Part shown: positions 1 to 13,111 of the stretch, one piece after another
How the letters are laid out: every line of letters starts with the position of its first letter
Position numbering within the stretch: the first letter of the stretch is position 1
From: a virus
Taxonomy: Duplodnaviria > Heunggongvirae > Uroviricota > Caudoviricetes
Virus record (IMG/VR): IMGVR_UViG_2703718818_000015
Location: 1 to 13,111 of that record
Direction: 5' to 3' (one strand)
Length of the DNA stretch: 13,111 nt
The notes under the pieces: model-generated
Databases searched by the model: none
What the model saw: the letters and a program-made list of their open reading frames with translations, nothing else
What the model was told of the DNA's origin: nothing
Translations under genes and position numbers: made by a program

Positions 1-1053
1 TTACGGGGTAATGCCAACCGTTGCCGCCACTTTGTCGCCACTTGGCAGCGTTGCCAGAGGATTGAAACGGAGCGCCGTTTCCAGATGATCCGGTGCCAGA
101 TGTGCGTAACGCATAGTCATTTTTATATCGTGGTGTCCGAGAATTTTTTGTAAGGCCAGAATGTTTCCACCCGACATCATGAAGTGCGCTGCAAACGTAT
201 GGCGCAGAACGTGTGTGAGTTGACCGCGAGGGAGCACGATAGACGTTTTTTCCATCACGGATAAAAATTGAAAATAGCAGTCTGTGAAGAAATTGAACCC
301 ATCGAGCGCCATGATCTCTTCGTAAAGCTCTTTACTGATAGGGATGCTTCTGTTTTTCTTCCCCTTCGTTCTGACAAAGGTAATTCGGTATTTGGTCACC
401 TGTGAGCGGGTAAGATTTACGGCTTCACGCCAGCGTGCGCCTGTGCTTAAGCATATCTTAACTACCAGTGCCAGAATTGGGTCCTGACGTTTGCAATCAG
501 CCAGCAATTCAACAATCTGCTCATGGGTAAGCCATGCCATCTCTTTTTCTGCGATGGTGAATTTTCGCATGTTCTCCAGTGGGTTCGGATACGACCATTC
601 GCCCAGACGGGATAGTTCGCTAAAAACACTACTTAGATAGCTTTGCTCCAGGTTAATGGTGACCGGGCTTGCTCCTTTCTTCCATTTCTCGCTGAAGTAG
701 ATCTCGCCTGTCAGGCGTTTATCTCGATAGTGGGCAAACATTTTAGAGGTGAGATCGGTTGCAAGAGGATTGCCCAGAGCGTCAACCATCAACAGCAATT
801 TGTCATAGACATGCTGCCCAGCTGTCAGAGATTTACCATGTAGTTTGAACCATAGTTCAACCACGTCTTTCAGTGTTCGACGATCCACTGATTCACCCAG
901 CCAGGGCTTTGCTTCGGCTTCTTCCATCGTGTGACGCTCAAAAGCCAGTGCTTCGCCTTTGGTGGCGAATTGTTTACGCACACGACGCCCACTTCGTCCG
1001 GCGGGGTAACATTCGCAAAGCCATTTCCCTGTGGTGAGTTTTCGTACTGCCAT
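1..1053 (-). CDS. int: Phage tyrosine integrase (P2/186 family), 350 aa
   Basis: 350-aa ORF with C-terminal tyrosine-recombinase pattern (...HVLRHTFAAHF...MRYAHL...). ATG at 1051-1053 is preceded on the minus strand by GGAGGG. Sits at the prophage end next to the repressor operon. Stop codon is at 1-3, so the CDS is complete. Confidence 0.9.
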   Translation of the reverse strand: MAVRKLTTGKWLCECYPAGRSGRRVRKQFATKGEALAFERHTMEEAEAKPWLGESVDRRTLKDVVELWFKLHGKSLTAGQHVYDKLLLMVDALGNPLATDLTSKMFAHYRDKRLTGEIYFSEKWKKGASPVTINLEQSYLSSVFSELSRLGEWSYPNPLENMRKFTIAEKEMAWLTHEQIVELLADCKRQDPILALVVKICLSTGARWREAVNLTRSQVTKYRITFVRTKGKKNRSIPISKELYEEIMALDGFNFFTDCYFQFLSVMEKTSIVLPRGQLTHVLRHTFAAHFMMSGGNILALQKILGHHDIKMTMRYAHLAPDHLETALRFNPLATLPSGDKVAATVGITP

Positions 1054-1058
1054 AAAAA

Positions 1059-1079
1059 ATGCCCTCCAGTGGAGAGCAT
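1059..1079 (-). promoter_or_regulatory. 21-bp imperfect palindrome/hairpin flanked by A6 and T5, overlapping the int Shine-Dalgarno; candidate terminator/attenuator or operator
   Basis: ATGCCCTCCAGTGGAGAGCAT pairs at 9 of 10 arm positions. Read on the minus strand the stem is followed by TTTTTT and then the int ATG. The GGAGGG SD lies inside the 3' arm. Confidence 0.4.
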
Positions 1080-1106
1080 TTTTACTGTATGTATAACCAG
1101 TGTCAA
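1078..1106 (-). promoter_or_regulatory. Putative sigma70 promoter for int (-35 TTGACA, 16-17 bp spacer, A/T-rich -10)
   Basis: The minus-strand reading of 1101-1106 is a perfect TTGACA. A TAAAAA/AAAAAT -10-like hexamer lies 16-17 bp downstream (plus-strand 1078-1084). Hexamer match only, no experimental support. Confidence 0.3.
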
Positions 1107-1131
1107 TGTATGATGCTTAAGGTTACATACA

Positions 1132-1503
1132 TCATAAGTACCGATATGATTGCGGGGCCGTTATGTTATCACCTAATGAACTTAGATGAAGTGGTTGGTC
1201 ATAGATTTTTAGATTACCAATTTCTATAGCAAAGGCCTTTTCTTTGCTATGAAAATATGAGTCAAAAAATTGTTTACTGATACCCGCGTATTGGCTTGTT
1301 TTTTCCCATACAATACTTGGCTTGTCTTCTATAACATCTGCAATGTCAAATTCAGCAACAACTTTACCGACAGGCATTGTTGAATAAATAACCACAGATT
1401 TTACATCCGGTTTTTTGAAAATTCCTTTTCGGAATTCAAATTTCTTTGTTCCATTAAGGATTTTTTCTACATGCTCTGGGTTAATTGACAATAATACTTT
1501 CAT
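1132..1503 (-). CDS. ASCH-domain (PUA-like fold) protein, ~123 aa; cargo gene 3
   Basis: ORF 1132-1515; likely ATG start at 1501-1503 (a TTG at 1513-1515 is the alternative). GxKxxExR signature of ASCH domains present (G-T-K-K-F-E-F-R, nt 1429-1452). Size and N-terminal KVLLSI...EKIL pattern are typical of stand-alone ASCH proteins. Start overlaps the 3' end of the upstream gene by 23 nt. Confidence 0.7.
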   Translation of the reverse strand: MKVLLSINPEHVEKILNGTKKFEFRKGIFKKPDVKSVVIYSTMPVGKVVAEFDIADVIEDKPSIVWEKTSQYAGISKQFFDSYFHSKEKAFAIEIGNLKIYDQPLHLSSLGDNITAPQSYRYL

Positions 1504-2551
1504 TGACGCCACCAAGTTTAATAATGCTATTAAACTGTTCGTTTGTTAACTTCATGATCCCCCAGTAAGCTCGCGGGGATAATCCTACTTCAGAAATAAG
1601 TTTAGCACGATTTAGTCTTTTGGGCAAAGCAAGGTTATATGTAAAGCTTATAATATATGGGTATTTTTTTGTTCTATAAAAACTTTTAAGCTCAGATTCT
1701 GTAAAAACAGAATATCTAGAACAGTAATTTAGAAATTCTTTCTCTGTAACGAAAGAGTTTATATTTCTAACTTTTTCTACTACACATAAAGAAGTAGCAA
1801 CAGAACGGTAATATGCAGGCCCTTGATTATCGGATGTTCGGTATATAACGATTATATCGTTTGGCTTCATTAATTCAACATCTGACATGCCACAAATATA
1901 TACTTTTCTAATGCTATTTGCATATGATACATCAGCAACAACGTCTGGTGACTCTGTAATTAATTTTGAGTCAGGGAATAAACGAGTATGAAATACGGGG
2001 TATATTGAAAGCAAGAATTTATTTTCACTGCCTCTGTTATTAATAAATGGATAATCTGACAGTATATCGCCCGTAAGAGCATTACTATTCATTTCTTTTA
2101 TTAGTACTCGCTCTACACCATTTTCAGATTCTTTTACTCCAATATCTATAAAGCCATAGATTTTGAATAGTCTAATTAAGTAGTCATGTTTTTCAAAAAC
2201 AGTCACATATATATTGTTAGCATTATTATCTAGAGCGTGATCGAATATTTTTTTTAAAAATCGTTGACCACGAAGAGTTCCTTTTGGATTAAATTTAAAT
2301 GTTCCAACTTTTAGATGAATACCATCAGGAATATTTGGTTTTGTATCTTCAATGATACCTACTTCTGTTTTTAGATACAAAAAACCATCAATTTTATTTT
2401 GTTCATCATAAAGGACATATGCATAATCATTTGATTTACATTTAGAATGGAACCAATCAATAAACCCATGAGCATAATCGGATTTTAAAGAGTCAAAAAA
2501 AACATCAGAAAAATCTACTTGATTAAAAGGTATGTATTTTAAGTTTTCCAT
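1481..2551 (-). CDS. Two-domain protein, 356 aa: N-terminal GNAT-like (acyl-CoA N-acyltransferase fold) region, C-terminal PUA/ASCH-like region; cargo gene 2
   Basis: ATG at 2549-2551 with AGGA ~10 nt upstream, 2 nt after the stop of the upstream gene. N-terminal ~145 aa shows GNAT-like pattern (...YVLYDEQNKIDGFLYLK... / ...NNIYVTVFEKHDYLIRLFKIYGF...). C-terminal ~170 aa has beta-rich PUA-like character (...KVYICGMSDVELMKPNDIIVIY...). Domain calls are by eye only. Confidence 0.65.
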   Translation of the reverse strand: MENLKYIPFNQVDFSDVFFDSLKSDYAHGFIDWFHSKCKSNDYAYVLYDEQNKIDGFLYLKTEVGIIEDTKPNIPDGIHLKVGTFKFNPKGTLRGQRFLKKIFDHALDNNANNIYVTVFEKHDYLIRLFKIYGFIDIGVKESENGVERVLIKEMNSNALTGDILSDYPFINNRGSENKFLLSIYPVFHTRLFPDSKLITESPDVVADVSYANSIRKVYICGMSDVELMKPNDIIVIYRTSDNQGPAYYRSVATSLCVVEKVRNINSFVTEKEFLNYCSRYSVFTESELKSFYRTKKYPYIISFTYNLALPKRLNRAKLISEVGLSPRAYWGIMKLTNEQFNSIIKLGGVNESIIVN

Positions 2552-2553
2552 GT

Positions 2554-3336
2554 TTACAATCCTATTTTAAAATCACATGATAAGCAAATTGATTTAGTTT
2601 TAGATATGACGGCGAGTGTTTTCCCCGGAGTTTGACAATTAGTACAAACATTCCAATTTTTCGGTTTTCCATCAATCTTATATATGTTGGCTAAAATATC
2701 ATCTAAAGGAAAAAATGTTTTCATCATGTCTATAATGCTTGCTGCATAGTTTTTCTTTGCCTCGGCTAATTTTTGTTCAGGCATGTTTTTATCATTTATC
2801 AAGCAATGAACCAGGTTATTAAGAGGCTCTTGATATATCTCCTCTCGAAAAATTAGAAATGCACTTAAAAAGTCTTTACGTATTTCTTTATTATTACTTT
2901 TACCTAAGTGAATTACTTTATTTCTTTCTTTGCGCAAAATATCATAAATTTCATTAAAGCGCGGTGAAAGATTTCGCCCACTGATACTTTGTGCTATTCT
3001 ATGTAGTTCGGTTGCGTCTAATGTTGAACATTCGAAAAAAGATTTGTTTTTATAGCAGTCTTTTACTTCTTTTAAAAGTAAATAAACACTATGCTCAGCA
3101 ATTATAGACTTTAGATATATTTCAGCAGAATTAAAGAGTATTACCAAGCCAGATTGAAAGAAACTCTCTTTTTCGGATATTAAGCGTTTCAGTCGTTGTT
3201 CTTCTGTTTCAGGTTGAGCTGGGGCTTGCAATAACTCAATGTCAGAATAAAAGTGTAAGTAGAATGTTTTAATGAAAAACTCAAGGTTCCTTTTGGCATA
3301 AAGAAGCATCTCTTCATTGTTAGGAAGGTCTGTCAT
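2554..3336 (-). CDS. HEPN-like protein with C-terminal C4 zinc ribbon, 260 aa; cargo gene 1 (putative RNase-type effector)
   Basis: ATG at 3334-3336 directly abuts the cI stop (3337-3339), with AAGGA 7 nt upstream. R-N-K-V-I-H (residues 138-143, nt 2908-2925) matches the HEPN Rx4-6H motif in a helical context. C-terminus has CxxC-x16-CxxC (C231, C234, C251, C254). Very AT-rich coding sequence. Confidence 0.65.
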   Translation of the reverse strand: MTDLPNNEEMLLYAKRNLEFFIKTFYLHFYSDIELLQAPAQPETEEQRLKRLISEKESFFQSGLVILFNSAEIYLKSIIAEHSVYLLLKEVKDCYKNKSFFECSTLDATELHRIAQSISGRNLSPRFNEIYDILRKERNKVIHLGKSNNKEIRKDFLSAFLIFREEIYQEPLNNLVHCLINDKNMPEQKLAEAKKNYAASIIDMMKTFFPLDDILANIYKIDGKPKNWNVCTNCQTPGKTLAVISKTKSICLSCDFKIGL

Positions 3337-4293
3337 TTAAATATCCTTATATATACCAAAACATTTTGCTATTACATTAATATCCGCTAATAGACATTCA
3401 AAAGTTGTACTTTCATTAGATACTTTTACTTTTGCAATTGGAATTCTGGTTAGATCTCTAACACTAAATTTTCCTTCGATTTCAACTAACCATTTTCCAT
3501 CGGTTACTTCATCAAATGCTTTGTCTGCAAGATATACATTTCCTTCATCTACTATAGATATGGGTTTTTTCACCTTGCTGGGTAACATGGTTTTATCAAA
3601 AGGGAGATAATTTGTATCAAACAACATACCATTTATAACTTTTTTCCGTGTGATAGCAATAATATCGCTCTTAGCGTCTTCAAAGACAGGACCATTACCG
3701 GTTGTTAGCCACATTAATGAAGCTCCGGTTTCAAGTGCGCACTGGATGATCCAATCAGCTGGAAAGGTATCTCTCATGTAACGATTGGCTAATGTGCTTT
3801 TTGAAACACCAATGTGATCCGCTAGAGCTTGCCTTGTCTTAAATCCATAGGCGATAACTATTCGCTCGATTGCCGCTTTTCCTCCTTGATTAACCTCAAT
3901 GAGGCTCTCGTTCTTTCGGTGAGTATTGTTCTCATTTGGGGATTTTGTGTCTAAAGTGAGAGAATGAATCTCCTTACCATCTTTATGGTGGTTCTGTTCT
4001 GTATTATGTGTGACAGCCTCTACTGTGTTATCGGTACCAAATGCCAACCATTCAACCGACACGCCAGTTTCCATGCTGCAGATTATGACCCAGTCGGCAG
4101 GGAAGGTATCACGAGCATATCTGTTCGCCATTGTGCTTTGGGATATCCCTAAGTGGTTACAGAATGCTTGACGTGAAGTGAAGCCATAAGCTTTCAAAAT
4201 TCGGTCAATGACCTGTTGTCCTCCACGATTCTGCATGATTACAGTTTTCATTGCATCATCAACATGGCGAAATGTGATTTTGTGTGTTGACAT
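3337..4293 (-). CDS. cI: Phage 186-type CI immunity repressor with duplicated N-terminal HTH domain, 318 aa
   Basis: Residues ~141-318 resemble 186 CI (HTH N-domain then oligomerisation C-domain). Residues 28-87 are an internal repeat of residues 141-200, roughly 60% identical by eye (both contain ...AYGF..RQA...G.S.ST.ANRY.RDTFPADW.I.C..ETG...WL). ATG at 4291-4293. Divergent from apl. Confidence 0.8.
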   Translation of the reverse strand: MSTHKITFRHVDDAMKTVIMQNRGGQQVIDRILKAYGFTSRQAFCNHLGISQSTMANRYARDTFPADWVIICSMETGVSVEWLAFGTDNTVEAVTHNTEQNHHKDGKEIHSLTLDTKSPNENNTHRKNESLIEVNQGGKAAIERIVIAYGFKTRQALADHIGVSKSTLANRYMRDTFPADWIIQCALETGASLMWLTTGNGPVFEDAKSDIIAITRKKVINGMLFDTNYLPFDKTMLPSKVKKPISIVDEGNVYLADKAFDEVTDGKWLVEIEGKFSVRDLTRIPIAKVKVSNESTTFECLLADINVIAKCFGIYKDI

Positions 4294-4381
4294 ATCCGTT
4301 TTGCGATCCTATTCTCCGATTTGTGAAGTTGAAGTCACGATTAAAACCTGCTTATCACAAGACAATAGGAGATGTTGCATC
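4294..4381. promoter_or_regulatory. cI/apl divergent switch region (expected location of lytic/lysogenic promoters and operators)
   Basis: 88-bp gap between divergent cI and apl start codons. Contains apl SD AGGAG (4366-4370) and a tandem GAAGTT/GAAGTC repeat (4325-4336). Promoter hexamers could not be assigned confidently. Confidence 0.4.
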
Positions 4382-4603
4382 ATGACCCCTAACATTTCAA
4401 TAACTCTGAATACGCCACACGTCACAATTGAGCGTTATAGCGAACTTACTGGTCTTTCGATCGACACAATCAACGATATGCTGGCTGATGGTCGCATCCC
4501 TCGGCATCGTCTCCGTAAAGACAAGAAAAGAGAAAAGGTAATGATCAACCTTGCTGCTCTTACCGTTGATGCACTGACTGATTGCAATGTTGTATTCAAC
4601 TAG
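4382..4603 (+). CDS. apl: Apl/Cox-like excisionase and transcriptional regulator, 73 aa
   Basis: ATG at 4382 with AGGAG 11 nt upstream. HTH-like segment ([25 protein letters not shown]). Sits between cI and cII as in phage 186. The longer ORF 4208-4603 has its 5' extension antisense inside cI and is rejected. Confidence 0.65.
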
Positions 4604-4635
4604 TTCCATTTTGAGATACATCAGGGATGTCGACT

Positions 4636-5145
4636 ATGTTTGATTACCAAGTTTCCAAACATCCACATTTTGATGAAGCCTGTCGTGCATTCGCATTGCG
4701 CCACAACCTGGTGCAACTGGCAGAACGTGCAGGCATGAATGTGCAGATTCTGCGGAACAAGCTGAACCCAGCTCAACCTCATTTATTAACCGCACCAGAA
4801 ATCTGGCTGCTTACCGATCTGACTGAAGATTCAACGCTGATAGATGGTTTTCTGGCACAGATTCACTGCCTGCCATGTGTACCGATTAATGAGGTAGCAA
4901 AAGAGAAACTGCCGCATTACGTCATGAGTGCAACCGCAGAGATCGGGCGTGTTGCTGCAGGTGCGGTATCTGGCGATGTAAAAACCAGTGCAGGTCGTCG
5001 TGATGCTATCAGCAGCATTAACTCTGTAACACGACTGATGGCGCTGGCTGCTGTTTCATTGCAGGCCCGTTTACAGGCTAACCCTGCGATGGCGAGTGCA
5101 GTTGATACCGTGACTGGCCTCGGCGCCTCATTCGGTTTGCTGTGA
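4636..5145 (+). CDS. cII: Phage 186 CII-type lysogeny establishment regulator, 169 aa
   Basis: Strong resemblance to remembered 186 CII ([21 protein letters not shown]...[17 protein letters not shown]...[27 protein letters not shown]...). ATG at 4636 with AGGGA 8 nt upstream; an in-frame ATG at 4627 is the alternative. Confidence 0.85.
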
Positions 5146-5152
5146 GGTACTT

Positions 5153-5449
5153 ATGCTGACGAAAGAACCATCATTTGCATCGCTGCTGGTAAAGCAAAGC
5201 CCGGCAATGCACTACGGTCACGGCTGGATCATGGGTGAGGATGGAAAACGCTGGCATCCATGTCATTCACAAGATGAATTGCTGTCTCAATTGACCACGA
5301 GGAAACGGAGAAAGTCAAAATGTATGCAGCGGAAAGTGAAGTGGTTTATCAGTTTCGTTACAGAGGGGAGAGTTATTCAGTACCTGAAGATGATTTGCTC
5401 TGTTGTTATCCGTCGTTGTCGGGCGATGGCAGTTACTTTTTCACGCTAA
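5153..5449 (+). CDS. Hypothetical early protein (98-aa ORF; C-terminal third overlaps the next ORF in another frame)
   Basis: ATG at 5153 with GAGG 5 nt upstream, immediately after the cII stop. The N-terminal ~55 aa look protein-like; the C-terminal part overlaps ORF 5320-5544. Confidence 0.4.
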   Translation: MLTKEPSFASLLVKQSPAMHYGHGWIMGEDGKRWHPCHSQDELLSQLTTRKRRKSKCMQRKVKWFISFVTEGRVIQYLKMICSVVIRRCRAMAVTFSR

Positions 5450-5544
5450 AAGATGGGACGTTTTTACGGGGAGAGCAGGTTAAAGAGACGATACGAAAAA
5501 ATGTATCTCCTCTTGAACGTTACCGTAATAACAAACAACGATAG
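5320..5544 (+). CDS. Hypothetical small early protein, 74 aa
   Basis: ATG at 5320 with GGAGAAAG upstream. Protein-like composition. Overlaps the 3' part of ORF 5153-5449 in a different frame. Confidence 0.45.
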   Translation: MYAAESEVVYQFRYRGESYSVPEDDLLCCYPSLSGDGSYFFTLKDGTFLRGEQVKETIRKNVSPLERYRNNKQR

Positions 5545-5566
5545 TTGCGTTTTGGGGATATGAATT

Positions 5567-5908
5567 ATGGCAATTAATGGCGCTGCGGCGACTGTTCCAT
5601 TAAGCCCCGGTGAACGCCTGAATGGACTTAATCACATTGCGGAGCTAAGGGCGAAAGTTTTTGGCCTGAATATTGAGTCAGAGCTTGAGCGGTTTATTAA
5701 AGATATGCGTGATCCACGGGATATCAATAATGAACAAAATAAACGGGCACTGGCTGCCATATTCTTTATGGCAAAAATTCCAGCTGAACGTCATAGCATC
5801 AGCATTAATGAGCTGACCACTGACGAAAAGCGGGAGCTGATTAAAGCAATGAATCATTTTCGTGCAGTGGTGAGCTTATTTCCCAGACGGCTAACCATGC
5901 CGAATTAA
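5567..5908 (+). CDS. Hypothetical phage early protein, 113 aa
   Basis: ATG at 5567 with GGGGA 7 nt upstream. Co-directional with the early operon. No motif recognised. Confidence 0.55.
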   Translation: MAINGAAATVPLSPGERLNGLNHIAELRAKVFGLNIESELERFIKDMRDPRDINNEQNKRALAAIFFMAKIPAERHSISINELTTDEKRELIKAMNHFRAVVSLFPRRLTMPN

Positions 5909-5975
5909 CCAACTAATGAAATTAATGGCGTAAACCCGCCGGGCATCCCTTTATCTAAATTCAGGAGAATTGATT

Positions 5976-6209
5976 ATGCGTAATATTGAAACCCTCACGA
6001 CTAAAACCGGACCGGATGACGCAGGGCTTAATATTTTACTGACAGAGGCTCGTCTGGAAGAACGCCGGGCAAGGGCTGAAGCAATGGCAGCTCGCCTTGA
6101 TAGCCTGGCGTGTCATATCTCATCCCGTCAGCTAAACCACGTGGAAGCGGCAGAACTGCTGCGTGTGACTGCTGAAGCAATCCAGAACGAAGCGCAGGAG
6201 ATCCACTAA
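5976..6209 (+). CDS. Hypothetical small helical protein, 77 aa
   Basis: ATG at 5976 with AGGAG 8 nt upstream (ORF-track start 5970 is a TTG). Stop TAA overlaps the next start (TAATG). Confidence 0.55.
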   Translation: MRNIETLTTKTGPDDAGLNILLTEARLEERRARAEAMAARLDSLACHISSRQLNHVEAAELLRVTAEAIQNEAQEIH

Positions 6210-6436
6210 TGGCTGATGCAATGGATCTCGTACAGCAGCGCGTTGAAGAAGAACGCCAGCGCCATATCCGTGCTGCCCGTGCCAAAACGCCGGGCGTGTC
6301 CCGCGTGCTTTGCGTTGAGTGTGAAGCGCCAATTCCGCCAGCACGCCGCCGTGCCATTCCGGGTGTGCAGCTTTGCATTACCTGTCAGGAAATCGCAGAG
6401 CTGAAAGGTAAACATTACAACGGAGGTGCTGTATGA
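6209..6436 (+). CDS. TraR/DksA-family C4 zinc-finger protein, 75 aa
   Basis: C-x2-C-x17-C-x2-C (C35, C38, C56, C59), the spacing characteristic of DksA/TraR zinc fingers. AGGAG 8 nt upstream. Stop overlaps the dam start (ATGA). Confidence 0.75.
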   Translation: MADAMDLVQQRVEEERQRHIRAARAKTPGVSRVLCVECEAPIPPARRRAIPGVQLCITCQEIAELKGKHYNGGAV

Positions 6437-7290
6437 GCACCATCCTGAAATGGGCGGGAAATAAAACCGCCGTAATGTCCGAACTGAAAAAACATCTTCC
6501 TGCTGGTCCGCGACTAGTTGAACCTTTCGCGGGTTCCTGTGCTGTGATGATGGAGACGGATTATCCCTGCTATCTGGTTGCGGATATTAATCCTGATTTA
6601 ATCAACCTCTATAAAAAGGTTGCCGCTGATTGTGAATCGTTTATATCTCGCGCCAAAGTTTTATTTGAGATCGCAAACAGGGAGGTGGCTTATTACAACA
6701 TAAGGCAGGAGTTTAATTACTCAACTGAAATTACTGATTTCATGAAAGCGGTATATTTCCTGTATCTCAATCGTCACGGTTACCGTGGGTTATGTCGCTA
6801 TAACAAGAGCGGGCATTTCAACATTCCCTACGGTAATTATAAAAATCCGTATTTCCCTGAAAAAGAAATTCGCGCTTTTGCAGAAAAAGCCCAGCGAGCA
6901 ACGTTTATCTGCGCCAGCTTTGATGAAACGCTGGCGATGTTGAAGGCGGGGGATGTGGTGTATTGCGATCCGCCTTATGACGGTACGTTTTCCGGCTATC
7001 ACGCTGACGGCTTTACTGAAGATGACCAGTATCACCTGGCATCCGTTCTTGAACATCGGTCATCAGAAGGACATCCGGTCATTGTTTCTAACAGTGACAC
7101 ATCCCTGATCCGTTCGCTGTATCGCAATTTTACTCACCACTATATCAAGGTAAAACGCAGCATCGGCGTAGCAGCTGGTGAGAGTAAATCAGCAACAGAA
7201 ATCATTGCTGTTTCCGGGCCGCGCTGCTGGGTGGGATTTGATTATTCGCGTGGCGTGGATAGTTCTGCCGTGTACGGAGTACGTGCATGA
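6433..7290 (+). CDS. dam: Dam-family DNA adenine (N6) methyltransferase, GATC-type, 285 aa
   Basis: Close resemblance to E. coli Dam over the whole length (LKWAGNK SAM motif, LVEPF.G, ADIN.DLI.LY, FLYLNR.GY.GLCRYN, catalytic DPPY). GGAGG SD 7 nt upstream. Confidence 0.9.
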
Positions 7291-8333
7291 GCCATGCCGA
7301 TATGAGCAACTGCTGCGGCTTTAACGAGGCTGCCGCATCGTTCTCATGGAACAGCCCGAAAAAGGCCATTAACCCTTATCTGGACCCGGCGGAAGTTGCG
7401 CCGGTTTCTGCGCTTTCAAACCTGATCACTCTGTACGCTGCCGATAACGAGCAGGAACAACTGCGCCGCGAGGCACTGAGTGATCAGGTCTGGGAGCGTT
7501 ATTTCTTTAATGAATCCCGTGATCCTGTCCAACGCGAAATAGAGCAGGATAAGCTCATTAGCCGGGCAAAGTTGGCGCATGAGCAGCAGCGTTTTAACCC
7601 GGACATGGTCATTCTGGCAGACGTCAGCGCCCAGCCCTCCCATATCAGCAAGCCGCTGATGCAACGTATTGAATACTTCAGCAGCCTGGGCAGGCCAAAG
7701 GCTTATTCCCGCTATTTACGTGAGACGATTAAGCCATGTCTGGAACGACTGGAGCATGTACGCGACAGCCAGCTATCTGCATCTTTTCGTTTTATGGCAA
7801 GCCATGTAGGGCTGGACGGCCTGCTGATTCTGCCTGAAATGAGTCAGGATCAGGTGAAACGCCTGTCTACCCTTGTCGCTGCGCATATGAGCATGTGCCT
7901 TGATGCAGCTTGTGGTGATTTGTATGCCACCGATGACGTTAAGCCGGAAGAAATCCGCAAGACATGGGAAAAGGTGGCAGCGGAAACCCTGCGTCTGGAT
8001 GTCATCCCGCCTGCGTTTGAGCAACTCCGTCGGAAAAGAAACCGCCGTAAACCCGTGCCCTATGAACTCATTCCGGGTTCGCTGGCGCGTATGTTGTGCG
8101 CCGACTGGTGGTACCGGAAATTATGGAAAATGCGTTGCGAATGGCGGGAAGAGCAGTTGCGTGCTGTCTGCCTGGTCAGCAAAAAAGCATCTCCCTATGT
8201 CAGCTATGAAGCCGTGATGCATAAACGTGAGCAGCGCCGCAAGTCACTGGAGTTTTTCCGTTCTCATGAACTGGTGAACGAAGAGGGCGACACGCTGGAT
8301 ATGGAAGACGTGGTATCAGTGCAGCGCGGGTGA
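7287..8333 (+). pseudogene. A: Replication initiation gene A, N-terminal ~348-aa fragment (3' half deleted)
   Basis: Position after dam, as the replication gene in P2/186. C-terminal region resembles the remembered P2 gpA mid-region (...WWY.KL......W.E..L.AV..V.K..SPY.S..A....R.....LEF...). Full-length gpA is roughly twice this size, and the ORF is followed 46 nt later by tail gene U. Confidence 0.6.
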
Positions 8334-8379
8334 AGGCAAAAGCCAGGAGTAACTACAGCGATCAGGGGGGATACGACGC

Positions 8380-8850
8380 ATGATGATGGTGCTGGGATTG
8401 TACGTGGTGCCGTATCAGGAGCTGCAGTATCAACGCAGCTGGCGACATGCGGCAAACAGCCGGGTAAACCGACGTCCGTCCACGCAGTTTCTGGGACCGG
8501 ACAACGACATGCTGACGCTTTCCGGTGTTCTTATGCCGGAGATAACAGGTGGCAGGCTGTCGTTGCTGGCACTGGAGCAGATGGCAGAACAGGGGAAAGC
8601 ATGGCCCCTGATTGAAGGCAGCGGCACGATTTATGGCATGTATGTGATTGAGGGACTGAATCAGACTAAAACGGAGTTTTTCCGCGACGGTATGCCGCGC
8701 CGGATTGAGTTCACCCTGTCGCTCAAACGGGTGGATGAATCCCTGTCCGATATGTTCGGTGATCTCAGTGCGCAGCTGAATAATCTGCAGGGAACGGCAA
8801 CATCTGCCTTAAGCGATATCAGTAAAACGGTGGGAGGGCTTCTGTCGTGA
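8380..8850 (+). CDS. U: P2-type tail protein U, 156 aa
   Basis: Resembles remembered P2 gpU (MML.LG...; ...LSGVL.PE.TGG.L...L....AE.G.AWPL..G.G.IYGMYVI...F...G.PR.I.FTLSL.RVDESL). Stop overlaps the start of D (GTGA). Confidence 0.85.
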   Translation: MMMVLGLYVVPYQELQYQRSWRHAANSRVNRRPSTQFLGPDNDMLTLSGVLMPEITGGRLSLLALEQMAEQGKAWPLIEGSGTIYGMYVIEGLNQTKTEFFRDGMPRRIEFTLSLKRVDESLSDMFGDLSAQLNNLQGTATSALSDISKTVGGLLS

Positions 8851-9947
8851 ATTTCAGCTCTGAACTGCTTAACAAAGGCAACAAAACTCCGGCATTCAGC
8901 ATCAGTATTGAAGGCAGGGATATCACCACTGTGCTGGACAACCGCCTGATGGGGCTTACGCTGACGGATAACCGGGGCTTTGAAGCGGACCAGCTTGATC
9001 TGGAGCTGGACGACGCTGACGGAAAAATCGTGCTGCCGCGCCGTGGTGCGGTCATTACGCTGGCGCTGGGCTGGAAGGGGCAGCCGCTTTTCCCGAAAGG
9101 GGCATTCACGGTGGACGAGATTGAACACACTGGCGCACCGGACCGCCTGACTATCCGGGCGCGAAGTGCTGATTTTCGGGAAACGCTGAATACCCGCCGT
9201 GAAAAGTCGTGGCACAAGACCACGGTCGGGGAAGTGGTGAAGGAAATAGCCGCGCGGCACAAACTGAAGATGGCACTGGGTAAAGACTTGTCGGATAAAC
9301 CCGTGGAGCATATAGACCAGACCAATGAGAGTGACGCCAGTTTTTTGATGCGGCTGGCGCGCCAGTACGGTGCTATTGCGTCGGTGAAAAATGGCAATCT
9401 GTTATTCATCCGACAGGGACAGGGTAAAAGTGCCAGCGGTAAACCACTGCCGGTGATCACTATCACACGTAAGGACGGCGACAGTCACCGCTTTACCTTG
9501 GCAGATCGCGGAGCCTATACGGGCGTAATTGCCAGTTGGTTGCATACCCGCGAACCCGCGAAGAAAGAAAGCACAACGGTGAAGCGTAAGCGCAGGACTA
9601 AGAATCAGAAGAAAGAGCCGGAAGCGAAGCAGGGCGATTACCTGGTGGGTACGGATGAAAACGTGCTGGTACTTAATCGCACTTATGCCAACCGGAGCAA
9701 CGCTGAACGGGCAGCGAAAATGCAGTGGGAACGCCTGCAACGCGGCGTTGCGTCATTCTCGCTACAACTGGCGGAAGGGCGGGCAGATCTCTACACGGAA
9801 ATGCCTGTGAAGGTCAGTGGCTTTAAACAGCCGATAGATGATGCGGAATGGACCATTACGACTCTGACGCATACCGTCAGCCCGGATAATGGTTTTACGA
9901 CCAGTCTGGAGCTTGAAGTGAGGATTGATGATTTCGAAATGGAATGA
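8847..9947 (+). CDS. D: P2-type tail protein D, 366 aa
   Basis: Resembles remembered P2 gpD (TPAF.....G.DIT..L..RLM.LT.TDNRGFEADQLD.EL.DADG...LP.RGAV...). GTG start at 8847 with GGGAGGG ~10 nt upstream. Immediately precedes ogr as in P2. Confidence 0.85.
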   Translation: MNFSSELLNKGNKTPAFSISIEGRDITTVLDNRLMGLTLTDNRGFEADQLDLELDDADGKIVLPRRGAVITLALGWKGQPLFPKGAFTVDEIEHTGAPDRLTIRARSADFRETLNTRREKSWHKTTVGEVVKEIAARHKLKMALGKDLSDKPVEHIDQTNESDASFLMRLARQYGAIASVKNGNLLFIRQGQGKSASGKPLPVITITRKDGDSHRFTLADRGAYTGVIASWLHTREPAKKESTTVKRKRRTKNQKKEPEAKQGDYLVGTDENVLVLNRTYANRSNAERAAKMQWERLQRGVASFSLQLAEGRADLYTEMPVKVSGFKQPIDDAEWTITTLTHTVSPDNGFTTSLELEVRIDDFEME

Positions 9948-10037
9948 TTCTTCGCAATGGAGAACTTTTAAGTTTGCAAAATGGAATAATGCGGTATCAT
10001 TATTGTGAATTTAGCAAAAATGGGGAGAACTCGAAAA

Positions 10038-10256
10038 ATGATGATTTGCCCACTGTGTGGAAGTGCCGCCCATACTCGCAGCAGTTTTCAGGTATCTTCA
10101 TTGACCAAAGAGCGTTACAACCAGTGCCAGAATATTAACTGCAGCCATACTTTTGTAACCCATGAAACTTTTGTTCGTTCGATTGCAACGCCAAAAGAGT
10201 CAAATCCGGTTCAGCCGCATCCAATGAAATCAGGACAGGTGGCGCTCTCTCTTTGA
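10038..10256 (+). CDS. ogr: Ogr/Delta-family zinc-finger late-gene activator, 72 aa
   Basis: CPLC...C.N.NC zinc-finger arrangement and length matching P2 Ogr (72 aa). ATG at 10038 with GGGGAG 10 nt upstream. The longer ORF-track start (10005) is a GTG and is rejected. Confidence 0.85.
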   Translation: MMICPLCGSAAHTRSSFQVSSLTKERYNQCQNINCSHTFVTHETFVRSIATPKESNPVQPHPMKSGQVALSL

Positions 10257-10336
10257 CGCTGCCGCCATTTTGTCGCCATCGTTAAAAAACAGTGCTTCTA
10301 ACGTCATGATTTTAAAAGGCATAAACTTCAGGCAAC

Positions 10337-10379
10337 AAAAAACCCATCAACCTTGAACCGAAATGGCGGGGTTGATGGG
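10337..10379 (-). terminator. Rho-independent terminator, minus-strand sense; probable ybjL terminator
   Basis: 10-bp perfect inverted repeat CCCATCAACC (10343-10352) / GGTTGATGGG (10370-10379). On the minus strand the stem is followed by TTTTTT (complement of 10337-10342). Lies 113 nt downstream of the ybjL stop. Confidence 0.5.
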
Positions 10380-10491
10380 CTCCACAAAATGGGGACATCA
10401 AAGAAAAGCAGTGGCACTAATTAAGACTGATGCCCTGCGGAAAAGTTCTGCGGTTGTGCAAAAAAATTTCATTTTCAGGGCAACTTCAGTT

Positions 10492-12177
10492 TTATCCTAA
10501 TCCTGGCCATACCATGACGATGATTGTCCCTGCCAGCGTCAGCAGGACGTTGGCGATTGCATAGGTGCCCGCATAGCCCAGCGCCGGGATGTTACTGCGA
10601 GCTGTATCACTGATGATCTCCATTGCCGGCGCGCAGGTACGTGCGCCCATCATTGCGCCGAACAACAGCGCGCGGTTCATTCGCAATACATAAGCACCGA
10701 ACAAGAAACAGATAACCACGGGCACCAGACTGACAATCAATCCGGCAATCAACATCTGACCGCCAATCGCGCCCAGGCCGTTATTAATACCGCTACCGGC
10801 GCTCAGACCAACGCCTGCCATAAACACCATCAAGCCGAACTCTTTCACCATGCTTAATGCACCCTGCGGAATGTAACCGAAGGTCGGGTGGTTAGCACGC
10901 ATAAAGCCCAGCATAATTCCGGCGAATAACAACCCGGCAGCGTTCCCCATGCCGAAACTGAATGTGCTGAACTGGAAGGTGATCATCCCGATCATCAGCC
11001 CAATAACAAAGAAGGCGCAGAATGCCAGCAGGTCAGTGACCTGGCTGTGAATCGAGATAAAGCCGATGCGATCGGCGATGGTTTTTACGCGGCGGGCATC
11101 GCCGCTGACTTGTAAAACGTCACCTTTGTTAAGCACGACGTTGTCATCTATCGGCATCTCAATCTGGCTACGAATGACGCGGTTAAGGAAGCAACCGTGA
11201 TCGGTCAACTTCAGTTGTGCGAGACGTTTACCTACAGCGTTATGGTTTTTAACGACCACTTCTTCAGTGACGATACGCATGTCGAGAAGGTCACGATCGA
11301 AAACTTCTTTACCGTTACGGAAGCTGGGATCGAGTCGGGCATGGGCGTCGGGATAGCCTACCAACGCTATTTCATCGCCCATTTGTAGCACGGCATCACC
11401 GTCTGGATTTGCCAGAATCCCGTTACGTCGAATACGTTCAATGTAGCAGCCGGTTTGTCGATAAATACCCAGTTCACGCAGATTTTTGCCGTCGGTCCAG
11501 GCCACCAGTTCCGGGCCGACGCGATAGGCGCGGATCACCGGTAAATAAACCTTACGGTTGGCATCAGTGTCCAGGCCACGTTCGCGGGCGATTTGCTGGG
11601 CGCTGGTCTGTAAGTCCTGATGCTGCAATTTCGGCAAGTAACGCGCACCAACAATCAAACTCACCAGACCGATTAAATAGGTTAAGGCATACCCGAGGCT
11701 CAGATTATCCAGTGCCAGTGAGAGCTGCCTGCTTTCCATGCCGGAATGACGCAGTGTATCGCCAGCACCGACCAGAACCGGTGTCGACGTCATAGAGCCT
11801 GCTAACATACCGGCCGTCAGGCCAATATCCCAGCCAAACAGCTTACCTAACCCTAAGGCGATCACCAGCGCACTGCCAACCATCACCAGTGCTAACATTA
11901 GGTAATTTTTCCCATCGCGAAAAAAAATGGAAAAAAAGTTCGGTCCGGCTTCGACCCCGACGCAGAAAATAAACAGCATAAAGCCAAGATTAAGCGCATC
12001 GGTGTTAATGCTGAAATGTTGTTGGCCTAATAACAGCGATACGACTAAAACGCCAATGGAATTACCCAGTTGGATCGAACCAAGTCGTAACTTTCCGAGA
12101 CATAGCCCAAGCGCGAGGACCACAAATAATAACAGAATGTAATTCCCATTTAACAATTCGGCGACGTTTATATTCAC
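10492..12177 (-). CDS. ybjL: Putative AAE-family transporter YbjL (membrane protein with two TrkA-C/RCK_C-like domains), 561 aa
   Basis: Recognised as E. coli YbjL ([18 protein letters not shown]...). GTG start at 12175-12177. Hydrophobic N- and C-terminal halves flank a soluble central region. Confidence 0.95.
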
Positions 12178-12446
12178 GGAGGCTAACTTCTTGTTTACTA
12201 GTAAGCTGTTGAAAGAAATGGTAATTTACGATAATGTTTTTTACCAGAATTCAGGGCGCAGATTCATTCAGCGCACCTAAACGATAGTAAAGCAACAATA
12301 TATTTTACTAGTGTAATCACATTAGGTATCAACGGCTATATGAATTGCGTTGGCCTATATTAGCATGGAATGCGAAGCGGCTTTATCTTACTGAACGCCA
12401 CACTGGCGAAAAATGTGTTCGATAGACGCAGTGTCAGGAGGAACGA

Positions 12447-12824
12447 GTGAAACATAAACAACGTTGGGCGGGGGCAATCTGCTGTTTTGTCCTCTTCATT
12501 GTGGTGTGCCTTTTTCTGGCGACGCACATGAAAGGCGCTTTTCGGGCTGCCGGGCATCCTGAAATCGGCTTGCTATTTTTCATTCTTCCTGGAGCAGTCG
12601 CCAGCTTCTTTTCACAGCGTAGAGAAGTCCTGAAACCTCTGTTTGGCGCAATGCTGGCGGCACCCTGTTCGATGCTCATTATGCGGCTGTTTTTTTCACC
12701 GACGCGCTCATTCTGGCAAGAGCTGGCATGGTTACTAAGCGCGGTGTTCTGGTGTGCGCTGGGGGCACTGTGTTTCTTATTTATCAGTAGTTTGTTTAAA
12801 CCACAGCACAGAAAAAATCAGTAA
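12447..12824 (+). CDS. ybjM: Inner membrane protein YbjM, 125 aa
   Basis: Recognised as E. coli YbjM (MKHKQRWAGAICCFVLFIVV...). GTG start with AGGAGG 6 nt upstream. Strongly hydrophobic. Confidence 0.9.
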   Translation: MKHKQRWAGAICCFVLFIVVCLFLATHMKGAFRAAGHPEIGLLFFILPGAVASFFSQRREVLKPLFGAMLAAPCSMLIMRLFFSPTRSFWQELAWLLSAVFWCALGALCFLFISSLFKPQHRKNQ

Positions 12825-12843
12825 AGCCCTCAACGCGAGGGCT
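12825..12843. terminator. Bidirectional intrinsic terminator between convergent ybjM and grxA
   Basis: Perfect 7-bp stem AGCCCTC / GAGGGCT with 5-nt loop, directly after the ybjM stop. On the minus strand the stem is followed by TTTACTG. Confidence 0.6.
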
Positions 12844-12853
12844 TGTCAGACGA

Positions 12854-13111
12854 TCAGGCGTCCAGATTTTCTTTCACCCATGCAGCAAAATCGGTATAGC
12901 CGCCGATATGTTGCTGATCGACAAAAATCTGCGGCACGGTTTCTACGGGTTTACCTGCCTTTTGTTGTAGATCTTCTTTAGTGATCCCTTCCGCACGAAT
13001 ATCTACATACTGATACTGAAAATCATCGCGTTCATTGCTCAATTTCTCAGCCAGATCTTTTGCACGCACACAGTAAGGGCAACCCGAACGACCAAAAATA
13101 ACGGTTTGCAT
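12854..13111 (-). CDS. grxA: Glutaredoxin 1, 85 aa
   Basis: Recognised as E. coli GrxA with CPYC active site (MQTVIFGRSGCPYCVRAKDLAEKL...). The start codon is the last three bases of the window, so the CDS is complete. Confidence 0.95.
   Translation of the reverse strand: MQTVIFGRSGCPYCVRAKDLAEKLSNERDDFQYQYVDIRAEGITKEDLQQKAGKPVETVPQIFVDQQHIGGYTDFAAWVKENLDA

Follow-up and report, generated by a model that had tools for sequence, protein, structure and literature searches.

The closest described relatives of the locus examined here are operons that pair a gene for a GNAT-EVE fusion protein with one for an ASCH protein. Bell et al. 2020 (PMC7641849) predicted these operons to be toxin-antitoxin systems common in gamma-proteobacterial prophages, noted that a PIN domain is often fused to GNAT-EVE, and proposed that phage-borne GNAT-EVE proteins help the phage against host restriction. 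EVE and ASCH domains have been proposed in the literature to be readers of modified bases (PMC7641849), and Iyer 2013, as cited by Bell et al., had GNAT-EVE marking or protecting a genome by base acetylation. The TacT, AtaT, ItaT and KacT toxins, as they are cited in the same paper (PMC7641849), set a precedent for toxic acetylation of aminoacyl-tRNA. HEPN RNases, for their part, are at work in HepS, DARNA and PD-T4-2.

GNAT-EVE/ASCH modules are widespread, and their prediction as conflict systems goes back to 2013; we found no mechanistic study of them in the accessible literature. PDC-M11, the corresponding PADLOC entry, is itself a candidate system, and the only mention of it that we found in the literature was a listing in a genome. 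Literature searches with GevT, GevA, GevTA, PhiR47 and three RefSeq accessions returned no paper, the searchable literature yielded no experimental results for GevTA, PDC-M11 or the HEPN protein described below, and nothing on a GevT/GevA/HEPN module is said in the 2026 BREX and domain-centric papers. The labels "toxin" and "antitoxin" for GevT and GevA come from the GenBank annotation of a 2025 phage record.

In the window, by which we mean the whole 13,111-nt stretch of DNA analyzed, a 356-aa and a 123-aa protein are encoded together and, by sequence comparison, this pair is the catalogued candidate module GevT/GevA, that is, PADLOC PDC-M11 or a GNAT-EVE + ASCH operon. The only new part of the cassette is a third gene, encoding a 260-aa HEPN-zinc-ribbon protein, and its obligate linkage to the GevTA pair. 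The sequence-only reading had taken the trio as a candidate undescribed module, which stands for the 260-aa protein and does not for the pair, already on record as PDC-M11A/B, in Bell et al. 2020 and as GevT/GevA. Likewise, the profile searches that it had called for (PADLOC and others) assigned two of the three proteins to candidate PDC-M11 and gave the 260-aa protein no significant assignment.

Layout and composition of the cI-int interval

ORF calling placed three co-directional minus-strand genes between cI and int (1132-3336; 260, 356 and 123 aa), as had been described from the sequence, and all three were judged to be real genes that are conserved together across genera (Table 1). The first gene of the leftward transcription unit containing them is cI, whose product has two Phage_CI_repr HTH domains and a CI_C domain (RefSeq uses a later start, giving 299 aa). 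There are 0 nt between the cI stop and the ATG of the 260-aa gene and 2 nt between the 260-aa and 356-aa genes, and the 123-aa gene begins 23 nt before the 356-aa gene ends; the ASCH frame can be read as 127 aa from a TTG at 1515 or as 123 aa from the ATG at 1503, the RefSeq start. No terminator-like site was found on the minus strand from cI to int. Given this tight co-directional unit, the trio is probably made together with the repressor in the lysogen.

Table 1. Coordinates of the cassette and adjoining features in the window
Feature	Positions	Strand	Remarks
int, tyrosine integrase	1..1053	(-)	last gene, downstream of cassette; Pfam Int_N 3e-32, Phage_integrase 7e-22
ASCH gene-int spacer	1054..1131	(-)	promoter-like site at 1106-1078; first ~60 nt are conserved prophage backbone
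123-aa ASCH protein, GevA homologue	1132..1503	(-)	PADLOC PDC-M11B; PHROG 3136; WP_000866326.1
AT-rich block, about 30-32% GC	1114..3650		three genes and the cI part encoding the C-terminal domain
356-aa GNAT + EVE/PUA-like fusion, GevT homologue	1481..2551	(-)	PADLOC PDC-M11A; PHROG 6345; WP_000429329.1
260-aa HEPN + C-terminal C4 zinc-ribbon protein	2554..3336	(-)	RefSeq WP_000130914.1; new third component
186-type CI repressor	3337..4293	(-)	Pfam Phage_CI_repr 9.6e-58 (2 stretches), Phage_CI_C 7e-31

The GC content of the cassette is 31.6%, against 48.9% for int. The hand counts from which the cassette had been called AT-rich proved exact (23.3% GC for 2161-2220 and 48.3% for 481-540), and the case for separate acquisition that had been made from composition is upheld. 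Since the cI part from 3337 to 3650 has 29.9% GC, the AT-rich block extends beyond the end originally given for it. The left edge of the variable block lies at about 1114, because the first ~60 nt of the spacer belong to the conserved backbone; the first 60 bases of the query matched in 676 E. coli genomes, the whole cassette in only 28. Low GC as an artefact was ruled out, the composition being uniform across 2.5 kb and kept in 28 genomes.

The block thus occupies a fixed backbone position in 28 of the 676 E. coli genomes that have the int-proximal backbone, as an accessory slot does. The idea that cI and int usually lie next to each other is approximately right: in the prophages that occupy this site in BL21 and HS, the two are separated by ~390 bp containing one 63-aa ORF. 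The slot falls inside the P2 integrase-primase interval, a minor hotspot holding 8% of the defence systems in P2-like phages (PMC13586616). The prophage of the window was correctly recognized as a degraded remnant, with gpA cut to 348 aa and followed directly by gpU-gpD-ogr. However, the retention of the cassette in such a remnant, to which the sequence-only reading had pointed, carries no special weight, since the same cassette is also found in 186-type prophages that retain replication, portal and terminase genes.

The three proteins and their linkage

The domain content read from the translations (a HEPN-like protein with a zinc ribbon, a GNAT + PUA-like fusion and an ASCH protein) was correct in every case, and the signature residues of the GNAT, HEPN and ASCH proteins are all conserved. 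The 356-aa protein matches PADLOC PDC-M11A (model PDLC04419) over its full length with an E value of 2.4e-130, is assigned to PHROG 6345, and is 57% identical over 358 aa to the annotated GevT toxin of phage PhiR47_2. It fuses a GNAT domain, in which the acetyl-CoA loop and a Tyr-Gly-Phe motif are conserved, to a C-terminal EVE/PUA-like reader domain of 190 aa. The GevT family numbers 2613 protein clusters; its members are encoded by phages of E. coli, Salmonella and Lactobacillus, and even by a phage of a methanogen.

The product of the overlapping downstream gene, in its 123/127-aa form, matches PDC-M11B (model PDLC04425; E 4.9e-48), so that both PDC-M11 proteins are encoded by adjacent, overlapping genes. 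The 123-aa protein also matches PHROG 3136 (9e-53) and Pfam ASCH (E 3e-5, above the gathering score), and is 61% identical over 123 aa to the annotated GevA antitoxin of PhiR47_2. In its GxKxxExR motif, K24, E27 and R29 do not vary across 40 sequences, and G22 is retained in at least 90% of them; a C-terminal PQS is invariant as well. The nearest solved structure is the Zymomonas ASCH protein (5guq/5gus; E 4e-8), and ZmASCH-like PUA-type reader folds are common to GevT and GevA. Because a direct BLASTP match between the GevT C-terminal domain and GevA is marginal (E 0.085), their relatedness rests on fold and not on sequence.

The 260-aa protein has the all-alpha HEPN fold, with a C4 zinc ribbon at its C-terminus, and its Rx4-6H catalytic motif is conserved, R138, N139 and H143 being unchanged in all 18 sequences compared, the most distant at 36% identity. 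Pfam, NCBIfam and PHROGs profile searches gave no significant match, PADLOC matches were weak only, and a PDB sequence search with the family profile returned nothing meaningful. By tblastn the protein was absent from 50,697 phage records, and Foldseek against BFVD found no viral-structure match at E<=0.001. The family is tiny (24 clusters, with 3 representatives among 1.84 billion) and the WP_000130914 family is carried by about 0.5% of complete E. coli genomes. Its cluster appears in Table S10 of DefensePredictor, a machine-learning table, as a "Predicted novel defense gene"; the module is not treated in the main text of that work. One E. coli strain has a frameshifted GevT gene with the HEPN and ASCH genes intact, so the HEPN protein does not kill in the absence of full-length GevT; this is consistent with some versions of the model set out below and not with others.

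The trio is kept as a unit across genera, with the 260-aa protein at 35-80% identity, and loci ranked by identity come out in almost the same order for each of the three proteins. The order HEPN-GevT is fixed, with a spacer of 0-22 nt, in 18 loci that span 10 family clusters (8 obtained by look-up, the others through E. coli records or, for L012, the GTDB scan), and in the 10 clusters examined no member of the HEPN family was seen away from GevT. These loci lie in 186-type prophages of five genera and in phage-free islets of Morganella, Dickeya and Enterobacter, one of these islets adjoined by a P4-like satellite. The linkage persists at identities as low as 35% and across four or more unrelated types of genomic setting. 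Genes near the cassette homologues include KwaB, an Abi_2 protein, SymE/RhuM and T6SS genes, and the content does resemble a conflict or defence module, as it had looked from the sequence.

The linkage is not reciprocal. Of 32 species-level GevT loci in the GTDB scan, all have an adjoining ASCH gene and one (L012) has the HEPN gene, which is absent from the other 31. In the HEPN loci the ASCH gene comes next after GevT, except in Photobacterium. In Photobacterium, Vibrio and Shewanella the ASCH and GevT genes are oppositely oriented, and at two or more of these loci the ASCH gene belongs to a second GNAT operon; a simple toxin-antitoxin scheme of two genes may thus not suffice. The slot upstream of GevT varies too. 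In some close relatives (sister prophages) it is filled by an unrelated protein of 357-379 aa whose hydrophobic C-terminus may span the membrane, and at loci L028 and L040 it holds AAA_17; coiled-coil proteins count among its occupants as well. The upstream partner of GevT is rapidly swapped, a pattern typical of genes in phage-host conflict.

Proposed function and its alternatives

We are highly confident that the cassette is a GevTA-type module with an obligate HEPN partner. A role in defence or abortive infection is one that we infer, because the literature searches found no phenotype data, and we consider an anti-phage function rather likely. With a little more reserve, we favor the reading that the cassette is a three-gene GevTA variant that is expressed with cI and blocks translation during superinfection; whether RNA or translation is its target is an even call, and the order of events sketched here is unlikely to be right in every step. 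In the undisturbed lysogen, GevA would restrain GevT, either through binding or at a common nucleic-acid ligand, for which it could compete or on which it could undo the action of GevT. Infection by another phage would lift this restraint, and the freed GevT would use acetyl-CoA to acetylate an RNA-linked target selected by its EVE domain, most likely aminoacyl-tRNA by analogy with TacT and AtaT. The HEPN-zinc-ribbon protein may be a metal-independent RNase acting on tRNA or mRNA, as a second effector or as a processor of the acetylated RNA, and would be the counterpart in trans of the PIN RNase fused to PIN-GNAT-EVE proteins. Translation would then be arrested, resulting in abortive infection or superinfection exclusion to the benefit of the prophage.

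A plain addiction module, which would stabilize a prophage, satellite or islet by post-segregational killing and play no role against other phages, seems to us unlikely, although the pair is annotated as toxin and antitoxin and predicted to be a toxin-antitoxin system (PMC7641849). The trio also persists in a prophage remnant and in small phage-free islets, much as selfish toxin-antitoxin loci do. However, it sits downstream of cI in a lysogenic operon, the place that rexAB occupies in phage lambda; the adjoining genes are repeatedly defence genes; and the rapid swapping of the upstream partner is what phage-host conflict produces. The two functions are not exclusive, because many toxin-antitoxin systems do both jobs. 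The HEPN gene could instead be a single-gene defence that shares a hotspot with an independent GevTA system. Single-protein HEPN defences such as HepS and DARNA are known, the GevT frameshift is tolerated with the HEPN gene intact, and GevTA stands as a two-gene unit in 31 of 32 species loci and in all phage records searched. Yet the family is never found apart from GevT across the 18 loci and 10 clusters, with order and spacing fixed, and the linkage holds outside the hotspot, where mere neighbors would not stay joined. This invariant linkage contradicts the 260-aa gene as an independent hotspot neighbor, and we regard two side-by-side systems as very unlikely.

We give equally little credence to a nucleic-acid modification or counter-defence system, in which GNAT-EVE would acetylate a DNA or RNA base as a mark on, or protection for, the phage or host genome, ASCH would read or erase the mark, and HEPN would remove unmarked or marked RNA. 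The reader-writer architecture was verified in the window proteins, and its domains are among those proposed to read modified bases (PMC7641849). Nevertheless, expression with the repressor and not with the lytic genes fits protection of the host or prophage better than protection of an infecting genome, and the HEPN and PIN partners point to RNA.

A broader and decidedly speculative view, which we think improbable as a whole, is that GNAT(-EVE)/ASCH is a modular writer-reader immune core controlling interchangeable effectors in the upstream slot. The GNAT protein would write an acetyl mark on nucleic acid and ASCH would read it, compete for it or erase it, and candidate effectors would be the HEPN-zinc-ribbon RNase, the 357-379-aa protein, the fused PIN domain and the AAA_17 ATPases. 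If true, such a core would be an acetylation-gated RNase defence without a characterized precedent. A natural three-gene version in E. coli, placed in a 186-type lysogenic operon that is itself well understood, makes a tractable starting point for work on the substrate of the acetyltransferase, the ligands of the two PUA-type reader domains and the coupling of acetylation to RNA cleavage, and partner-swapping at a fixed slot beside a conserved core bears on how defence systems diversify. Should the cassette be merely an ordinary toxin-antitoxin moron, the analysis would still provide a useful annotation for the hypothetical-protein family WP_000130914.

Comparison with known systems

The nearest relatives of the pair are GevT and GevA of Escherichia phage PhiR47_2 (PV340567), which are full-length homologues with the same overlapping gene order, directly downstream of cI, and the same GNAT, PUA-like and ASCH folds. 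That phage lacks the HEPN-zinc-ribbon gene that is obligately linked upstream in the window, and it is lambdoid, whereas the carrier here is a 186/P2-type prophage. The Zymomonas mobilis ASCH protein (PDB 5GUQ/5GUS) has low identity to the putative GevA.

PIN-GNAT-EVE + ASCH (+AAA_17) operons also combine an RNase-type domain with GNAT-EVE and a separate ASCH gene, and have optional accessory genes at the upstream position. In those operons, however, PIN is fused at the N-terminus and the loci are associated with type I R-M systems, while the HEPN domain of the present family is encoded by a gene of its own, together with the zinc ribbon, and its loci are prophages and small islets. PD-T4-2, a two-gene E. 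coli defence system, likewise pairs a GNAT protein with a RiboL-PSP-HEPN protein, and in the DefensePredictor table PD-T4-2_B comes closest to the 260-aa cluster, as a remote match of low probability. Membership was rejected, as none of the three proteins matched a PD-T4-2 model in PADLOC at E<=1. To our knowledge, PD-T4-2 has neither an EVE domain nor an ASCH partner.

The type II GNAT toxins TacT, AtaT, ItaT and KacT share the GNAT fold, the conserved acetyl-CoA loop and the Tyr-Gly-Phe motif with the 356-aa protein, but are single-domain proteins of ~170 aa that are neutralized by RHH/DUF1778 antitoxins. A TacAT/AtaRT-type toxin-antitoxin system was rejected on these grounds, the partner here being an ASCH protein and the GNAT domain being fused to the 190-aa PUA-like domain. 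HEPN-MNT (HepT/MntA) was rejected as well, there being no nucleotidyltransferase at the locus, where the neighbors are cI, GNAT-EVE and ASCH. Finally, HepS of Gifsy-1, DARNA/PD-T7-3 and HepT/MntA have no sequence-level relationship to the 260-aa protein, which differs from these and other prophage or defence HEPN RNases in having GNAT-EVE and ASCH partners and a C4 zinc ribbon that is unique to its family.

Gene layout and composition of the cassette

The window holds an E. coli 186/P2-type prophage remnant adjoining ybjL and grxA, with the left-to-right order int, cassette, cI, apl-like, cII, fil, DUF5347, Dam methylase, truncated gpA, gpU, gpD, ogr and host ybjL. The ATG of the 260-aa HEPN gene abuts the cI stop codon, 2 nt separate this gene from the 356-aa gene, and the 356-aa and 123-aa genes share 23 nt. 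A scan of the minus strand of the cI-int interval revealed no terminator-like sites, and on sequence grounds cI through int can be read as a single leftward (lysogenic) transcription unit. At the other end of the remnant, gpA ends after 348 aa (positions 1-152 of 321 in the Pfam GPA profile), gpU, gpD and ogr begin at most 50 nt past it, and compared with prophages that keep them the remnant lacks about 20 kb carrying genes for replication, lysis and morphogenesis.

Features of the window and of comparison loci from other genomes (L numbers; coordinates internal to each locus)
Feature	Position	Strand	Remark
int	1-1053	minus	
123-aa gene (ASCH; GevA homologue)	1132-1503	minus	frame open to TTG at 1515
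356-aa gene (GNAT-EVE; GevT homologue)	1481-2551	minus	
260-aa gene (HEPN)	2554-3336	minus	
cI	3337-4293	minus	
Prophage deletion joint	7287-8850		
357-379-aa family in cI-GevT slot	L011:3888-4964; L013:3835-4974; L015:3903-4976		
357-379-aa family, distant members	L050:4001-5047; L051:4001-5131; L052:4001-5227		
ASCH gene on strand opposite to GevT	L004:6001-10129; L029:5001-8658		also L027, L030, L032, L039
Conflict genes by GevT/ASCH and related loci	L038:3945-4916; L051:7912-8937; L008:8502-9915; L007:1-4139		
Frameshifted GevT homologue	L002:12428-13499		E. coli MFDS1006657
SecB-like chaperone cluster	L002:21424-22631		E. coli MFDS1006657
Retron St85-type reverse transcriptase	L003:24367-25296		strain A37

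A sequence-only reading had noted three AT-rich genes between cI and int, and the gene layout and GC content bear it out: 1054-3336 has 31.6% GC, versus 48.9% for int and 50.2% for the remaining prophage. The two hand counts of GC in that reading proved exact upon recomputation. The left edge of the AT-rich block lies at about 1114, since the first 60 nt past int are common backbone, and on the right the block extends into cI, whose C-terminal-domain coding part (3337-3650) has 29.9% GC. The window CI has two Phage_CI_repr HTH domains and one CI_C (318-aa ORF; 299 aa in RefSeq), while the CI beside the trio in other genera and that of the BL21 and HS prophages is mostly 186-207 aa with one HTH. 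This two-HTH CI, together with a C-terminal coding part as AT-rich as the cassette, suggests that recombination within cI brought in the block.

The entire cassette occurs at 99% identity or more in 28 of 5426 complete E. coli genomes, and the 60-nt backbone stub alone in 648 further genomes. At the same rcdA/ybjL site, the BL21 and HS prophages have about 390 bp between int and a 189-aa CI, with one 63-aa ORF. It had also been proposed that the cassette was kept in a degraded prophage; it is indeed present there, but this is incidental, since 186-type prophages retaining full-length gpA, portal and terminase genes carry it as well. The gpA-portal hotspot of cassette prophages has differing cargo, a retron St85-type reverse transcriptase in strain A37 and a small cluster ending with a SecB-like chaperone in MFDS1006657, so that at least two accessory blocks are possible per prophage. 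The annotation of MFDS1006657 gives a frameshift in the GevT homologue, in agreement with a split tblastn match, next to intact HEPN and ASCH genes. The presumed toxin may truly have been inactivated, or the frameshift may be an error of sequencing; with an intact HEPN gene in this strain, it suggests that the HEPN protein does not kill constitutively when GevT is lacking.

Identity of the three proteins

The 260-aa protein gave no significant match in Pfam, NCBIfam or PHROG, and its sole family match was a weak one (2.4e-5) to the PADLOC DUF3644 HEPN model. The R138-N-x-V-I-H143 motif, the LFNSAEIY helix and cysteines C231, C234, C251 and C254 are kept in 18 homologues; it therefore combines a HEPN domain, whose Rx4H motif is intact, with a C-terminal zinc ribbon, just as the sequence-only reading had called it. 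The family comprises 24 clusters (90% identity), from Enterobacterales throughout plus one Photobacterium, and has three full-length members among 1.84 billion 50%-identity representatives. Next beyond it are some 350 distant HEPN proteins of about 300 aa, weakly like HEC-08, PDC-S64 and DUF3644.

The 356-aa protein matched the PADLOC candidate-system model PDC-M11A (E 2.4e-130) and PHROG 6345 (8e-155), and the 123-aa protein matched PDC-M11B (4.9e-48), PHROG 3136 (9e-53) and Pfam ASCH. Profiles, structure prediction (GNAT-EVE architecture, pLDDT 87.7) and motif conservation thus agree with the fusion of GNAT-like and PUA-like domains and the small ASCH protein first recognized from the translations. 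GevT is likely an active acetyltransferase, as 24 homologues all share its acetyl-CoA loop residues (R94 G95 R97 F98 K100 K101) and its Y132-G-F motif. Across 40 ASCH sequences, K24, E27, R29 and a C-terminal PQS never vary, and conservation of G22 is 90% or higher. The nearest solved relative of the small protein is the Zymomonas mobilis ASCH structure (5guq/5gus, E 4e-8), which the GevT targeting domain also resembles.

In phage lambda, rexAB lies directly downstream of cI. The gevT and gevA homologues of PhiR47_2 (PV340567) occupy that spot, are annotated 'GevT toxin' and 'GevA antitoxin', and share 57% and 61% identity, respectively, with the window proteins; the PhiR47 phages are part of the Laub laboratory temperate-phage panel. 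Homologues of the pair occur in eight lambdoid coliphage records, and the GevT family comprises 2613 clusters. GevT homologues (26-45% identity) are also found in phages of far-off hosts, Salmonella SopEPhi (AY319521) and Lactobacillus Lj965 (NC_005355), and in the archaeal virus Methanothermobacter psiM100 (NC_002628), within an annotated 'inserted fragment IFa'. GNAT-EVE fusions nearly always have an ASCH gene beside them, and often an AAA_17 ATPase; they commonly reside in beta- and gamma-proteobacterial prophages, were predicted to be toxin-antitoxin systems and were experimentally uncharacterised (Bell, Wolf & Koonin 2020, PMC7641849).

Linkage of the HEPN gene and the upstream slot

A GevT homologue directly follows the HEPN gene at every locus read (18 loci; spacer 0-22 nt), with the ASCH gene next on the same strand except in Photobacterium, where it is on the opposite strand. 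These data cover 10 of the 24 HEPN clusters: eight by look-up, the E. coli cluster from annotated records and one (L012) from a GTDB scan. The trio lies between cI and int in 186-type prophages of E. coli, Hafnia, Pectobacterium, Yersinia ruckeri and Enterobacter, in a phage-free islet of the udp-metE interval in Morganella, adjoining a type VI secretion cluster in Dickeya, in a chromosomal islet of Enterobacter bugandensis (also seen with an adjacent P4-like satellite) and, at 35% identity, in Photobacterium. Since the linkage is invariant across such differing settings and the rank order of identities is nearly the same for all three proteins, the pattern is that of one mobile unit, not of chance hotspot neighbours. 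In the reverse direction, GTDB species-level GevT loci have an ASCH partner in 32 of 32 cases and the HEPN gene in one. A tblastn search of 50,697 phage records found no match to the HEPN gene.

In a neighbour-joining tree, HEPN-linked GevTs fall in one Enterobacterales clade, except for the more distant Photobacterium GevT. Prophages of Brenneria, Raoultella and Scandinavium from this clade have an unrelated 357-379-aa protein in the identical slot. Its family (51 clusters, hydrophobic C-terminus) had no match in Pfam or PADLOC; distant members adjoin short stand-alone GNATs and ASCH genes, one also with an AAA_17 ATPase, and the family appears to be one more regular third component beside GNAT/ASCH pairs. 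The upstream position can also hold AAA_17 ATPases or 506-523-aa coiled-coil proteins. The picture, as far as gene order can indicate, is of a conserved GNAT(-EVE)/ASCH core with a swappable upstream component.

Strand-inverted ASCH genes occur in Photobacterium, Vibrio and Shewanella. At two of these loci (L004 and L029) ASCH closes a convergent operon of an X-family protein, a short GNAT and ASCH, such that two GNAT genes flank a single ASCH gene, an arrangement at odds with a simple toxin-antitoxin gene pair. Elsewhere, the neighbours include Kiwa KwaB directly upstream, an Abi_2 protein, a SymE toxin with RhuM, and T6SS Hcp/VgrG/Rhs, consistent with placement of GevT/ASCH in defence islands.

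Proposed function and comparison with known systems

From the observed operon layout, folds, conserved catalytic motifs and linkage statistics, we propose that a lysogen would express the trio together with cI, GevA holding GevT in check. Upon superinfection, GevT would acetylate an RNA-linked substrate picked by its EVE domain; by precedent of GNAT toxins the candidate is aminoacyl-tRNA, a target also put forward for the GNAT-EVE family (Bell et al. 2020, PMC7641849). The HEPN protein would cut RNA and might thereby be an additional effector; alternatively, it might process what GevT has acetylated, as has been suggested of the PIN domain in PIN-GNAT-EVE fusions (Bell et al. 2020, PMC7641849). 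Translation would stop and the infection would abort. Because the GevT targeting domain and the ASCH partner have the same fold, we favour a model in which GevA would neutralise GevT by competing for a ligand that both bind, or by reversing what GevT does to it.

We are confident that the cassette is a module of the GevTA type to which a HEPN partner is obligately linked. An anti-phage role is somewhat favoured, RNA or translation as the target is an even call, and the detailed order of events is doubtful. A pure addiction module, which the toxin and antitoxin names of the core would accommodate, seems unlikely. Two independent systems that are merely adjacent would be more improbable still, as the HEPN-GevT linkage is invariant, and we give equally little weight to the nucleic-acid marking or counter-restriction system put forward by earlier authors.

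Finding a moron of the defence or toxin-antitoxin type downstream of cI is no surprise in a prophage; the obligate HEPN partner and swappable slot offer a concrete, testable handle in E. coli on a mechanistically unexplored core. The cassette had been put forward as an undescribed module. This does not hold for the 356-aa and 123-aa genes, which qualify as PDC-M11 (GNAT-EVE+ASCH, GevTA) on every testable point of membership, so the core pair is already catalogued. It does hold for the 260-aa gene and the HEPN-containing three-gene form, which is the new part: the literature and databases searched contained no description of it, the sole trace being DefensePredictor Table S10, which lists the cluster of the 260-aa protein as 'Predicted novel defense gene' and ties it remotely to PD-T4-2_B. 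Membership of HEPN-MNT, PD-T4-2 and TacT-type toxin-antitoxin systems was rejected. The 260-aa protein belongs to the HEPN superfamily by fold and motif, and the known prophage HEPN RNases HepS and DARNA/PD-T7-3 have a comparable logic, by analogy and not membership; likewise, PD-T4-2, a GNAT and HEPN pair validated in E. coli defence, is an analogue of the trio.

Follow-up and report, generated by a model that had tools for sequence, protein, structure and literature searches.

The window, as we call the whole stretch of 13,111 nucleotides that was analysed, contains the lysogeny module of a 186-like (Peduoviridae) E. coli prophage in which a cassette of three cargo genes lies between the repressor gene cI and the integrase gene int. 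The repressor gene, the cassette and int are all on the minus strand, and their coordinates are read on that strand. The genes and the candidate promoters of the switch region are as follows.

1..1053, minus strand: int, P2/186-family tyrosine integrase, 350 aa (open reading frame; annotated 'phage integrase' in relatives)
1132..1503, minus strand: cargo gene 3, 123 aa, ASCH-domain protein, PDC-M11B (PADLOC E = 5e-48; Pfam ASCH)
1481..2551, minus strand: cargo gene 2, 356 aa, PDC-M11A (PADLOC; GNAT fold)
2554..3336, minus strand: cargo gene 1, 260 aa, HEPN-fold protein with a C-terminal four-cysteine zinc ribbon (fold and motif)
3337..4293, minus strand: cI repressor, 318 aa (ATG 4293) or 299 aa (ATG 4236) (Pfam)
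4287..4315, plus strand: candidate pR, TTGACA-17-TATTCT, facing apl (promoter scan, 10/12 positions; placed as 186 pR)
4372..4400, minus strand: weak candidate pL, TTGAAA-17-CAACAT, overlapping the apl start as in 186 (read from the sequence by 186 pL geometry)
4382..4603, plus strand: apl/cox-like gene, first of the rightward lytic operon (open reading frame; Cox/hypothetical annotation in relatives)
4627-5145, downstream of the apl/cox-like gene: cII (Pfam Phage_CP76, E = 4e-42)
4636..4662, minus strand: candidate pE, 186-CII-type inverted repeat ATGTTTG-N13-CAAACAT inside the 5' end of cII (186 pE motif and position)

The repressor has a tandem pair of N-terminal HTH domains followed by a CI C-terminal domain (Pfam Phage_CI_repr, E = 1e-57, in two stretches; Phage_CI_C, E = 7e-31). 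Its start is uncertain; PGAP takes the ATG at 4236 rather than that at 4293, which touches the -35 hexamer of the predicted pR. The candidate pE agrees in motif and position with the annotated CII site of 186 pE, and from it establishment transcription would proceed leftward through cI into the cargo. For pL, no convincing site was located; the best candidate falls under the scan threshold, matches 3/6 positions of the -10 hexamer and is of low confidence. The prophage copy in the window lacks the stretch from within gene A as far as the tail genes and is defective, and what the initial annotation spoke of as a lysogen is here a cryptic remnant.

Junctions of the cassette

The cassette is packed as tightly as the initial annotation described it. 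The cI stop codon (TAA, 3339-3337) adjoins the ATG of cargo gene 1 (3336-3334; TAAATG), a gap of 2 nt separates the stop of gene 1 (2556-2554) from the ATG of gene 2 (2551-2549), and gene 3 (ATG 1503-1501) overlaps gene 2 (stop 1483-1481) by 23 nt; the listed open reading frame of gene 3 reaches up to a TTG at 1515, and PGAP and the homologues start at the ATG. Each start has a Shine-Dalgarno-like purine run within the preceding gene (AAGGA 8 nt before the first ATG, AGGA 8 nt before the second and GGTGG 5 nt before the third). A spacer of 78 nt, with a hairpin and a T-run, separates the cassette from int.

Is such near-zero spacing a sign that the cassette is embedded in the repressor operon? 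Close junctions are ordinary in operons, and the two internal cassette junctions are conserved in five genera, the 23-nt overlap at the nucleotide level. These internal junctions belong to the cassette as such and do not change between genera or from one cI gene to another, and the earlier argument from spacing holds only for the junction of cI with gene 1. At that junction there is no room for a promoter, the cassette lies 0-13 nt behind the cI stop in all four contexts in which it was found, and the first cargo gene, whatever it may be, starts no more than 30 nt past the cI stop in 26 of 31 related loci.

Cargo proteins and the cI-int slot

The three-gene cassette is a conserved module that stands directly behind cI in Hafnia, where int follows, and in Photobacterium. 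In Dickeya, its three open reading frames are intact behind a cI fragment that has lost the N-terminus, the switch region and pL, so that the repressor promoter is not needed for the cassette to persist, nor perhaps for its expression. Its proteins are conserved down to 35-54% identity over five genera with catalytic-type residues invariant, and their structure models are confident. The product of gene 1 has a HEPN fold with an invariant Rx4H motif and belongs to a small subfamily of 24 clusters; its best structural matches are the HEPN toxins of HEPN-MNT toxin-antitoxin pairs. Genes 2 and 3 match both PADLOC PDC-M11 models over their full length. The former encodes an N-terminal GNAT acetyltransferase fold followed by a conserved beta-rich C-terminal domain of ~190 aa, and the latter has a profile match to the Zymomonas ASCH protein 5GUS (E = 1e-14). 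The HEPN-zinc-ribbon gene is a conserved third partner of this pair, which in Raoultella and Scandinavium comes after another, unrelated gene of 357-379 aa. The G+C content of the cargo is 27-35%, and the cargo is therefore rich in promoter-like hexamers and a possible H-NS target.

Among the 77 related int loci found, the interval between cI and int varies greatly. True 186-type phages have overlapping cI and int genes without cargo. In 16 186-type loci the two genes are 1-10 nt apart; in 25 loci, the window included, that carry both cargo and the int module described below, the distance is 395-3286 nt. Across these 25 there are ~14 different cargos, co-oriented with cI in 24 loci, among them SNIPE/PD-lambda-1, PDC-S20, PDC-M18 and HEC-01. 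Cargo is present in 25/25 loci with the int module and a located cI and absent from 16/24 loci without the module, counts that, the loci being phylogenetically linked, do not represent independent events. SNIPE (PD-lambda-1) is an experimentally validated defence (PMC13190303), a cI-int hotspot has been reported in Vibrio P2-like phages (Rousset et al. 2022, PMC9122126), and for P2 the share of defence systems found between int and gpA is 8% (de Sousa et al. 2026, PMC13586616). On these comparative grounds the cI-int junction is a defence-gene hotspot, and the window adds an example of an already known arrangement.

The integrase module

The spacer before int contains a compact set of regulatory-type elements, all on the minus strand.

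1106..1132, minus strand: 186-CII-type inverted repeat ATGTATG-N13-CATACAT, running from the last base of the cargo stop codon and adjoining the -35 hexamer
1078..1106, minus strand: candidate int promoter, -35 TTGACA (1106-1101) and -10-like AAAAAT (1083-1078) (promoter scan, 10/12)
1102-1083, minus strand: LexA-type box CACTGGTTATACATACAGTA (23.8 bits on the position weight matrix)
1054..1083, minus strand: hairpin and T-run up to the int ATG (arms 1055-1068/1070-1083, 14 nt, 93% complementary; 12-bp stem 1082-1071/1067-1056, loop 1070-1068)

The CII-type repeat has two matches in the window, at the candidate pE and in the int leader, against 0.01 expected. With at most 2/14 mismatches, it is found in 37 of 40 related int leaders as compared with 1 of 4000 random positions, and in a total of 1.33 Mb from related loci there are 41 copies at pE, 27 at the int promoter (≤1 mismatch) and 9 elsewhere. 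The LexA-type box is the only strong site in the window on a matrix compiled from E. coli SOS boxes; as a positive control, the same matrix picks out the tum-type promoter in an intact relative. In 40 of 71 loci, CTG-N10-CAG is found at one constant spacing from the int ATG, and the LexA-type boxes of these loci score 15-27 bits. TTGACA and, just past the LexA box, AAAT, 17 nt apart, are conserved beyond what LexA would need, and their spacing would place the start of int transcription within the hairpin loop. In 186, the annotated pE feature extends 35 nt beyond the right half-site; the same geometry in the window gives an estimate of ~1071 for the start site, which agrees with the -10 hexamer. 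A start site ~10 nt further upstream would put the hairpin in int's own mRNA.

The hairpin is followed by ATTTTTT and then by the int ATG at 1053, and its 3' arm includes the int Shine-Dalgarno sequence GGAGG. As RNA, the 96-nt region 1040-1135 folds at -27.3 kcal/mol (z = -3.6 against dinucleotide shuffles), and the leader from the LexA box to the int ATG alone at -14.9 kcal/mol (z = -7.4 against mononucleotide shuffles). The consensus terminator scan did not call this int-proximal hairpin because the A-run and T-run pair and are absorbed into the stem. Of 33 distinct leaders, 30 keep a hairpin (z < -2); its stem takes at least 8 different sequences, and its 3' arm invariably carries the Shine-Dalgarno sequence. 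In a MAFFT alignment of the leaders the stems do not line up, for which reason RNAalifold returned no consensus structure, and the case for covariation thus rests on per-sequence folds. When aligned across different cargos and one phage without cargo, the int module is present in all. The hairpin with T-run that the initial annotation saw between cassette and int is indeed there; it is no terminator of the cassette, and belongs to this conserved int module, which is kept whatever the cargo, and without any. Leaders that have no T-run keep a hairpin that only occludes the Shine-Dalgarno sequence, and in some such lineages the module is immediately preceded by a distinct canonical terminator. 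Taken together, these elements suggest an int gene that would be CII-activated, SOS-derepressed and insulated from the cI-cargo transcript, a promoter logic that appears to be undescribed so far.

Expression of the cassette and known systems

The initial annotation predicted that the cargo is co-transcribed with cI, and hence expressed constitutively in lysogens. Architecture and comparison support part of this prediction: the cassette stands at the place where cI and int of phage 186 overlap within one pL/pE transcript, the junction with cI leaves a promoter no room, the terminator scan found no terminator-like site on the minus strand from 4293 to 1132, and the cargo is co-oriented with cI. 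Co-transcription from pL/pE is thus well supported by architecture, and constitutive expression in lysogens is a prediction. For BTP5, a 186-like prophage, transcription of the repressor and integrase genes is reported under all conditions (PMC7067206). We propose that maintenance transcripts from pL and establishment transcripts from CII-activated pE would run through cI into the HEPN-zinc-ribbon, PDC-M11A and PDC-M11B genes, with translation coupled at each junction, so that the cassette would be made whenever the repressor is made. These transcripts would stop at the hairpin and T-run, or be translationally silenced by them through occlusion of the int ribosome-binding site. In this lineage, int would be driven not by the cI transcript but by a compact promoter of its own, on which a CII operator would serve establishment and a LexA operator derepression at SOS induction; since the predicted start site is inside the hairpin, int's own transcripts would lack the 5' arm. 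Such autonomy would let the cI-int junction take interchangeable cargo and become a defence-gene hotspot; the slot probably exists because the neighbouring integrase has its own promoter. To this model as a whole, from the shared transcript and hairpin barrier to the autonomous int and cargo-accepting junction, we assign a probability of about 0.6.

Could the cassette instead be autonomous, with its own promoter in the 3' part of cI or inside the cassette, and its place behind cI simply one where recombination can insert DNA? The intact Dickeya copy behind a truncated cI would fit expression independent of the repressor promoter, as would the promoter-like matches in this AT-rich DNA (19 found against 15.6 expected) and the study of SNIPE, which occupies the same slot in relatives, on a plasmid under what its authors term the native promoter (PMC13190303). 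We nevertheless consider this unlikely: the cassette stands 0-13 nt behind cI in all four contexts, an autonomous cassette would have no need of the nearly uniform co-orientation of slot cargo, and a conserved promoter-like element was looked for and not found, the one strong match of this kind inside the unit (1878-1851) not being conserved in homologous cassettes. The hairpin raises a different doubt, namely that it might act as attenuator or translational damper in the leader of every int transcript, those from int's own promoter among them, rather than as an insulator specific to read-through, with int partly dependent on upstream transcription. If the CII half-sites flank the -35 region, as they may do in 186 pE, the int start would move to near 1082 and the whole hairpin would be transcribed. 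The leaders without a T-run, in which the hairpin only occludes the Shine-Dalgarno sequence, and the separate terminator that some of them have upstream also speak for a damper. However, a 12-bp stem and U6 tract directly before the ATG would largely kill expression from int's own promoter, and the conserved TTGACA and AAAT, like the 35 nt from half-site to +1 in the annotated 186 pE feature, put the start in the loop; we regard a general damper as possible but rather doubtful.

It is barely credible that the junctions are artefacts of annotation or chance and the cargo frames decaying, unexpressed remnants. The deletion in the window's prophage would suit a dead element, yet the cassette is 97.7% identical in an intact prophage and is carried by 28 complete E. 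coli genomes at 99.5% identity, and the conservation of its proteins and their confident models tell against decay. As to function, the cassette is a candidate anti-phage system, PDC-M11 itself being a candidate system. Most likely, we infer, it would be an RNA-directed abortive-infection or toxin-antitoxin-like module in which a HEPN RNase is joined by an acetyltransferase and by an ASCH partner controlling or reversing it. A reading of the three genes not as an anti-phage system but as a toxin-antitoxin or addiction module that stabilises the prophage, with HEPN or GNAT as toxin and ASCH as antidote, or as a 'moron' acting on host physiology, would be in keeping with the structural matches to HEPN toxins, the existence of GNAT toxins (TacT, AtaT), the overlapping, coupled genes typical of toxin-antitoxin operons and the retention of the cassette in a defective remnant. 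This is distinctly improbable given that the A/B pair is a PADLOC defence candidate by its association with defence islands and that in relatives the slot is occupied by defence systems, validated or candidate; the two functions, toxin-antitoxin and abortive infection, do not, moreover, exclude each other.

Several known systems resemble parts of the proposed model. In lambda, as by our model in the window, exclusion or defence genes (rexA-rexB) lie directly behind the repressor gene in the lysogenic transcript (pRM/pRE), made in every lysogen and raised by CII at establishment. The rexAB analogy drawn earlier is apt, with cargo co-oriented with cI and the validated defence SNIPE/PD-lambda-1 in the same slot. 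However, the rexA/rexB proteins are unrelated to the window cargo, the repressor and CII families differ (186 type in the window, Pfam Phage_CI_repr and Phage_CP76), lambda int is far off at the other prophage end whereas the window's int adjoins the cassette, and rexB has an extra internal promoter whereas none is conserved here. The proposed int promoter is like lambda pI in being dedicated and activated by the establishment activator, and, as in sib retroregulation, the fate of int mRNA would be set by the promoter, only one transcript carrying the complete hairpin. Activator and site are unrelated, the window adds a LexA operator, and the hairpin is upstream of int rather than downstream; the window's int promoter is read from sequence. 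Coliphage 186 shares gene families and order, the face-to-face switch and the CII site inside cII. In 186 (pL/pE to cI, int, orf69), cI and int overlap by 1 nt on one pL/pE transcript and there is no cargo, whereas in the window int is separated and the cassette takes that position; 186 int is without the CII site, LexA box and hairpin, all three of which the window's int has.

HEPN-MNT systems share the HEPN toxin fold and Rx4H motif of gene 1, but the window cassette has no MNT nucleotidyltransferase; PDC-M11 was defined with two genes, whereas the window has the HEPN-zinc-ribbon gene as conserved third partner. The cI-int slot of Vibrio phage K139 presumably holds glo. In K139-like P2-related phages of Vibrio, this slot is likewise filled by variable known and candidate defence systems (PMC9122126). 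The P2/P4 hotspots (gpA-gpQ, Z/fun, psu-int; Rousset 2022; de Sousa et al. 2026, PMC13586616) also place interchangeable defence cargo between conserved genes, but cargo of the main P2 hotspots stands in either orientation with its own promoters, whereas that of the window's slot is almost always co-oriented, and those papers do not resolve the cI-int junction, operon embedding or int regulation. The Vibrio report (PMC9122126) was made by manual inspection and concerned Vibrionaceae, whereas the phages here are enterobacterial and 186-like; to that hotspot they add how the junction is built, its connection with an int promoter proposed to be autonomous, and other cargo (SNIPE, PDC-S20, PDC-M18, HEC-01, PDC-M11).

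The prophage and its repressor operon

In the window (13.1 kb) lies the left part of a 186-like (Peduoviridae) E. coli prophage, with its integration and switch genes arranged as follows:

1053-1, minus strand: int
4293 or 4236 to 3337, minus strand: cI, with three cargo genes between it and int
4382-4603, plus strand: apl/cox-like gene
4627-5145, plus strand: cII, then fil, other early genes, a Dam methylase gene and the start of replication gene A

By Pfam, cI is a repressor of the Phage_CI_repr/Phage_CI_C family (E = 1e-57 and 7e-31) and cII belongs to the CP76 family (E = 4e-42); the apl/cox-cII lytic operon is divergent from cI, and the order of cI, apl/cox and cII is identical to that of the annotated 186 record. 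Because collinearity with the intact WP5-W18-ESBL-11 prophage (97.7% identity) ends at 8315 and the sequence then jumps to the tail genes U, D and ogr, the window copy is a deleted, defective prophage. At ~8315-8380 an internal deletion cuts gene A after ~345 codons and fuses it to the last part of the tail gene region, with U, D and ogr coming next, while int, the cassette, cI, apl and cII are still intact in the remnant; the deletion junction occurs in none of the 5,426 complete E. coli genomes searched. Host genes beyond the prophage are the RybB sRNA, ybjL and grxA, of which the RybB gene (Rfam, 105 bits) lies at 10334-10412 on the minus strand, ~80 nt past the ogr end of the prophage, and the attachment site is probably at or beside rybB. 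In the early operon, a DNA adenine methylase gene (6433-7290, plus strand) sits between a TraR/DksA-like gene and replication gene A; as phage 186 has a different non-essential gene there, this position may be another variable slot.

The initial annotation had proposed that the cargo is embedded in the repressor operon at near-zero spacing, and at the level of the junctions this description holds in full. The cI TAA (3339-3337) abuts the ATG of the 260-aa gene, which starts at 3336; the stop of that gene (2554-2556) is separated by a 2-nt gap from the next ATG at 2551; the 123-aa gene, with its ATG at 1503, overlaps the 356-aa gene, whose stop is at 1481, by 23 nt; and purine-rich Shine-Dalgarno-like runs lie ahead of all three starts, within the preceding genes. 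Cargo and cI share a strand, with no terminator-like site found between them and junctions too short to hold a promoter. In phage 186, int belongs to the cI operon and overlaps cI by 1 nt, whereas in the window the two genes are 2283 nt apart, with three genes and a hairpin/T-run between them.

How would such an operon be read? pL, the maintenance promoter of cI, plus pE, its establishment promoter, once CII is present, would transcribe cI and then directly the cargo, and translation of the cargo would be coupled; because of this presumed coupling, cargo output would stay in step with the repressor, like that of rexAB in lambda. The operon interpretation agrees with the architecture and the comparative evidence and is, from sequence, partly supported. 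A promoter scan and comparison with 186 gave no confident placement of pL, an Rfam search of 1-5200 returned no known RNA family, and for transcription in the 186-like prophage BTP5 the literature offers a general statement only. A candidate internal promoter for the ASCH (123-aa) gene, TTGAAT-16-TATAAT at 1878-1851, was rejected, as it is not conserved in five homologous cassettes.

The repressor gene itself (3337-4293, minus strand) encodes a tandem pair of N-terminal HTH (Phage_CI_repr) domains that share ~60% identity, followed by a single C-terminal domain, in contrast to the one HTH domain of 186 cI. The duplication is also present in Klebsiella phage 4LV2017 (L002) and in two further related loci (L022, L028), and it arose independently in a Pectobacterium/Brenneria lineage (L039, L043, L044, L046, L047). 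A block of 27-35% G+C (1100-3700) covers the cargo and the cI C-terminal domain, versus 42-52% in int and the remaining switch, and the homology break against Klebsiella phages falls within cI at ~3679. The idea raised by this block, that the C-terminal domain travels with the cassette, is not supported: where C-terminal domains adjoin the same cassette, they share just 40-56% identity, and this domain is variable everywhere.

A cargo hotspot between cI and int

We located cI, cII and int in 77 loci, one genome per species, each encoding a relative of the window integrase. The 186-type lineage, with int ~54% identical, has 1-10 nt between the cI stop and the int start, and 1-3 nt in all but one of 16 loci. 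In the window's lineage, the interval spans 395-3286 nt in the 25 cargo-bearing loci that carry the int module described below, the window counted, and holds ~14 gene sets across them. The flanks are conserved, the cargo differs, and known defence systems are among it, as is typical of a hotspot; recognised cargo comprises PD-lambda-1, PDC-S20, PDC-M18, HEC-01 and PDC-M11, with several other gene sets unknown. PD-lambda-1, which occupies the slot in seven species and in Escherichia phage vB_EcoM-813R9, is now named SNIPE; experiments have characterised it as a membrane nuclease that cleaves the DNA of a phage as it is being injected (PMC13190303). Its location in the same repressor-linked slot predicts that native SNIPE expression is tied to prophage immunity.

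The geometry of the slot is regular at both ends. Cargo follows the orientation of cI in all but one of the 25 loci, the exception having one extra reverse ORF; this sole reverse cargo is a 286-aa opposite-strand ORF following SNIPE in Citrobacter pasteurii (L014:7845-8705). The first cargo gene starts within 30 nt of the cI stop in 26 of 31 loci, and the end of the last lies at a near-constant 71-115 nt from int. Cargo is present in 25/25 loci with the int module and a located cI and absent from 16/24 loci without the module, an association that is descriptive only because the loci are related. Among complete E. coli genomes, 1,101 of 5,426 match part of the query, and only 28 have the window's cassette.

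The int leader and its proposed working

When the ~80 nt upstream of int are aligned among the window, phages with other cargo and the no-cargo phage ESSI2_ev040, a four-part module is shared by all, cargo differing or absent; its anatomy and its conservation across related loci can be read directly from such comparisons. The elements in the window, together with a second CII-type site, are:

1132-1106, minus strand: CII-type inverted repeat ATGTATG-N13-CATACAT, 0 mismatches
1106-1101, minus strand: -35 hexamer TTGACA
1102-1083, minus strand: LexA-type box CACTGGTTATACATACAGTA, between the -35 and -10 hexamers
4636-4662: putative CII operator ATGTTTG-N13-CAAACAT, an exact match at the start of cII, where 186 has pE; leftward pE candidate

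The 186 record annotates the CII-binding site of pE (23435-23462) as ATGTTTG-N13-CAAACAT, the same motif as the window repeat. The pattern occurs twice in the window, in the int leader and at 4636-4662, against 0.01 expected. Across 1.33 Mb of related loci, 41 copies are at pE, 27 ahead of int and 9 at other places, making the motif nearly exclusive to pE and the int promoter; with up to 2/14 mismatches allowed, it is present in 37/40 int leaders versus 1/4000 random positions. As in 186-CII-dependent promoters, two inverted 7-bp half-sites lie 12-13 nt apart and abut a -35.

The LexA-type box matches 16/20 consensus positions and, as expected of an SOS promoter, has a CTGT-N8-ACAG-type core overlapping the promoter hexamers; in 40/71 loci, CTG-N10-CAG and the int ATG are separated by a constant distance. 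Scored with a position weight matrix (PWM) derived from 20 SOS boxes of E. coli, the int box reaches 23.8 bits, versus a median of 20.8 for known sites, and the window has no other strong site. A control scan of the intact prophage with this PWM finds just one other place, tandem boxes ahead of a tum/DinI-like gene, which we take to be the expected SOS-controlled antirepressor; in the cI-int region of 186, this PWM finds no LexA-type box. Since there are tandem boxes at the one place and the int box at the other, the prophage family has exactly two SOS-box locations, tum-like and int. The tandem boxes (L001:20795-20829 in the intact relative of the window prophage; also L086:694), scoring 24.1 and 17.5 bits, immediately precede a small ORF and the DinI-like gene, where 186 has the tum antirepressor.

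The 3' part of the module consists of an A/T-rich -10-like hexamer followed by a hairpin, and the int Shine-Dalgarno sequence forms the 3' arm of that hairpin. A hairpin with a T-run precedes int, as the initial annotation had reported; its arms are at 1055-1068 and 1070-1083, and the int ATG is at 1053. It belongs to int, however, and not to the cassette to which it had been attributed: a cassette-borne terminator is rejected, the hairpin being present beside unrelated cargos and where cargo is absent. Folded as RNA, the 96-nt region around it (1040-1135) has an energy of -27.3 kcal/mol (z = -3.6). Its G+C-rich core stem UGCUCUCC/GGAGGGCA is lengthened by A-U pairs and leads directly into a U6 tract, which gives the hairpin the form of an intrinsic terminator. 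Folding at z < -2 is seen in 30/33 distinct int leaders; because at least eight unrelated stem sequences occur among them, the pairing has been kept by changes on both sides. An RNAalifold consensus of the int leaders contains 0 pairs, since MAFFT leaves the different stems out of register, and the evidence for the hairpin is taken from per-sequence folds instead. The T-run follows the hairpin only in the closer lineages, distant ones having none, and in some of these a canonical terminator of its own lies immediately ahead of the module instead.

From these elements we infer how int would be transcribed, insulated and controlled by CII and LexA. A module of ~78 bp would pack four elements: operators for CII and for LexA, a near-consensus -35, and a hairpin serving at once as terminator and as occluder of the Shine-Dalgarno sequence. 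The same DNA would then have three roles: to end or mute transcription that runs on from cI and the cargo; to give int a 'CII OR SOS' input, that is, integration at establishment and excision at induction; and to provide a neutral landing pad behind cI, turned into a repressor-driven defence hotspot. Transcripts of cI and cargo would meet the hairpin, which is intrinsic-terminator-like in the window's lineage and would bury the int ribosome-binding site in all lineages. int would be expressed from its own promoter, activated by CII after infection for integration, and LexA cleavage would derepress it for excision with Apl, after a tum-type antirepressor inactivates CI.

The least secure step is how int's own mRNA would escape the hairpin. 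Two independent estimates place the start near 1071, in the hairpin loop: a 17-nt spacing from TTGACA to AAAAAT, and the 35 nt that separate the right CII half-site from the end of the annotated 186 pE feature. The 5' arm would then sit upstream of the module's own start site, and because a start near 1071 leaves that arm out, int's own mRNA would evade both termination and occlusion. It is this escape that an alternative concerns, in which the hairpin acts as a leader attenuator on all int transcripts, those from int's own promoter included.

The HEPN-GNAT-ASCH cassette and its place among known systems

The second and third cargo genes, overlapping as they do, match both PADLOC PDC-M11 models over their full length (E = 2e-130 and 5e-48); no functional study of this candidate system is known to us. 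The third product is an ASCH protein (Pfam ASCH, 25.2 bits versus a cut-off of 21.2) whose nearest relative of solved structure is 5GUS, an ASCH protein from Zymomonas (E = 1e-14), reportedly a single-strand-specific RNase; another ASCH protein, E. coli YqfB, hydrolyses N4-acetylcytidine. The second product contains a GNAT fold with an acetyl-CoA-binding core, and a C-terminal domain that is possibly ASCH-like. For the first (260 aa), sequence searches of Pfam, NCBIfam, PHROGs and PDB gave no significant match, and its identification came only from a fold search and a conserved motif: a four-helix HEPN fold with an Rx4H motif, R138-N-K-V-I-H143, in which R, N and H are kept in 20/20 aligned homologues, to 36% identity, as are the four cysteines of a C-terminal zinc ribbon. 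It is a predicted HEPN RNase. Cluster counts are 24 for the family of the first gene and >2,600 for that of the second, and members of the former share contigs with homologues of the latter.

The cassette was opened in three contexts:

Hafnia alvei: cI, cassette, int
Photobacterium swingsii: cI, then the first two cassette genes
Dickeya zeae: truncated cI remnant, then cassette; no int

All three agree in the 260-357-123 order and in the junctions, with a gap of 1-2 nt and an overlap of 23 nt. The cargo genes are therefore one conserved module, and the internal tightness of the cassette comes from that module and not from being embedded behind cI. The A/B pair of PDC-M11 occupies the same slot in Raoultella and Scandinavium, there after another, unrelated first gene. 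A remoter A/B pair (45% and 51% identity; L083:694-2092), in a 186-type prophage region where cI and int abut, is ~7 kb from int, so the pair uses other phage locations too. In a Photobacterium locus (L084:7889-10129), cI and genes of 268 and 354 codons are followed on the opposite strand by the ASCH gene, a separate gene for a 185-aa GNAT protein and a 405-aa gene, which may be a rearranged or second related system. The overlap of the GNAT-fusion and ASCH genes (1481-1503, ATGAAAGTATTATTGTCAATTAA) is near-identical in nucleotides across five genera (also L015, L017, L086, L087), even though protein identity there is no higher than 67-88%; the stretch is dual-coding and so doubly constrained.

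Together, the HEPN RNase fold of the first product, the acetyltransferase and the ASCH protein suggest an RNA-directed abortive-infection or toxin-antitoxin-like mechanism. The cargo would be an RNA-targeting system with three components, an HEPN RNase, a GNAT writer and their ASCH partner, in which one enzyme may control or reverse another. The cassette, found in the 28 E. coli genomes and in several other genera, is a conserved nominee for anti-phage testing.

Taken jointly, our tentative reading, to which we give a probability of about 0.4, is of one large enterobacterial 186-like lineage in which int was freed from the repressor operon by the ~78-bp module, the cargo in the window being an undescribed RNA-targeting system. 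It would yield a concrete, testable rule for the sites at which a temperate phage can host defence genes kept 'always on' in its lysogens: a slot behind the repressor becomes available only if the integrase downstream has a promoter of its own. The part worth experiment is the proposed link between this autonomous dual-input int promoter and the birth of a repressor-driven hotspot; as a putative compact natural promoter with two inputs (activator and LexA) and a built-in insulator, the module is well suited to reporters.

Specialists would expect the arrangement of cargo in the operon. Defence genes within a repressor transcript have their classical case in lambda rexAB. What is new here is an enterobacterial 186-like version of this known arrangement, with the candidate system PDC-M11 and an HEPN partner. 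In P2, defence systems between integrase and primase were found at 8% in a 2026 survey (PMC13586616). Our literature searches covered PDC-M11, ASCH with GNAT in defence, and the control of P2-like int by LexA or CII; they brought up no earlier description of these, nor any of a CII/LexA/hairpin module before int. By sequence comparison, that module would act in the manner of the pI promoter of lambda, joined with a promoter-dependent RNA structure.

Follow-up and report, generated by a model that had tools for sequence, protein, structure and literature searches.

A putative LexA- and CII-linked integrase promoter overlapped by a candidate insulator hairpin in a 186-like prophage

Phage 186 is a textbook lysis–lysogeny switch in which the integrase gene (int) rides on the repressor transcript. 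In 186 the stop codon of cI overlaps the int start by one base, and the promoter pE, with a poor −35 and negligible basal activity, drives cI and int together. The CII half-sites that serve pE are centred at −38 and −58 (PMC6593788). A second 186 promoter, p95, controls the antirepressor gene tum and is repressed by LexA, and 186 itself has no LexA box at int. In lambda, CII activates a dedicated int promoter, pI (PMC7708051), and the integron integrase promoter Pint carries a LexA box and is under direct SOS control (PMC3108266). LexA control of integron integrases and CII control of lambda int are already known, as are 186 pE and p95. Our literature search on LexA or CII sites at the int gene of P2- or 186-like phages found none, and a report elsewhere is possible.

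The DNA examined here is a stretch of 13,111 nucleotides (the window) that comprises the left part of a 186-like (Peduoviridae) prophage. The record most similar to it is E. coli ExPEC XM, in which the element adjoins rcdA, and the backbone is common to intact Klebsiella and Escherichia phages at ~95% identity. The minus strand carries a long cI (4293–3337), three cargo genes (3336–1132) and int, whose product is labelled ‘phage integrase’ in near-identical E. coli loci; the plus strand carries apl, cII and then early genes. The cargo matches the PADLOC candidate defence system PDC-M11A/B, with component A at 1481–2551 (E = 2e-130) and the ASCH protein at 1132–1515 as component B (E = 5e-48), while the third cargo protein (2554–3336) has weak similarity to DUF3644. 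Two further properties of the element were recorded. Its cI product is 318 aa long, compared with about 190 usually, and contains two tandem Phage_CI_repr HTH domains along with a CI C-terminal domain; a long CI also occurs in two other loci (L024 and L030) and in phage RCIP0057. The element also resembles a remnant that lacks late genes (8847–12177): replication gene A ends at 9947, an Ogr/Delta zinc-finger gene follows directly (10005–10256), and past it lies a host-type Asp-Al_Ex/TrkA_C permease on the minus strand (10492–12177).

We focus on the 78-bp gap between the last cargo gene (TGA at 1134–1132) and int (ATG at 1053–1051). An earlier note, made from the sequence without database searches, had described this gap as holding a perfect TTGACA, an A/T-rich −10 candidate, and a palindrome followed on the minus strand by T6 and the int ATG, with the int Shine–Dalgarno sequence (SD) inside the 3′ arm. 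All of these are present (Table 1). The palindrome is real, but the 1059–1079 interval given for it is the core only, and the full arms, 93% complementary in an inverted-repeat search, extend over 1055–1068 and 1070–1083. Judging from motif matches, that reading overlooked two probable operators adjoining the palindrome, a LexA box and a dyad of the 186 CII type. For comparison we used 77 int loci, one genome per species, together with 80 from IMG/VR; 71 of the species (GTDB) loci were usable for counting the module formed by these elements, and the hairpin, T-run, LexA and dyad counts given below are not phylogenetically independent.

Table 1. Features of the int-proximal gap and related features of the element; positions are those of the window.
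Feature	Position	Strand	Basis or remark
int, tyrosine integrase, 350 aa	1..1053	-	ATG 1053-1051; ORF list and translation
T6 run (U-tract of terminator-like element)	1054..1059	-	sequence, between hairpin and ATG
Palindrome/RNA hairpin, 13-bp arms, 3-nt loop	1055..1083	-	repeat search and folds
Shine–Dalgarno GGAGGG of int	1062..1067	-	8 nt ahead of ATG; within hairpin 3′ arm
Predicted int transcription start	1071 (+/-2 nt)	-	last base of hairpin 5′ arm; inferred 7 nt past −10
−10 candidate AAAAAT	1078..1083	-	promoter scan, 10/12 matches, 17-nt spacer
LexA (SOS) box TACTGTATGTATAACCAGTG (plus strand)	1083..1102	.	fills −35/−10 spacer
−35 hexamer TTGACA	1101..1106	-	sequence and promoter scan
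186-CII-type dyad ATGTATG-N13-CATACAT	1106..1132	.	half-sites 1132-1126 and 1112-1106
Last cargo gene (ASCH domain; PADLOC PDC-M11B)	1132..1515	-	Pfam and PADLOC matches
cII (186 CII family), proposed activator	4627..5145	+	Pfam Phage_CP76, E = 3.8e-42
Element’s own pE-type CII site, ATGTTTG-N13-CAAACAT	4636..4662	.	inside cII start; reference copy

A lone TTGACA is expected several times by chance in 13 kb, and the hexamer owes its significance to its conservation across loci. Relatives carry TTGACA, TTGACC, TTGAAT or TTTACA at the −35 position and TAAATT, TAAAAT or TATTTT at the −10. The two hexamers are conserved at fixed spacing in 96 unique promoter regions, which supports the int-proximal promoter offered earlier as one of several possibilities. 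An alternative −10, TACAGT, was rejected as it lies inside the LexA box just 11 nt from the conserved −35. By the usual spacing rule, transcription from this promoter would start at ~1071.

The spacer between the hexamers, CACTGGTTATACATACAGTA, is filled by a 20-bp site that matches the LexA consensus TACTGTATATATATACAGTA (CTG-N10-CAG core) and overlaps TTGACA and AAAAAT by 1–2 bases each. We scored it with a position weight matrix (PWM) built from 18 E. coli boxes. On this matrix the site reaches 23.4 bits, compared with a median of 20.9 for the 18 known boxes, and the next best site in the 13-kb window reaches 11.3 bits, leaving the box as the sole strong site. The annotated LexA site at 186 p95 scores 27.5 bits on the same matrix and is identical to the box at 16 of 20 bases; as a known site at the equivalent (tum-type) promoter, it provides a partial positive control.

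Among the species loci, 41/71 carry a LexA box of 14.5–26.5 bits at 47–54 nt before the int ATG, and the remaining 30 have no LexA site above 8 bits upstream of int. The genera with a box at int include Escherichia, Klebsiella, Raoultella, Citrobacter, Enterobacter, Serratia, Yersinia, Rahnella, Pantoea, Pectobacterium, Brenneria and others. The −10 follows directly past the box in all 96 unique regions. Sites of this strength are rare elsewhere: 926 kb of related loci hold only 61 of at least 14.5 bits, 41 of which lie ~50 nt ahead of an int ATG. The remainder include boxes that occur in pairs at a distance upstream, close to the edge of the locus; in L003 and L286 such a pair directly precedes DinI-like (Tum-type) or unannotated ORFs.

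These pairs consist of two overlapping boxes 15 bp apart (L003, 8035–8069; L286, 9345–9379; L054 and L055, 42–76). In L003 a hypothetical ORF comes next, followed by the DinI-like gene. In contrast to the pairs of some relatives, only one box is annotated at 186 p95. The tum-type LexA box is absent from the window element; intact relatives carry both a tum-type and an int LexA site.

Directly upstream of the promoter lies the CII-type dyad, a pattern that is unique in the window, where chance predicts 0 matches. Its half-sites are separated by N13, which puts their centres 20 bp, or two helical turns, from each other, and the cargo stop codon overlaps the distal one by a single base. The annotated CII site at 186 pE is ATGTTTG-N13-CAAACAT, from which each window half-site differs by one symmetric mismatch. 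Counted from the predicted start at 1071, the window half-sites are centred at −38 (1109) and −58 (1129). Across the 96 unique regions the proximal half-site has 0–1 mismatch in 95 and the distal one in 86; the sequence between them is unconserved, and its length is 13 nt in 47 regions and 12 nt in another 47.

It is conceivable, though unlikely, that the promoter is controlled by LexA only, the dyad being bound by another protein or forming an upstream element with no role for CII. Consistent with this, both half-sites depart from those of pE at a single base, and half of the relatives have N12 spacing; a 1-bp change in spacing reportedly lowers the affinity of 186 CII, a result credited to Shearwin and Egan in 2000. 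In addition, the consensus −35 needs no activator, and cII is unconfirmed in the loci where int follows ogr (Pantoea and Rahnella, in loci that are short or end near int), which nonetheless carry perfect dyads. Against a promoter without CII, exact pE half-sites (ATGTTTG and CAAACAT) occur in L037, L044, L066 and many IMG/VR loci, and the centre-to-centre distance of ~20 bp matches that of 186 CII at pE. A search of 500 kb for the pattern (up to 2 mismatches, N12–13) returned it almost only at pE and ~80 nt before int. Cargo insertions, moreover, always end just short of the distal half-site. We therefore retain the dyad as a putative site for the cognate CII encoded by the element. The consensus −35 distinguishes this promoter from pE and suggests that it need not depend on an activator, in which case CII would be a modulator and not a requirement.

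Two minor observations concern these sites. A rare match to the CII-type pattern beyond pE and the int promoter lies within the int coding region, at +312, in L014 and L052 (ATGTTTG-N13-CAAACGT or TAAACGT). In the window, a perfect 8-nt inverted repeat, TGTATGTA/TACATACA (1086–1093 and 1124–1131, 30 nt apart), joins the interior of the LexA box with the distal CII-type half-site and is predicted to let read-through RNA fold into a second hairpin. The repeat may be a simple by-product of the likeness between the LexA and CII-type motifs.

The module travels with int and with variable cargo. By megablast, the 900–1600 interval matches 1,108 of 5,426 complete E. coli genomes, and in nearly all sampled rows the match ends at window position ~1113, indicating that the hairpin and the −35 belong with int and not with the cargo. 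Past this point the content varies by strain and includes a 63-aa hypothetical protein, a DUF4041 protein, an ASCH protein with an acetyltransferase or, as in the window, an ASCH protein with two unknown proteins. The interval between cI and int is a cargo hotspot: where a cI homologue was found upstream in module loci, about 0.4–3 kb of cargo separates it from int, and whatever the cargo, the variable region stops short of the dyad. The module is upstream of int in 41/71 GTDB species loci. It also occurs in phage 4LV2017, which is intact, and in the prophage of E. coli B/BL21 (L003), where the LexA box is identical to that of the window. What is observed directly is the sequence features of the module, how they are conserved and spaced across loci, and that they go together with cargo.

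A different organization prevails in loci of the 186 type. About 15–20 of the 30 non-module loci have a CI match, which ends ~5 nt before the int ATG, and none of the 186-type loci with such a match has a LexA box, dyad, hairpin or cargo. The suggestion that int regulation in this element departs from the classical 186 arrangement is supported, in that loci with the 186-type cI–int overlap lack both module and cargo. As in the classical 186/P2 arrangement, where int is co-transcribed with the repressor gene, cI and int remain in this order on the same strand; unlike it, cargo separates the two, and a hairpin and a dedicated promoter appear to replace the coupling.

The palindrome is best understood as RNA. 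On the minus strand every hairpin position pairs, the sole mismatch becoming a G·U pair, and the predicted fold is AAAAAUGCUCUCC-ACU-GGAGGGCAUUUUU, followed by U and AUG. The 3′ arm (1067–1055) holds the SD and the 5′ arm (1083–1071) is its anti-SD. For the 34-nt leader the folding free energy is −16.2 kcal/mol (z = −6.8 relative to shuffles), and a 96-nt region around the hairpin gives z = −3.6. Structure is widespread among relatives: z falls below −2 in 59 of 77 unique leaders (median z = −4.1), compared with 1 of 28 control leaders from int loci without the module (p = 4e-12, from counts that are not phylogenetically independent). An Rfam search of 800–1500 on both strands, with E up to 1, found no matching family.

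More than 12 unrelated stem sequences were found, with arms of 5 to 13 bp, and nearly all of them pair the SD within the 3′ arm. Examples include GCUCUCC/GGAGGGC, GCCCUCA/UGAGGGC, CCCCCUU/AAGGGGG and GUAGCCC/GGGCUAC, along with CACAUUCUC/GAGAAUGUG, CCUCCAUU/AAUGGAGG, CUCUCCUAAA/UUUAGGAGAG and ACAGUCCUC/GGGGGCUGU. Conservation of pairing with change of sequence fits a selected RNA structure and not a protein operator, and this persistence of structure across unrelated stems strengthens the proposal that the hairpin sequesters the SD. The palindrome had also been put forward as an operator overlapping an int promoter, and a near-perfect inverted repeat spanning the −10 and the predicted start could indeed accommodate a dimeric regulator such as CI, Apl or Int. 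We consider this very improbable and rejected it, since only the pairing is conserved: the arm sequences differ wholly between genera, the 3′ arm is always the SD, and the arms vary in length. The LexA box and the CII-type dyad, furthermore, already account for operator functions.

The position of the hairpin relative to the promoter is equally constrained. Its 5′ arm begins 0–2 nt past the −10 in all hairpin types, and in 62/62 hairpin-bearing leaders the end of this arm falls at −1 to +5 relative to the predicted start. Full leaders fold at a median of −11.6 kcal/mol, versus −1.1 for RNA that begins at the predicted start. Because the predicted start lies within the 5′ arm, only RNA that reads through from cI and the cargo should be able to form the hairpin. 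If transcription instead began at or upstream of 1083, the hairpin would be part of the int mRNA and act as a translational brake, either constitutive or relieved by some factor. Sequestration of the SD in nearly all variants would suit such a brake, the start site is itself a prediction, and the Rahnella, Yersinia and Serratia hairpins have no T-run, so that termination is not a universal role. We nevertheless regard a brake as improbable. A start 6–8 nt past the −10 cannot include an arm that begins 0–2 nt past it, as it does in unrelated hairpin types; a start at 1071 reproduces the −38/−58 geometry of pE; and loss of the hairpin is commoner in regions whose upstream terminator already blocks read-through.

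This last trend bears on termination, which the earlier note had listed as a further role for the element. The shape of an intrinsic terminator is present in this lineage, in that a G+C-rich stem-loop, GCUCUCC-ACU-GGAGGGC, is followed by A and U6, and the stem starts ~50 nt past the TGA that closes the last cargo gene, which has the same orientation. The T-run is not universal among relatives, however, and the hairpin types of Rahnella, Yersinia and Serratia do without it. A simple terminator scan of the window did not list the hairpin, which was probably missed because the stem, when extended through A/T pairs, absorbs most of the T-run. In counts that are not phylogenetically independent, a T-run follows the hairpin in 21/58 unique regions without an upstream terminator compared with 0/43 with one (p = 2e-6), and the hairpin is missing from 15/43 regions with an upstream terminator compared with 6/58 without (p = 0.005). 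Both trends fit a role in insulation against read-through. In regions of the Pantoea/Mixta type a classical terminator immediately precedes the distal half-site.

In one Pantoea locus (L037, 4790–7065) int comes after D and ogr, shares their strand and lies at the end of the element. There int reads toward host genes, and a classical terminator lies just before the CII-type dyad. This locus is also remnant-like, comprising an A fragment, cargo, a truncated D, ogr and int. In RCIP0057, the closest isolated phage in the follow-up of ogr–int loci, the order is the ordinary cI–cargo–int.

Terminator, SD-sequestering hairpin and promoter had been proposed as alternatives. Each finds some support, and they appear to be parts of one overlapping device. 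On balance we favour, as the probable if far from certain explanation, a gap that functions as an autonomous int promoter with LexA and CII inputs, overlapped by an insulator hairpin. We hypothesize that LexA, bound to the box that fills the spacer, keeps int off in an undamaged lysogen, and that the SOS response would release LexA and turn the int promoter on, alongside Tum in intact relatives. The phage’s 186-type CII would bind the dyad and raise the activity of the promoter once infection or induction has occurred. When undamaged cells are infected, LexA bound in the spacer would counteract this activation. An mRNA started at ~1071 would be free of the anti-SD arm and have a short open leader with an accessible SD. 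Read-through RNA from cI and the cargo, carrying both arms, would form the hairpin followed by U6 and terminate just before the AUG, and in any RNA that reads past the hairpin the SD would be buried. The start site, the binding of LexA and CII, termination and in vivo occlusion of the SD are all inferred from sequence.

More tentatively, and with rather less confidence than in the arrangement itself, we suggest that ~30 bp may combine a stop (a terminator and anti-SD hairpin) with a start (an SOS- and CII-gated promoter), and that the resulting autonomy of int may have allowed the interval upstream to become a hotspot for defence cargo.

Comparison with the known systems shows where this design would be shared. 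Like 186 pE, the locus has inverted 7-bp half-sites 13 bp apart at −38/−58, measured here from the predicted start, and the element encodes a CII of the 186 family. Unlike pE, the dyad fronts int alone, its half-sites are ATGTATG and CATACAT, the −35 is consensus and a LexA box occupies the spacer. The 186 p95–tum promoter is alike in having a LexA box of the same class that overlaps a phage promoter, whereas the gene controlled here is the integrase and not the antirepressor. Lambda pI is alike in logic, with a lysogeny activator switching on a dedicated int promoter, but lambda CII and 186 CII are unrelated and there is no sequence or protein homology. Lambda pI has no known LexA input and is accompanied by sib retroregulation instead of a 5′ insulator hairpin. 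Integron Pint likewise places a LexA box in the promoter of a tyrosine recombinase gene, although the recombinase family and element type are different, and it has neither an activator site nor an insulator hairpin.

It appears that a large sister group of 186 uses its own int promoter, wired to LexA, probably also to CII, and insulated against transcripts arriving upstream of it. The group includes intact Klebsiella phages and the rcdA prophage found in about one-fifth of complete E. coli genomes, E. coli B strains among them. If this is true, Int would be made after DNA damage and after infection and not in quiet lysogens, and defence cargo would be tolerated between cI and int with excision control undisturbed. 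The locus would also offer a compact, portable case of an overlapping terminator and promoter.

The position of the module also draws attention to one database annotation. In the record of phage 4LV2017 (L286, 102–1082) the deposited int starts at an internal codon, and a conserved ATG with SD and hairpin lies 71 nt further upstream, at locus position 1153.

What the first reader, a model, noticed from the sequence alone, without database searches (positions are those of the whole stretch)
1132..2551. GNAT-like/PUA-like fusion translationally coupled to a stand-alone ASCH protein
The 356-aa protein pairs an acyltransferase-like N-terminal half with a PUA-like C-terminal half. The next gene is a small ASCH protein with a clear GxKxxExR motif, and its start lies inside the 3' end of the upstream gene (23-nt overlap, different frame). 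ASCH and related PUA-like domains (EVE, YTH) are established readers of modified bases, and some ASCH enzymes remove N4-acetyl groups from cytidine. A writer-like GNAT fold next to reader/eraser-like PUA folds suggests sensing or marking of modified nucleic acid, possibly as the trigger for the HEPN-like effector. This is speculative.
Basis: inference. Interest (0 to 1): 0.7.

Follow-up and report, generated by a model that had tools for sequence, protein, structure and literature searches.

The report
Prophage GNAT–EVE acetyltransferase with ASCH partner
The two overlapping genes are a real and typical example of a widespread, already predicted but never tested phage-conflict module (an acetyltransferase fused to a modified-base-reader fold, plus an ASCH protein), here carried with an extra RNase-like gene inside a decayed E. 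coli prophage.

Summary
A 356-aa ORF (1481-2551, minus strand) and a 123-aa ASCH ORF (1132-1503) overlap by 23 nt in different frames. The ASCH carries GTKKFEFR (GxKxxExR).

The pair is not new. It matches the PADLOC candidate system PDC-M11 end to end (2.4e-130 and 4.5e-48). It is the "(PIN)-GNAT-EVE + ASCH" operon described by Bell, Wolf and Koonin (2020), who cite Iyer et al. (2013), and noted by them as common in proteobacterial prophages. I found no experimental test.

This work adds three points:
- The ASCH partner is present in 80/80 loci from many phyla, with the identical 23-nt dual-coded overlap in 62.
- The HEPN gene forms a conserved three-gene unit with the pair in an enterobacterial clade, in two kinds of mobile element.
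- The ASCH keeps the Lys/Glu residues that a 2026 preprint found essential for removing N4-acetylcytidine from tRNA.

The most likely function is a lysogen-expressed toxin-antitoxin-like or abortive-infection module based on reversible RNA acetylation. That function is inferred, not shown.

The parts
1481..2551 (-). M11A: 356-aa GNAT-EVE fusion protein (PADLOC PDC-M11A; PHROG 6345)
   Evidence: The ORF is listed. PDC-M11A matches at 2.4e-130 over residues 3-356. The family has 2613 clusters at 90% identity and 1336 representatives at 50%.
2087..2551 (-). GNAT-like N-terminal domain (about residues 1-155). Residues invariant in 65 homologues: W33, E63, K81, K86, Y115, G133, E147.
   Evidence: Support comes from profiles only. 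The acetyl-CoA loop is non-canonical (x-G95-E/Q-R97-F). No structure was predicted for this half.
1484..2080 (-). PUA-like (EVE/ASCH-type) C-terminal domain, residues 158-356. Invariant residues in 65 homologues are P168, H188 and K216. D232, Y237 and R238 are conserved in at least 90%. It has no GxKxxExR motif.
1132..1503 (-). M11B: 123-aa stand-alone ASCH protein, GKER subgroup
   Evidence: Pfam ASCH scores 25.2 bits, above its cut-off. PDC-M11B matches at 4.5e-48. ZmASCH (5guq/5gus) matches at 5e-8 and shares the IYAT, W, YF and PQS signature residues. A homologue is present in 80 of 80 loci.
1429..1452 (-). ASCH octapeptide G18-T-K20-K-F-E23-F-R25
   Evidence: The sequence is shown. Conservation across 74 sequences is shown (K20, E23, R25 in all; G18 in 97%). 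The equivalent Lys and Glu were essential for tRNA ac4C removal in TthASCH, EOLA1 and TRIP4 (preprint).
1481..1503 (-). 23-nt dual-coding overlap between the M11A 3' end and the ASCH 5' end
   Evidence: The same overlap occurs in 62 of 80 loci, and most positions are at least 80% conserved at the nucleotide level (ATGAAAGTnTTATTaTCnATTAAgCC).
2554..3336 (-). 260-aa HEPN-like protein with a C-terminal zinc ribbon. It is an accessory gene specific to this clade.
2908..2925 (-). HEPN Rx4H motif (R138 NKVI H143)
   Evidence: It is invariant in 24 sequences.
3337..4293 (-). 186-type CI repressor with a duplicated N-terminal HTH. Its stop codon abuts the HEPN gene's ATG.
   Evidence: Phage_CI_repr matches at 9.6e-58 in two stretches, and Phage_CI_C also matches. 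The junction reads TAAATG. This allele occurs only together with the cassette.
1..1053 (-). Prophage integrase, downstream of the cassette on the same strand
   Evidence: The ORF is listed and the RefSeq annotation is.
1054..1131 (-). Spacer between the ASCH gene and int, with a GC-rich hairpin followed by a T-run just before the int ATG
   Evidence: I read this from the sequence (gctctccactggagggcatttttt). The consensus terminator scan did not call it.

Best explanation
**What it is.** The two genes are a standard GNAT-EVE + ASCH pair. This is PADLOC candidate system PDC-M11 and the '(PIN)-GNAT-EVE/ASCH' operon of Bell, Wolf and Koonin (2020). Here the pair is joined by a clade-specific HEPN/zinc-ribbon gene. 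All three are cargo in the lysogenic cI-to-int transcription unit of a decayed P2/186-like E. coli prophage.

**Most likely mechanism (inferred).**
- The lysogen makes all three proteins from the cI transcript.
- The PUA-like domain directs the GNAT-EVE protein to a nucleic acid, probably tRNA or another RNA, which it acetylates using acetyl-CoA.
- The ASCH protein is made in fixed proportion through the conserved overlap. It reverses or restrains that acetylation as an amidohydrolase, acting like an antitoxin.
- Phage infection upsets the balance, translation fails, and the HEPN RNase adds RNA cleavage. In other lineages a PIN, TIR or membrane add-on takes the HEPN protein's place. The infection is aborted, or the prophage is stabilised.

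**Status.** Gene order, folds, conserved residues, partner conservation and domain fusions are shown here. Expression, substrate, enzyme activities, trigger and phenotype are not.
For: **Identity**
- Both proteins match PDC-M11A and PDC-M11B end to end. The literature description of the operon matches what I found independently.

**Functional linkage of the two genes**
- The ASCH partner is present in 80 of 80 loci. 71 of 80 have a 23- or 29-nt overlap.
- Natural fusions exist: ASCH-GNAT-EVE, ASCH-PIN-GNAT-EVE and PIN-GNAT-EVE-ASCH.

**Conflict or defence context**
- Homologues are fused to PIN and TIR domains.
- Linked genes include putAbiC-fused P-loop kinases.
- Immediate neighbours include type I MTase, GajB, AriA, NsnA/C, SoFic, PifA, PD-T4-2 and PDC-S68.
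- In Enterobacter the trio sits beside RhuM/PDC-S05. PDC-S05 gave phage protection in PMC12881386.

**Lysogenic expression (inferred)**
- The genes run cI, HEPN, GNAT-EVE, ASCH, int on one strand, with junctions of 0 nt, 2 nt and -23 nt.
- The same layout occurs in Hafnia and Yersinia prophages.

**RNA-directed chemistry**
- The ASCH keeps invariant K20 and E23. The equivalent residues were essential for tRNA ac4C removal in GKER-type ASCH proteins.
- The ASCH resembles the C-terminal domain of a ribosomal L22 fusion protein (1.2e-12).
- Two of the add-on effector types (PIN, HEPN) belong to RNase families.

**HEPN gene as part of the unit**
- It co-diverges with M11A and lies on the same contigs. 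HEPN identity falls from 80% to 35% while M11A falls from 89% to 58%.
- The trio is conserved both in the prophage cI-int slot and in a non-prophage or P4-like island.
Against: - **No experimental support found.** Ten literature searches found no experimental test of PDC-M11 or GNAT-EVE.
- **The GNAT site is atypical.** The acetyl-CoA loop lacks the canonical Q/R-x-x-G-x-G/A, and the usual catalytic Tyr position is Phe or Leu. Activity or substrate may therefore be unusual.
- **The GNAT fold rests on profiles only.**
- **The closest solved ASCH does not fit well.** ZmASCH was inactive on free ac4C, had no significant effect in vivo in the preprint, and is reported to be an ssRNA RNase. It is also an orphan gene in Zymomonas.
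- **Effector-like genes are optional.** 31 of 80 loci carry no extra linked gene, so an effector such as HEPN is not required.
- **Published opinion differs.** Bell et al. suggested that prophage GNAT-EVE might serve the phage against host restriction.
- **Signs of decay.** One of the 28 E. coli copies has a frameshifted GNAT-EVE gene.
Confidence: 0.45

Rival explanations
1. The module senses modified bases rather than writing and erasing them. The EVE-like and ASCH pockets bind a modified base or nucleotide that appears during infection, such as hypermodified phage DNA or modified mononucleotides released by chromosome breakdown. Binding switches on the GNAT, and the HEPN, PIN or TIR add-on where present, to stop the infection. 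The ASCH acts as a reader, not an enzyme.
For: The structural neighbours of the C-terminal domain are base readers: THYN1 bound to 5mC DNA, VcaM4I, YTH domains, McrB-N and PD-T4-3. Bell et al. argue that the ASCH proteins in these operons bind modified DNA, citing HTH-ASCH and HsdS-ASCH fusions. A PUA-Cal-HAD system from E. coli is reported to sense m6-dAMP (abstract listed).
Against: The EVE-like domain's most conserved residues are mostly polar or charged (H188, K216, D232, R238) rather than an aromatic cage. The ASCH retains a full catalytic-type GKER set. No DNA nuclease domain was found in the cassette. Nearly 40% of loci have no separate effector.
Confidence: 0.2
2. The pair works for the phage as counter-defence or DNA marking. 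GNAT-EVE acetylates a base in DNA, or harms the host, to protect the phage from host restriction. The ASCH regulates or reverses this. Iyer et al. (2013) proposed acetylation of a DNA base, and Bell et al. (2020) suggested that prophage GNAT-EVE protects phages against host restriction, both as reported in PMC7641849.
For: GNAT-EVE without PIN is common in prophages. In my set, 8 of 80 loci have a CI repressor at position -2 or -3 upstream. The PUA-like folds closest to the C-terminal domain bind DNA bases.
Against: The genes sit in the lysogenic cI-to-int unit and abut the cI stop codon. They are not among the replication or late genes, where a phage DNA-modifying enzyme would be expected. 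The cassette persists in a prophage that has lost most of its late genes. The trio also occurs outside prophages, beside other defence candidates. The add-ons are suicide-type effectors (PIN, TIR, AbiC, HEPN).
Confidence: 0.1
3. The pair is a pure addiction (toxin-antitoxin) module. It stabilises the prophage or island and has no role against incoming phages.
For: Bell et al. classify these operons as putative toxin-antitoxin systems. The tight coupling, with the toxin-like enzyme first and its partner second, is consistent with that reading. The cassette is retained in a decayed prophage.
Against: Many loci lie in defence-gene neighbourhoods. The variable effector fusions are more typical of immune systems. 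The two roles are not mutually exclusive.
Confidence: 0.15
4. The ASCH protein is an ordinary housekeeping enzyme that salvages N4-acetylcytidine, like E. coli YqfB. The acetyltransferase is an unrelated metabolic enzyme.
For: Some ASCH proteins hydrolyse free ac4C (PMC6972931, abstract listed).
Against: The motif is GKER, not the YqfB-type GK[T/S]R. The gene pair is mobile and patchy: it is in 28 of 5426 E. coli genomes, lies in a low-GC island, and shows 45-50% identity across phyla. It is always paired with GNAT-EVE.
Confidence: 0.03

Closest known systems
(PIN)-GNAT-EVE + ASCH (+AAA_17) operons (Bell, Wolf and Koonin 2020, BMC Biol, PMC7641849, citing Iyer et al. 2013 NAR). This is PADLOC candidate system PDC-M11.
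   Same: The two-gene core, gene order and domain architecture are the same. The location in a gammaproteobacterial prophage is the same. I recovered independently the same accessory repertoire: PIN fusions, AAA_17-type P-loop proteins and extra ASCH genes.
   Different: This lineage adds a HEPN/zinc-ribbon gene directly upstream, which that paper does not mention ('HEPN' occurs 0 times). I also found a TIR-fused homologue and the conserved 23-nt dual-coded overlap; I did not check whether that paper describes either. The family has no experimental characterisation, so 'known' here means predicted.
DarT/DarG-type writer/eraser toxin-antitoxin systems (comparison from my own knowledge; an analogy, not homology)
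   Same: The proposed logic is the same. An enzyme that modifies nucleic acid is encoded first. A tightly coupled second gene encodes an enzyme that removes the same modification.
   Different: The folds and chemistry are unrelated (ADP-ribosylation of DNA versus presumed acetylation). Nothing here was tested biochemically.
GNAT toxins of type II TA systems (TacT, AtaT, ItaT, KacT), which acetylate aminoacyl-tRNA (reviewed in Yeo 2018, cited in PMC7641849)
   Same: Both have a GNAT catalytic domain in a mobile two-gene module. tRNA is a plausible target for both.
   Different: Those toxins are single-domain proteins of about 170 aa, with an upstream DNA-binding antitoxin. This protein has a fused PUA-like domain and a downstream ASCH partner. 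No profile hit to those families appeared.
GKER-type ASCH proteins: ZmASCH (PDB 5guq), TthASCH, EOLA1 and the TRIP4 ASCH domain
   Same: The fold and the G-K-E-R octapeptide are the same. ZmASCH shares further signature residues (IYAT, W, YF, PQS) at E = 5e-8. The preprint reports tRNA ac4C removal that depends on the Lys and Glu.
   Different: ZmASCH is an orphan gene with no GNAT-EVE neighbour. It was a weak deacetylase and is a reported ssRNA RNase. The window protein's activity is unknown.
HEPN ribonuclease toxins and effectors (HEPN-MNT toxins, Csm6/Csx1, Abi-type HEPN proteins)
   Same: The 260-aa neighbour has a helical HEPN-like core and an invariant R-N-x-x-x-H motif.
   Different: It has extra N-terminal helices and a C-terminal Cys4 zinc ribbon. 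It has no MNT or CARF partner. Only weak profile hits were found (DUF3644 at 2.4e-5, Csx1 at 0.0096). Foldseek found nothing.
Modification-dependent (type IV) restriction enzymes with PUA/EVE reader domains (VcaM4I, McrB-N, PD-T4-3)
   Different: No HNH, PD-(D/E)xK or GIY-YIG nuclease domain is present. The fused catalytic domain is an acetyltransferase.

Membership tests
PDC-M11 / GNAT-EVE + ASCH operon | Protein A matches the PDC-M11A profile over its full length | tested here: met
   PDLC04419 matches at 2.4e-130, residues 3-356 against profile positions 11-357 of 357.
PDC-M11 / GNAT-EVE + ASCH operon | Protein B matches the PDC-M11B profile and lies next to A on the same strand | tested here: met
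   PDLC04425 matches at 4.5e-48 over residues 1-123. The gene lies directly downstream with a 23-nt overlap. The same arrangement is found in 71 of 80 loci.
PDC-M11 / GNAT-EVE + ASCH operon | The N-terminal domain of A has a GNAT acetyltransferase fold | tested here: met
   Profiles only. PHROG 13728 matches at 4.7e-23. Acetyltransf_1 hits 22 of 65 homologues, best 6.8e-9. A family profile hits PaiA at 5e-4 and other GNATs in the PDB. The window protein itself is below the Pfam cut-off (14.7 against 23.6 bits). No structure was predicted for this half.
PDC-M11 / GNAT-EVE + ASCH operon | The C-terminal domain of A is an EVE/PUA-like beta-barrel | tested here: met
PDC-M11 / GNAT-EVE + ASCH operon | The module confers anti-phage or toxin-antitoxin activity | not testable with these tools
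   No experimental report was found in the held literature.
ASCH superfamily, GKER subgroup | Pfam ASCH match above the gathering score | tested here: met
   25.2 bits against a cut-off of 21.2.
ASCH superfamily, GKER subgroup | GxKxxExR octapeptide with Lys and Glu present | tested here: met
   The sequence is GTKKFEFR. K20, E23 and R25 are conserved in all and G18 in 97% of 74 sequences.
ASCH superfamily, GKER subgroup | N4-acetylcytidine (tRNA) amidohydrolase activity | not testable with these tools
   The inference rests only on the preprint 10.64898/2026.02.27.708502.
YqfB-type ac4C amidohydrolases | GK[T/S]R octapeptide (Thr or Ser in place of Glu) | tested here: not met
   The position is Glu23, invariant in the family.
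HEPN superfamily (the 260-aa neighbour) | Helical HEPN core fold | tested here: met
HEPN superfamily (the 260-aa neighbour) | Rx4-6H catalytic motif | tested here: met
   R138-N-K-V-I-H143 is invariant in 24 sequences.
HEPN superfamily (the 260-aa neighbour) | Ribonuclease activity | not testable with these tools
   No test was possible.
Type II GNAT toxin systems (TacT/AtaT type) | Single-domain GNAT toxin with an upstream RHH/DUF1778-type antitoxin | tested here: not met
   The architecture is a two-domain 356-aa protein with a downstream ASCH partner. No Pfam or NCBIfam hit to those families was found.
Type IV modification-dependent restriction enzymes with PUA/EVE readers | Reader domain fused or coupled to a DNA nuclease (HNH, PD-(D/E)xK, GIY-YIG) | tested here: not met
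   No such domain is present in any of the three proteins.

The most novel reading that the evidence does not exclude
The GNAT-EVE protein and the ASCH protein form a genuine writer/eraser pair for a nucleic-acid acetyl mark, for example N4-acetylcytidine on tRNA. The balance between them acts as an immune switch, and phage infection flips it. In this lineage the switch licenses a HEPN RNase. That would make it the first defence system built on reversible RNA acetylation. The deeply conserved 23-nt dual-coded overlap would set the writer-to-eraser ratio.
Probability: 0.2. Interest if true: 0.85.

Novelty: new variant of a known kind. Interest (0 to 1): 0.45.

Why it matters
The two-gene core is very widespread. 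The family has 1336 representative clusters at 50% identity, and the loci I examined span many bacterial phyla. It has been predicted to be a conflict system since 2013-2020, yet nobody has tested it.

A 2026 preprint reports that GKER-type ASCH proteins strip N4-acetylcytidine from tRNA. This turns a vague 'reader/writer' idea into a concrete hypothesis: an acetyltransferase and its own deacetylase acting as an immune or toxin-antitoxin switch. The hypothesis can be tested in E. coli.

The E. coli prophage copy is a convenient place to start. It is compact and sits in a genetically tractable host. Its separately encoded HEPN gene can be deleted cleanly, which is harder for the PIN and TIR domains that are fused into the protein in other lineages.

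If the function turns out to be ordinary toxin-antitoxin stabilisation, the finding is of routine interest.

Tried and rejected

- The search for related loci with the 65-sequence alignment failed because no conserved stretch was available. I repeated it with 14 closer sequences.
- One Pfam call failed because I gave wrong coordinates.
- The afdb50 fold library was not available.
- Iyer et al. 2013 (PMC3763556) is not held. I cite it only through Bell et al.
- Literature searches for an experimental validation, or for another name for the system, found none. The terms tried were PDC-M11, GNAT-EVE, ASCH with acetyltransferase or GNAT or anti-phage or antiphage, EVE domain with acetyltransferase, P2-like hotspot terms, and RefSeq accessions.

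**Ideas tested and rejected**
- I tested whether ZmASCH, the only biochemically studied close relative of the ASCH protein, comes from a GNAT-EVE operon. It does not. Its upstream neighbour is a secreted 375-aa protein that does not match the M11A profile.
- I tested whether the HEPN gene is a general component of the system. It is not: 0 of 80 diverse loci have it.
- I considered Rst_3HP or other P2-hotspot systems and the PD-T4, PD-T7 and PD-Lambda systems. The PADLOC scan gave only PDC-M11 hits for the pair and weak generic HEPN hits for the third gene.
- The alternative cargo gene at the same prophage slot in other strains (314 aa) has no PADLOC hit. I therefore do not claim that the cI-int slot is an established defence hotspot.

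**Not pursued**
- I considered a programmed frameshift that would fuse the two proteins. No slippery site is evident in the overlap, so I did not follow this up.
Full report
**Setting**

The window is E. coli chromosome carrying a decayed P2/186-like prophage. On the minus strand it has an integrase (1-1053), then a low-GC island (28-33% GC against about 50% around it), then a 186-type CI repressor (3337-4293). On the plus strand it has the early genes (CII-like, Fil, Dam methylase). Next comes a replication-endonuclease ORF of only 348 aa, then what I read by eye as tail genes U and D (not profile-tested) and ogr, and then the host genes ybjL and grxA. In an intact relative the endonuclease is 804 aa and the head genes follow it.

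The island holds three genes: a 260-aa ORF (2554-3336), the 356-aa ORF (1481-2551) and the ASCH ORF (1132-1503). The complete island is present in 28 of 5426 complete E. coli genomes.

**Check of the observation**

- The ASCH gene's conserved ATG is at 1503, which agrees with RefSeq's 372-nt gene. The mechanical ORF list starts earlier, at a TTG at 1515.
- The upstream gene ends at 1481, so 23 nt are shared in different frames.
- ASCH residues 18-25 read GTKKFEFR.
- The junctions upstream are just as tight. The cI stop is followed immediately by the 260-aa gene's ATG (TAAATG). That gene's stop is 2 nt from the 356-aa gene's ATG.

**What the proteins are**

*The 356-aa protein.*
- It matches PADLOC PDC-M11A end to end (2.4e-130) and PHROG 6345 (8e-155).
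- Its N-terminal 150 residues are GNAT-like by profiles. They match PHROG 'acetyltransferase' at 4.7e-23. Pfam Acetyltransf_1 hits 22 of 65 diverse homologues. A family profile hits PaiA, Naa50 and other GNATs in the PDB. The window protein on its own is below Pfam's cut-off.
- This domain lacks the GxKxxExR motif. Its invariant residues are P168, H188 and K216, with D232, Y237 and R238 conserved in at least 90% of sequences.

*The small protein.*
- It passes Pfam ASCH and matches PDC-M11B (4.5e-48).
- Its closest solved relative is ZmASCH (5e-8).
- Across 74 homologues K20, E23 and R25 are conserved in all and G18 in 97%, along with Y40, W66, Y83 and a C-terminal PQS..Y.

*The 260-aa protein.*
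- It has no significant family hit. The only hits are weak PADLOC matches to HEPN-type profiles.
- Its 24 homologues share an invariant R138-N-K-V-I-H143 and four C-terminal cysteines conserved in at least 90% of sequences.

**Evidence from related sequences**

The GNAT-EVE family is large: 2613 clusters at 90% identity and 1336 representatives at 50%.

Longer homologues carry extra domains. These include N-terminal PIN, ASCH-PIN, ASCH alone and TIR, and one protein with a C-terminal ASCH.

I fetched 80 loci from one-genome-per-species data. They span many lineages, including Proteobacteria, clostridia and bacilli, Bacteroidales, spirochaetes, Chloroflexota, cyanobacteria, Acidobacteria, Thermotogota and Verrucomicrobia, at 43-75% identity.
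- Every locus has an ASCH homologue.
- The ASCH ATG overlaps the upstream gene by exactly 23 nt in 62 loci and by 29 nt in 9.
- The overlap is conserved at the nucleotide level, because both reading frames are constrained. The ATG lies in conserved Asn/Asp-Glu codons of the upstream gene. The TAA stop lies in the ASCH's conserved Ile-Lys codons. A conserved GG-rich stretch lies 6-12 nt upstream of the ATG.

Accessory genes vary between loci.
- 31 of 80 loci are bare pairs.
- 22 of 80 have a P-loop protein in the neighbourhood, usually about 175 aa and of AAA_17/AAA_18 type. Two of these are fused to a putAbiC domain.
- 7 have a second ASCH gene and 3 have a second GNAT gene.
- 8 have a CI repressor two or three genes upstream, which marks a prophage setting.
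- Immediate neighbours include several known or candidate defence genes.

**The third gene**

The HEPN gene is absent from all 80 diverse loci. Its 24 clusters come from Enterobacterales plus Photobacterium. Several lie on the same contigs as the closest GNAT-EVE clade (matching contig lengths), and four look-ups confirmed adjacency directly.
- The order cI, HEPN, GNAT-EVE, ASCH, int recurs in Hafnia and Yersinia 186-like prophages.
- In Enterobacter bugandensis the same trio sits outside that slot. It lies next to SymE and a RhuM/PDC-S05 gene, and in one case near a P4-alpha-type primase.

The trio therefore moves as a unit in this clade. In Brenneria an unrelated 358-aa protein, whose C-terminus looks hydrophobic and possibly membrane-spanning to my eye (not tested), occupies the same position. 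In other E. coli prophages at the same attachment site, the cI-int slot holds a different 314-aa gene.

**Comparison with what is known**

Bell, Wolf and Koonin (2020) describe exactly this class.
- EVE is fused to the C-terminus of a GNAT, often with an N-terminal PIN.
- Almost all such operons encode an ASCH protein, and often an AAA_17 ATPase.
- The PIN forms sit near restriction-modification systems.

They call these putative toxin-antitoxin systems and state that none of the modules has been characterised. They credit Iyer et al. (2013) with an earlier description. PADLOC lists the pair as candidate PDC-M11. One 2026 preprint merely reports PDC-M11 in an E. coli O157:H7 strain.

The pair is therefore a known kind of system that has been predicted but not tested. 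HEPN is not mentioned in that paper. I did not check it for the TIR fusion or the conserved overlap. The HEPN three-gene form is the main point of difference, and it is a variation on the known kind rather than a new kind.

**How it most likely works**

*Shown here:* gene order and junctions, folds, invariant catalytic-type residues, obligatory pairing, natural fusions and swappable suicide-type add-ons.

*Inferred:*
- The cassette is transcribed with cI in lysogens.
- The PUA-like domain brings the GNAT to a nucleic acid. RNA is more likely than DNA for three reasons. PIN and HEPN are RNase families. The ASCH resembles the C-terminal domain of a ribosomal L22 fusion. GNAT toxins acetylate aminoacyl-tRNA (reviewed in a paper cited).
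- The ASCH counteracts the acetylation. The 2026 preprint reports that all 19 ASCH proteins tested remove ac4C from tRNA in vitro. It also reports that the octapeptide Lys and Glu are essential in GKER-type members. The window protein has both residues, and they are invariant in its family.

*Caveats:*
- ZmASCH performed poorly in that study and is a reported RNase.
- The GNAT's acetyl-CoA loop is atypical.
- Nothing shows phage protection.

I put 0.45 on the combined statement. The identity part is near certain and the mechanism part is about one in three.

**Rivals**

The alternatives are:
- a modified-base or nucleotide sensor, with a precedent in the PUA-Cal-HAD abstract listed;
- a phage-serving DNA-marking or counter-defence function, which the lysogenic-operon position argues against;
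- plain addiction (toxin-antitoxin stabilisation);
- housekeeping ac4C salvage, which the GKER motif and the mobile, patchy distribution argue against.

**Verdict**

The functional story is plausible but untested. Novelty is modest, because the system was already predicted in the literature and in PADLOC.

Noticed in passing
window 3337-4293 (-): The CI repressor is 318 aa as an ORF (RefSeq annotates 299 aa). It contains two tandem Phage_CI_repr HTH domains before the C-terminal domain, whereas relatives are 186-199 aa. This allele occurs only in the 28 E. coli genomes that carry the cassette. Its 3' (C-terminal-coding) end shares the island's low GC.
   Followed up: partly
window 7287-10256: The prophage is degraded. 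The replication-endonuclease ORF is 348 aa, against 804 aa in an intact relative. It runs straight into what I read as tail genes U and D and ogr, so the head genes and most late genes are deleted. The cargo island and immunity region are retained.
   Followed up: partly
window 1481-1503 and L002-L081: The 23 nt shared by the two genes are conserved at the nucleotide level across phyla (ATGAAAGTnTTATTaTCnATTAAgCC). Both the start and the stop codon are embedded in conserved codons of the other frame. This is an unusually old and rigid dual-coding junction.
   Followed up: yes
L082 3684-4628 and L083 3687-4631 (E. coli prophages at the same rcdA/ybjL site): Related 186-like prophages carry a different single 314-aa hypothetical gene (WP_001678408.1) between cI and int. 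The slot is therefore a variable cargo site. That protein has no PADLOC hit.
   Followed up: partly
L090-L093 (Enterobacter bugandensis): The HEPN/GNAT-EVE/ASCH trio also occurs outside the prophage cI-int slot. There it lies next to a SymE toxin, a RhuM/PDC-S05 gene and a small GNAT. In L093 it is downstream of a P4-alpha-type primase.
   Followed up: partly
L002 5888-6964 (Brenneria populi): In a prophage with the same cI-to-int layout, the position of the HEPN gene is taken by an unrelated 358-aa protein whose C-terminus looks hydrophobic to my eye. It has no Pfam or PADLOC hit. Homologues lie near the pair in two other loci (L026, L041).
   Followed up: partly
L094 5001-5447 (Zymomonas mobilis) and L096 2280-4902 (Neorhizobium): ZmASCH, the crystallised RNase-active ASCH, shares the signature residues of this ASCH family but is an orphan gene next to a secreted protein. 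A Neorhizobium relative instead overlaps a 721-aa GNAT-containing protein by 17 nt, in an island with a type ISP restriction-enzyme domain, a reverse transcriptase and an integrase.
   Followed up: partly
L084 6889-7287 (Photobacterium swingsii): Here the ASCH gene is inverted and lies convergent to the GNAT-EVE gene, with a hairpin between them. The GNAT-EVE C-terminus has changed accordingly. This is a rare break of the overlap rule.
   Followed up: partly
L001 12428-13499 (E. coli MFDS1006657): One of the 28 E. coli copies has a frameshifted GNAT-EVE gene, annotated as the pseudogene 'N-acetyltransferase'.
   Followed up: no
window 1054-1131 (-): A GC-rich hairpin followed by a T-run ends right at the integrase ATG, and a TTGACA-type promoter-like match lies at 1106-1078. 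This could uncouple int from the cargo transcript. The consensus terminator scan did not call the hairpin.
   Followed up: no
window 6433-7290 (+): The prophage encodes a Dam-type DNA adenine methylase. This may be relevant if the PUA-like domains sense methylated nucleotides, but it was not examined.
   Followed up: no

Follow-up and report, generated by a model that had tools for sequence, protein, structure and literature searches.

The stretch of DNA analyzed here (the window, 13,111 nucleotides of the Caudoviricetes record IMGVR_UViG_2703718818_000015) holds a defective 186/P2-like prophage, which lies beside a glutaredoxin gene and the gene for a 561-amino-acid Asp-Al_Ex/TrkA_C transporter that we take to be ybjL. 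Besides its repressor and integrase genes, the prophage has genes for CII, DUF5347, TraR, Dam, GPD and Ogr and a truncated gpA that abuts GpU. Three cargo genes sit between the repressor and the integrase, and the minus strand reads CI, HEPN-ZnR (the 260-amino-acid protein that is the subject of this work), M11A, M11B and integrase (Table 1). The GC content of the three cargo genes is about 30%, versus about 50% in the flanks.

Table 1. Genes of the CI-cargo-int block and sequence features of the HEPN-ZnR gene (positions in the window)
Feature	Position	Strand	Basis or remark
Prophage integrase, closes the CI-cargo-int block	1..1053	-	Pfam Int_N, Phage_integrase
PDC-M11B: ASCH-domain protein, 127 aa, 35-nt overlap with M11A	1132..1515	-	PADLOC 4.9e-48, Pfam ASCH 3e-5
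PDC-M11A: GNAT acetyltransferase with C-terminal PUA-like (ASCH/EVE) domain, 356 aa	1481..2551	-	PADLOC 2.4e-130
HEPN/M11A junction, ...ATA GGA TTG TAA AC ATG	2549..2565	-	SD-like (A)GGA in the last codons, M11A ATG 2 nt past the stop
Predicted HEPN and zinc-ribbon ORF, short-form, HEC-08-like	2554..3336	-	260 aa by translation
Predicted C-terminal C4 zinc ribbon, aa 226-256	2569..2661	-	Invariant Cys, AF2 strands
CLSC knuckle, aa 251-254	2575-2586	-	
CTNC knuckle, aa 231-234	2635-2646	-	
RNKVIH, aa 138-143, Rx4H catalytic-type motif at the end of helix 3	2908..2925	-	
Helix-2 motif LFNSAEIYLK, aa 67-76, with conserved acidic E72	3109..3138	-	Conservation in alignments A1/A2
186-type CI repressor, two HTH copies	3337..4293	-	Pfam Phage_CI_repr x2 and Phage_CI_C

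Because the TAA stop codon of the CI gene abuts the ATG start codon of the HEPN-ZnR gene (sequence at 3334-3339), the cargo would lie in the lysogenic transcript, and its expression from this transcript is likely because no terminator-like site interrupts the minus strand from CI to int. Co-transcription of the cargo with cI in the lysogen is, hence, the likely arrangement. Among 5426 complete E. coli genomes, 1136 match part of a 4.7-kb int-cargo-cI query and only 28 contain the cargo; the HEPN gene is at least 99% identical among these 28. A tblastn search of 50,697 phage records with the HEPN protein gave no match.

The two genes downstream match the PADLOC candidate system PDC-M11, in which a GNAT-PUA protein (A) stands beside an ASCH protein (B), and a structure model confirmed the GNAT plus PUA-like architecture of M11A. 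The lambdoid phage PhiR47_2 (GenBank PV340567.1) encodes a 57%-identical homologue of M11A that is annotated "GevT toxin" and an ASCH homologue that is annotated "GevA antitoxin", the pair lying directly downstream of cI. We found no experimental study of PDC-M11 or GevT/GevA in the literature searched. M11A and M11B are members of the group described as (PIN)-GNAT-EVE plus ASCH operons, some with an AAA_17 gene, which is the same as PDC-M11 and GevT/GevA. These operons are predicted toxin-antitoxin systems, often with a PIN RNase at the N terminus and an ATPase of the AAA_17 type, and the form lacking PIN is common in prophages of beta- and gammaproteobacteria; HEPN is unmentioned in that work (Bell et al. 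2020, PMC7641849). Kinases of the AAA_17/18 type also lay next to relatives. The location of our locus agrees with the gammaproteobacterial prophage location published for these operons. However, PIN-GNAT-EVE proteins have their RNase module fused N-terminally to GNAT-EVE as a PIN domain, whereas a separate HEPN gene lies upstream here, and the definition of PDC-M11 includes no HEPN gene. Searches with Pfam and NCBIfam found no PIN domain in ORFD of psiM100 (492 aa) or in a Halalkaliarchaeum protein named "PIN domain-containing" (375 aa), so the presence of PIN in long M11A-type proteins rests on Bell et al. 2020 and on the RefSeq product name. We also considered whether the N-terminal extension of about 150 residues in long PDC-M11A proteins could be a fused HEPN domain; there was no evidence for this, and the literature assigns PIN to it.

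What, then, does the first cargo gene encode? A preliminary description, made from the DNA sequence, had pointed to an HEPN-like Rx4H motif and to two CxxC pairs in the C terminus of its product, and translation places RNKVIH and the cysteines C231, C234, C251 and C254 exactly where they had been reported. The Rx4H motif by itself is weak evidence, because a bare Rx4H occurred in 18% of composition-preserving shuffles of the 260-amino-acid protein; the more specific RNx3H occurred in 1.4%. Unlike the Rx4H motif alone, the double-CxxC pattern is not weak evidence, with CxxC-(10-30)-CxxC arising in 0.12% of the same shuffles. Conservation is a stronger argument than these statistics. In an alignment of 21 short-form family members with 36 to 80% identity (A1), R138, N139, V141, I142, H143, G145, W228 and the four cysteines are invariant, as are residues 67 to 74 and K76, with L75 nearly so. 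In a wider alignment of 48 relatives with about 20% identity to the query (A2), the sole invariant columns are L111, R138, N139 and H143, and E72, K76 and the four cysteines are conserved in at least 90% of the sequences. The protein-coding HEPN gene is under purifying selection, because dN is 0.16 to 0.52 whereas dS is saturated.

The family is small. A search of 5.8 billion proteins with the 260-amino-acid protein returned only 24 clusters, each of about 260 aa and each called "hypothetical", from Enterobacterales and one Photobacterium. When 1.84 billion representatives were searched exhaustively with a profile, this recovered 352 relatives at an E-value of 1e-3 or less, mostly of about 300 to 360 aa, and the longer relatives have a second Cys4 module (Cx4C...CxxC). 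An unnamed two-ribbon family of about 310 to 360 aa (alignment A4), which includes "hypothetical proteins" of Methylobacterium and Bradyrhizobium, is homologous to the query across the whole HEPN domain (hhalign of A1 with A4, probability 99.7%, E-value of 3e-26) and has in common with it the N-terminal MIxxxP helix and the first zinc ribbon. These long forms possess a second ribbon, whereas the query has one; in the three loci examined, they stand alone in defense islands with no M11A/B nearby, next to CBASS, Thoeris-type TIR genes, a reverse transcriptase and a restriction-enzyme-like gene of the DpnII/MboI family, while the query lies beside M11A. The 260-amino-acid protein falls into a small clade of short forms that have a single zinc ribbon. 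It is not a member of any curated Pfam or NCBIfam family: searches of Pfam-A, NCBIfam and PHROGs gave no significant match, and the gathering threshold of the Pfam-A DUF3644 model was not reached. One match to Pfam P_C10 (E-value of 0.028) was dismissed as chance, and there was no other Pfam-A match at an E-value of 1 or less.

By the published definition, helix 2 of an HEPN domain holds an acidic residue, an insert separates helices 2 and 3, and an Rx4-6H motif ends helix 3 and runs into the loop before helix 4 (Anantharaman et al. 2013, PMC3710099). The secondary structure of an AlphaFold2 (AF2) model calculated with the family alignment (pLDDT 91.7, pTM 0.88) matches this topology. Helix 2 spans residues 57 to 82 with E72 inside it, the insert covers residues 83 to 124, and helix 3 (residues 125 to 144) is closed by RNKVIH, with the polar N139 directly after R138; a loop with the invariant G145 then leads to helix 4 (residues 152 to 168). 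A helical linker (residues 172 to 218) connects this part to three short beta-strands (residues 227 to 229, 241 to 243 and 249 to 251), which flank the two CxxC knuckles with their four cysteines. The fold comparison lists YutE, TT1696, the HEPN toxin 7ae2 and HI0074, the HEPN domain of sacsin and, lower in the list, Csx1, Roquin, LAS1L, HepS, AbiA and LsoA. A Foldseek search of the model against the PDB returned nothing significant (no hit with an E-value below 0.2). At the level of sequence, the protein, A1 and A4 were compared with PDB sequences by phmmer and hmmsearch, which gave chance matches only: an eS27 match lay outside the zinc-ribbon region, one to YoeB (0.05) was discounted, and the matches of A4 to Cys-rich cytochromes and C2H2 fingers were likewise attributed to chance. 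The query itself matches HEPN models of PADLOC weakly (DUF3644, 2.4e-5; Csx1, 0.0096). Among the 48 relatives of A2, 29 match the DUF3644 model and 20 the HEC-08 model (best 1.3e-7), and relatives also match CARF-HEPN and Cas13b/c models.

Among the closest known systems is HEC-08 from E. coli ECOR52, a single-gene antiphage protein with HEPN and zinc-finger parts, whose defense is lost upon mutation of H128 in the Rx4-6H motif (Payne et al. 2024, bioRxiv 10.1101/2024.01.29.577857). We aligned the tested HEC-08 sequence (WP_150698383.1 / WP_001313577.1, from Table S2 of Payne et al.) by hhalign with A4 (E-value of 4.5e-6, probability 87%) and with A1 (E-value of 4e-4, probability 35%, about 25% identity over 84 aligned columns). 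Both alignments place R138-N-K-V-I-H143 onto R123-N-R-V-V-H128 and SAEIYLK onto AVEILLK, in which E56 is the counterpart of E72. Because RNKVIH aligns with RNRVVH(128) in both cases, H143 is the counterpart of the histidine that is essential for defense. Common to the two proteins are an N-terminal HEPN domain of the DUF3644 type followed by C-terminal Cys4 zinc-binding modules (predicted in the query), the motifs xAxEIxLK in helix 2 and RNxVxH, and a mobile or defense context in Enterobacteriaceae. However, HEC-08 has 366 aa and several zinc modules and is a single gene inside Hma systems, whereas the query has 260 aa and one ribbon and is always encoded by the first gene of an operon in which GNAT-PUA follows and an ASCH gene is close by. 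The PADLOC model of HEC-08 (PDLC04162) does not match the 260-amino-acid protein significantly (E-value of 0.01, 12.9 bits). Judging from these alignments, the protein is a distant relative of HEC-08 rather than a member of its family.

Taken with the invariance of R138, N139 and H143, the topology of the model and the HEPN-model matches, the alignment with HEC-08 supports the HEPN reading that the preliminary description had drawn from the motif. Its other expectations also held: the AF2 model has helices from residue 7 to 144, covering the roughly 130 helical residues foreseen ahead of the motif; the C terminus has four invariant cysteines in two knuckles among three short strands, as in a predicted zinc ribbon; and the context that had been linked to abortive infection or toxin-antitoxin systems is that of a prophage cargo operon adjoining PDC-M11A/B. 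We regard the HEPN fold and the conservation and position of the motif as established by sequence comparison and modeling, and we infer that the protein is an endoribonuclease of the HEPN superfamily, in the DUF3644/HEC-08-like branch, with one C-terminal C4 zinc ribbon and a predicted RNase activity. That the 260-amino-acid protein is a genuine RNA-cutting enzyme of the HEPN type, with a tail that binds zinc, is very probable. A toxin of the HEPN/MNT type was considered and rejected, the neighbors being CI, GNAT-PUA and ASCH genes with no MNT nucleotidyltransferase gene adjacent and no nucleotidyltransferase domain found; the canonical toxins of type II/VII systems (SO_3166/SO_3165, PDB 5yep; HEPN toxin 7ae2/8xdj) have about 130 aa and no zinc ribbon, and HMMER searches of PDB sequences found no match to them at the sequence level.

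The short-form HEPN gene is tied to M11A. M11A lies directly downstream in 15 of 15 loci, and in all 9 loci inspected, the gap between stop and start codon is 0 to 2 nucleotides and an SD-like GGA(G), formed by the codon of the invariant G259, is kept. The linkage persists at 35 to 36% identity of the HEPN protein, in Photobacterium and at the locus L040, where the ASCH gene is on the opposite strand and the adjacency of HEPN and M11A is retained. The settings of the linked pair differ (186-like prophage, a Dickeya locus in which neither a CI nor an integrase gene was called, Photobacterium, and L040), and the divergence of the HEPN protein follows that of M11A. This arrangement indicates that the HEPN gene is translationally coupled to M11A. 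The reverse association does not hold: the HEPN gene is absent from 33 of 34 species-level M11A/B genome loci, and there are 2613 clusters of M11A versus 24 of HEPN, so the HEPN protein is not a core component of PDC-M11, and its linkage to M11A may in part stem from joint inheritance of a single cassette.

Other genes can take the place of the HEPN gene. In close relatives of M11A at the same prophage position, from E. coli A30, Brenneria, Raoultella and Scandinavium, the slot is occupied by a protein of about 355 aa with a C-terminal transmembrane segment, and a distant homologue of this protein lies in an operon with GNAT and ASCH genes in Photobacterium. Elsewhere, a P-loop kinase, a coiled-coil/TM protein or the Kiwa protein KwaB is encoded directly upstream of M11A; KwaB looks like part of a neighboring defense system rather than an accessory gene. 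On this comparison of loci, the slot upstream of M11A behaves like an exchangeable accessory position, and the HEPN gene is an accessory, not a core, component that is probably functionally coupled to M11A/B.

We hypothesize that the HEPN protein is the accessory RNase arm of a lysogen-expressed GNAT-PUA/ASCH abortive-infection module, with a role like that of PIN and with predicted RNase activity, and we give this reading a probability of roughly 0.55. According to this model, the operon adjacent to cI would express HEPN, M11A ("GevT") and M11B ("GevA") in the lysogen, with HEPN-ZnR as a latent endoRNase that stays inactive until a phage infects. The HEPN domain would probably dimerize, as the family suggests, to form a composite site from R138, N139 and H143 assisted by E72. 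Upon infection, metal-independent cleavage of tRNA, rRNA or mRNA would shut down translation and cause abortive infection. The HEPN protein would act together with the GNAT-PUA "toxin" or after it, controlled by the ASCH "antitoxin", in a role that parallels the N-terminal PIN domain of PIN-GNAT-EVE proteins, and the zinc ribbon may bind nucleic acid or a partner. In this scheme, the RNase activity, its target and trigger, dimerization and the functional dependence on M11A/B are all inferred.

The HEPN protein may instead be autonomous, given that HEC-08 works by itself and the long-form relatives are solitary genes. It would then be a single-gene abortive-infection protein of the HEC-08 type with the zinc ribbon as its own sensor or autoinhibitory domain, which merely shares a cassette with an independent GevT/GevA pair and has no cross-talk with it. 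HEC-08 defends as a lone gene, the long-form relatives are found isolated among varied neighbors in defense islands, M11A/B mostly do without the HEPN gene, and cI-int slots of prophages stack unrelated cargo, consistent with the many E. coli genomes that match part of the int-cargo-cI query and the few that have this cargo. Against such independence stand the adjacency in every short-form locus, down to 35% identity and even where the ASCH gene has been relocated, and the conserved short gap with its embedded SD-like sequence. Moreover, the short-form clade lost the second ribbon and never occurs away from M11A in the sampled loci, and the TM protein of the slot also recurs with GNAT/ASCH genes. 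We regard autonomy as a serious rival to the accessory reading, even if a rather unlikely one.

A more elaborate form of cooperation is conceivable, in which HEPN-ZnR is a stand-alone, nonhomologous substitute for PIN that is complexed with GNAT-PUA in a "mark-and-cut" type of RNA-targeting immunity with swappable effectors. The PUA-guided acetyltransferase would acetylate a specific RNA, for example, an aminoacyl-tRNA or a cytidine, and RNA marked in this way would be cut by the HEPN RNase or would license it. The mark would be undone or held in check by the ASCH protein, and the TM protein of the slot would be an alternative effector, so that GevTA/PDC-M11 would amount to a modular sensor. 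We consider this scheme speculative and its realization in the cell doubtful.

The protein could also have an HEPN fold and yet not cut RNA, serving as an adaptor or regulator that binds RNA or a nucleotide, for example, as a second antitoxin or as a specificity factor of the GNAT toxin, with the RNx3H residues used for ligand binding and not for cleavage. However, the full set of R, N and H with the Glu of helix 2 is the most conserved feature of this branch of the superfamily, and the equivalent histidine is essential for defense by HEC-08. Several HEPN families that are not RNases are, by comparison, listed as lacking a conserved Rx4-6H motif (Anantharaman et al., PMC3710099). We hold a nonnucleolytic role to be quite improbable. 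That the motif arose by chance in a helical protein without kinship to HEPN is disfavored and scarcely credible, despite the frequency of bare Rx4H in shuffles, the absence of a curated family match and the empty Foldseek search of the PDB.

A protein so far annotated only as "hypothetical", both in complete E. coli genomes (28 of 5426 have its gene) and in other Enterobacterales, now has an assigned fold, a predicted active site (R138/N139/H143 with E72) and a role that can be tested. The protein is a short, operon-embedded variant of the HEC-08-like HEPN/zinc-ribbon defense proteins that is attached to a GNAT-PUA/ASCH module. An HEPN fold is no surprise in the product of a prophage cargo gene; the recurrent coupling of HEPN with GNAT-PUA and the exchangeable slot provide a concrete entry to an uncharacterized system. 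This joins two previously separate lines, the HEC-08-type HEPN/zinc-finger defense and the uncharacterized GNAT-EVE/ASCH (PDC-M11, "GevTA") modules of prophages, and it suggests that GNAT-EVE/ASCH modules recruit differing accessories (an HEPN RNase, a membrane protein, a P-loop kinase or a fused PIN) at one position. Should the coupling prove real, the three genes would form a compact system in which to study how an acetyltransferase toxin and an RNase cooperate in abortive infection and which signals the PUA-like domains sense.

The window prophage is a deletion remnant. Its replication gene A is truncated after 348 aa, so that it covers only positions 1 to 152 of the 321 of the Phage_GPA profile, and GpU begins no more than 47 nt past the truncated gene, with GPD and Ogr behind it. 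Because these three genes directly succeed the cut gene A, the portal, terminase and capsid genes and most tail genes are missing from this prophage. An intact version is present at the same site in E. coli ExPEC XM. The CI repressor of the window is 318 aa long when counted from the first ATG, versus 299 aa in the RefSeq call, and the low GC content of the cargo extends into the 3' part of its gene. The CI proteins that adjoin homologous cargo in other loci have 186 to 207 aa; that of E. coli A30 has 217 aa.

How are the cargo genes arranged relative to each other? In the window and at homologous junctions, the HEPN gene has, close to its stop codon, the codon (GGA) for Gly259, which gives rise to an SD-like (A)GGA(G) located 7 to 9 nt before the start of the gene for the GNAT and PUA-like protein PDC-M11A. 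Gly259 of the HEPN protein is invariant, and this may be because its codon supplies the SD-like sequence for the PDC-M11A start. In Enterobacterales, the genes for PDC-M11A and the ASCH protein PDC-M11B are on the same strand and overlap; the ASCH gene of Vibrionaceae, Shewanella and related loci is on the other strand, convergent with that for PDC-M11A, sometimes with 1 to 3 genes in between.

Phage lambda carries rexAB downstream of cI. At the corresponding position, directly 3' of cI, the lambdoid phage PhiR47_2 has homologues of PDC-M11A and PDC-M11B, which are labelled "GevT toxin" and "GevA antitoxin" in its GenBank entry (PV340567.1); our literature search on Gev found no publication. 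The archaeal (Methanothermobacter) prophage psiM100 encodes a 492-aa long-form PDC-M11A-like protein, ORFD, with 26% identity across the GNAT-PUA part and an N-terminal extension of about 155 aa, a domain for which Pfam and NCBIfam gave no recognised match. An ASCH protein follows ORFD within the "inserted fragment IFa."

A small P-loop kinase-like protein is repeatedly encoded beside PDC-M11A or in the operon that holds the ASCH gene. This protein matches AAA_17/AAA_18 and, weakly, VakA of PADLOC, in agreement with Bell et al. (2020, PMC7641849), who reported an AAA_17 ATPase in GNAT-EVE operons.

Positions of features in the window and in numbered comparison loci (L)
Feature	Locus	Coordinates	Strand	Remarks
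SD-like (A)GGA(G) with Gly259 codon	Window	2560-2565		HEPN-M11A junction
CI repressor	Window	3337-4293	(-)	Two Phage_CI_repr HTH domains, Phage_CI_C
Deletion remnant	Window	7287-8850
M11B on opposite strand	L001, L021, L024, L025, L027, L035, L040
M11A/M11B homologues	L053	2989-4417		PhiR47_2
ORFD and ORF5	L054	2036-3881		psiM100
P-loop kinase-like protein	L023	4467-4997
P-loop kinase-like protein	L036	4463-4996
P-loop kinase-like protein	L040	7914-8423
Transmembrane protein	L001	10912-12129
Transmembrane protein	L005	3888-4964
Transmembrane protein	L056	4951-6015		E. coli A30
Transmembrane protein	L007, L009, L031

Elsewhere, the slot between cI and the PDC-M11A gene is filled by an unannotated family of proteins of about 355 to 405 aa with a C-terminal transmembrane segment, for which Pfam and PADLOC gave no match. 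In Photobacterium, the operon that encodes a distant homologue (27% identity, E-value of 2e-19) also contains genes for a stand-alone GNAT and an ASCH protein. The transmembrane protein in this slot may be an alternative effector.

Follow-up and report, generated by a model that had tools for sequence, protein, structure and literature searches.

A 186-type CI repressor with two N-terminal helix-turn-helix domains of different recognition classes in prophages of Enterobacterales

The CI repressor of coliphage 186 (PDB 2FJR/2FKD; PF07022 plus PF16452) operates a switch that is among the best-quantified models of cooperative repression, involving a 14-mer wheel of seven dimers, wrapping of DNA, looping to the FL and FR sites and a single helix-turn-helix (HTH) domain that reads two types of site, A and B. 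The three operators at the lytic promoter pR are inverted repeats about two turns of DNA apart, and the distal FL and FR sites are about 300 bp away, with FL being located 270 to 285 bp inside cI. Induction occurs through the LexA-controlled antirepressor Tum, with no self-cleavage. The C-terminal domain (CTD) of 186 CI accepts a foreign N-terminal DNA-binding domain in an engineered lambda-186 hybrid repressor (PDB 7JVT), which supports modular swapping or addition of domains, although this hybrid is artificial, its domain was replaced and not added, and each chain has a single domain. The immunity repressor of mycobacteriophage TipsytheTRex reads an asymmetric site with two DNA-binding domains per chain but has an unrelated fold (HTH plus "stirrup"), is monomeric, acts at stoperators and contains domains that are not paralogues (PMC9283540). 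Two tandem HTH domains are also found in phiCDKH01_17, a putative XRE-family temperate-phage repressor candidate of a Clostridioides difficile phage, but this protein belongs to another HTH family (cd00093 XRE) and lacks a 186-type CTD (PMC11172241). No description of a two-HTH 186-type CI was found in the literature searched, whose coverage was partial, and the protein examined here, a variant of a textbook switch, has apparently gone unstudied.

This protein is encoded in a stretch of 13,111 nucleotides from a Caudoviricetes record, referred to here as the window. The gene order is that of phage 186, in which int and cI are followed by pR facing apl-cII-fil, and in both cases the start of cI abuts the -35 element of pR. 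The open reading frame (ORF) of cI, which ends in a stop codon at 3337-3339, encodes 318 amino acids (aa). When residues 1 to 131 were compared with residues 132 to 318 by BLASTP, 22-116 aligned to 135-227 (E = 6e-32), the two segments being 47% identical. Pfam detected two stretches of PF07022 (Phage_CI_repr; combined E = 9.6e-58; cutoff, 22 bits), which makes the first copy a genuine family member and not an unrelated domain, and a PF16452 domain (Phage_CI_C) at residues 214 to 312 (E = 7.2e-31). The protein matched 2fkd and 2fjr in phmmer searches, and the alignment with the 186 CI structure 2fjr (189 aa) covered residues 141 to 318 only; residues 1 to ~135 are therefore extra. These results bore out the initial annotation, which had described a CI of the 186 type carrying an additional, translated HTH at its N terminus and a low-complexity linker, had placed the two copies correctly at nt 4033-4212 (residues 28-87) and nt 3694-3873 (residues 141-200), and had given 186 CI (192 aa) a single domain and ~190 aa. 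In the AlphaFold2 model, both HTH domains (D1 and D2) were predicted confidently (pLDDT of about 87 to 95) as bundles of helices spanning residues 25-85 and 138-198, and residues 90-131 of the linker were disordered (pLDDT <50); the position of D1 with respect to D2 and the CTD was not predicted confidently in the monomer (pTM 0.54). Foldseek analysis of the predicted CTD against that of 186 CI (2fkd_A) gave a TM score of 0.92 and an rmsd of 1.3 Å, a conservation of fold that would be compatible with, but is not proof of, a wheel. Overall, one polypeptide contains both translated HTH domains ahead of one 186-type oligomerization domain. The features are as follows, with the basis of each in parentheses.

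1-1053, minus strand: int (ORF list)
3337-4293, minus strand: cI, comprising leader, D1, linker, D2 and CTD (ORF list, Pfam, 28 E. coli annotations)
4228-4293, minus strand: leader, residues 1-22, MSTHKITFRH... (start of single-domain relatives, synonymous divergence)
4030-4227, minus strand: D1, residues 23-88, first Phage_CI_repr HTH (BLASTP, Pfam, AlphaFold2, pN/pS, class residues)
3889-4029, minus strand: linker, residues 89-135, disordered and rich in S, N, E and P (pLDDT, pN, length, leader homology)
3691-3888, minus strand: D2, residues 136-201, second Phage_CI_repr HTH (BLASTP, Pfam, 2fjr alignment, pN, homology to an Enterobacter locus, L062)
3340-3690, minus strand: inter-domain linker and C-terminal oligomerization domain, Phage_CI_C (PF16452, Foldseek)

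Helix 2 reads ..AFCNHL in D1 and ..ALADHI in D2, and the recognition helices are SQSTMANRYAR and SKSTLANRYMR, respectively, the D2 class being that of 198-aa single-domain CIs. The fixed differences are CN versus AD in helix 2 and Q/K, M/L and A/M in the recognition helix, and from these residues D1 and D2 are assigned to different recognition-helix classes. Whereas 186 CI has one HTH in 192 aa and reads site types A and B with one domain, the 318-aa protein has two HTHs of two different classes on a 41-aa disordered tether, and two site types may be split between them.

A two-domain CI was detected in 47 of the best 120 clusters at 90% identity, and at least 46 clusters, from Enterobacterales, shared the order leader-D1-linker (36 to 52 aa)-relic leader-D2-CTD in one frame. 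Residues 20 to 318 of the window CI were 100% identical to the representative of one cluster (P0001; 119 member sequences), and full-length matches were present in Klebsiella phages 4LV2017 and ST11-OXA245phi3.1. Two domain stretches were seen in about 20 of the best 150 representatives at 50% identity, and a protein search with the leader and D1 (residues 1-94) returned 16 fragments. Leader- and D1-like DNA was present in 302 of 5,426 complete E. coli genomes. When related loci were sampled at one genome per species, 2 of 54 had a double-HTH CI and the rest, used as controls, had a single-domain CI. The pN values were 0.04 to 0.12 for D1 (pS, 0.68 to 0.94) and 0.03 to 0.14 for D2 at saturated pS (range for the two domains, 0.5 to 0.94). 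The linker was hypervariable in sequence (pN, 0.47 to 0.64), with lengths of 36 to 52 aa (median, 41) across 46 clusters. Comparative sequence data thus indicate strong purifying selection on both D1 and D2 and an old architecture with a wide distribution among P2/186-like prophages of Enterobacterales. The double-HTH CI is the repressor of such prophages in about 5% of complete E. coli genomes and in clinical Klebsiella.

The initial annotation regarded the two copies as a tandem duplication and raised the possibility that the extra copy had arrived with the adjacent cargo, and neither origin held. D1 domains were about 70% identical among themselves and 43 to 68% identical to their own D2, on which grounds a recent tandem duplication or gene conversion was rejected. 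The D1s formed separate clades, the D2s interleaved with the domains of single-domain CIs, and the segment before D2 was homologous to the N-terminal leader of a single-domain CI (K.P[IN]E..IN.NQGG). The 47% identity between the copies, the separate clades and the relic leader point to an old fusion, and the double-HTH CI looks like a product of two "operator plus HTH domain" cassette classes, equivalent to two immunity classes. The 198-aa single-domain CIs (WP_000107902.1 of E. coli ECCHD184 and P0031 of Enterobacter roggenkampii) are up to 75% identical to D2 plus CTD, start with the leader that precedes D2 and share the pR geometry and start codon; they differ in lacking D1 and its leader, a 411-nt indel (window 3874-4284). 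In L062, the same three cargo genes adjoin a single-domain 198-aa CI, and homology to the window extends from 845 to 3873, ending exactly where D2 starts. A cargo-linked origin of D1 was rejected because of this pairing; in addition, other double-HTH loci carry different cargo, and D1 is on the promoter side of cI and not the cargo side.

Candidate regulatory elements and neighboring genes were as follows.

4287-4315, plus strand: candidate lytic promoter pR directed toward apl, TTGACA, 17-nt spacer, TATTCT (promoter scan)
4264-4326, minus strand: three same-orientation TCRCAWWWCG repeats, candidate D1-class operators (4316-4326, 4296-4306 and 4267-4277)
4323-4338, plus strand: dyad GTGAAGTTGAAGTCAC (GTGA-N8-TCAC), another way to read operator "a", overlapping the first repeat and lying immediately downstream of the pR -10 element
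3931-3940, minus strand: CCCAAATGAG, D2-class motif CCCAAWTGRG, a candidate distal (FL-like) operator located 353 nt from the ATG of cI, in DNA that encodes the linker
4382-4603, plus strand: apl, Cox-like excisionase/repressor, which opens the pR operon (PGAP coding sequence in the related locus L001)
4627-5145, plus strand: cII, Phage_CP76 (Pfam, E = 3.8e-42)

The candidate pR, with 10 of 12 matches in the promoter scan, was kept in 10 loci and has the same position relative to cI as the annotated pR of phage 186. The TCRCAWWWCG repeats, a pattern derived from the very sites that it describes, bracket and sit inside pR with spacings of 20 and 29 bp and include an invariant 13-mer, CACATTTCGCCAT (4264-4276). 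The outer two coincide with the positions of palindromic operators in single-domain relatives. The middle repeat may be promoter sequence and not an operator, as it lies within the pR spacer and is similar in single-domain loci of the D2 class. The GTGA-N8-TCAC dyad was kept in other double loci. Several candidate operators at pR and one inside cI are reminiscent of phage 186, but the 186 operators are inverted repeats and the candidate pR sites here are asymmetric direct repeats. Counts of the 186 B-type site (TTCAC-N5-GTGAA), an A-type-like site (CCCAAWTGGG, two mismatches) and GTGA-N8-TCAC in the window were no higher than in shuffled sequence, and the 186 operator consensus is therefore not directly transferable. 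Repeat finding over 3300-5200 yielded only short two-copy families at chance level, among them an exact 10-mer, GATTTTGTGT, at 3941 and 4276. A search at FL- and FR-like distances gave no D1-class site, and no FR-like site was identified.

Covariation of domain class with pR was examined across loci. L064 (P0094), a single metagenomic sequence, encodes a single-domain CI whose leader and domain are of the D1 type and has the same three-site TCAC... layout at pR with the same 20- and 29-bp spacing; its CI may be a nonfunctional deletion product. Double loci with other D1 classes (L065 and L066) had different pR sequences, resembling the operators of single-domain loci with that helix class (186; L016), and kept both D2 and the linker site. 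The comparison indicates that D1 class and the sequences around pR change together from lineage to lineage, for an effective number of independent observations that is small (about three D1 classes) because many double loci are related by descent. Candidate operators were assigned on the basis of position, repetition and correlation with domain class.

The D2-class motif showed a different distribution. CCCAAWTGRG flanked pR at -42 and +17 in 8/8 single-domain loci of the D2 class, where it forms palindromes, and was found at pR in 0/12 double loci. Seven of the 12 double loci had the motif in linker DNA, at a position homologous to +17, against a background of 0.22 per kb, and within 5.9 kb around cI no exact match other than the copy at 3931-3940 was present. 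A loop through this motif cannot be essential everywhere, since it was absent from the remaining five double loci (L058, L060, L061, L002 and L067). The encoded peptide P-[IN]-[EG] was kept in 31 of 46 clusters, and the motif could persist merely because the leader peptide matters. The encoded N/I and E/G alternations coincide with the W and R positions of the motif, and such radical swaps at degenerate positions argue for a constraint at the DNA level.

These observations are consistent with two fused "operator plus HTH" cassettes, in which D1 would run the resident switch and D2 would anchor at the intragenic site and/or repress heteroimmune relatives, a reading to which we give roughly an even chance. 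The promoter-proximal D1 would bind the resident pR operators, here the repeats at 4264-4326, and keep the lytic operon off. D2 would recognize CCCAAWTGRG, lost from pR and kept 353 nt into cI. The CTD would assemble dimers into a 186-like wheel and, because it should do so, D2 at the intragenic site would tether the same pR-bound oligomer in a loop of about 350 bp, comparable to that of 186 FL. Phages of the single-domain class co-circulate in E. coli, and D2 could also repress them when they enter the cell. The second DNA target proposed in the initial annotation is plausible and is supported indirectly by the association of the D1 and D2 helix classes with different operator motifs.

A more specific proposal, which we consider possible but on the improbable side, is dual immunity in one protein, with D1 serving the resident switch and a constant D2 both repressing the pR of single-domain-CI phages through CCCAAWTGRG and using the relic site as an FL-like looping anchor. 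An identical Apl protein (WP_000188448.1) occurs in a heteroimmune single-domain-CI prophage, and single-domain D2-class prophages with this Apl were present in 173 E. coli genomes. If the proposal is correct, a double-type lysogen would be immune to both types of phage and the reverse would not hold, an asymmetric "immunity capture" that would explain the preservation of D2 under purifying selection. The double-HTH CI offers a natural test of operator class, spacing and looping against domain number and of the stacking of immunity specificities within one protein; if a wheel forms, it would carry 28 HTHs on long tethers, two per subunit. Fusion of operator-plus-domain cassettes would account for the rise of new immunity types.

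Alternatively, one monomer could place both of its domains next to each other on composite asymmetric operators at pR, forming an intramolecular "heterodimer" that alters symmetry and specificity with no second target. The pR-flanking sites of single-domain relatives are 16-bp palindromes (GTACCCAATTGGGAAC and similar), and the homologous positions in all doubles with the major D1 class are nonpalindromic and in one orientation (TCACAAATCGG and TCACATTTCGC). A flexible linker of 41 aa would permit adjacent docking of D1 and D2, and there is a precedent in the monomeric mycobacteriophage repressor with two domains on an asymmetric site (PMC9283540). However, the same asymmetric sites and spacing occur in L064 with a D1-type domain only, L065 has palindromic pR sites (CTCACAAAATGTGAG) with another D1 but the same D2, and a D2-class half-site is not recognizable at pR. 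We therefore consider this arrangement rather unlikely.

Less likely still, D2 and the CTD could be the working repressor and D1 an accessory that does not bind operators, acting as a decoy or sensor for a Tum-like antirepressor or as a modulator of induction. D2 plus CTD makes up a complete CI on its own, with 75% identity to P0031 (198 aa), and 186-type CIs reportedly lose their activity through an antirepressor and not through cleavage. The region matching the tum location of 186 is deleted from the prophage in the window, which is a deletion remnant, and in an intact relative a DinI-like gene lies past gpA. An accessory role is at odds with the absence from double-locus pR of the motif that flanks pR in every single-domain locus of the D2 class, with the near-invariant D1 recognition helix, which differs from that of D2 at DNA-facing positions, with the D1-type domain being the sole DNA-binding domain of L064, and with the covariation of pR sequence with D1 class.

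The remaining alternative, that the 318-aa ORF is an artifact, whether because a defective prophage contains a fused or decaying gene or because the upstream copy is untranslated and a normal-length CI starts internally, draws on the deletion in this prophage, the disagreement between the ORF list and PGAP on the start codon and a CTD truncation in one relative (P0072/L005), but is most improbable and already largely refuted by the recurrence of this in-frame architecture in Klebsiella phages, induced or sequenced, and across at least 46 clusters, a 99.8%-identical gene in prophages with full-length gpA, purifying selection on both HTH copies, a linker conserved in length and not in sequence, and the lack of any in-frame ATG, GTG or TTG between residues 84 and 172, which leaves no possible internal start for a CI of normal length.

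In 28 complete E. coli genomes, PGAP names that 99.8%-identical gene "phage repressor protein CI" and places its start at M20 (4236), giving 299 aa; D1 is intact with either M1 or M20. Single-domain relatives start at the same ATGTCAAC, and 7 of 32 homologues with the long leader have I or L at residue 20. The leader had a pS of 0.25 to 0.51, lower than that of D1 (0.7 to 0.9), which points to an overlapping DNA constraint, and the ATG of M1 overlaps the -35 hexamer of pR. M1 is the probable true start of the 318-aa CI, and the cI start codon is probably misannotated in RefSeq. The cI gene lies directly upstream of a defense-cargo hotspot, whose expression is probably driven by CI from the lysogenic promoter.

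The repressor gene of the window encodes a CI protein of 318 residues with two HTH domains, D1 (residues 23 to 88) and D2 (residues 136 to 201), separated by a linker and followed by a C-terminal domain (CTD). An additional N-terminal HTH copy had been proposed in the initial annotation, with copies at residues 28 to 87 and 141 to 200; the extra copy was borne out and the coordinates were exact. BLASTP comparison of the N-terminal third of CI with the remainder detected 47% identity across 95 residues (E = 6e-32), the Pfam profile Phage_CI_repr matched in two stretches and Phage_CI_C once, and the solved coliphage 186 CI (2fjr) could be aligned only from residue 141 on. AlphaFold2 predicted two confident five-helix domains joined by a disordered linker (residues 90 to 131) and a CTD that superposed on the 186 CTD with a TM score of 0.92; no inter-domain geometry was obtained for CI. 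An internal translation start yielding a CI of normal length, one of the findings that were to have overturned the proposal, was ruled out by the absence of any in-frame ATG, GTG or TTG between residues 84 and 172. Overall, five lines of evidence indicated that the two-domain CI is a real protein.

The cI gene occurred at 99.8% identity in 28 complete genomes of E. coli; the one locus inspected among these (L001, strain ExPEC XM) had a full-length gpA. Klebsiella phages of two Peduoviridae genera carried full-length homologues with 52 to 63% identity. Two domains were present in 47 of the best 120 clusters at 90% identity, with hosts in Escherichia, Klebsiella, Enterobacter, Citrobacter, Kosakonia, Salmonella and Edwardsiella and identities down to 42%, and in ∼20 of the best 150 matches (260 to 330 aa) in a 50%-identity representative library. 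Nei-Gojobori comparison with eight loci gave pN values of 0.04 to 0.12 for D1 and 0.03 to 0.14 for D2 (pS of 0.5 to 0.94, mostly saturated) and of about 0.5 to 0.6 for the linker, which is evolving almost freely in sequence while staying at 36 to 52 residues. CI shares the domains, fold and gene context of the 186 CI family and departs from it in not having a single domain per monomer; databases label such proteins merely "phage repressor protein CI." These results indicated that the two-domain CI is a common, conserved and new form of a known kind of repressor. Engineered lambda-186 hybrids (7JVT) demonstrate that the 186 CTD tolerates foreign N-terminal domains. Two phage repressors with two DNA-binding modules, those of TipsytheTRex (PMC9283540) and phiCDKH01_17 (PMC11172241), are unrelated to this family, and no description of a two-HTH 186-type CI was found in the part of the literature that was searched.

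The gene lies in a P2/186-like prophage whose insertion site adjoins ybjL-ybjM-grxA, with the following order:

1-1053, minus strand, integrase
1132-3336, minus strand, three cargo genes between cI and int
3337-4293, minus strand, cI, ORF of 318 aa
4382-4603, plus strand, apl, 73 aa as annotated
4627-5145, plus strand, cII
3' of cII and before gpA, fil and small genes, then dam methylase
7287-8333, truncated gpA, then gpU, gpD and ogr

The prophage is a deletion remnant, as seen at 7287-8850. The gpA product ends at position 152 of the 321-position Pfam profile and directly abuts gpU, gpD and ogr, and hence the entire late region is absent. The junction, near 8319-8333, was spanned by none of the 5,426 complete E. 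coli genomes in the collection; its halves matched separately, one to gpA and the other to the tape-measure/gpU region. A mechanical ORF list extended apl upstream as a 131-aa ORF (4208-4603, plus strand) overlapping the 5' end of cI. Apl had no Pfam match, and the gene at that place in the 186 record is described as a Cox-like excisionase.

PGAP/RefSeq starts the E. coli cI at M20 (4236; 299 aa, WP_009008398.1), the alternative being M1 at 4293. Related 198-aa single-domain CIs begin at the homologous ATGTCAAC, overlapping the pR -35, and there PGAP annotates that start. Position 20 was I or L in 7 of 32 long-leader homologues, and the codons, where DNA was read, were ATA (L058 and L061) and CTG (L004). 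As ATA is unable to initiate, M20 is disfavoured, and the leader motif T-F-R-H was conserved. The true start is therefore probably M1, the upstream ATG that overlaps the -35 of pR (the candidate lytic promoter, 4287-4315, plus strand), and the M20 call is probably a systematic mis-annotation across the subfamily. M1 is probable rather than certain: both starts lack a good Shine-Dalgarno sequence, and the leader conservation is partly at the DNA level.

The double CI could have arisen by duplication or, as the initial annotation also suggested, with the adjacent cargo. D1 had a mean identity of 57% to its own D2 and 70% to other D1s, and for D2 against the domains of single-domain CIs the figure was 73%. 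In a neighbour-joining tree, D1s formed their own clades (35+3, 6 and 2) and D2s were interleaved with single-domain sequences. The stretch preceding D2 (consensus K.P[IN]E..IN.NQGG) matched the N-terminal leader of 198-aa single-domain CIs (MPTSKYPNEIKINPNQGG...). These comparisons argue for a fusion of two domain classes and against a recent duplication. DNA homology between the window and L062, an Enterobacter roggenkampii prophage with a 198-aa single-domain CI, covered 845-3873 (the end of int, the whole cargo trio, the CTD and D2), stopped there and resumed at 4285, so that, relative to L062, D1 and the linker form an indel of 411 nt on the side of the promoter. The same cargo trio thus adjoins a single-domain CI, and other double-HTH loci at this hotspot carried GmrSD_N+HEPN, AAA_15/DUF4276 or WYL genes instead; acquisition of D1 with the cargo was rejected on these grounds. 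Within the trio (1132-3336, minus strand), the ASCH-domain protein and the 356-aa protein matched PADLOC PDC-M11, a candidate defence system (B, E = 5e-48; A, E = 2e-130), and the 260-aa protein had only a weak DUF3644 match.

Operators were compared with the annotated 186 record, in which three CI sites cover pR from the cI ATG onward, FL lies 270 to 285 bp inside cI and FR is at the apl/cII junction. Eight single-domain loci shared the helix-2 and recognition-helix class of D2 (ALADHL/SKSTLANRY), and all eight had CCCAAWTGRG at -42 and +17 from the cI ATG, flanking pR, with the +17 copy inside codons 6 to 9 (Y-P-N-E/G). None of 12 double-HTH loci had this motif at pR. Seven of the 12 had it in linker-coding DNA in constant orientation (background, 0.22 per kb) and five lacked it there. 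Six of these loci place it 31 nt ahead of the D2 GG codons; in the window, where an insertion of 8 codons is present, the distance is 55 nt. In the encoded peptide, P-[IN]-[EG] was kept in 31 of 46 clusters. The N/I and E/G swaps, radical for a peptide, coincide exactly with the degenerate W and R positions, which suggests that conservation acts on the DNA.

At pR, the major D1 class of double loci had three same-orientation repeats (window 4316-4326, 4296-4306 and 4267-4277) of TCRCAWWWCG, a pattern derived from the very sites that it describes. The outer two occupy the places of palindromes in single-domain loci; the middle one was similar in single-domain loci also and may be a mere promoter spacer. 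The third lies within leader codons I-T-F-R-H as part of a 13-mer, ATGGCGAAATGTG (4264-4276; cI sense CACATTTCGCCAT, codons T-F-R-H), that was invariant in ten loci with neighbouring codons saturated for synonymous change. Synonymous divergence of leader codons 1 to 22 was about half that of D1. Fixed differences between D1 and D2 fell in HTH helix 2 and the recognition helix, and double loci of other D1 classes differed in pR sequence: in L065 the D1 helix was 186-like and pR had CTCACAAAATGTGAG palindromes, and in L066 the D1 helix and the sites were like those of the single-domain locus L016. Both retained the same D2 class and linker motif.

As D1 varies together with pR, the resident switch is most likely run by D1. 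Across lineages D2 stays constant, selection on it matches that on D1 in strength, and it retains its recognition helix; its most likely target is CCCAAWTGRG. These assignments are drawn from position, conservation and class correlation among loci of which many are related by descent. Each domain-coding cassette would hold its own operator in leader-coding DNA, and the double CI would be two cassettes in series. The D2 site in the resident genome would be the intragenic one, ∼350 bp from pR and placed much like FL in 186, and a CTD-assembled oligomer could hold the two together. D2 could also repress incoming phages of the single-domain class, prophages of which were present in 173 of 5,426 complete E. 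coli genomes, at least one with an Apl identical to that of the double type; dual immunity from one polypeptide is, on present indications, rather unlikely.

Docking of D1 and D2 side by side on asymmetric composite operators would fit with pR having lost its dyad symmetry in double loci of the major D1 class, but is weakened by the palindromes of L065 and by L064, a rare case of a 207-aa CI whose leader and single domain are both of D1 type and which has the same three pR sites at the same 20- and 29-bp spacing. An accessory D1 that does not bind DNA is likewise weakened, as the D1 helix is conserved in a class-specific manner and a D1-type domain is the sole DNA-binding domain in P0094, the CI of L064. 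An artefactual two-domain CI is essentially excluded. The hypothesis on the mechanism of the two-domain CI can be tested and is fairly specific.

Apl WP_000188448.1 was identical in double-HTH and heteroimmune single-domain CI prophages (L001, 5691-5912; L068, 1239-1460; window, 4382-4603), and the mosaic boundary of the immunity module falls immediately downstream of pR, following AATCGTGAC. CTCAATTGTG (4423-4432), in the 5' part of apl, is kept in several double loci and stands at the expected place of pL. This sequence is similar to the core of the central operator at the 186 pR (CTCAATTGGGAG), L062 has a perfect palindrome (TTTCAATTGAAA) at this place, and CTCAATTGTG may be a weak CI site at pL. 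P0072 of L005 (Dryocola sp. BD586; 229 aa) comprises D1, linker and D2, with the frame ending soon after D2, so that the oligomerisation domain is missing; this may be a gene in decay or a naturally occurring protein of two N-terminal domains only. Some long proteins of the representative library matched the CI HTH in 3 to 8 separate stretches, namely, P0167 (1034 aa, 8), P0192 (651 aa, 8), P0159 (1480 aa, 3), P0186 (484 aa, 5) and P0211 (521 aa, 5), and may carry CI-type HTH domains in an array or result from fused gene calls.

Follow-up and report, generated by a model that had tools for sequence, protein, structure and literature searches.

The stretch of DNA that we analysed (the window, 13,111 nts) holds a remnant of a 186/P2-type (Peduoviridae) prophage whose integration site in E. 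coli lies between rcdA and ybjL. About 10.4 kb of prophage remains, with DNA identities to annotated prophages of 92-100%. The left part has an early region of the Peduoviridae type, with a CI-type repressor, Apl/Cox, CII and the A initiator (Pfam and PHROG matches). The right part has the T-U-D-ogr end next to att, with the integrase at the opposite end of the element, and it is colinear with the intact prophage NZ_CP170298.1. Two candidate attachment sites of the direct-repeat family D1 in locus L007 bracket the whole remnant. The attL candidate (L007 2614-2640) falls approximately 75-100 nts outside the start of the window, and the attR candidate (10321..10347, forward strand) has in common with it the identical 15-nt core CAACAAAAAACCCAT.

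On the reverse strand, the left arm includes the integrase gene (1..1053, 350 aa, Pfam Int_N and Phage_integrase), a cargo cassette in the variable slot between int and cI (1132..3336), and the gene for the CI repressor (3337..4293, 318 aa), which has two CI-type HTH domains (two stretches of Pfam Phage_CI_repr) and a CI C-terminal domain (Phage_CI_C). The cargo cassette encodes an ASCH-domain protein, a 356-aa protein and a 260-aa protein. The first two correspond to components B and A of the PADLOC candidate system PDC-M11 (E-values 4.9e-48 and 2.4e-130, plus Pfam ASCH for the first), and the third has a weak HEPN/DUF3644-like similarity. In relatives, this slot holds other defence genes. 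The early lytic operon (4382..7290, forward strand) is intact and includes apl-like, cII, fil, DUF5347, DUF2732, TraR/DksA-like and dam genes (Pfam, PHROG and the L007 gene calls). A first interpretation made from the letters of this DNA (the sequence-only reading) took the int, cI, dam, ogr and cargo genes to be intact, and the ORF calls, Pfam and PADLOC agree.

The operon is followed by A' (7287..8333, forward strand, 348 aa), a truncated form of the replication gene A identified by its ORF, Pfam, PHROG and DNA matches. It consists of 343 A codons followed by the residues SVQRG contributed by the junction. The DNA of A' is 100% identical to the first 1029 nts of the 2415-nt A gene (804 aa) of NZ_CP170298.1, at the same site, and the match to A ends at window position 8315 in all 55 phage records and all 1,297 E. 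coli records. A' had been described as about half of A. It comprises the first 343 of 804 codons (5' 43%), and the exact DNA match to the 5' end of a full-length A identifies it as a truncated A and not as a full-length member of another family. The profile matches are partial: Pfam Phage_GPA covers positions 1-152 of 321, and PHROG 91 ("nicking at origin of replication") positions 16-310 of 852. In the 804-aa protein, GPA is found at residues 188-510 and REP_ORF2-G2P at 409-506. A' is without the HUH and Tyr motifs and without the REP_ORF2-G2P domain, and the segments EPHHDGTVHWH and YIAKYISK align after residue 343. The nick sites annotated in GenBank at codon 620 of P2 and codon 611 of 186 both correspond to residue 675 in the 804-aa A. 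The predicted replication origin, inside A, is absent from the remnant, and A' is a pseudogene.

Past the end of A, the sequence-only reading had A joined to U at a deletion junction with 46 nts between the stop of A' (8331-8333) and the start of U (8380). The deletion junction and the gap stand; the joint itself is between A, a fragment of gene K and the end of gene T. The scar reads A to 8315, K at 8313-8332, the end of T at 8331-8383, and then U, all on the forward strand. The check for microhomology that had been proposed together with the breakpoint alignment finds short overlaps at both joints. At junction 1 (8313..8315), A (nts 1027-1029) and K have in common the 3 nts GTA, and at junction 2 (8331..8332), K and T have in common the 2 nts TG. 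The K island (8313..8332), the 20 nts GTATCAGTGCAGCGCGGGTG, is an exact match to nts 141-160 of the lysozyme gene K (L002 21194-21213), in the same orientation and in colinear order. Searching with an 18-mer of the island and allowing up to 3 mismatches, gene K is the only match in the 41-kb reference, and island-like matches appear in 0/100 shuffles. Two other readings of the 12-15 nts that separate the A homology from the T homology, untemplated filler and a mutated end of T, are excluded by the exact 20-nt match to K. The stop of A' is a TGA arising from the K|T joint. The segment from T (8331..8383) comprises the last 53 nts of the tape-measure gene, from nt 3026 of 3078, and includes its stop, which overlaps the start of U (ATGA).

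The tail gene U' (8380..8850, forward strand, Pfam GpU, E-value 3e-41) encodes 156 aa instead of 161. An in-frame deletion of 15 nts between 8406 and 8407 removes five codons (FMLRT, reference residues 10-14), 75 nts downstream of the K|T joint and with no microhomology at its ends. The three breaks of the scar thus have microhomologies of 3, 2 and 0 nts, barely above chance. The missing FMLRT residues are within the first conserved stretch aligned to the pyocin "ripcord" PA0626 (6u5b), and U' is damaged, not intact. The tail/baseplate hub gene D (8847..9947, forward strand, Pfam Phage_GPD) has its full length of 366 aa as in intact relatives, and the ogr/delta-type late activator (10038..10256, forward strand, 72 aa, Pfam Ogr_Delta and the L007 gene call) comes next, followed by attR and ybjL. 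Judged by their colinearity with intact prophages at the same att and by the bracketing attL and attR, U, D and ogr are parts of the same element as A'.

A loss of more than 20 kb between A and U had been claimed, and comparison with an intact prophage that likewise occupies rcdA-ybjL bears this out: approximately 24.4 kb are missing. The size is approximate because the best reference matches the window as a mosaic, with segments of 92-100% identity. The corresponding stretch of the intact relative includes the 3' half of A, a DinI/Tum-like gene, a cargo cassette in a second cargo slot, genes Q, P, O, N, M, L, X, Y, K, lysA-C, R, S, V, W, J, I, H, G, FI, FII and E, and nearly all of T. In 186, a LexA-controlled tum lies directly after A (GenBank annotation); the relative has a DinI-like gene at the tum position, absent from the remnant. 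Neither the window nor the intact 186-like reference contains the P2 cos 19-mer, so the loss of cos is deduced from the deleted interval. Of the phage DNA that separates A nt 1029 from T nt 3026, where a functional phage has its head, lysis and tail modules and cos, only the 20 nts of K remain. Essential functions are lost and the scar holds A', the K island, T' and U with its 15-nt deletion, as in a defective or cryptic prophage. The earlier conclusion that the remnant cannot form particles is borne out by the loss of head, most tail, cos, lysis and replication functions with the deleted interval. Every host-lethal module has been removed.

The junction is real. Public assemblies (NCBI, ENA and Logan) include 239 contigs that encode the exact A' protein, from one E. 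coli lineage (with GCA_021080685.1, GCA_049156905.1 and SRR28158753 among its members), and 373 contigs that encode the exact U' protein. Compared with the window, loci L007-L009 have 1-4 SNPs over 13.1 kb. Among 5,426 complete E. coli genomes, none has the exact A' protein and none has the 15-nt deletion in U. The junctions and the U allele have no match in GTDB representatives, IMG/VR or JGI metagenomes, and sequences with any one of the three junctions by itself are absent from those three collections and from the 5,426 complete genomes.

We interpret the scar as the trace left by a large deletion inside a 186/P2-type prophage at rcdA-ybjL, a reading to which we give a probability of about 0.85, in which the deletion would have arisen in one event and would have left a grounded prophage. 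The three breaks lie within 95 nts, and this closeness suggests a single complex event of illegitimate recombination; the absence of intermediates from the databases also speaks to it. Two routes could produce it: a series of template switches primed by microhomology, or end joining that involved several breaks and captured a small fragment. The GTA and TG overlaps, the 20-nt colinear segment of K and the third break 75 nts away are the pattern of a template-switch (MMBIR-type) event. In E. coli, deletions joined at microhomologies reach 40 kb (PMC4872102), and multiple template switches with 2-5 bp of microhomology result in complex rearrangements (PMC2621351). The scar provides a clean case, from nature, of a deletion with multiple breaks joined at microhomologies.

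A possible alternative, on the unlikely side, is that the scar accumulated in two or three successive deletions, from A to K, later from K to T, with a small slip in U. An A-to-K deletion followed by one from K to T is conceivable because EC05, EC596 and LR-45 have deletions from A to the lysis region at rcdA-ybjL; such independent remnants of the same locus have single deletions from A to lysB, lysC or R of 12-14 kb, about the size of the A-to-K step, and several remnants (L010, L020 and L028) carry multiple separate deletions. Under this alternative, however, the second deletion has to start within 20 nts of the first junction without crossing it, a coincidence of about 1 in 1,000 for uniform endpoints, and the third has to land 75 nts further on. 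The intermediates are not found in any collection searched.

The rcdA-ybjL site has at least 8 other independent deletion derivatives, with junction overlaps of 1-10 nts and small islands in some, so the finding is an ordinary instance of prophage decay. It adds one more defective prophage, with a use for annotation: A' should be called a pseudogene, U damaged, and the element probably non-inducible. At this site, members of one prophage family have decayed independently many times, a natural series with which the routes of prophage inactivation, and the parts that persist, could be measured. In our sample, remnants are ranked by their coverage of the window, and the search joins pieces up to about 7 kb apart. 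The right endpoints of other remnants appeared to cluster in T, and we attribute this clustering to ascertainment, from the 7-kb joining and the coverage ranking.

The remnants also raise a more tentative idea, which we regard as doubtful, that the break sites are not random: in P2/186-like prophages, A nts 1027-1046 and K nts 159/160 would be preferred sites at which DNA breaks or forks collapse, with the ends then joined at microhomologies. Five other independent remnants are broken at A nts 1027-1046, where about 0.5 are expected, and they differ in A allele, chromosomal site and partner (A is joined to D in L016, to T in L025 and L022, and to FII in L026; L031 keeps the right-hand side). 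In L027 and L028, A is joined to K at the K position where the island of the window ends. Further half-junctions recur at A-158, T nt 2149, A-304/305, A-426 and I+280. However, a shared motif or DNA structure is not found at these sites; a hairpin at the A hot spot was considered and rejected, the fold of its DNA being unremarkable (z = -0.25). The retrieval of the fusion proteins may be biased; it returned no full-length A. Some of the coincidences may be secondary deletions from a shared ancestor; L028, for instance, could derive from a junction of the L027 type via a 5-nt ATGTC repeat. Gyrase cleaves before G with a 4-nt stagger (PMC6379681, PMC2094056), and a TG step near most breaks fits cleavage of this type, but TG is far too common to serve as evidence. 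Inspecting by eye for Chi-like, restriction-site, Int-core and CRISPR PAM (CTT) sequences gives no convincing match. The A breakpoint as a pseudo-origin was also considered and rejected, because it does not resemble the ori of P2 or that of 186. It is a weak possibility that grounding deletions are non-random and recur independently, across lineages, att sites and partners, at K nts 159/160 and at A nts 1027-1046, a stretch that immediately precedes the conserved catalytic core. Just as tentatively, such recurrence would imply breakage or fork collapse with site preference, for instance by a type II topoisomerase or a nuclease, and the scar in the window would be one of its products. If upheld, the recurrent A and K breakpoints would indicate a specific mechanism that starts prophage decay.

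On the large-deletion reading, gene content and the annotation of phage 186 predict a "grounded" prophage, one with no SOS induction, replication, lysis or packaging. An element without these functions would therefore be harmless, and it probably became fixed in a single E. coli clone. No role is predicted for A', U' and D, which, with the late promoter lost, now lie downstream of the CI-repressed early operon. The sequence-only reading favoured instead a domesticated element, kept by selection for CI immunity and for the candidate defence cargo. We consider this improbable as the reason for its persistence. All left-arm ORFs are indeed intact, the cargo matches PDC-M11, the remnant is fixed in its lineage (at least 239 contigs), and the same early region is kept in many independent remnants of this locus. 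Yet the useless A' and D are no more damaged than cI and the cargo, so ORF integrity cannot serve as evidence of selection here, and since the copies differ by 1-4 SNPs in 13.1 kb, purifying selection and lack of time are indistinguishable. The parts retained in common owe something to ascertainment, given the ranking by window coverage, and an internal stop in the int of EC596 indicates that the left arm decays too. The independent and repeated loss of killing functions fits selection against them at least as well as selection for the functions that are retained.

That the junction is an assembly artefact, or that a full-length protein of a different family lies beside an unrelated U-D element, is already refuted: no complete E. 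coli genome has the junction, which would suit an artefact, but it appears in hundreds of independent assemblies from three sources, A' matches the 5' 43% of a full-length A in every nucleotide, and intact prophages at this site have U-D-ogr-attR in a colinear arrangement.

The remnant resembles other decayed members of its family. The ogrK-yegZ (D') remnant of K-12 is a defective P2-like prophage. Like the defective P2-like prophages of APEC O78, BL21 and other strains at rcdA-ybjL, the element has lost its structural and lytic genes by internal deletion and keeps one or both ends, D and ogr included, with junction overlaps in that group of 1-10 nts. Unlike other P2-like remnants, it has its own breakpoints, a two-step joint with the 20-nt K island, the nearby 15-nt deletion in U, and PDC-M11 as its int-cI cargo. 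It has in common with coliphage 186 (Eganvirus) the CI-Apl-CII switch, fil, DUF2732 and a DksA-like gene, and its family follows the same plan, with an origin inside A, a Tum/DinI SOS module after A and an ogr/B homologue by att. The two differ in attachment site (rcdA-ybjL versus tRNA-Ile in 186) and in the length of A (804 aa in the family of the element versus 694 aa in 186), and the element has a larger CI with two HTH domains and carries dam.

The junctions, in cis and with 0-3 nts of microhomology, are like those of template switching, MMBIR and alternative end joining (PMC2621351, PMC1428787, PMC4872102), and the short colinear templated segment between two large deletions is like MMBIR-type events. 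The scar differs in being a natural prophage deletion, reconstructed from one sequence.

The remnant also resembles P4-type satellites in its small size, its integrated state and its possession of int, a repressor and an activator of the ogr/delta type, and it differs from them in being without cos, a replication function and genes of the sid/psu/alpha type. No ORF has the domains of a P4-like satellite, and the part of A bearing ori is deleted. The scar retains scraps of K and T, and the element is therefore a product of deletion, not a designed satellite.

A defective 186/P2-like prophage here bears a compound deletion scar, and scars of its kind are well known. The window is E. coli chromosome holding a P2/186-type prophage remnant, with rcdA just outside the window on one flank and ybjL-ybjM-grxA at 10492-13111 on the other. 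On the minus strand lie int (1-1053), a three-gene cargo cassette (1132-3336) and cI (3337-4293). On the plus strand are the early operon (apl-like, cII, fil, DUF5347, DUF2732, TraR/DksA-like and dam; 4382-7290), the 348-aa open reading frame A' (7287-8333), the tail genes U (8380-8850) and D (8847-9947), and ogr (10038-10256), followed by an attR candidate at 10321-10347. A 22-nt direct repeat, CGYTGCCGCCAYTTTGTCGCCA, occurs at 19-40 inside the int 3' end and at 10257-10278 just after ogr; the two copies may flank the att sites as arm-type sites for Int. The CI repressor has 318 aa and two tandem CI-type HTH domains; in many relatives at rcdA-ybjL, CI has 189-210 aa and a single CI-type HTH. 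The dam gene is intact, unlike that of two relatives, in which IS1 (L002, 6417-7189) and IS2 (L013, 6448-7779) are inserted at nearly the same spot, approximately nt 130-200.

The sequence-only reading, which took the 348-aa frame for a truncated replication gene A with U starting 46 nt past its stop, holds on both points. The family models are covered in their first part only (positions 1-152 of 321 in Pfam Phage_GPA; 16-310 of 852 in PHROG 91). We compared window 7000-9000 with 50,697 phage records and 5,426 complete E. coli genomes, and in every match the A homology ends at 8315. The best match to the A' DNA (100% identical) is NZ_CP170298.1, where an intact 35-kb prophage at rcdA-ybjL has an A gene of 2415 nt (804 aa). 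The 348-aa frame therefore comprises A codons 1-343 and a further five that are new.

That A is joined to tail gene U is correct only in part: a deletion junction is present, with a piece of the lysozyme gene K and the end of the tape-measure gene T in between. Base by base, A continues to nt 1029 (window 8315), and T homology picks up again at 8328-8331. The bases between are not filler, as an 18-mer from them matches K exactly, its sole match in 41 kb of the reference (0/100 shuffles gave a match). The K island, GTATCAGTGCAGCGCGGGTG, has 20 nt (window 8313-8332, K nt 141-160) in the same orientation, with microhomology of GTA to A and of TG to T. The last part of T, from nt 3026 of 3078, follows at window 8331-8383 with a stop that overlaps the U start, and the TGA stop of A' arises from the K-T joint. 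Compared with the reference, 12.3 kb and 12.1 kb are missing. A third break lies within U, where 15 nt are absent in-frame and without microhomology between 8406 and 8407. This removes FMLRT (reference residues 10-14) from a stretch of the GpU domain, its first conserved one, that aligns to the pyocin ripcord PA0626 (PDB 6u5b).

The junction and the U allele appear in none of the 5,426 complete E. coli genomes, nor in GTDB species representatives, IMG/VR contigs or JGI metagenome contigs. Among assemblies from NCBI, ENA and Logan, 239 contigs encode exactly A' and 373 exactly U', and three retrieved loci, compared over all 13,111 bases, have 1-4 SNPs against the window. We conclude from these hundreds of contigs and near-identical loci that the allele is genuine and fixed in one E. 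coli lineage, present in draft assemblies only. The three breaks occur together in all copies read, the U deletion always with the big deletion.

We favor the origin of the scar in one complex illegitimate event, with a probability of roughly 55%, because the three breaks fall inside 95 nt, are colinear, have overlaps of 3, 2 and 0 nt, and have no intermediates with part of the breaks among the complete E. coli genomes, GTDB representatives, IMG/VR and JGI metagenomes. Such an event could proceed by serial template switches primed by microhomology, along the lines of the long-distance template-switch and MMBIR models inspired by E. coli (PMC1428787, PMC2621351). Alternatively, several breaks could be joined independently of RecA with capture of a 20-bp fragment; E. 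coli deletions of up to 40 kb are joined at microhomology (PMC4872102). Stepwise deletion is a less probable route: other strains do carry single A-to-lysB, lysC or R deletions of similar size, but here the second deletion would have to begin at most 20 nt from the first joint.

Aligned with the A proteins of P2 and 186, the 804-aa protein has its HUH motif (EPHHDGTVHWH), its tyrosine motif (YIAKYISK) and its Pfam REP_ORF2-G2P domain (409-506) downstream of residue 343. The origin nick annotated in GenBank within A (codon 620 in P2, codon 611 in 186) maps in both cases to residue 675 of the 804-aa A, so the origin is deleted in the remnant. In 186, the GenBank annotation places the LexA-controlled tum directly after A; the window lacks the DinI-like gene that relatives have just after A. 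Also gone are the cargo slot between A and Q, the region on the Q side that contains cos in P2 and 186, every head and lysis gene, and the tail genes from R to T, with only the end of T left. Judging from gene content, SOS induction, replication, lysis and packaging would all be beyond the remnant. As int, apl and both att sites are kept, a dead 10.4-kb circle could conceivably be excised on rare occasions. There is no terminator-like site on the plus strand between A' and U-D, and once the late promoter was lost, A', U and D would be transcribed only from the CI-repressed early promoter.

The data are compatible with domestication, in which the remnant is kept for cI immunity and cargo. The cI and cargo frames are unbroken, and the 127-aa ASCH protein and the 356-aa protein in the int-cI slot match B and A of the PADLOC candidate system PDC-M11 (E 4.9e-48 and 2.4e-130, respectively). 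Against this, the copies are nearly identical (1-4 SNPs), and A' and D, which have no function, are equally intact. The third cargo protein (260 aa) has weak DUF3644/HEPN-like matches. In relatives, the int-cI slot holds HEPN+GmrSD, SNIPE, an ATP-dependent nuclease or YdcA.

Other remnants at rcdA-ybjL derive from this prophage family by independent deletions. In APEC O78 and no fewer than 16 further genomes Q' is joined to T'; VE-V11-M and VE-V10-F join P' to T', as, separately, does PEC41; EC05 joins A nt 1302 to lysB and V' to T'; AF56 has a Q'...FII'-U' arrangement; LR-45 joins A nt 864 to R, with other junctions; EC596 joins A nt 1626 to lysB; and in BL21 the 3' part of A alone remains. 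Junction overlaps are 1-10 nt. Among 1,292 E. coli records that carry this A, 69 have lost 20% of it or more. Right endpoints seem to cluster in T, but this is an artefact of the way in which remnants were retrieved. Host-killing functions are removed in every case, which fits the established picture of prophage grounding by loss of such functions and makes the window remnant an ordinary example. Grounded remnants apparently still swap modules by homologous recombination, as L006 and L013 have an identical P'-T' junction but differ in cI alleles and int-cI cargo. At the ssrA side, a P4-like satellite (L017, 9574-16352; primase/D5, AlpA, delta-like and Psu genes) adjoins an A'-D' remnant.

Using A' as query, we retrieved many A'-fusion proteins from other deletion remnants, mapped them onto the reference (partners being mappable for in-frame fusions only), and read the DNA of eleven remnant loci. 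Five independent junctions besides the window's own (six in all) fall in A nt 1027-1046, in different lineages, att sites and partners, with A alleles that differ in the last 70 nt. In L016, at the ssrA-side att site, A breaks at nt 1028-1030 with a TAA overlap and is joined to D; in L025, a lineage 82% identical, it breaks at approximately nt 1028 and is joined to T; in L026, at nt 1038-1041, to FII; and in L022, at nt 1044-1046, to T, with T' then joined to ogr. In L031 the right-hand side is kept from nt 1027 and joined to A-158. With 25 mapped junctions spread over approximately 1,020 nt of A, the expectation per 20 nt is about 0.5 and the Poisson probability of five besides the window's is approximately 1.5e-4; a length bias of the protein search may affect these counts. 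K nt 159/160 is a breakpoint in three remnants, with the left side kept in the window (8331-8332) and the right side in L027 (9320; A nt 1319 joined to K) and L028 (8915; A nt 915 joined to K). Further recurrent half-junctions are A-158 (L029, L031), A-304/305 (fusion proteins P0050-P0052), A-426 (P0038, P0049), T nt 2149 (L029, L030) and I nt 280 (L020, P0049). We find no shared motif, unusual DNA structure or resemblance to the ori nick site at the recurrent breaks. Secondary deletions in descendants of a common ancestor may account for some coincidences; L028, for instance, could have arisen from an L027-type joint via a 5-nt ATGTC repeat. A real breakage hot spot seems doubtful to us, and to name a gyrase-type origin would be guesswork; as a lead, the recurrent breakpoints merit an unbiased survey. 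The recurrent half-junctions have differing partners, several events link two recurrent sites, and a (G)TA step lies at many junctions.
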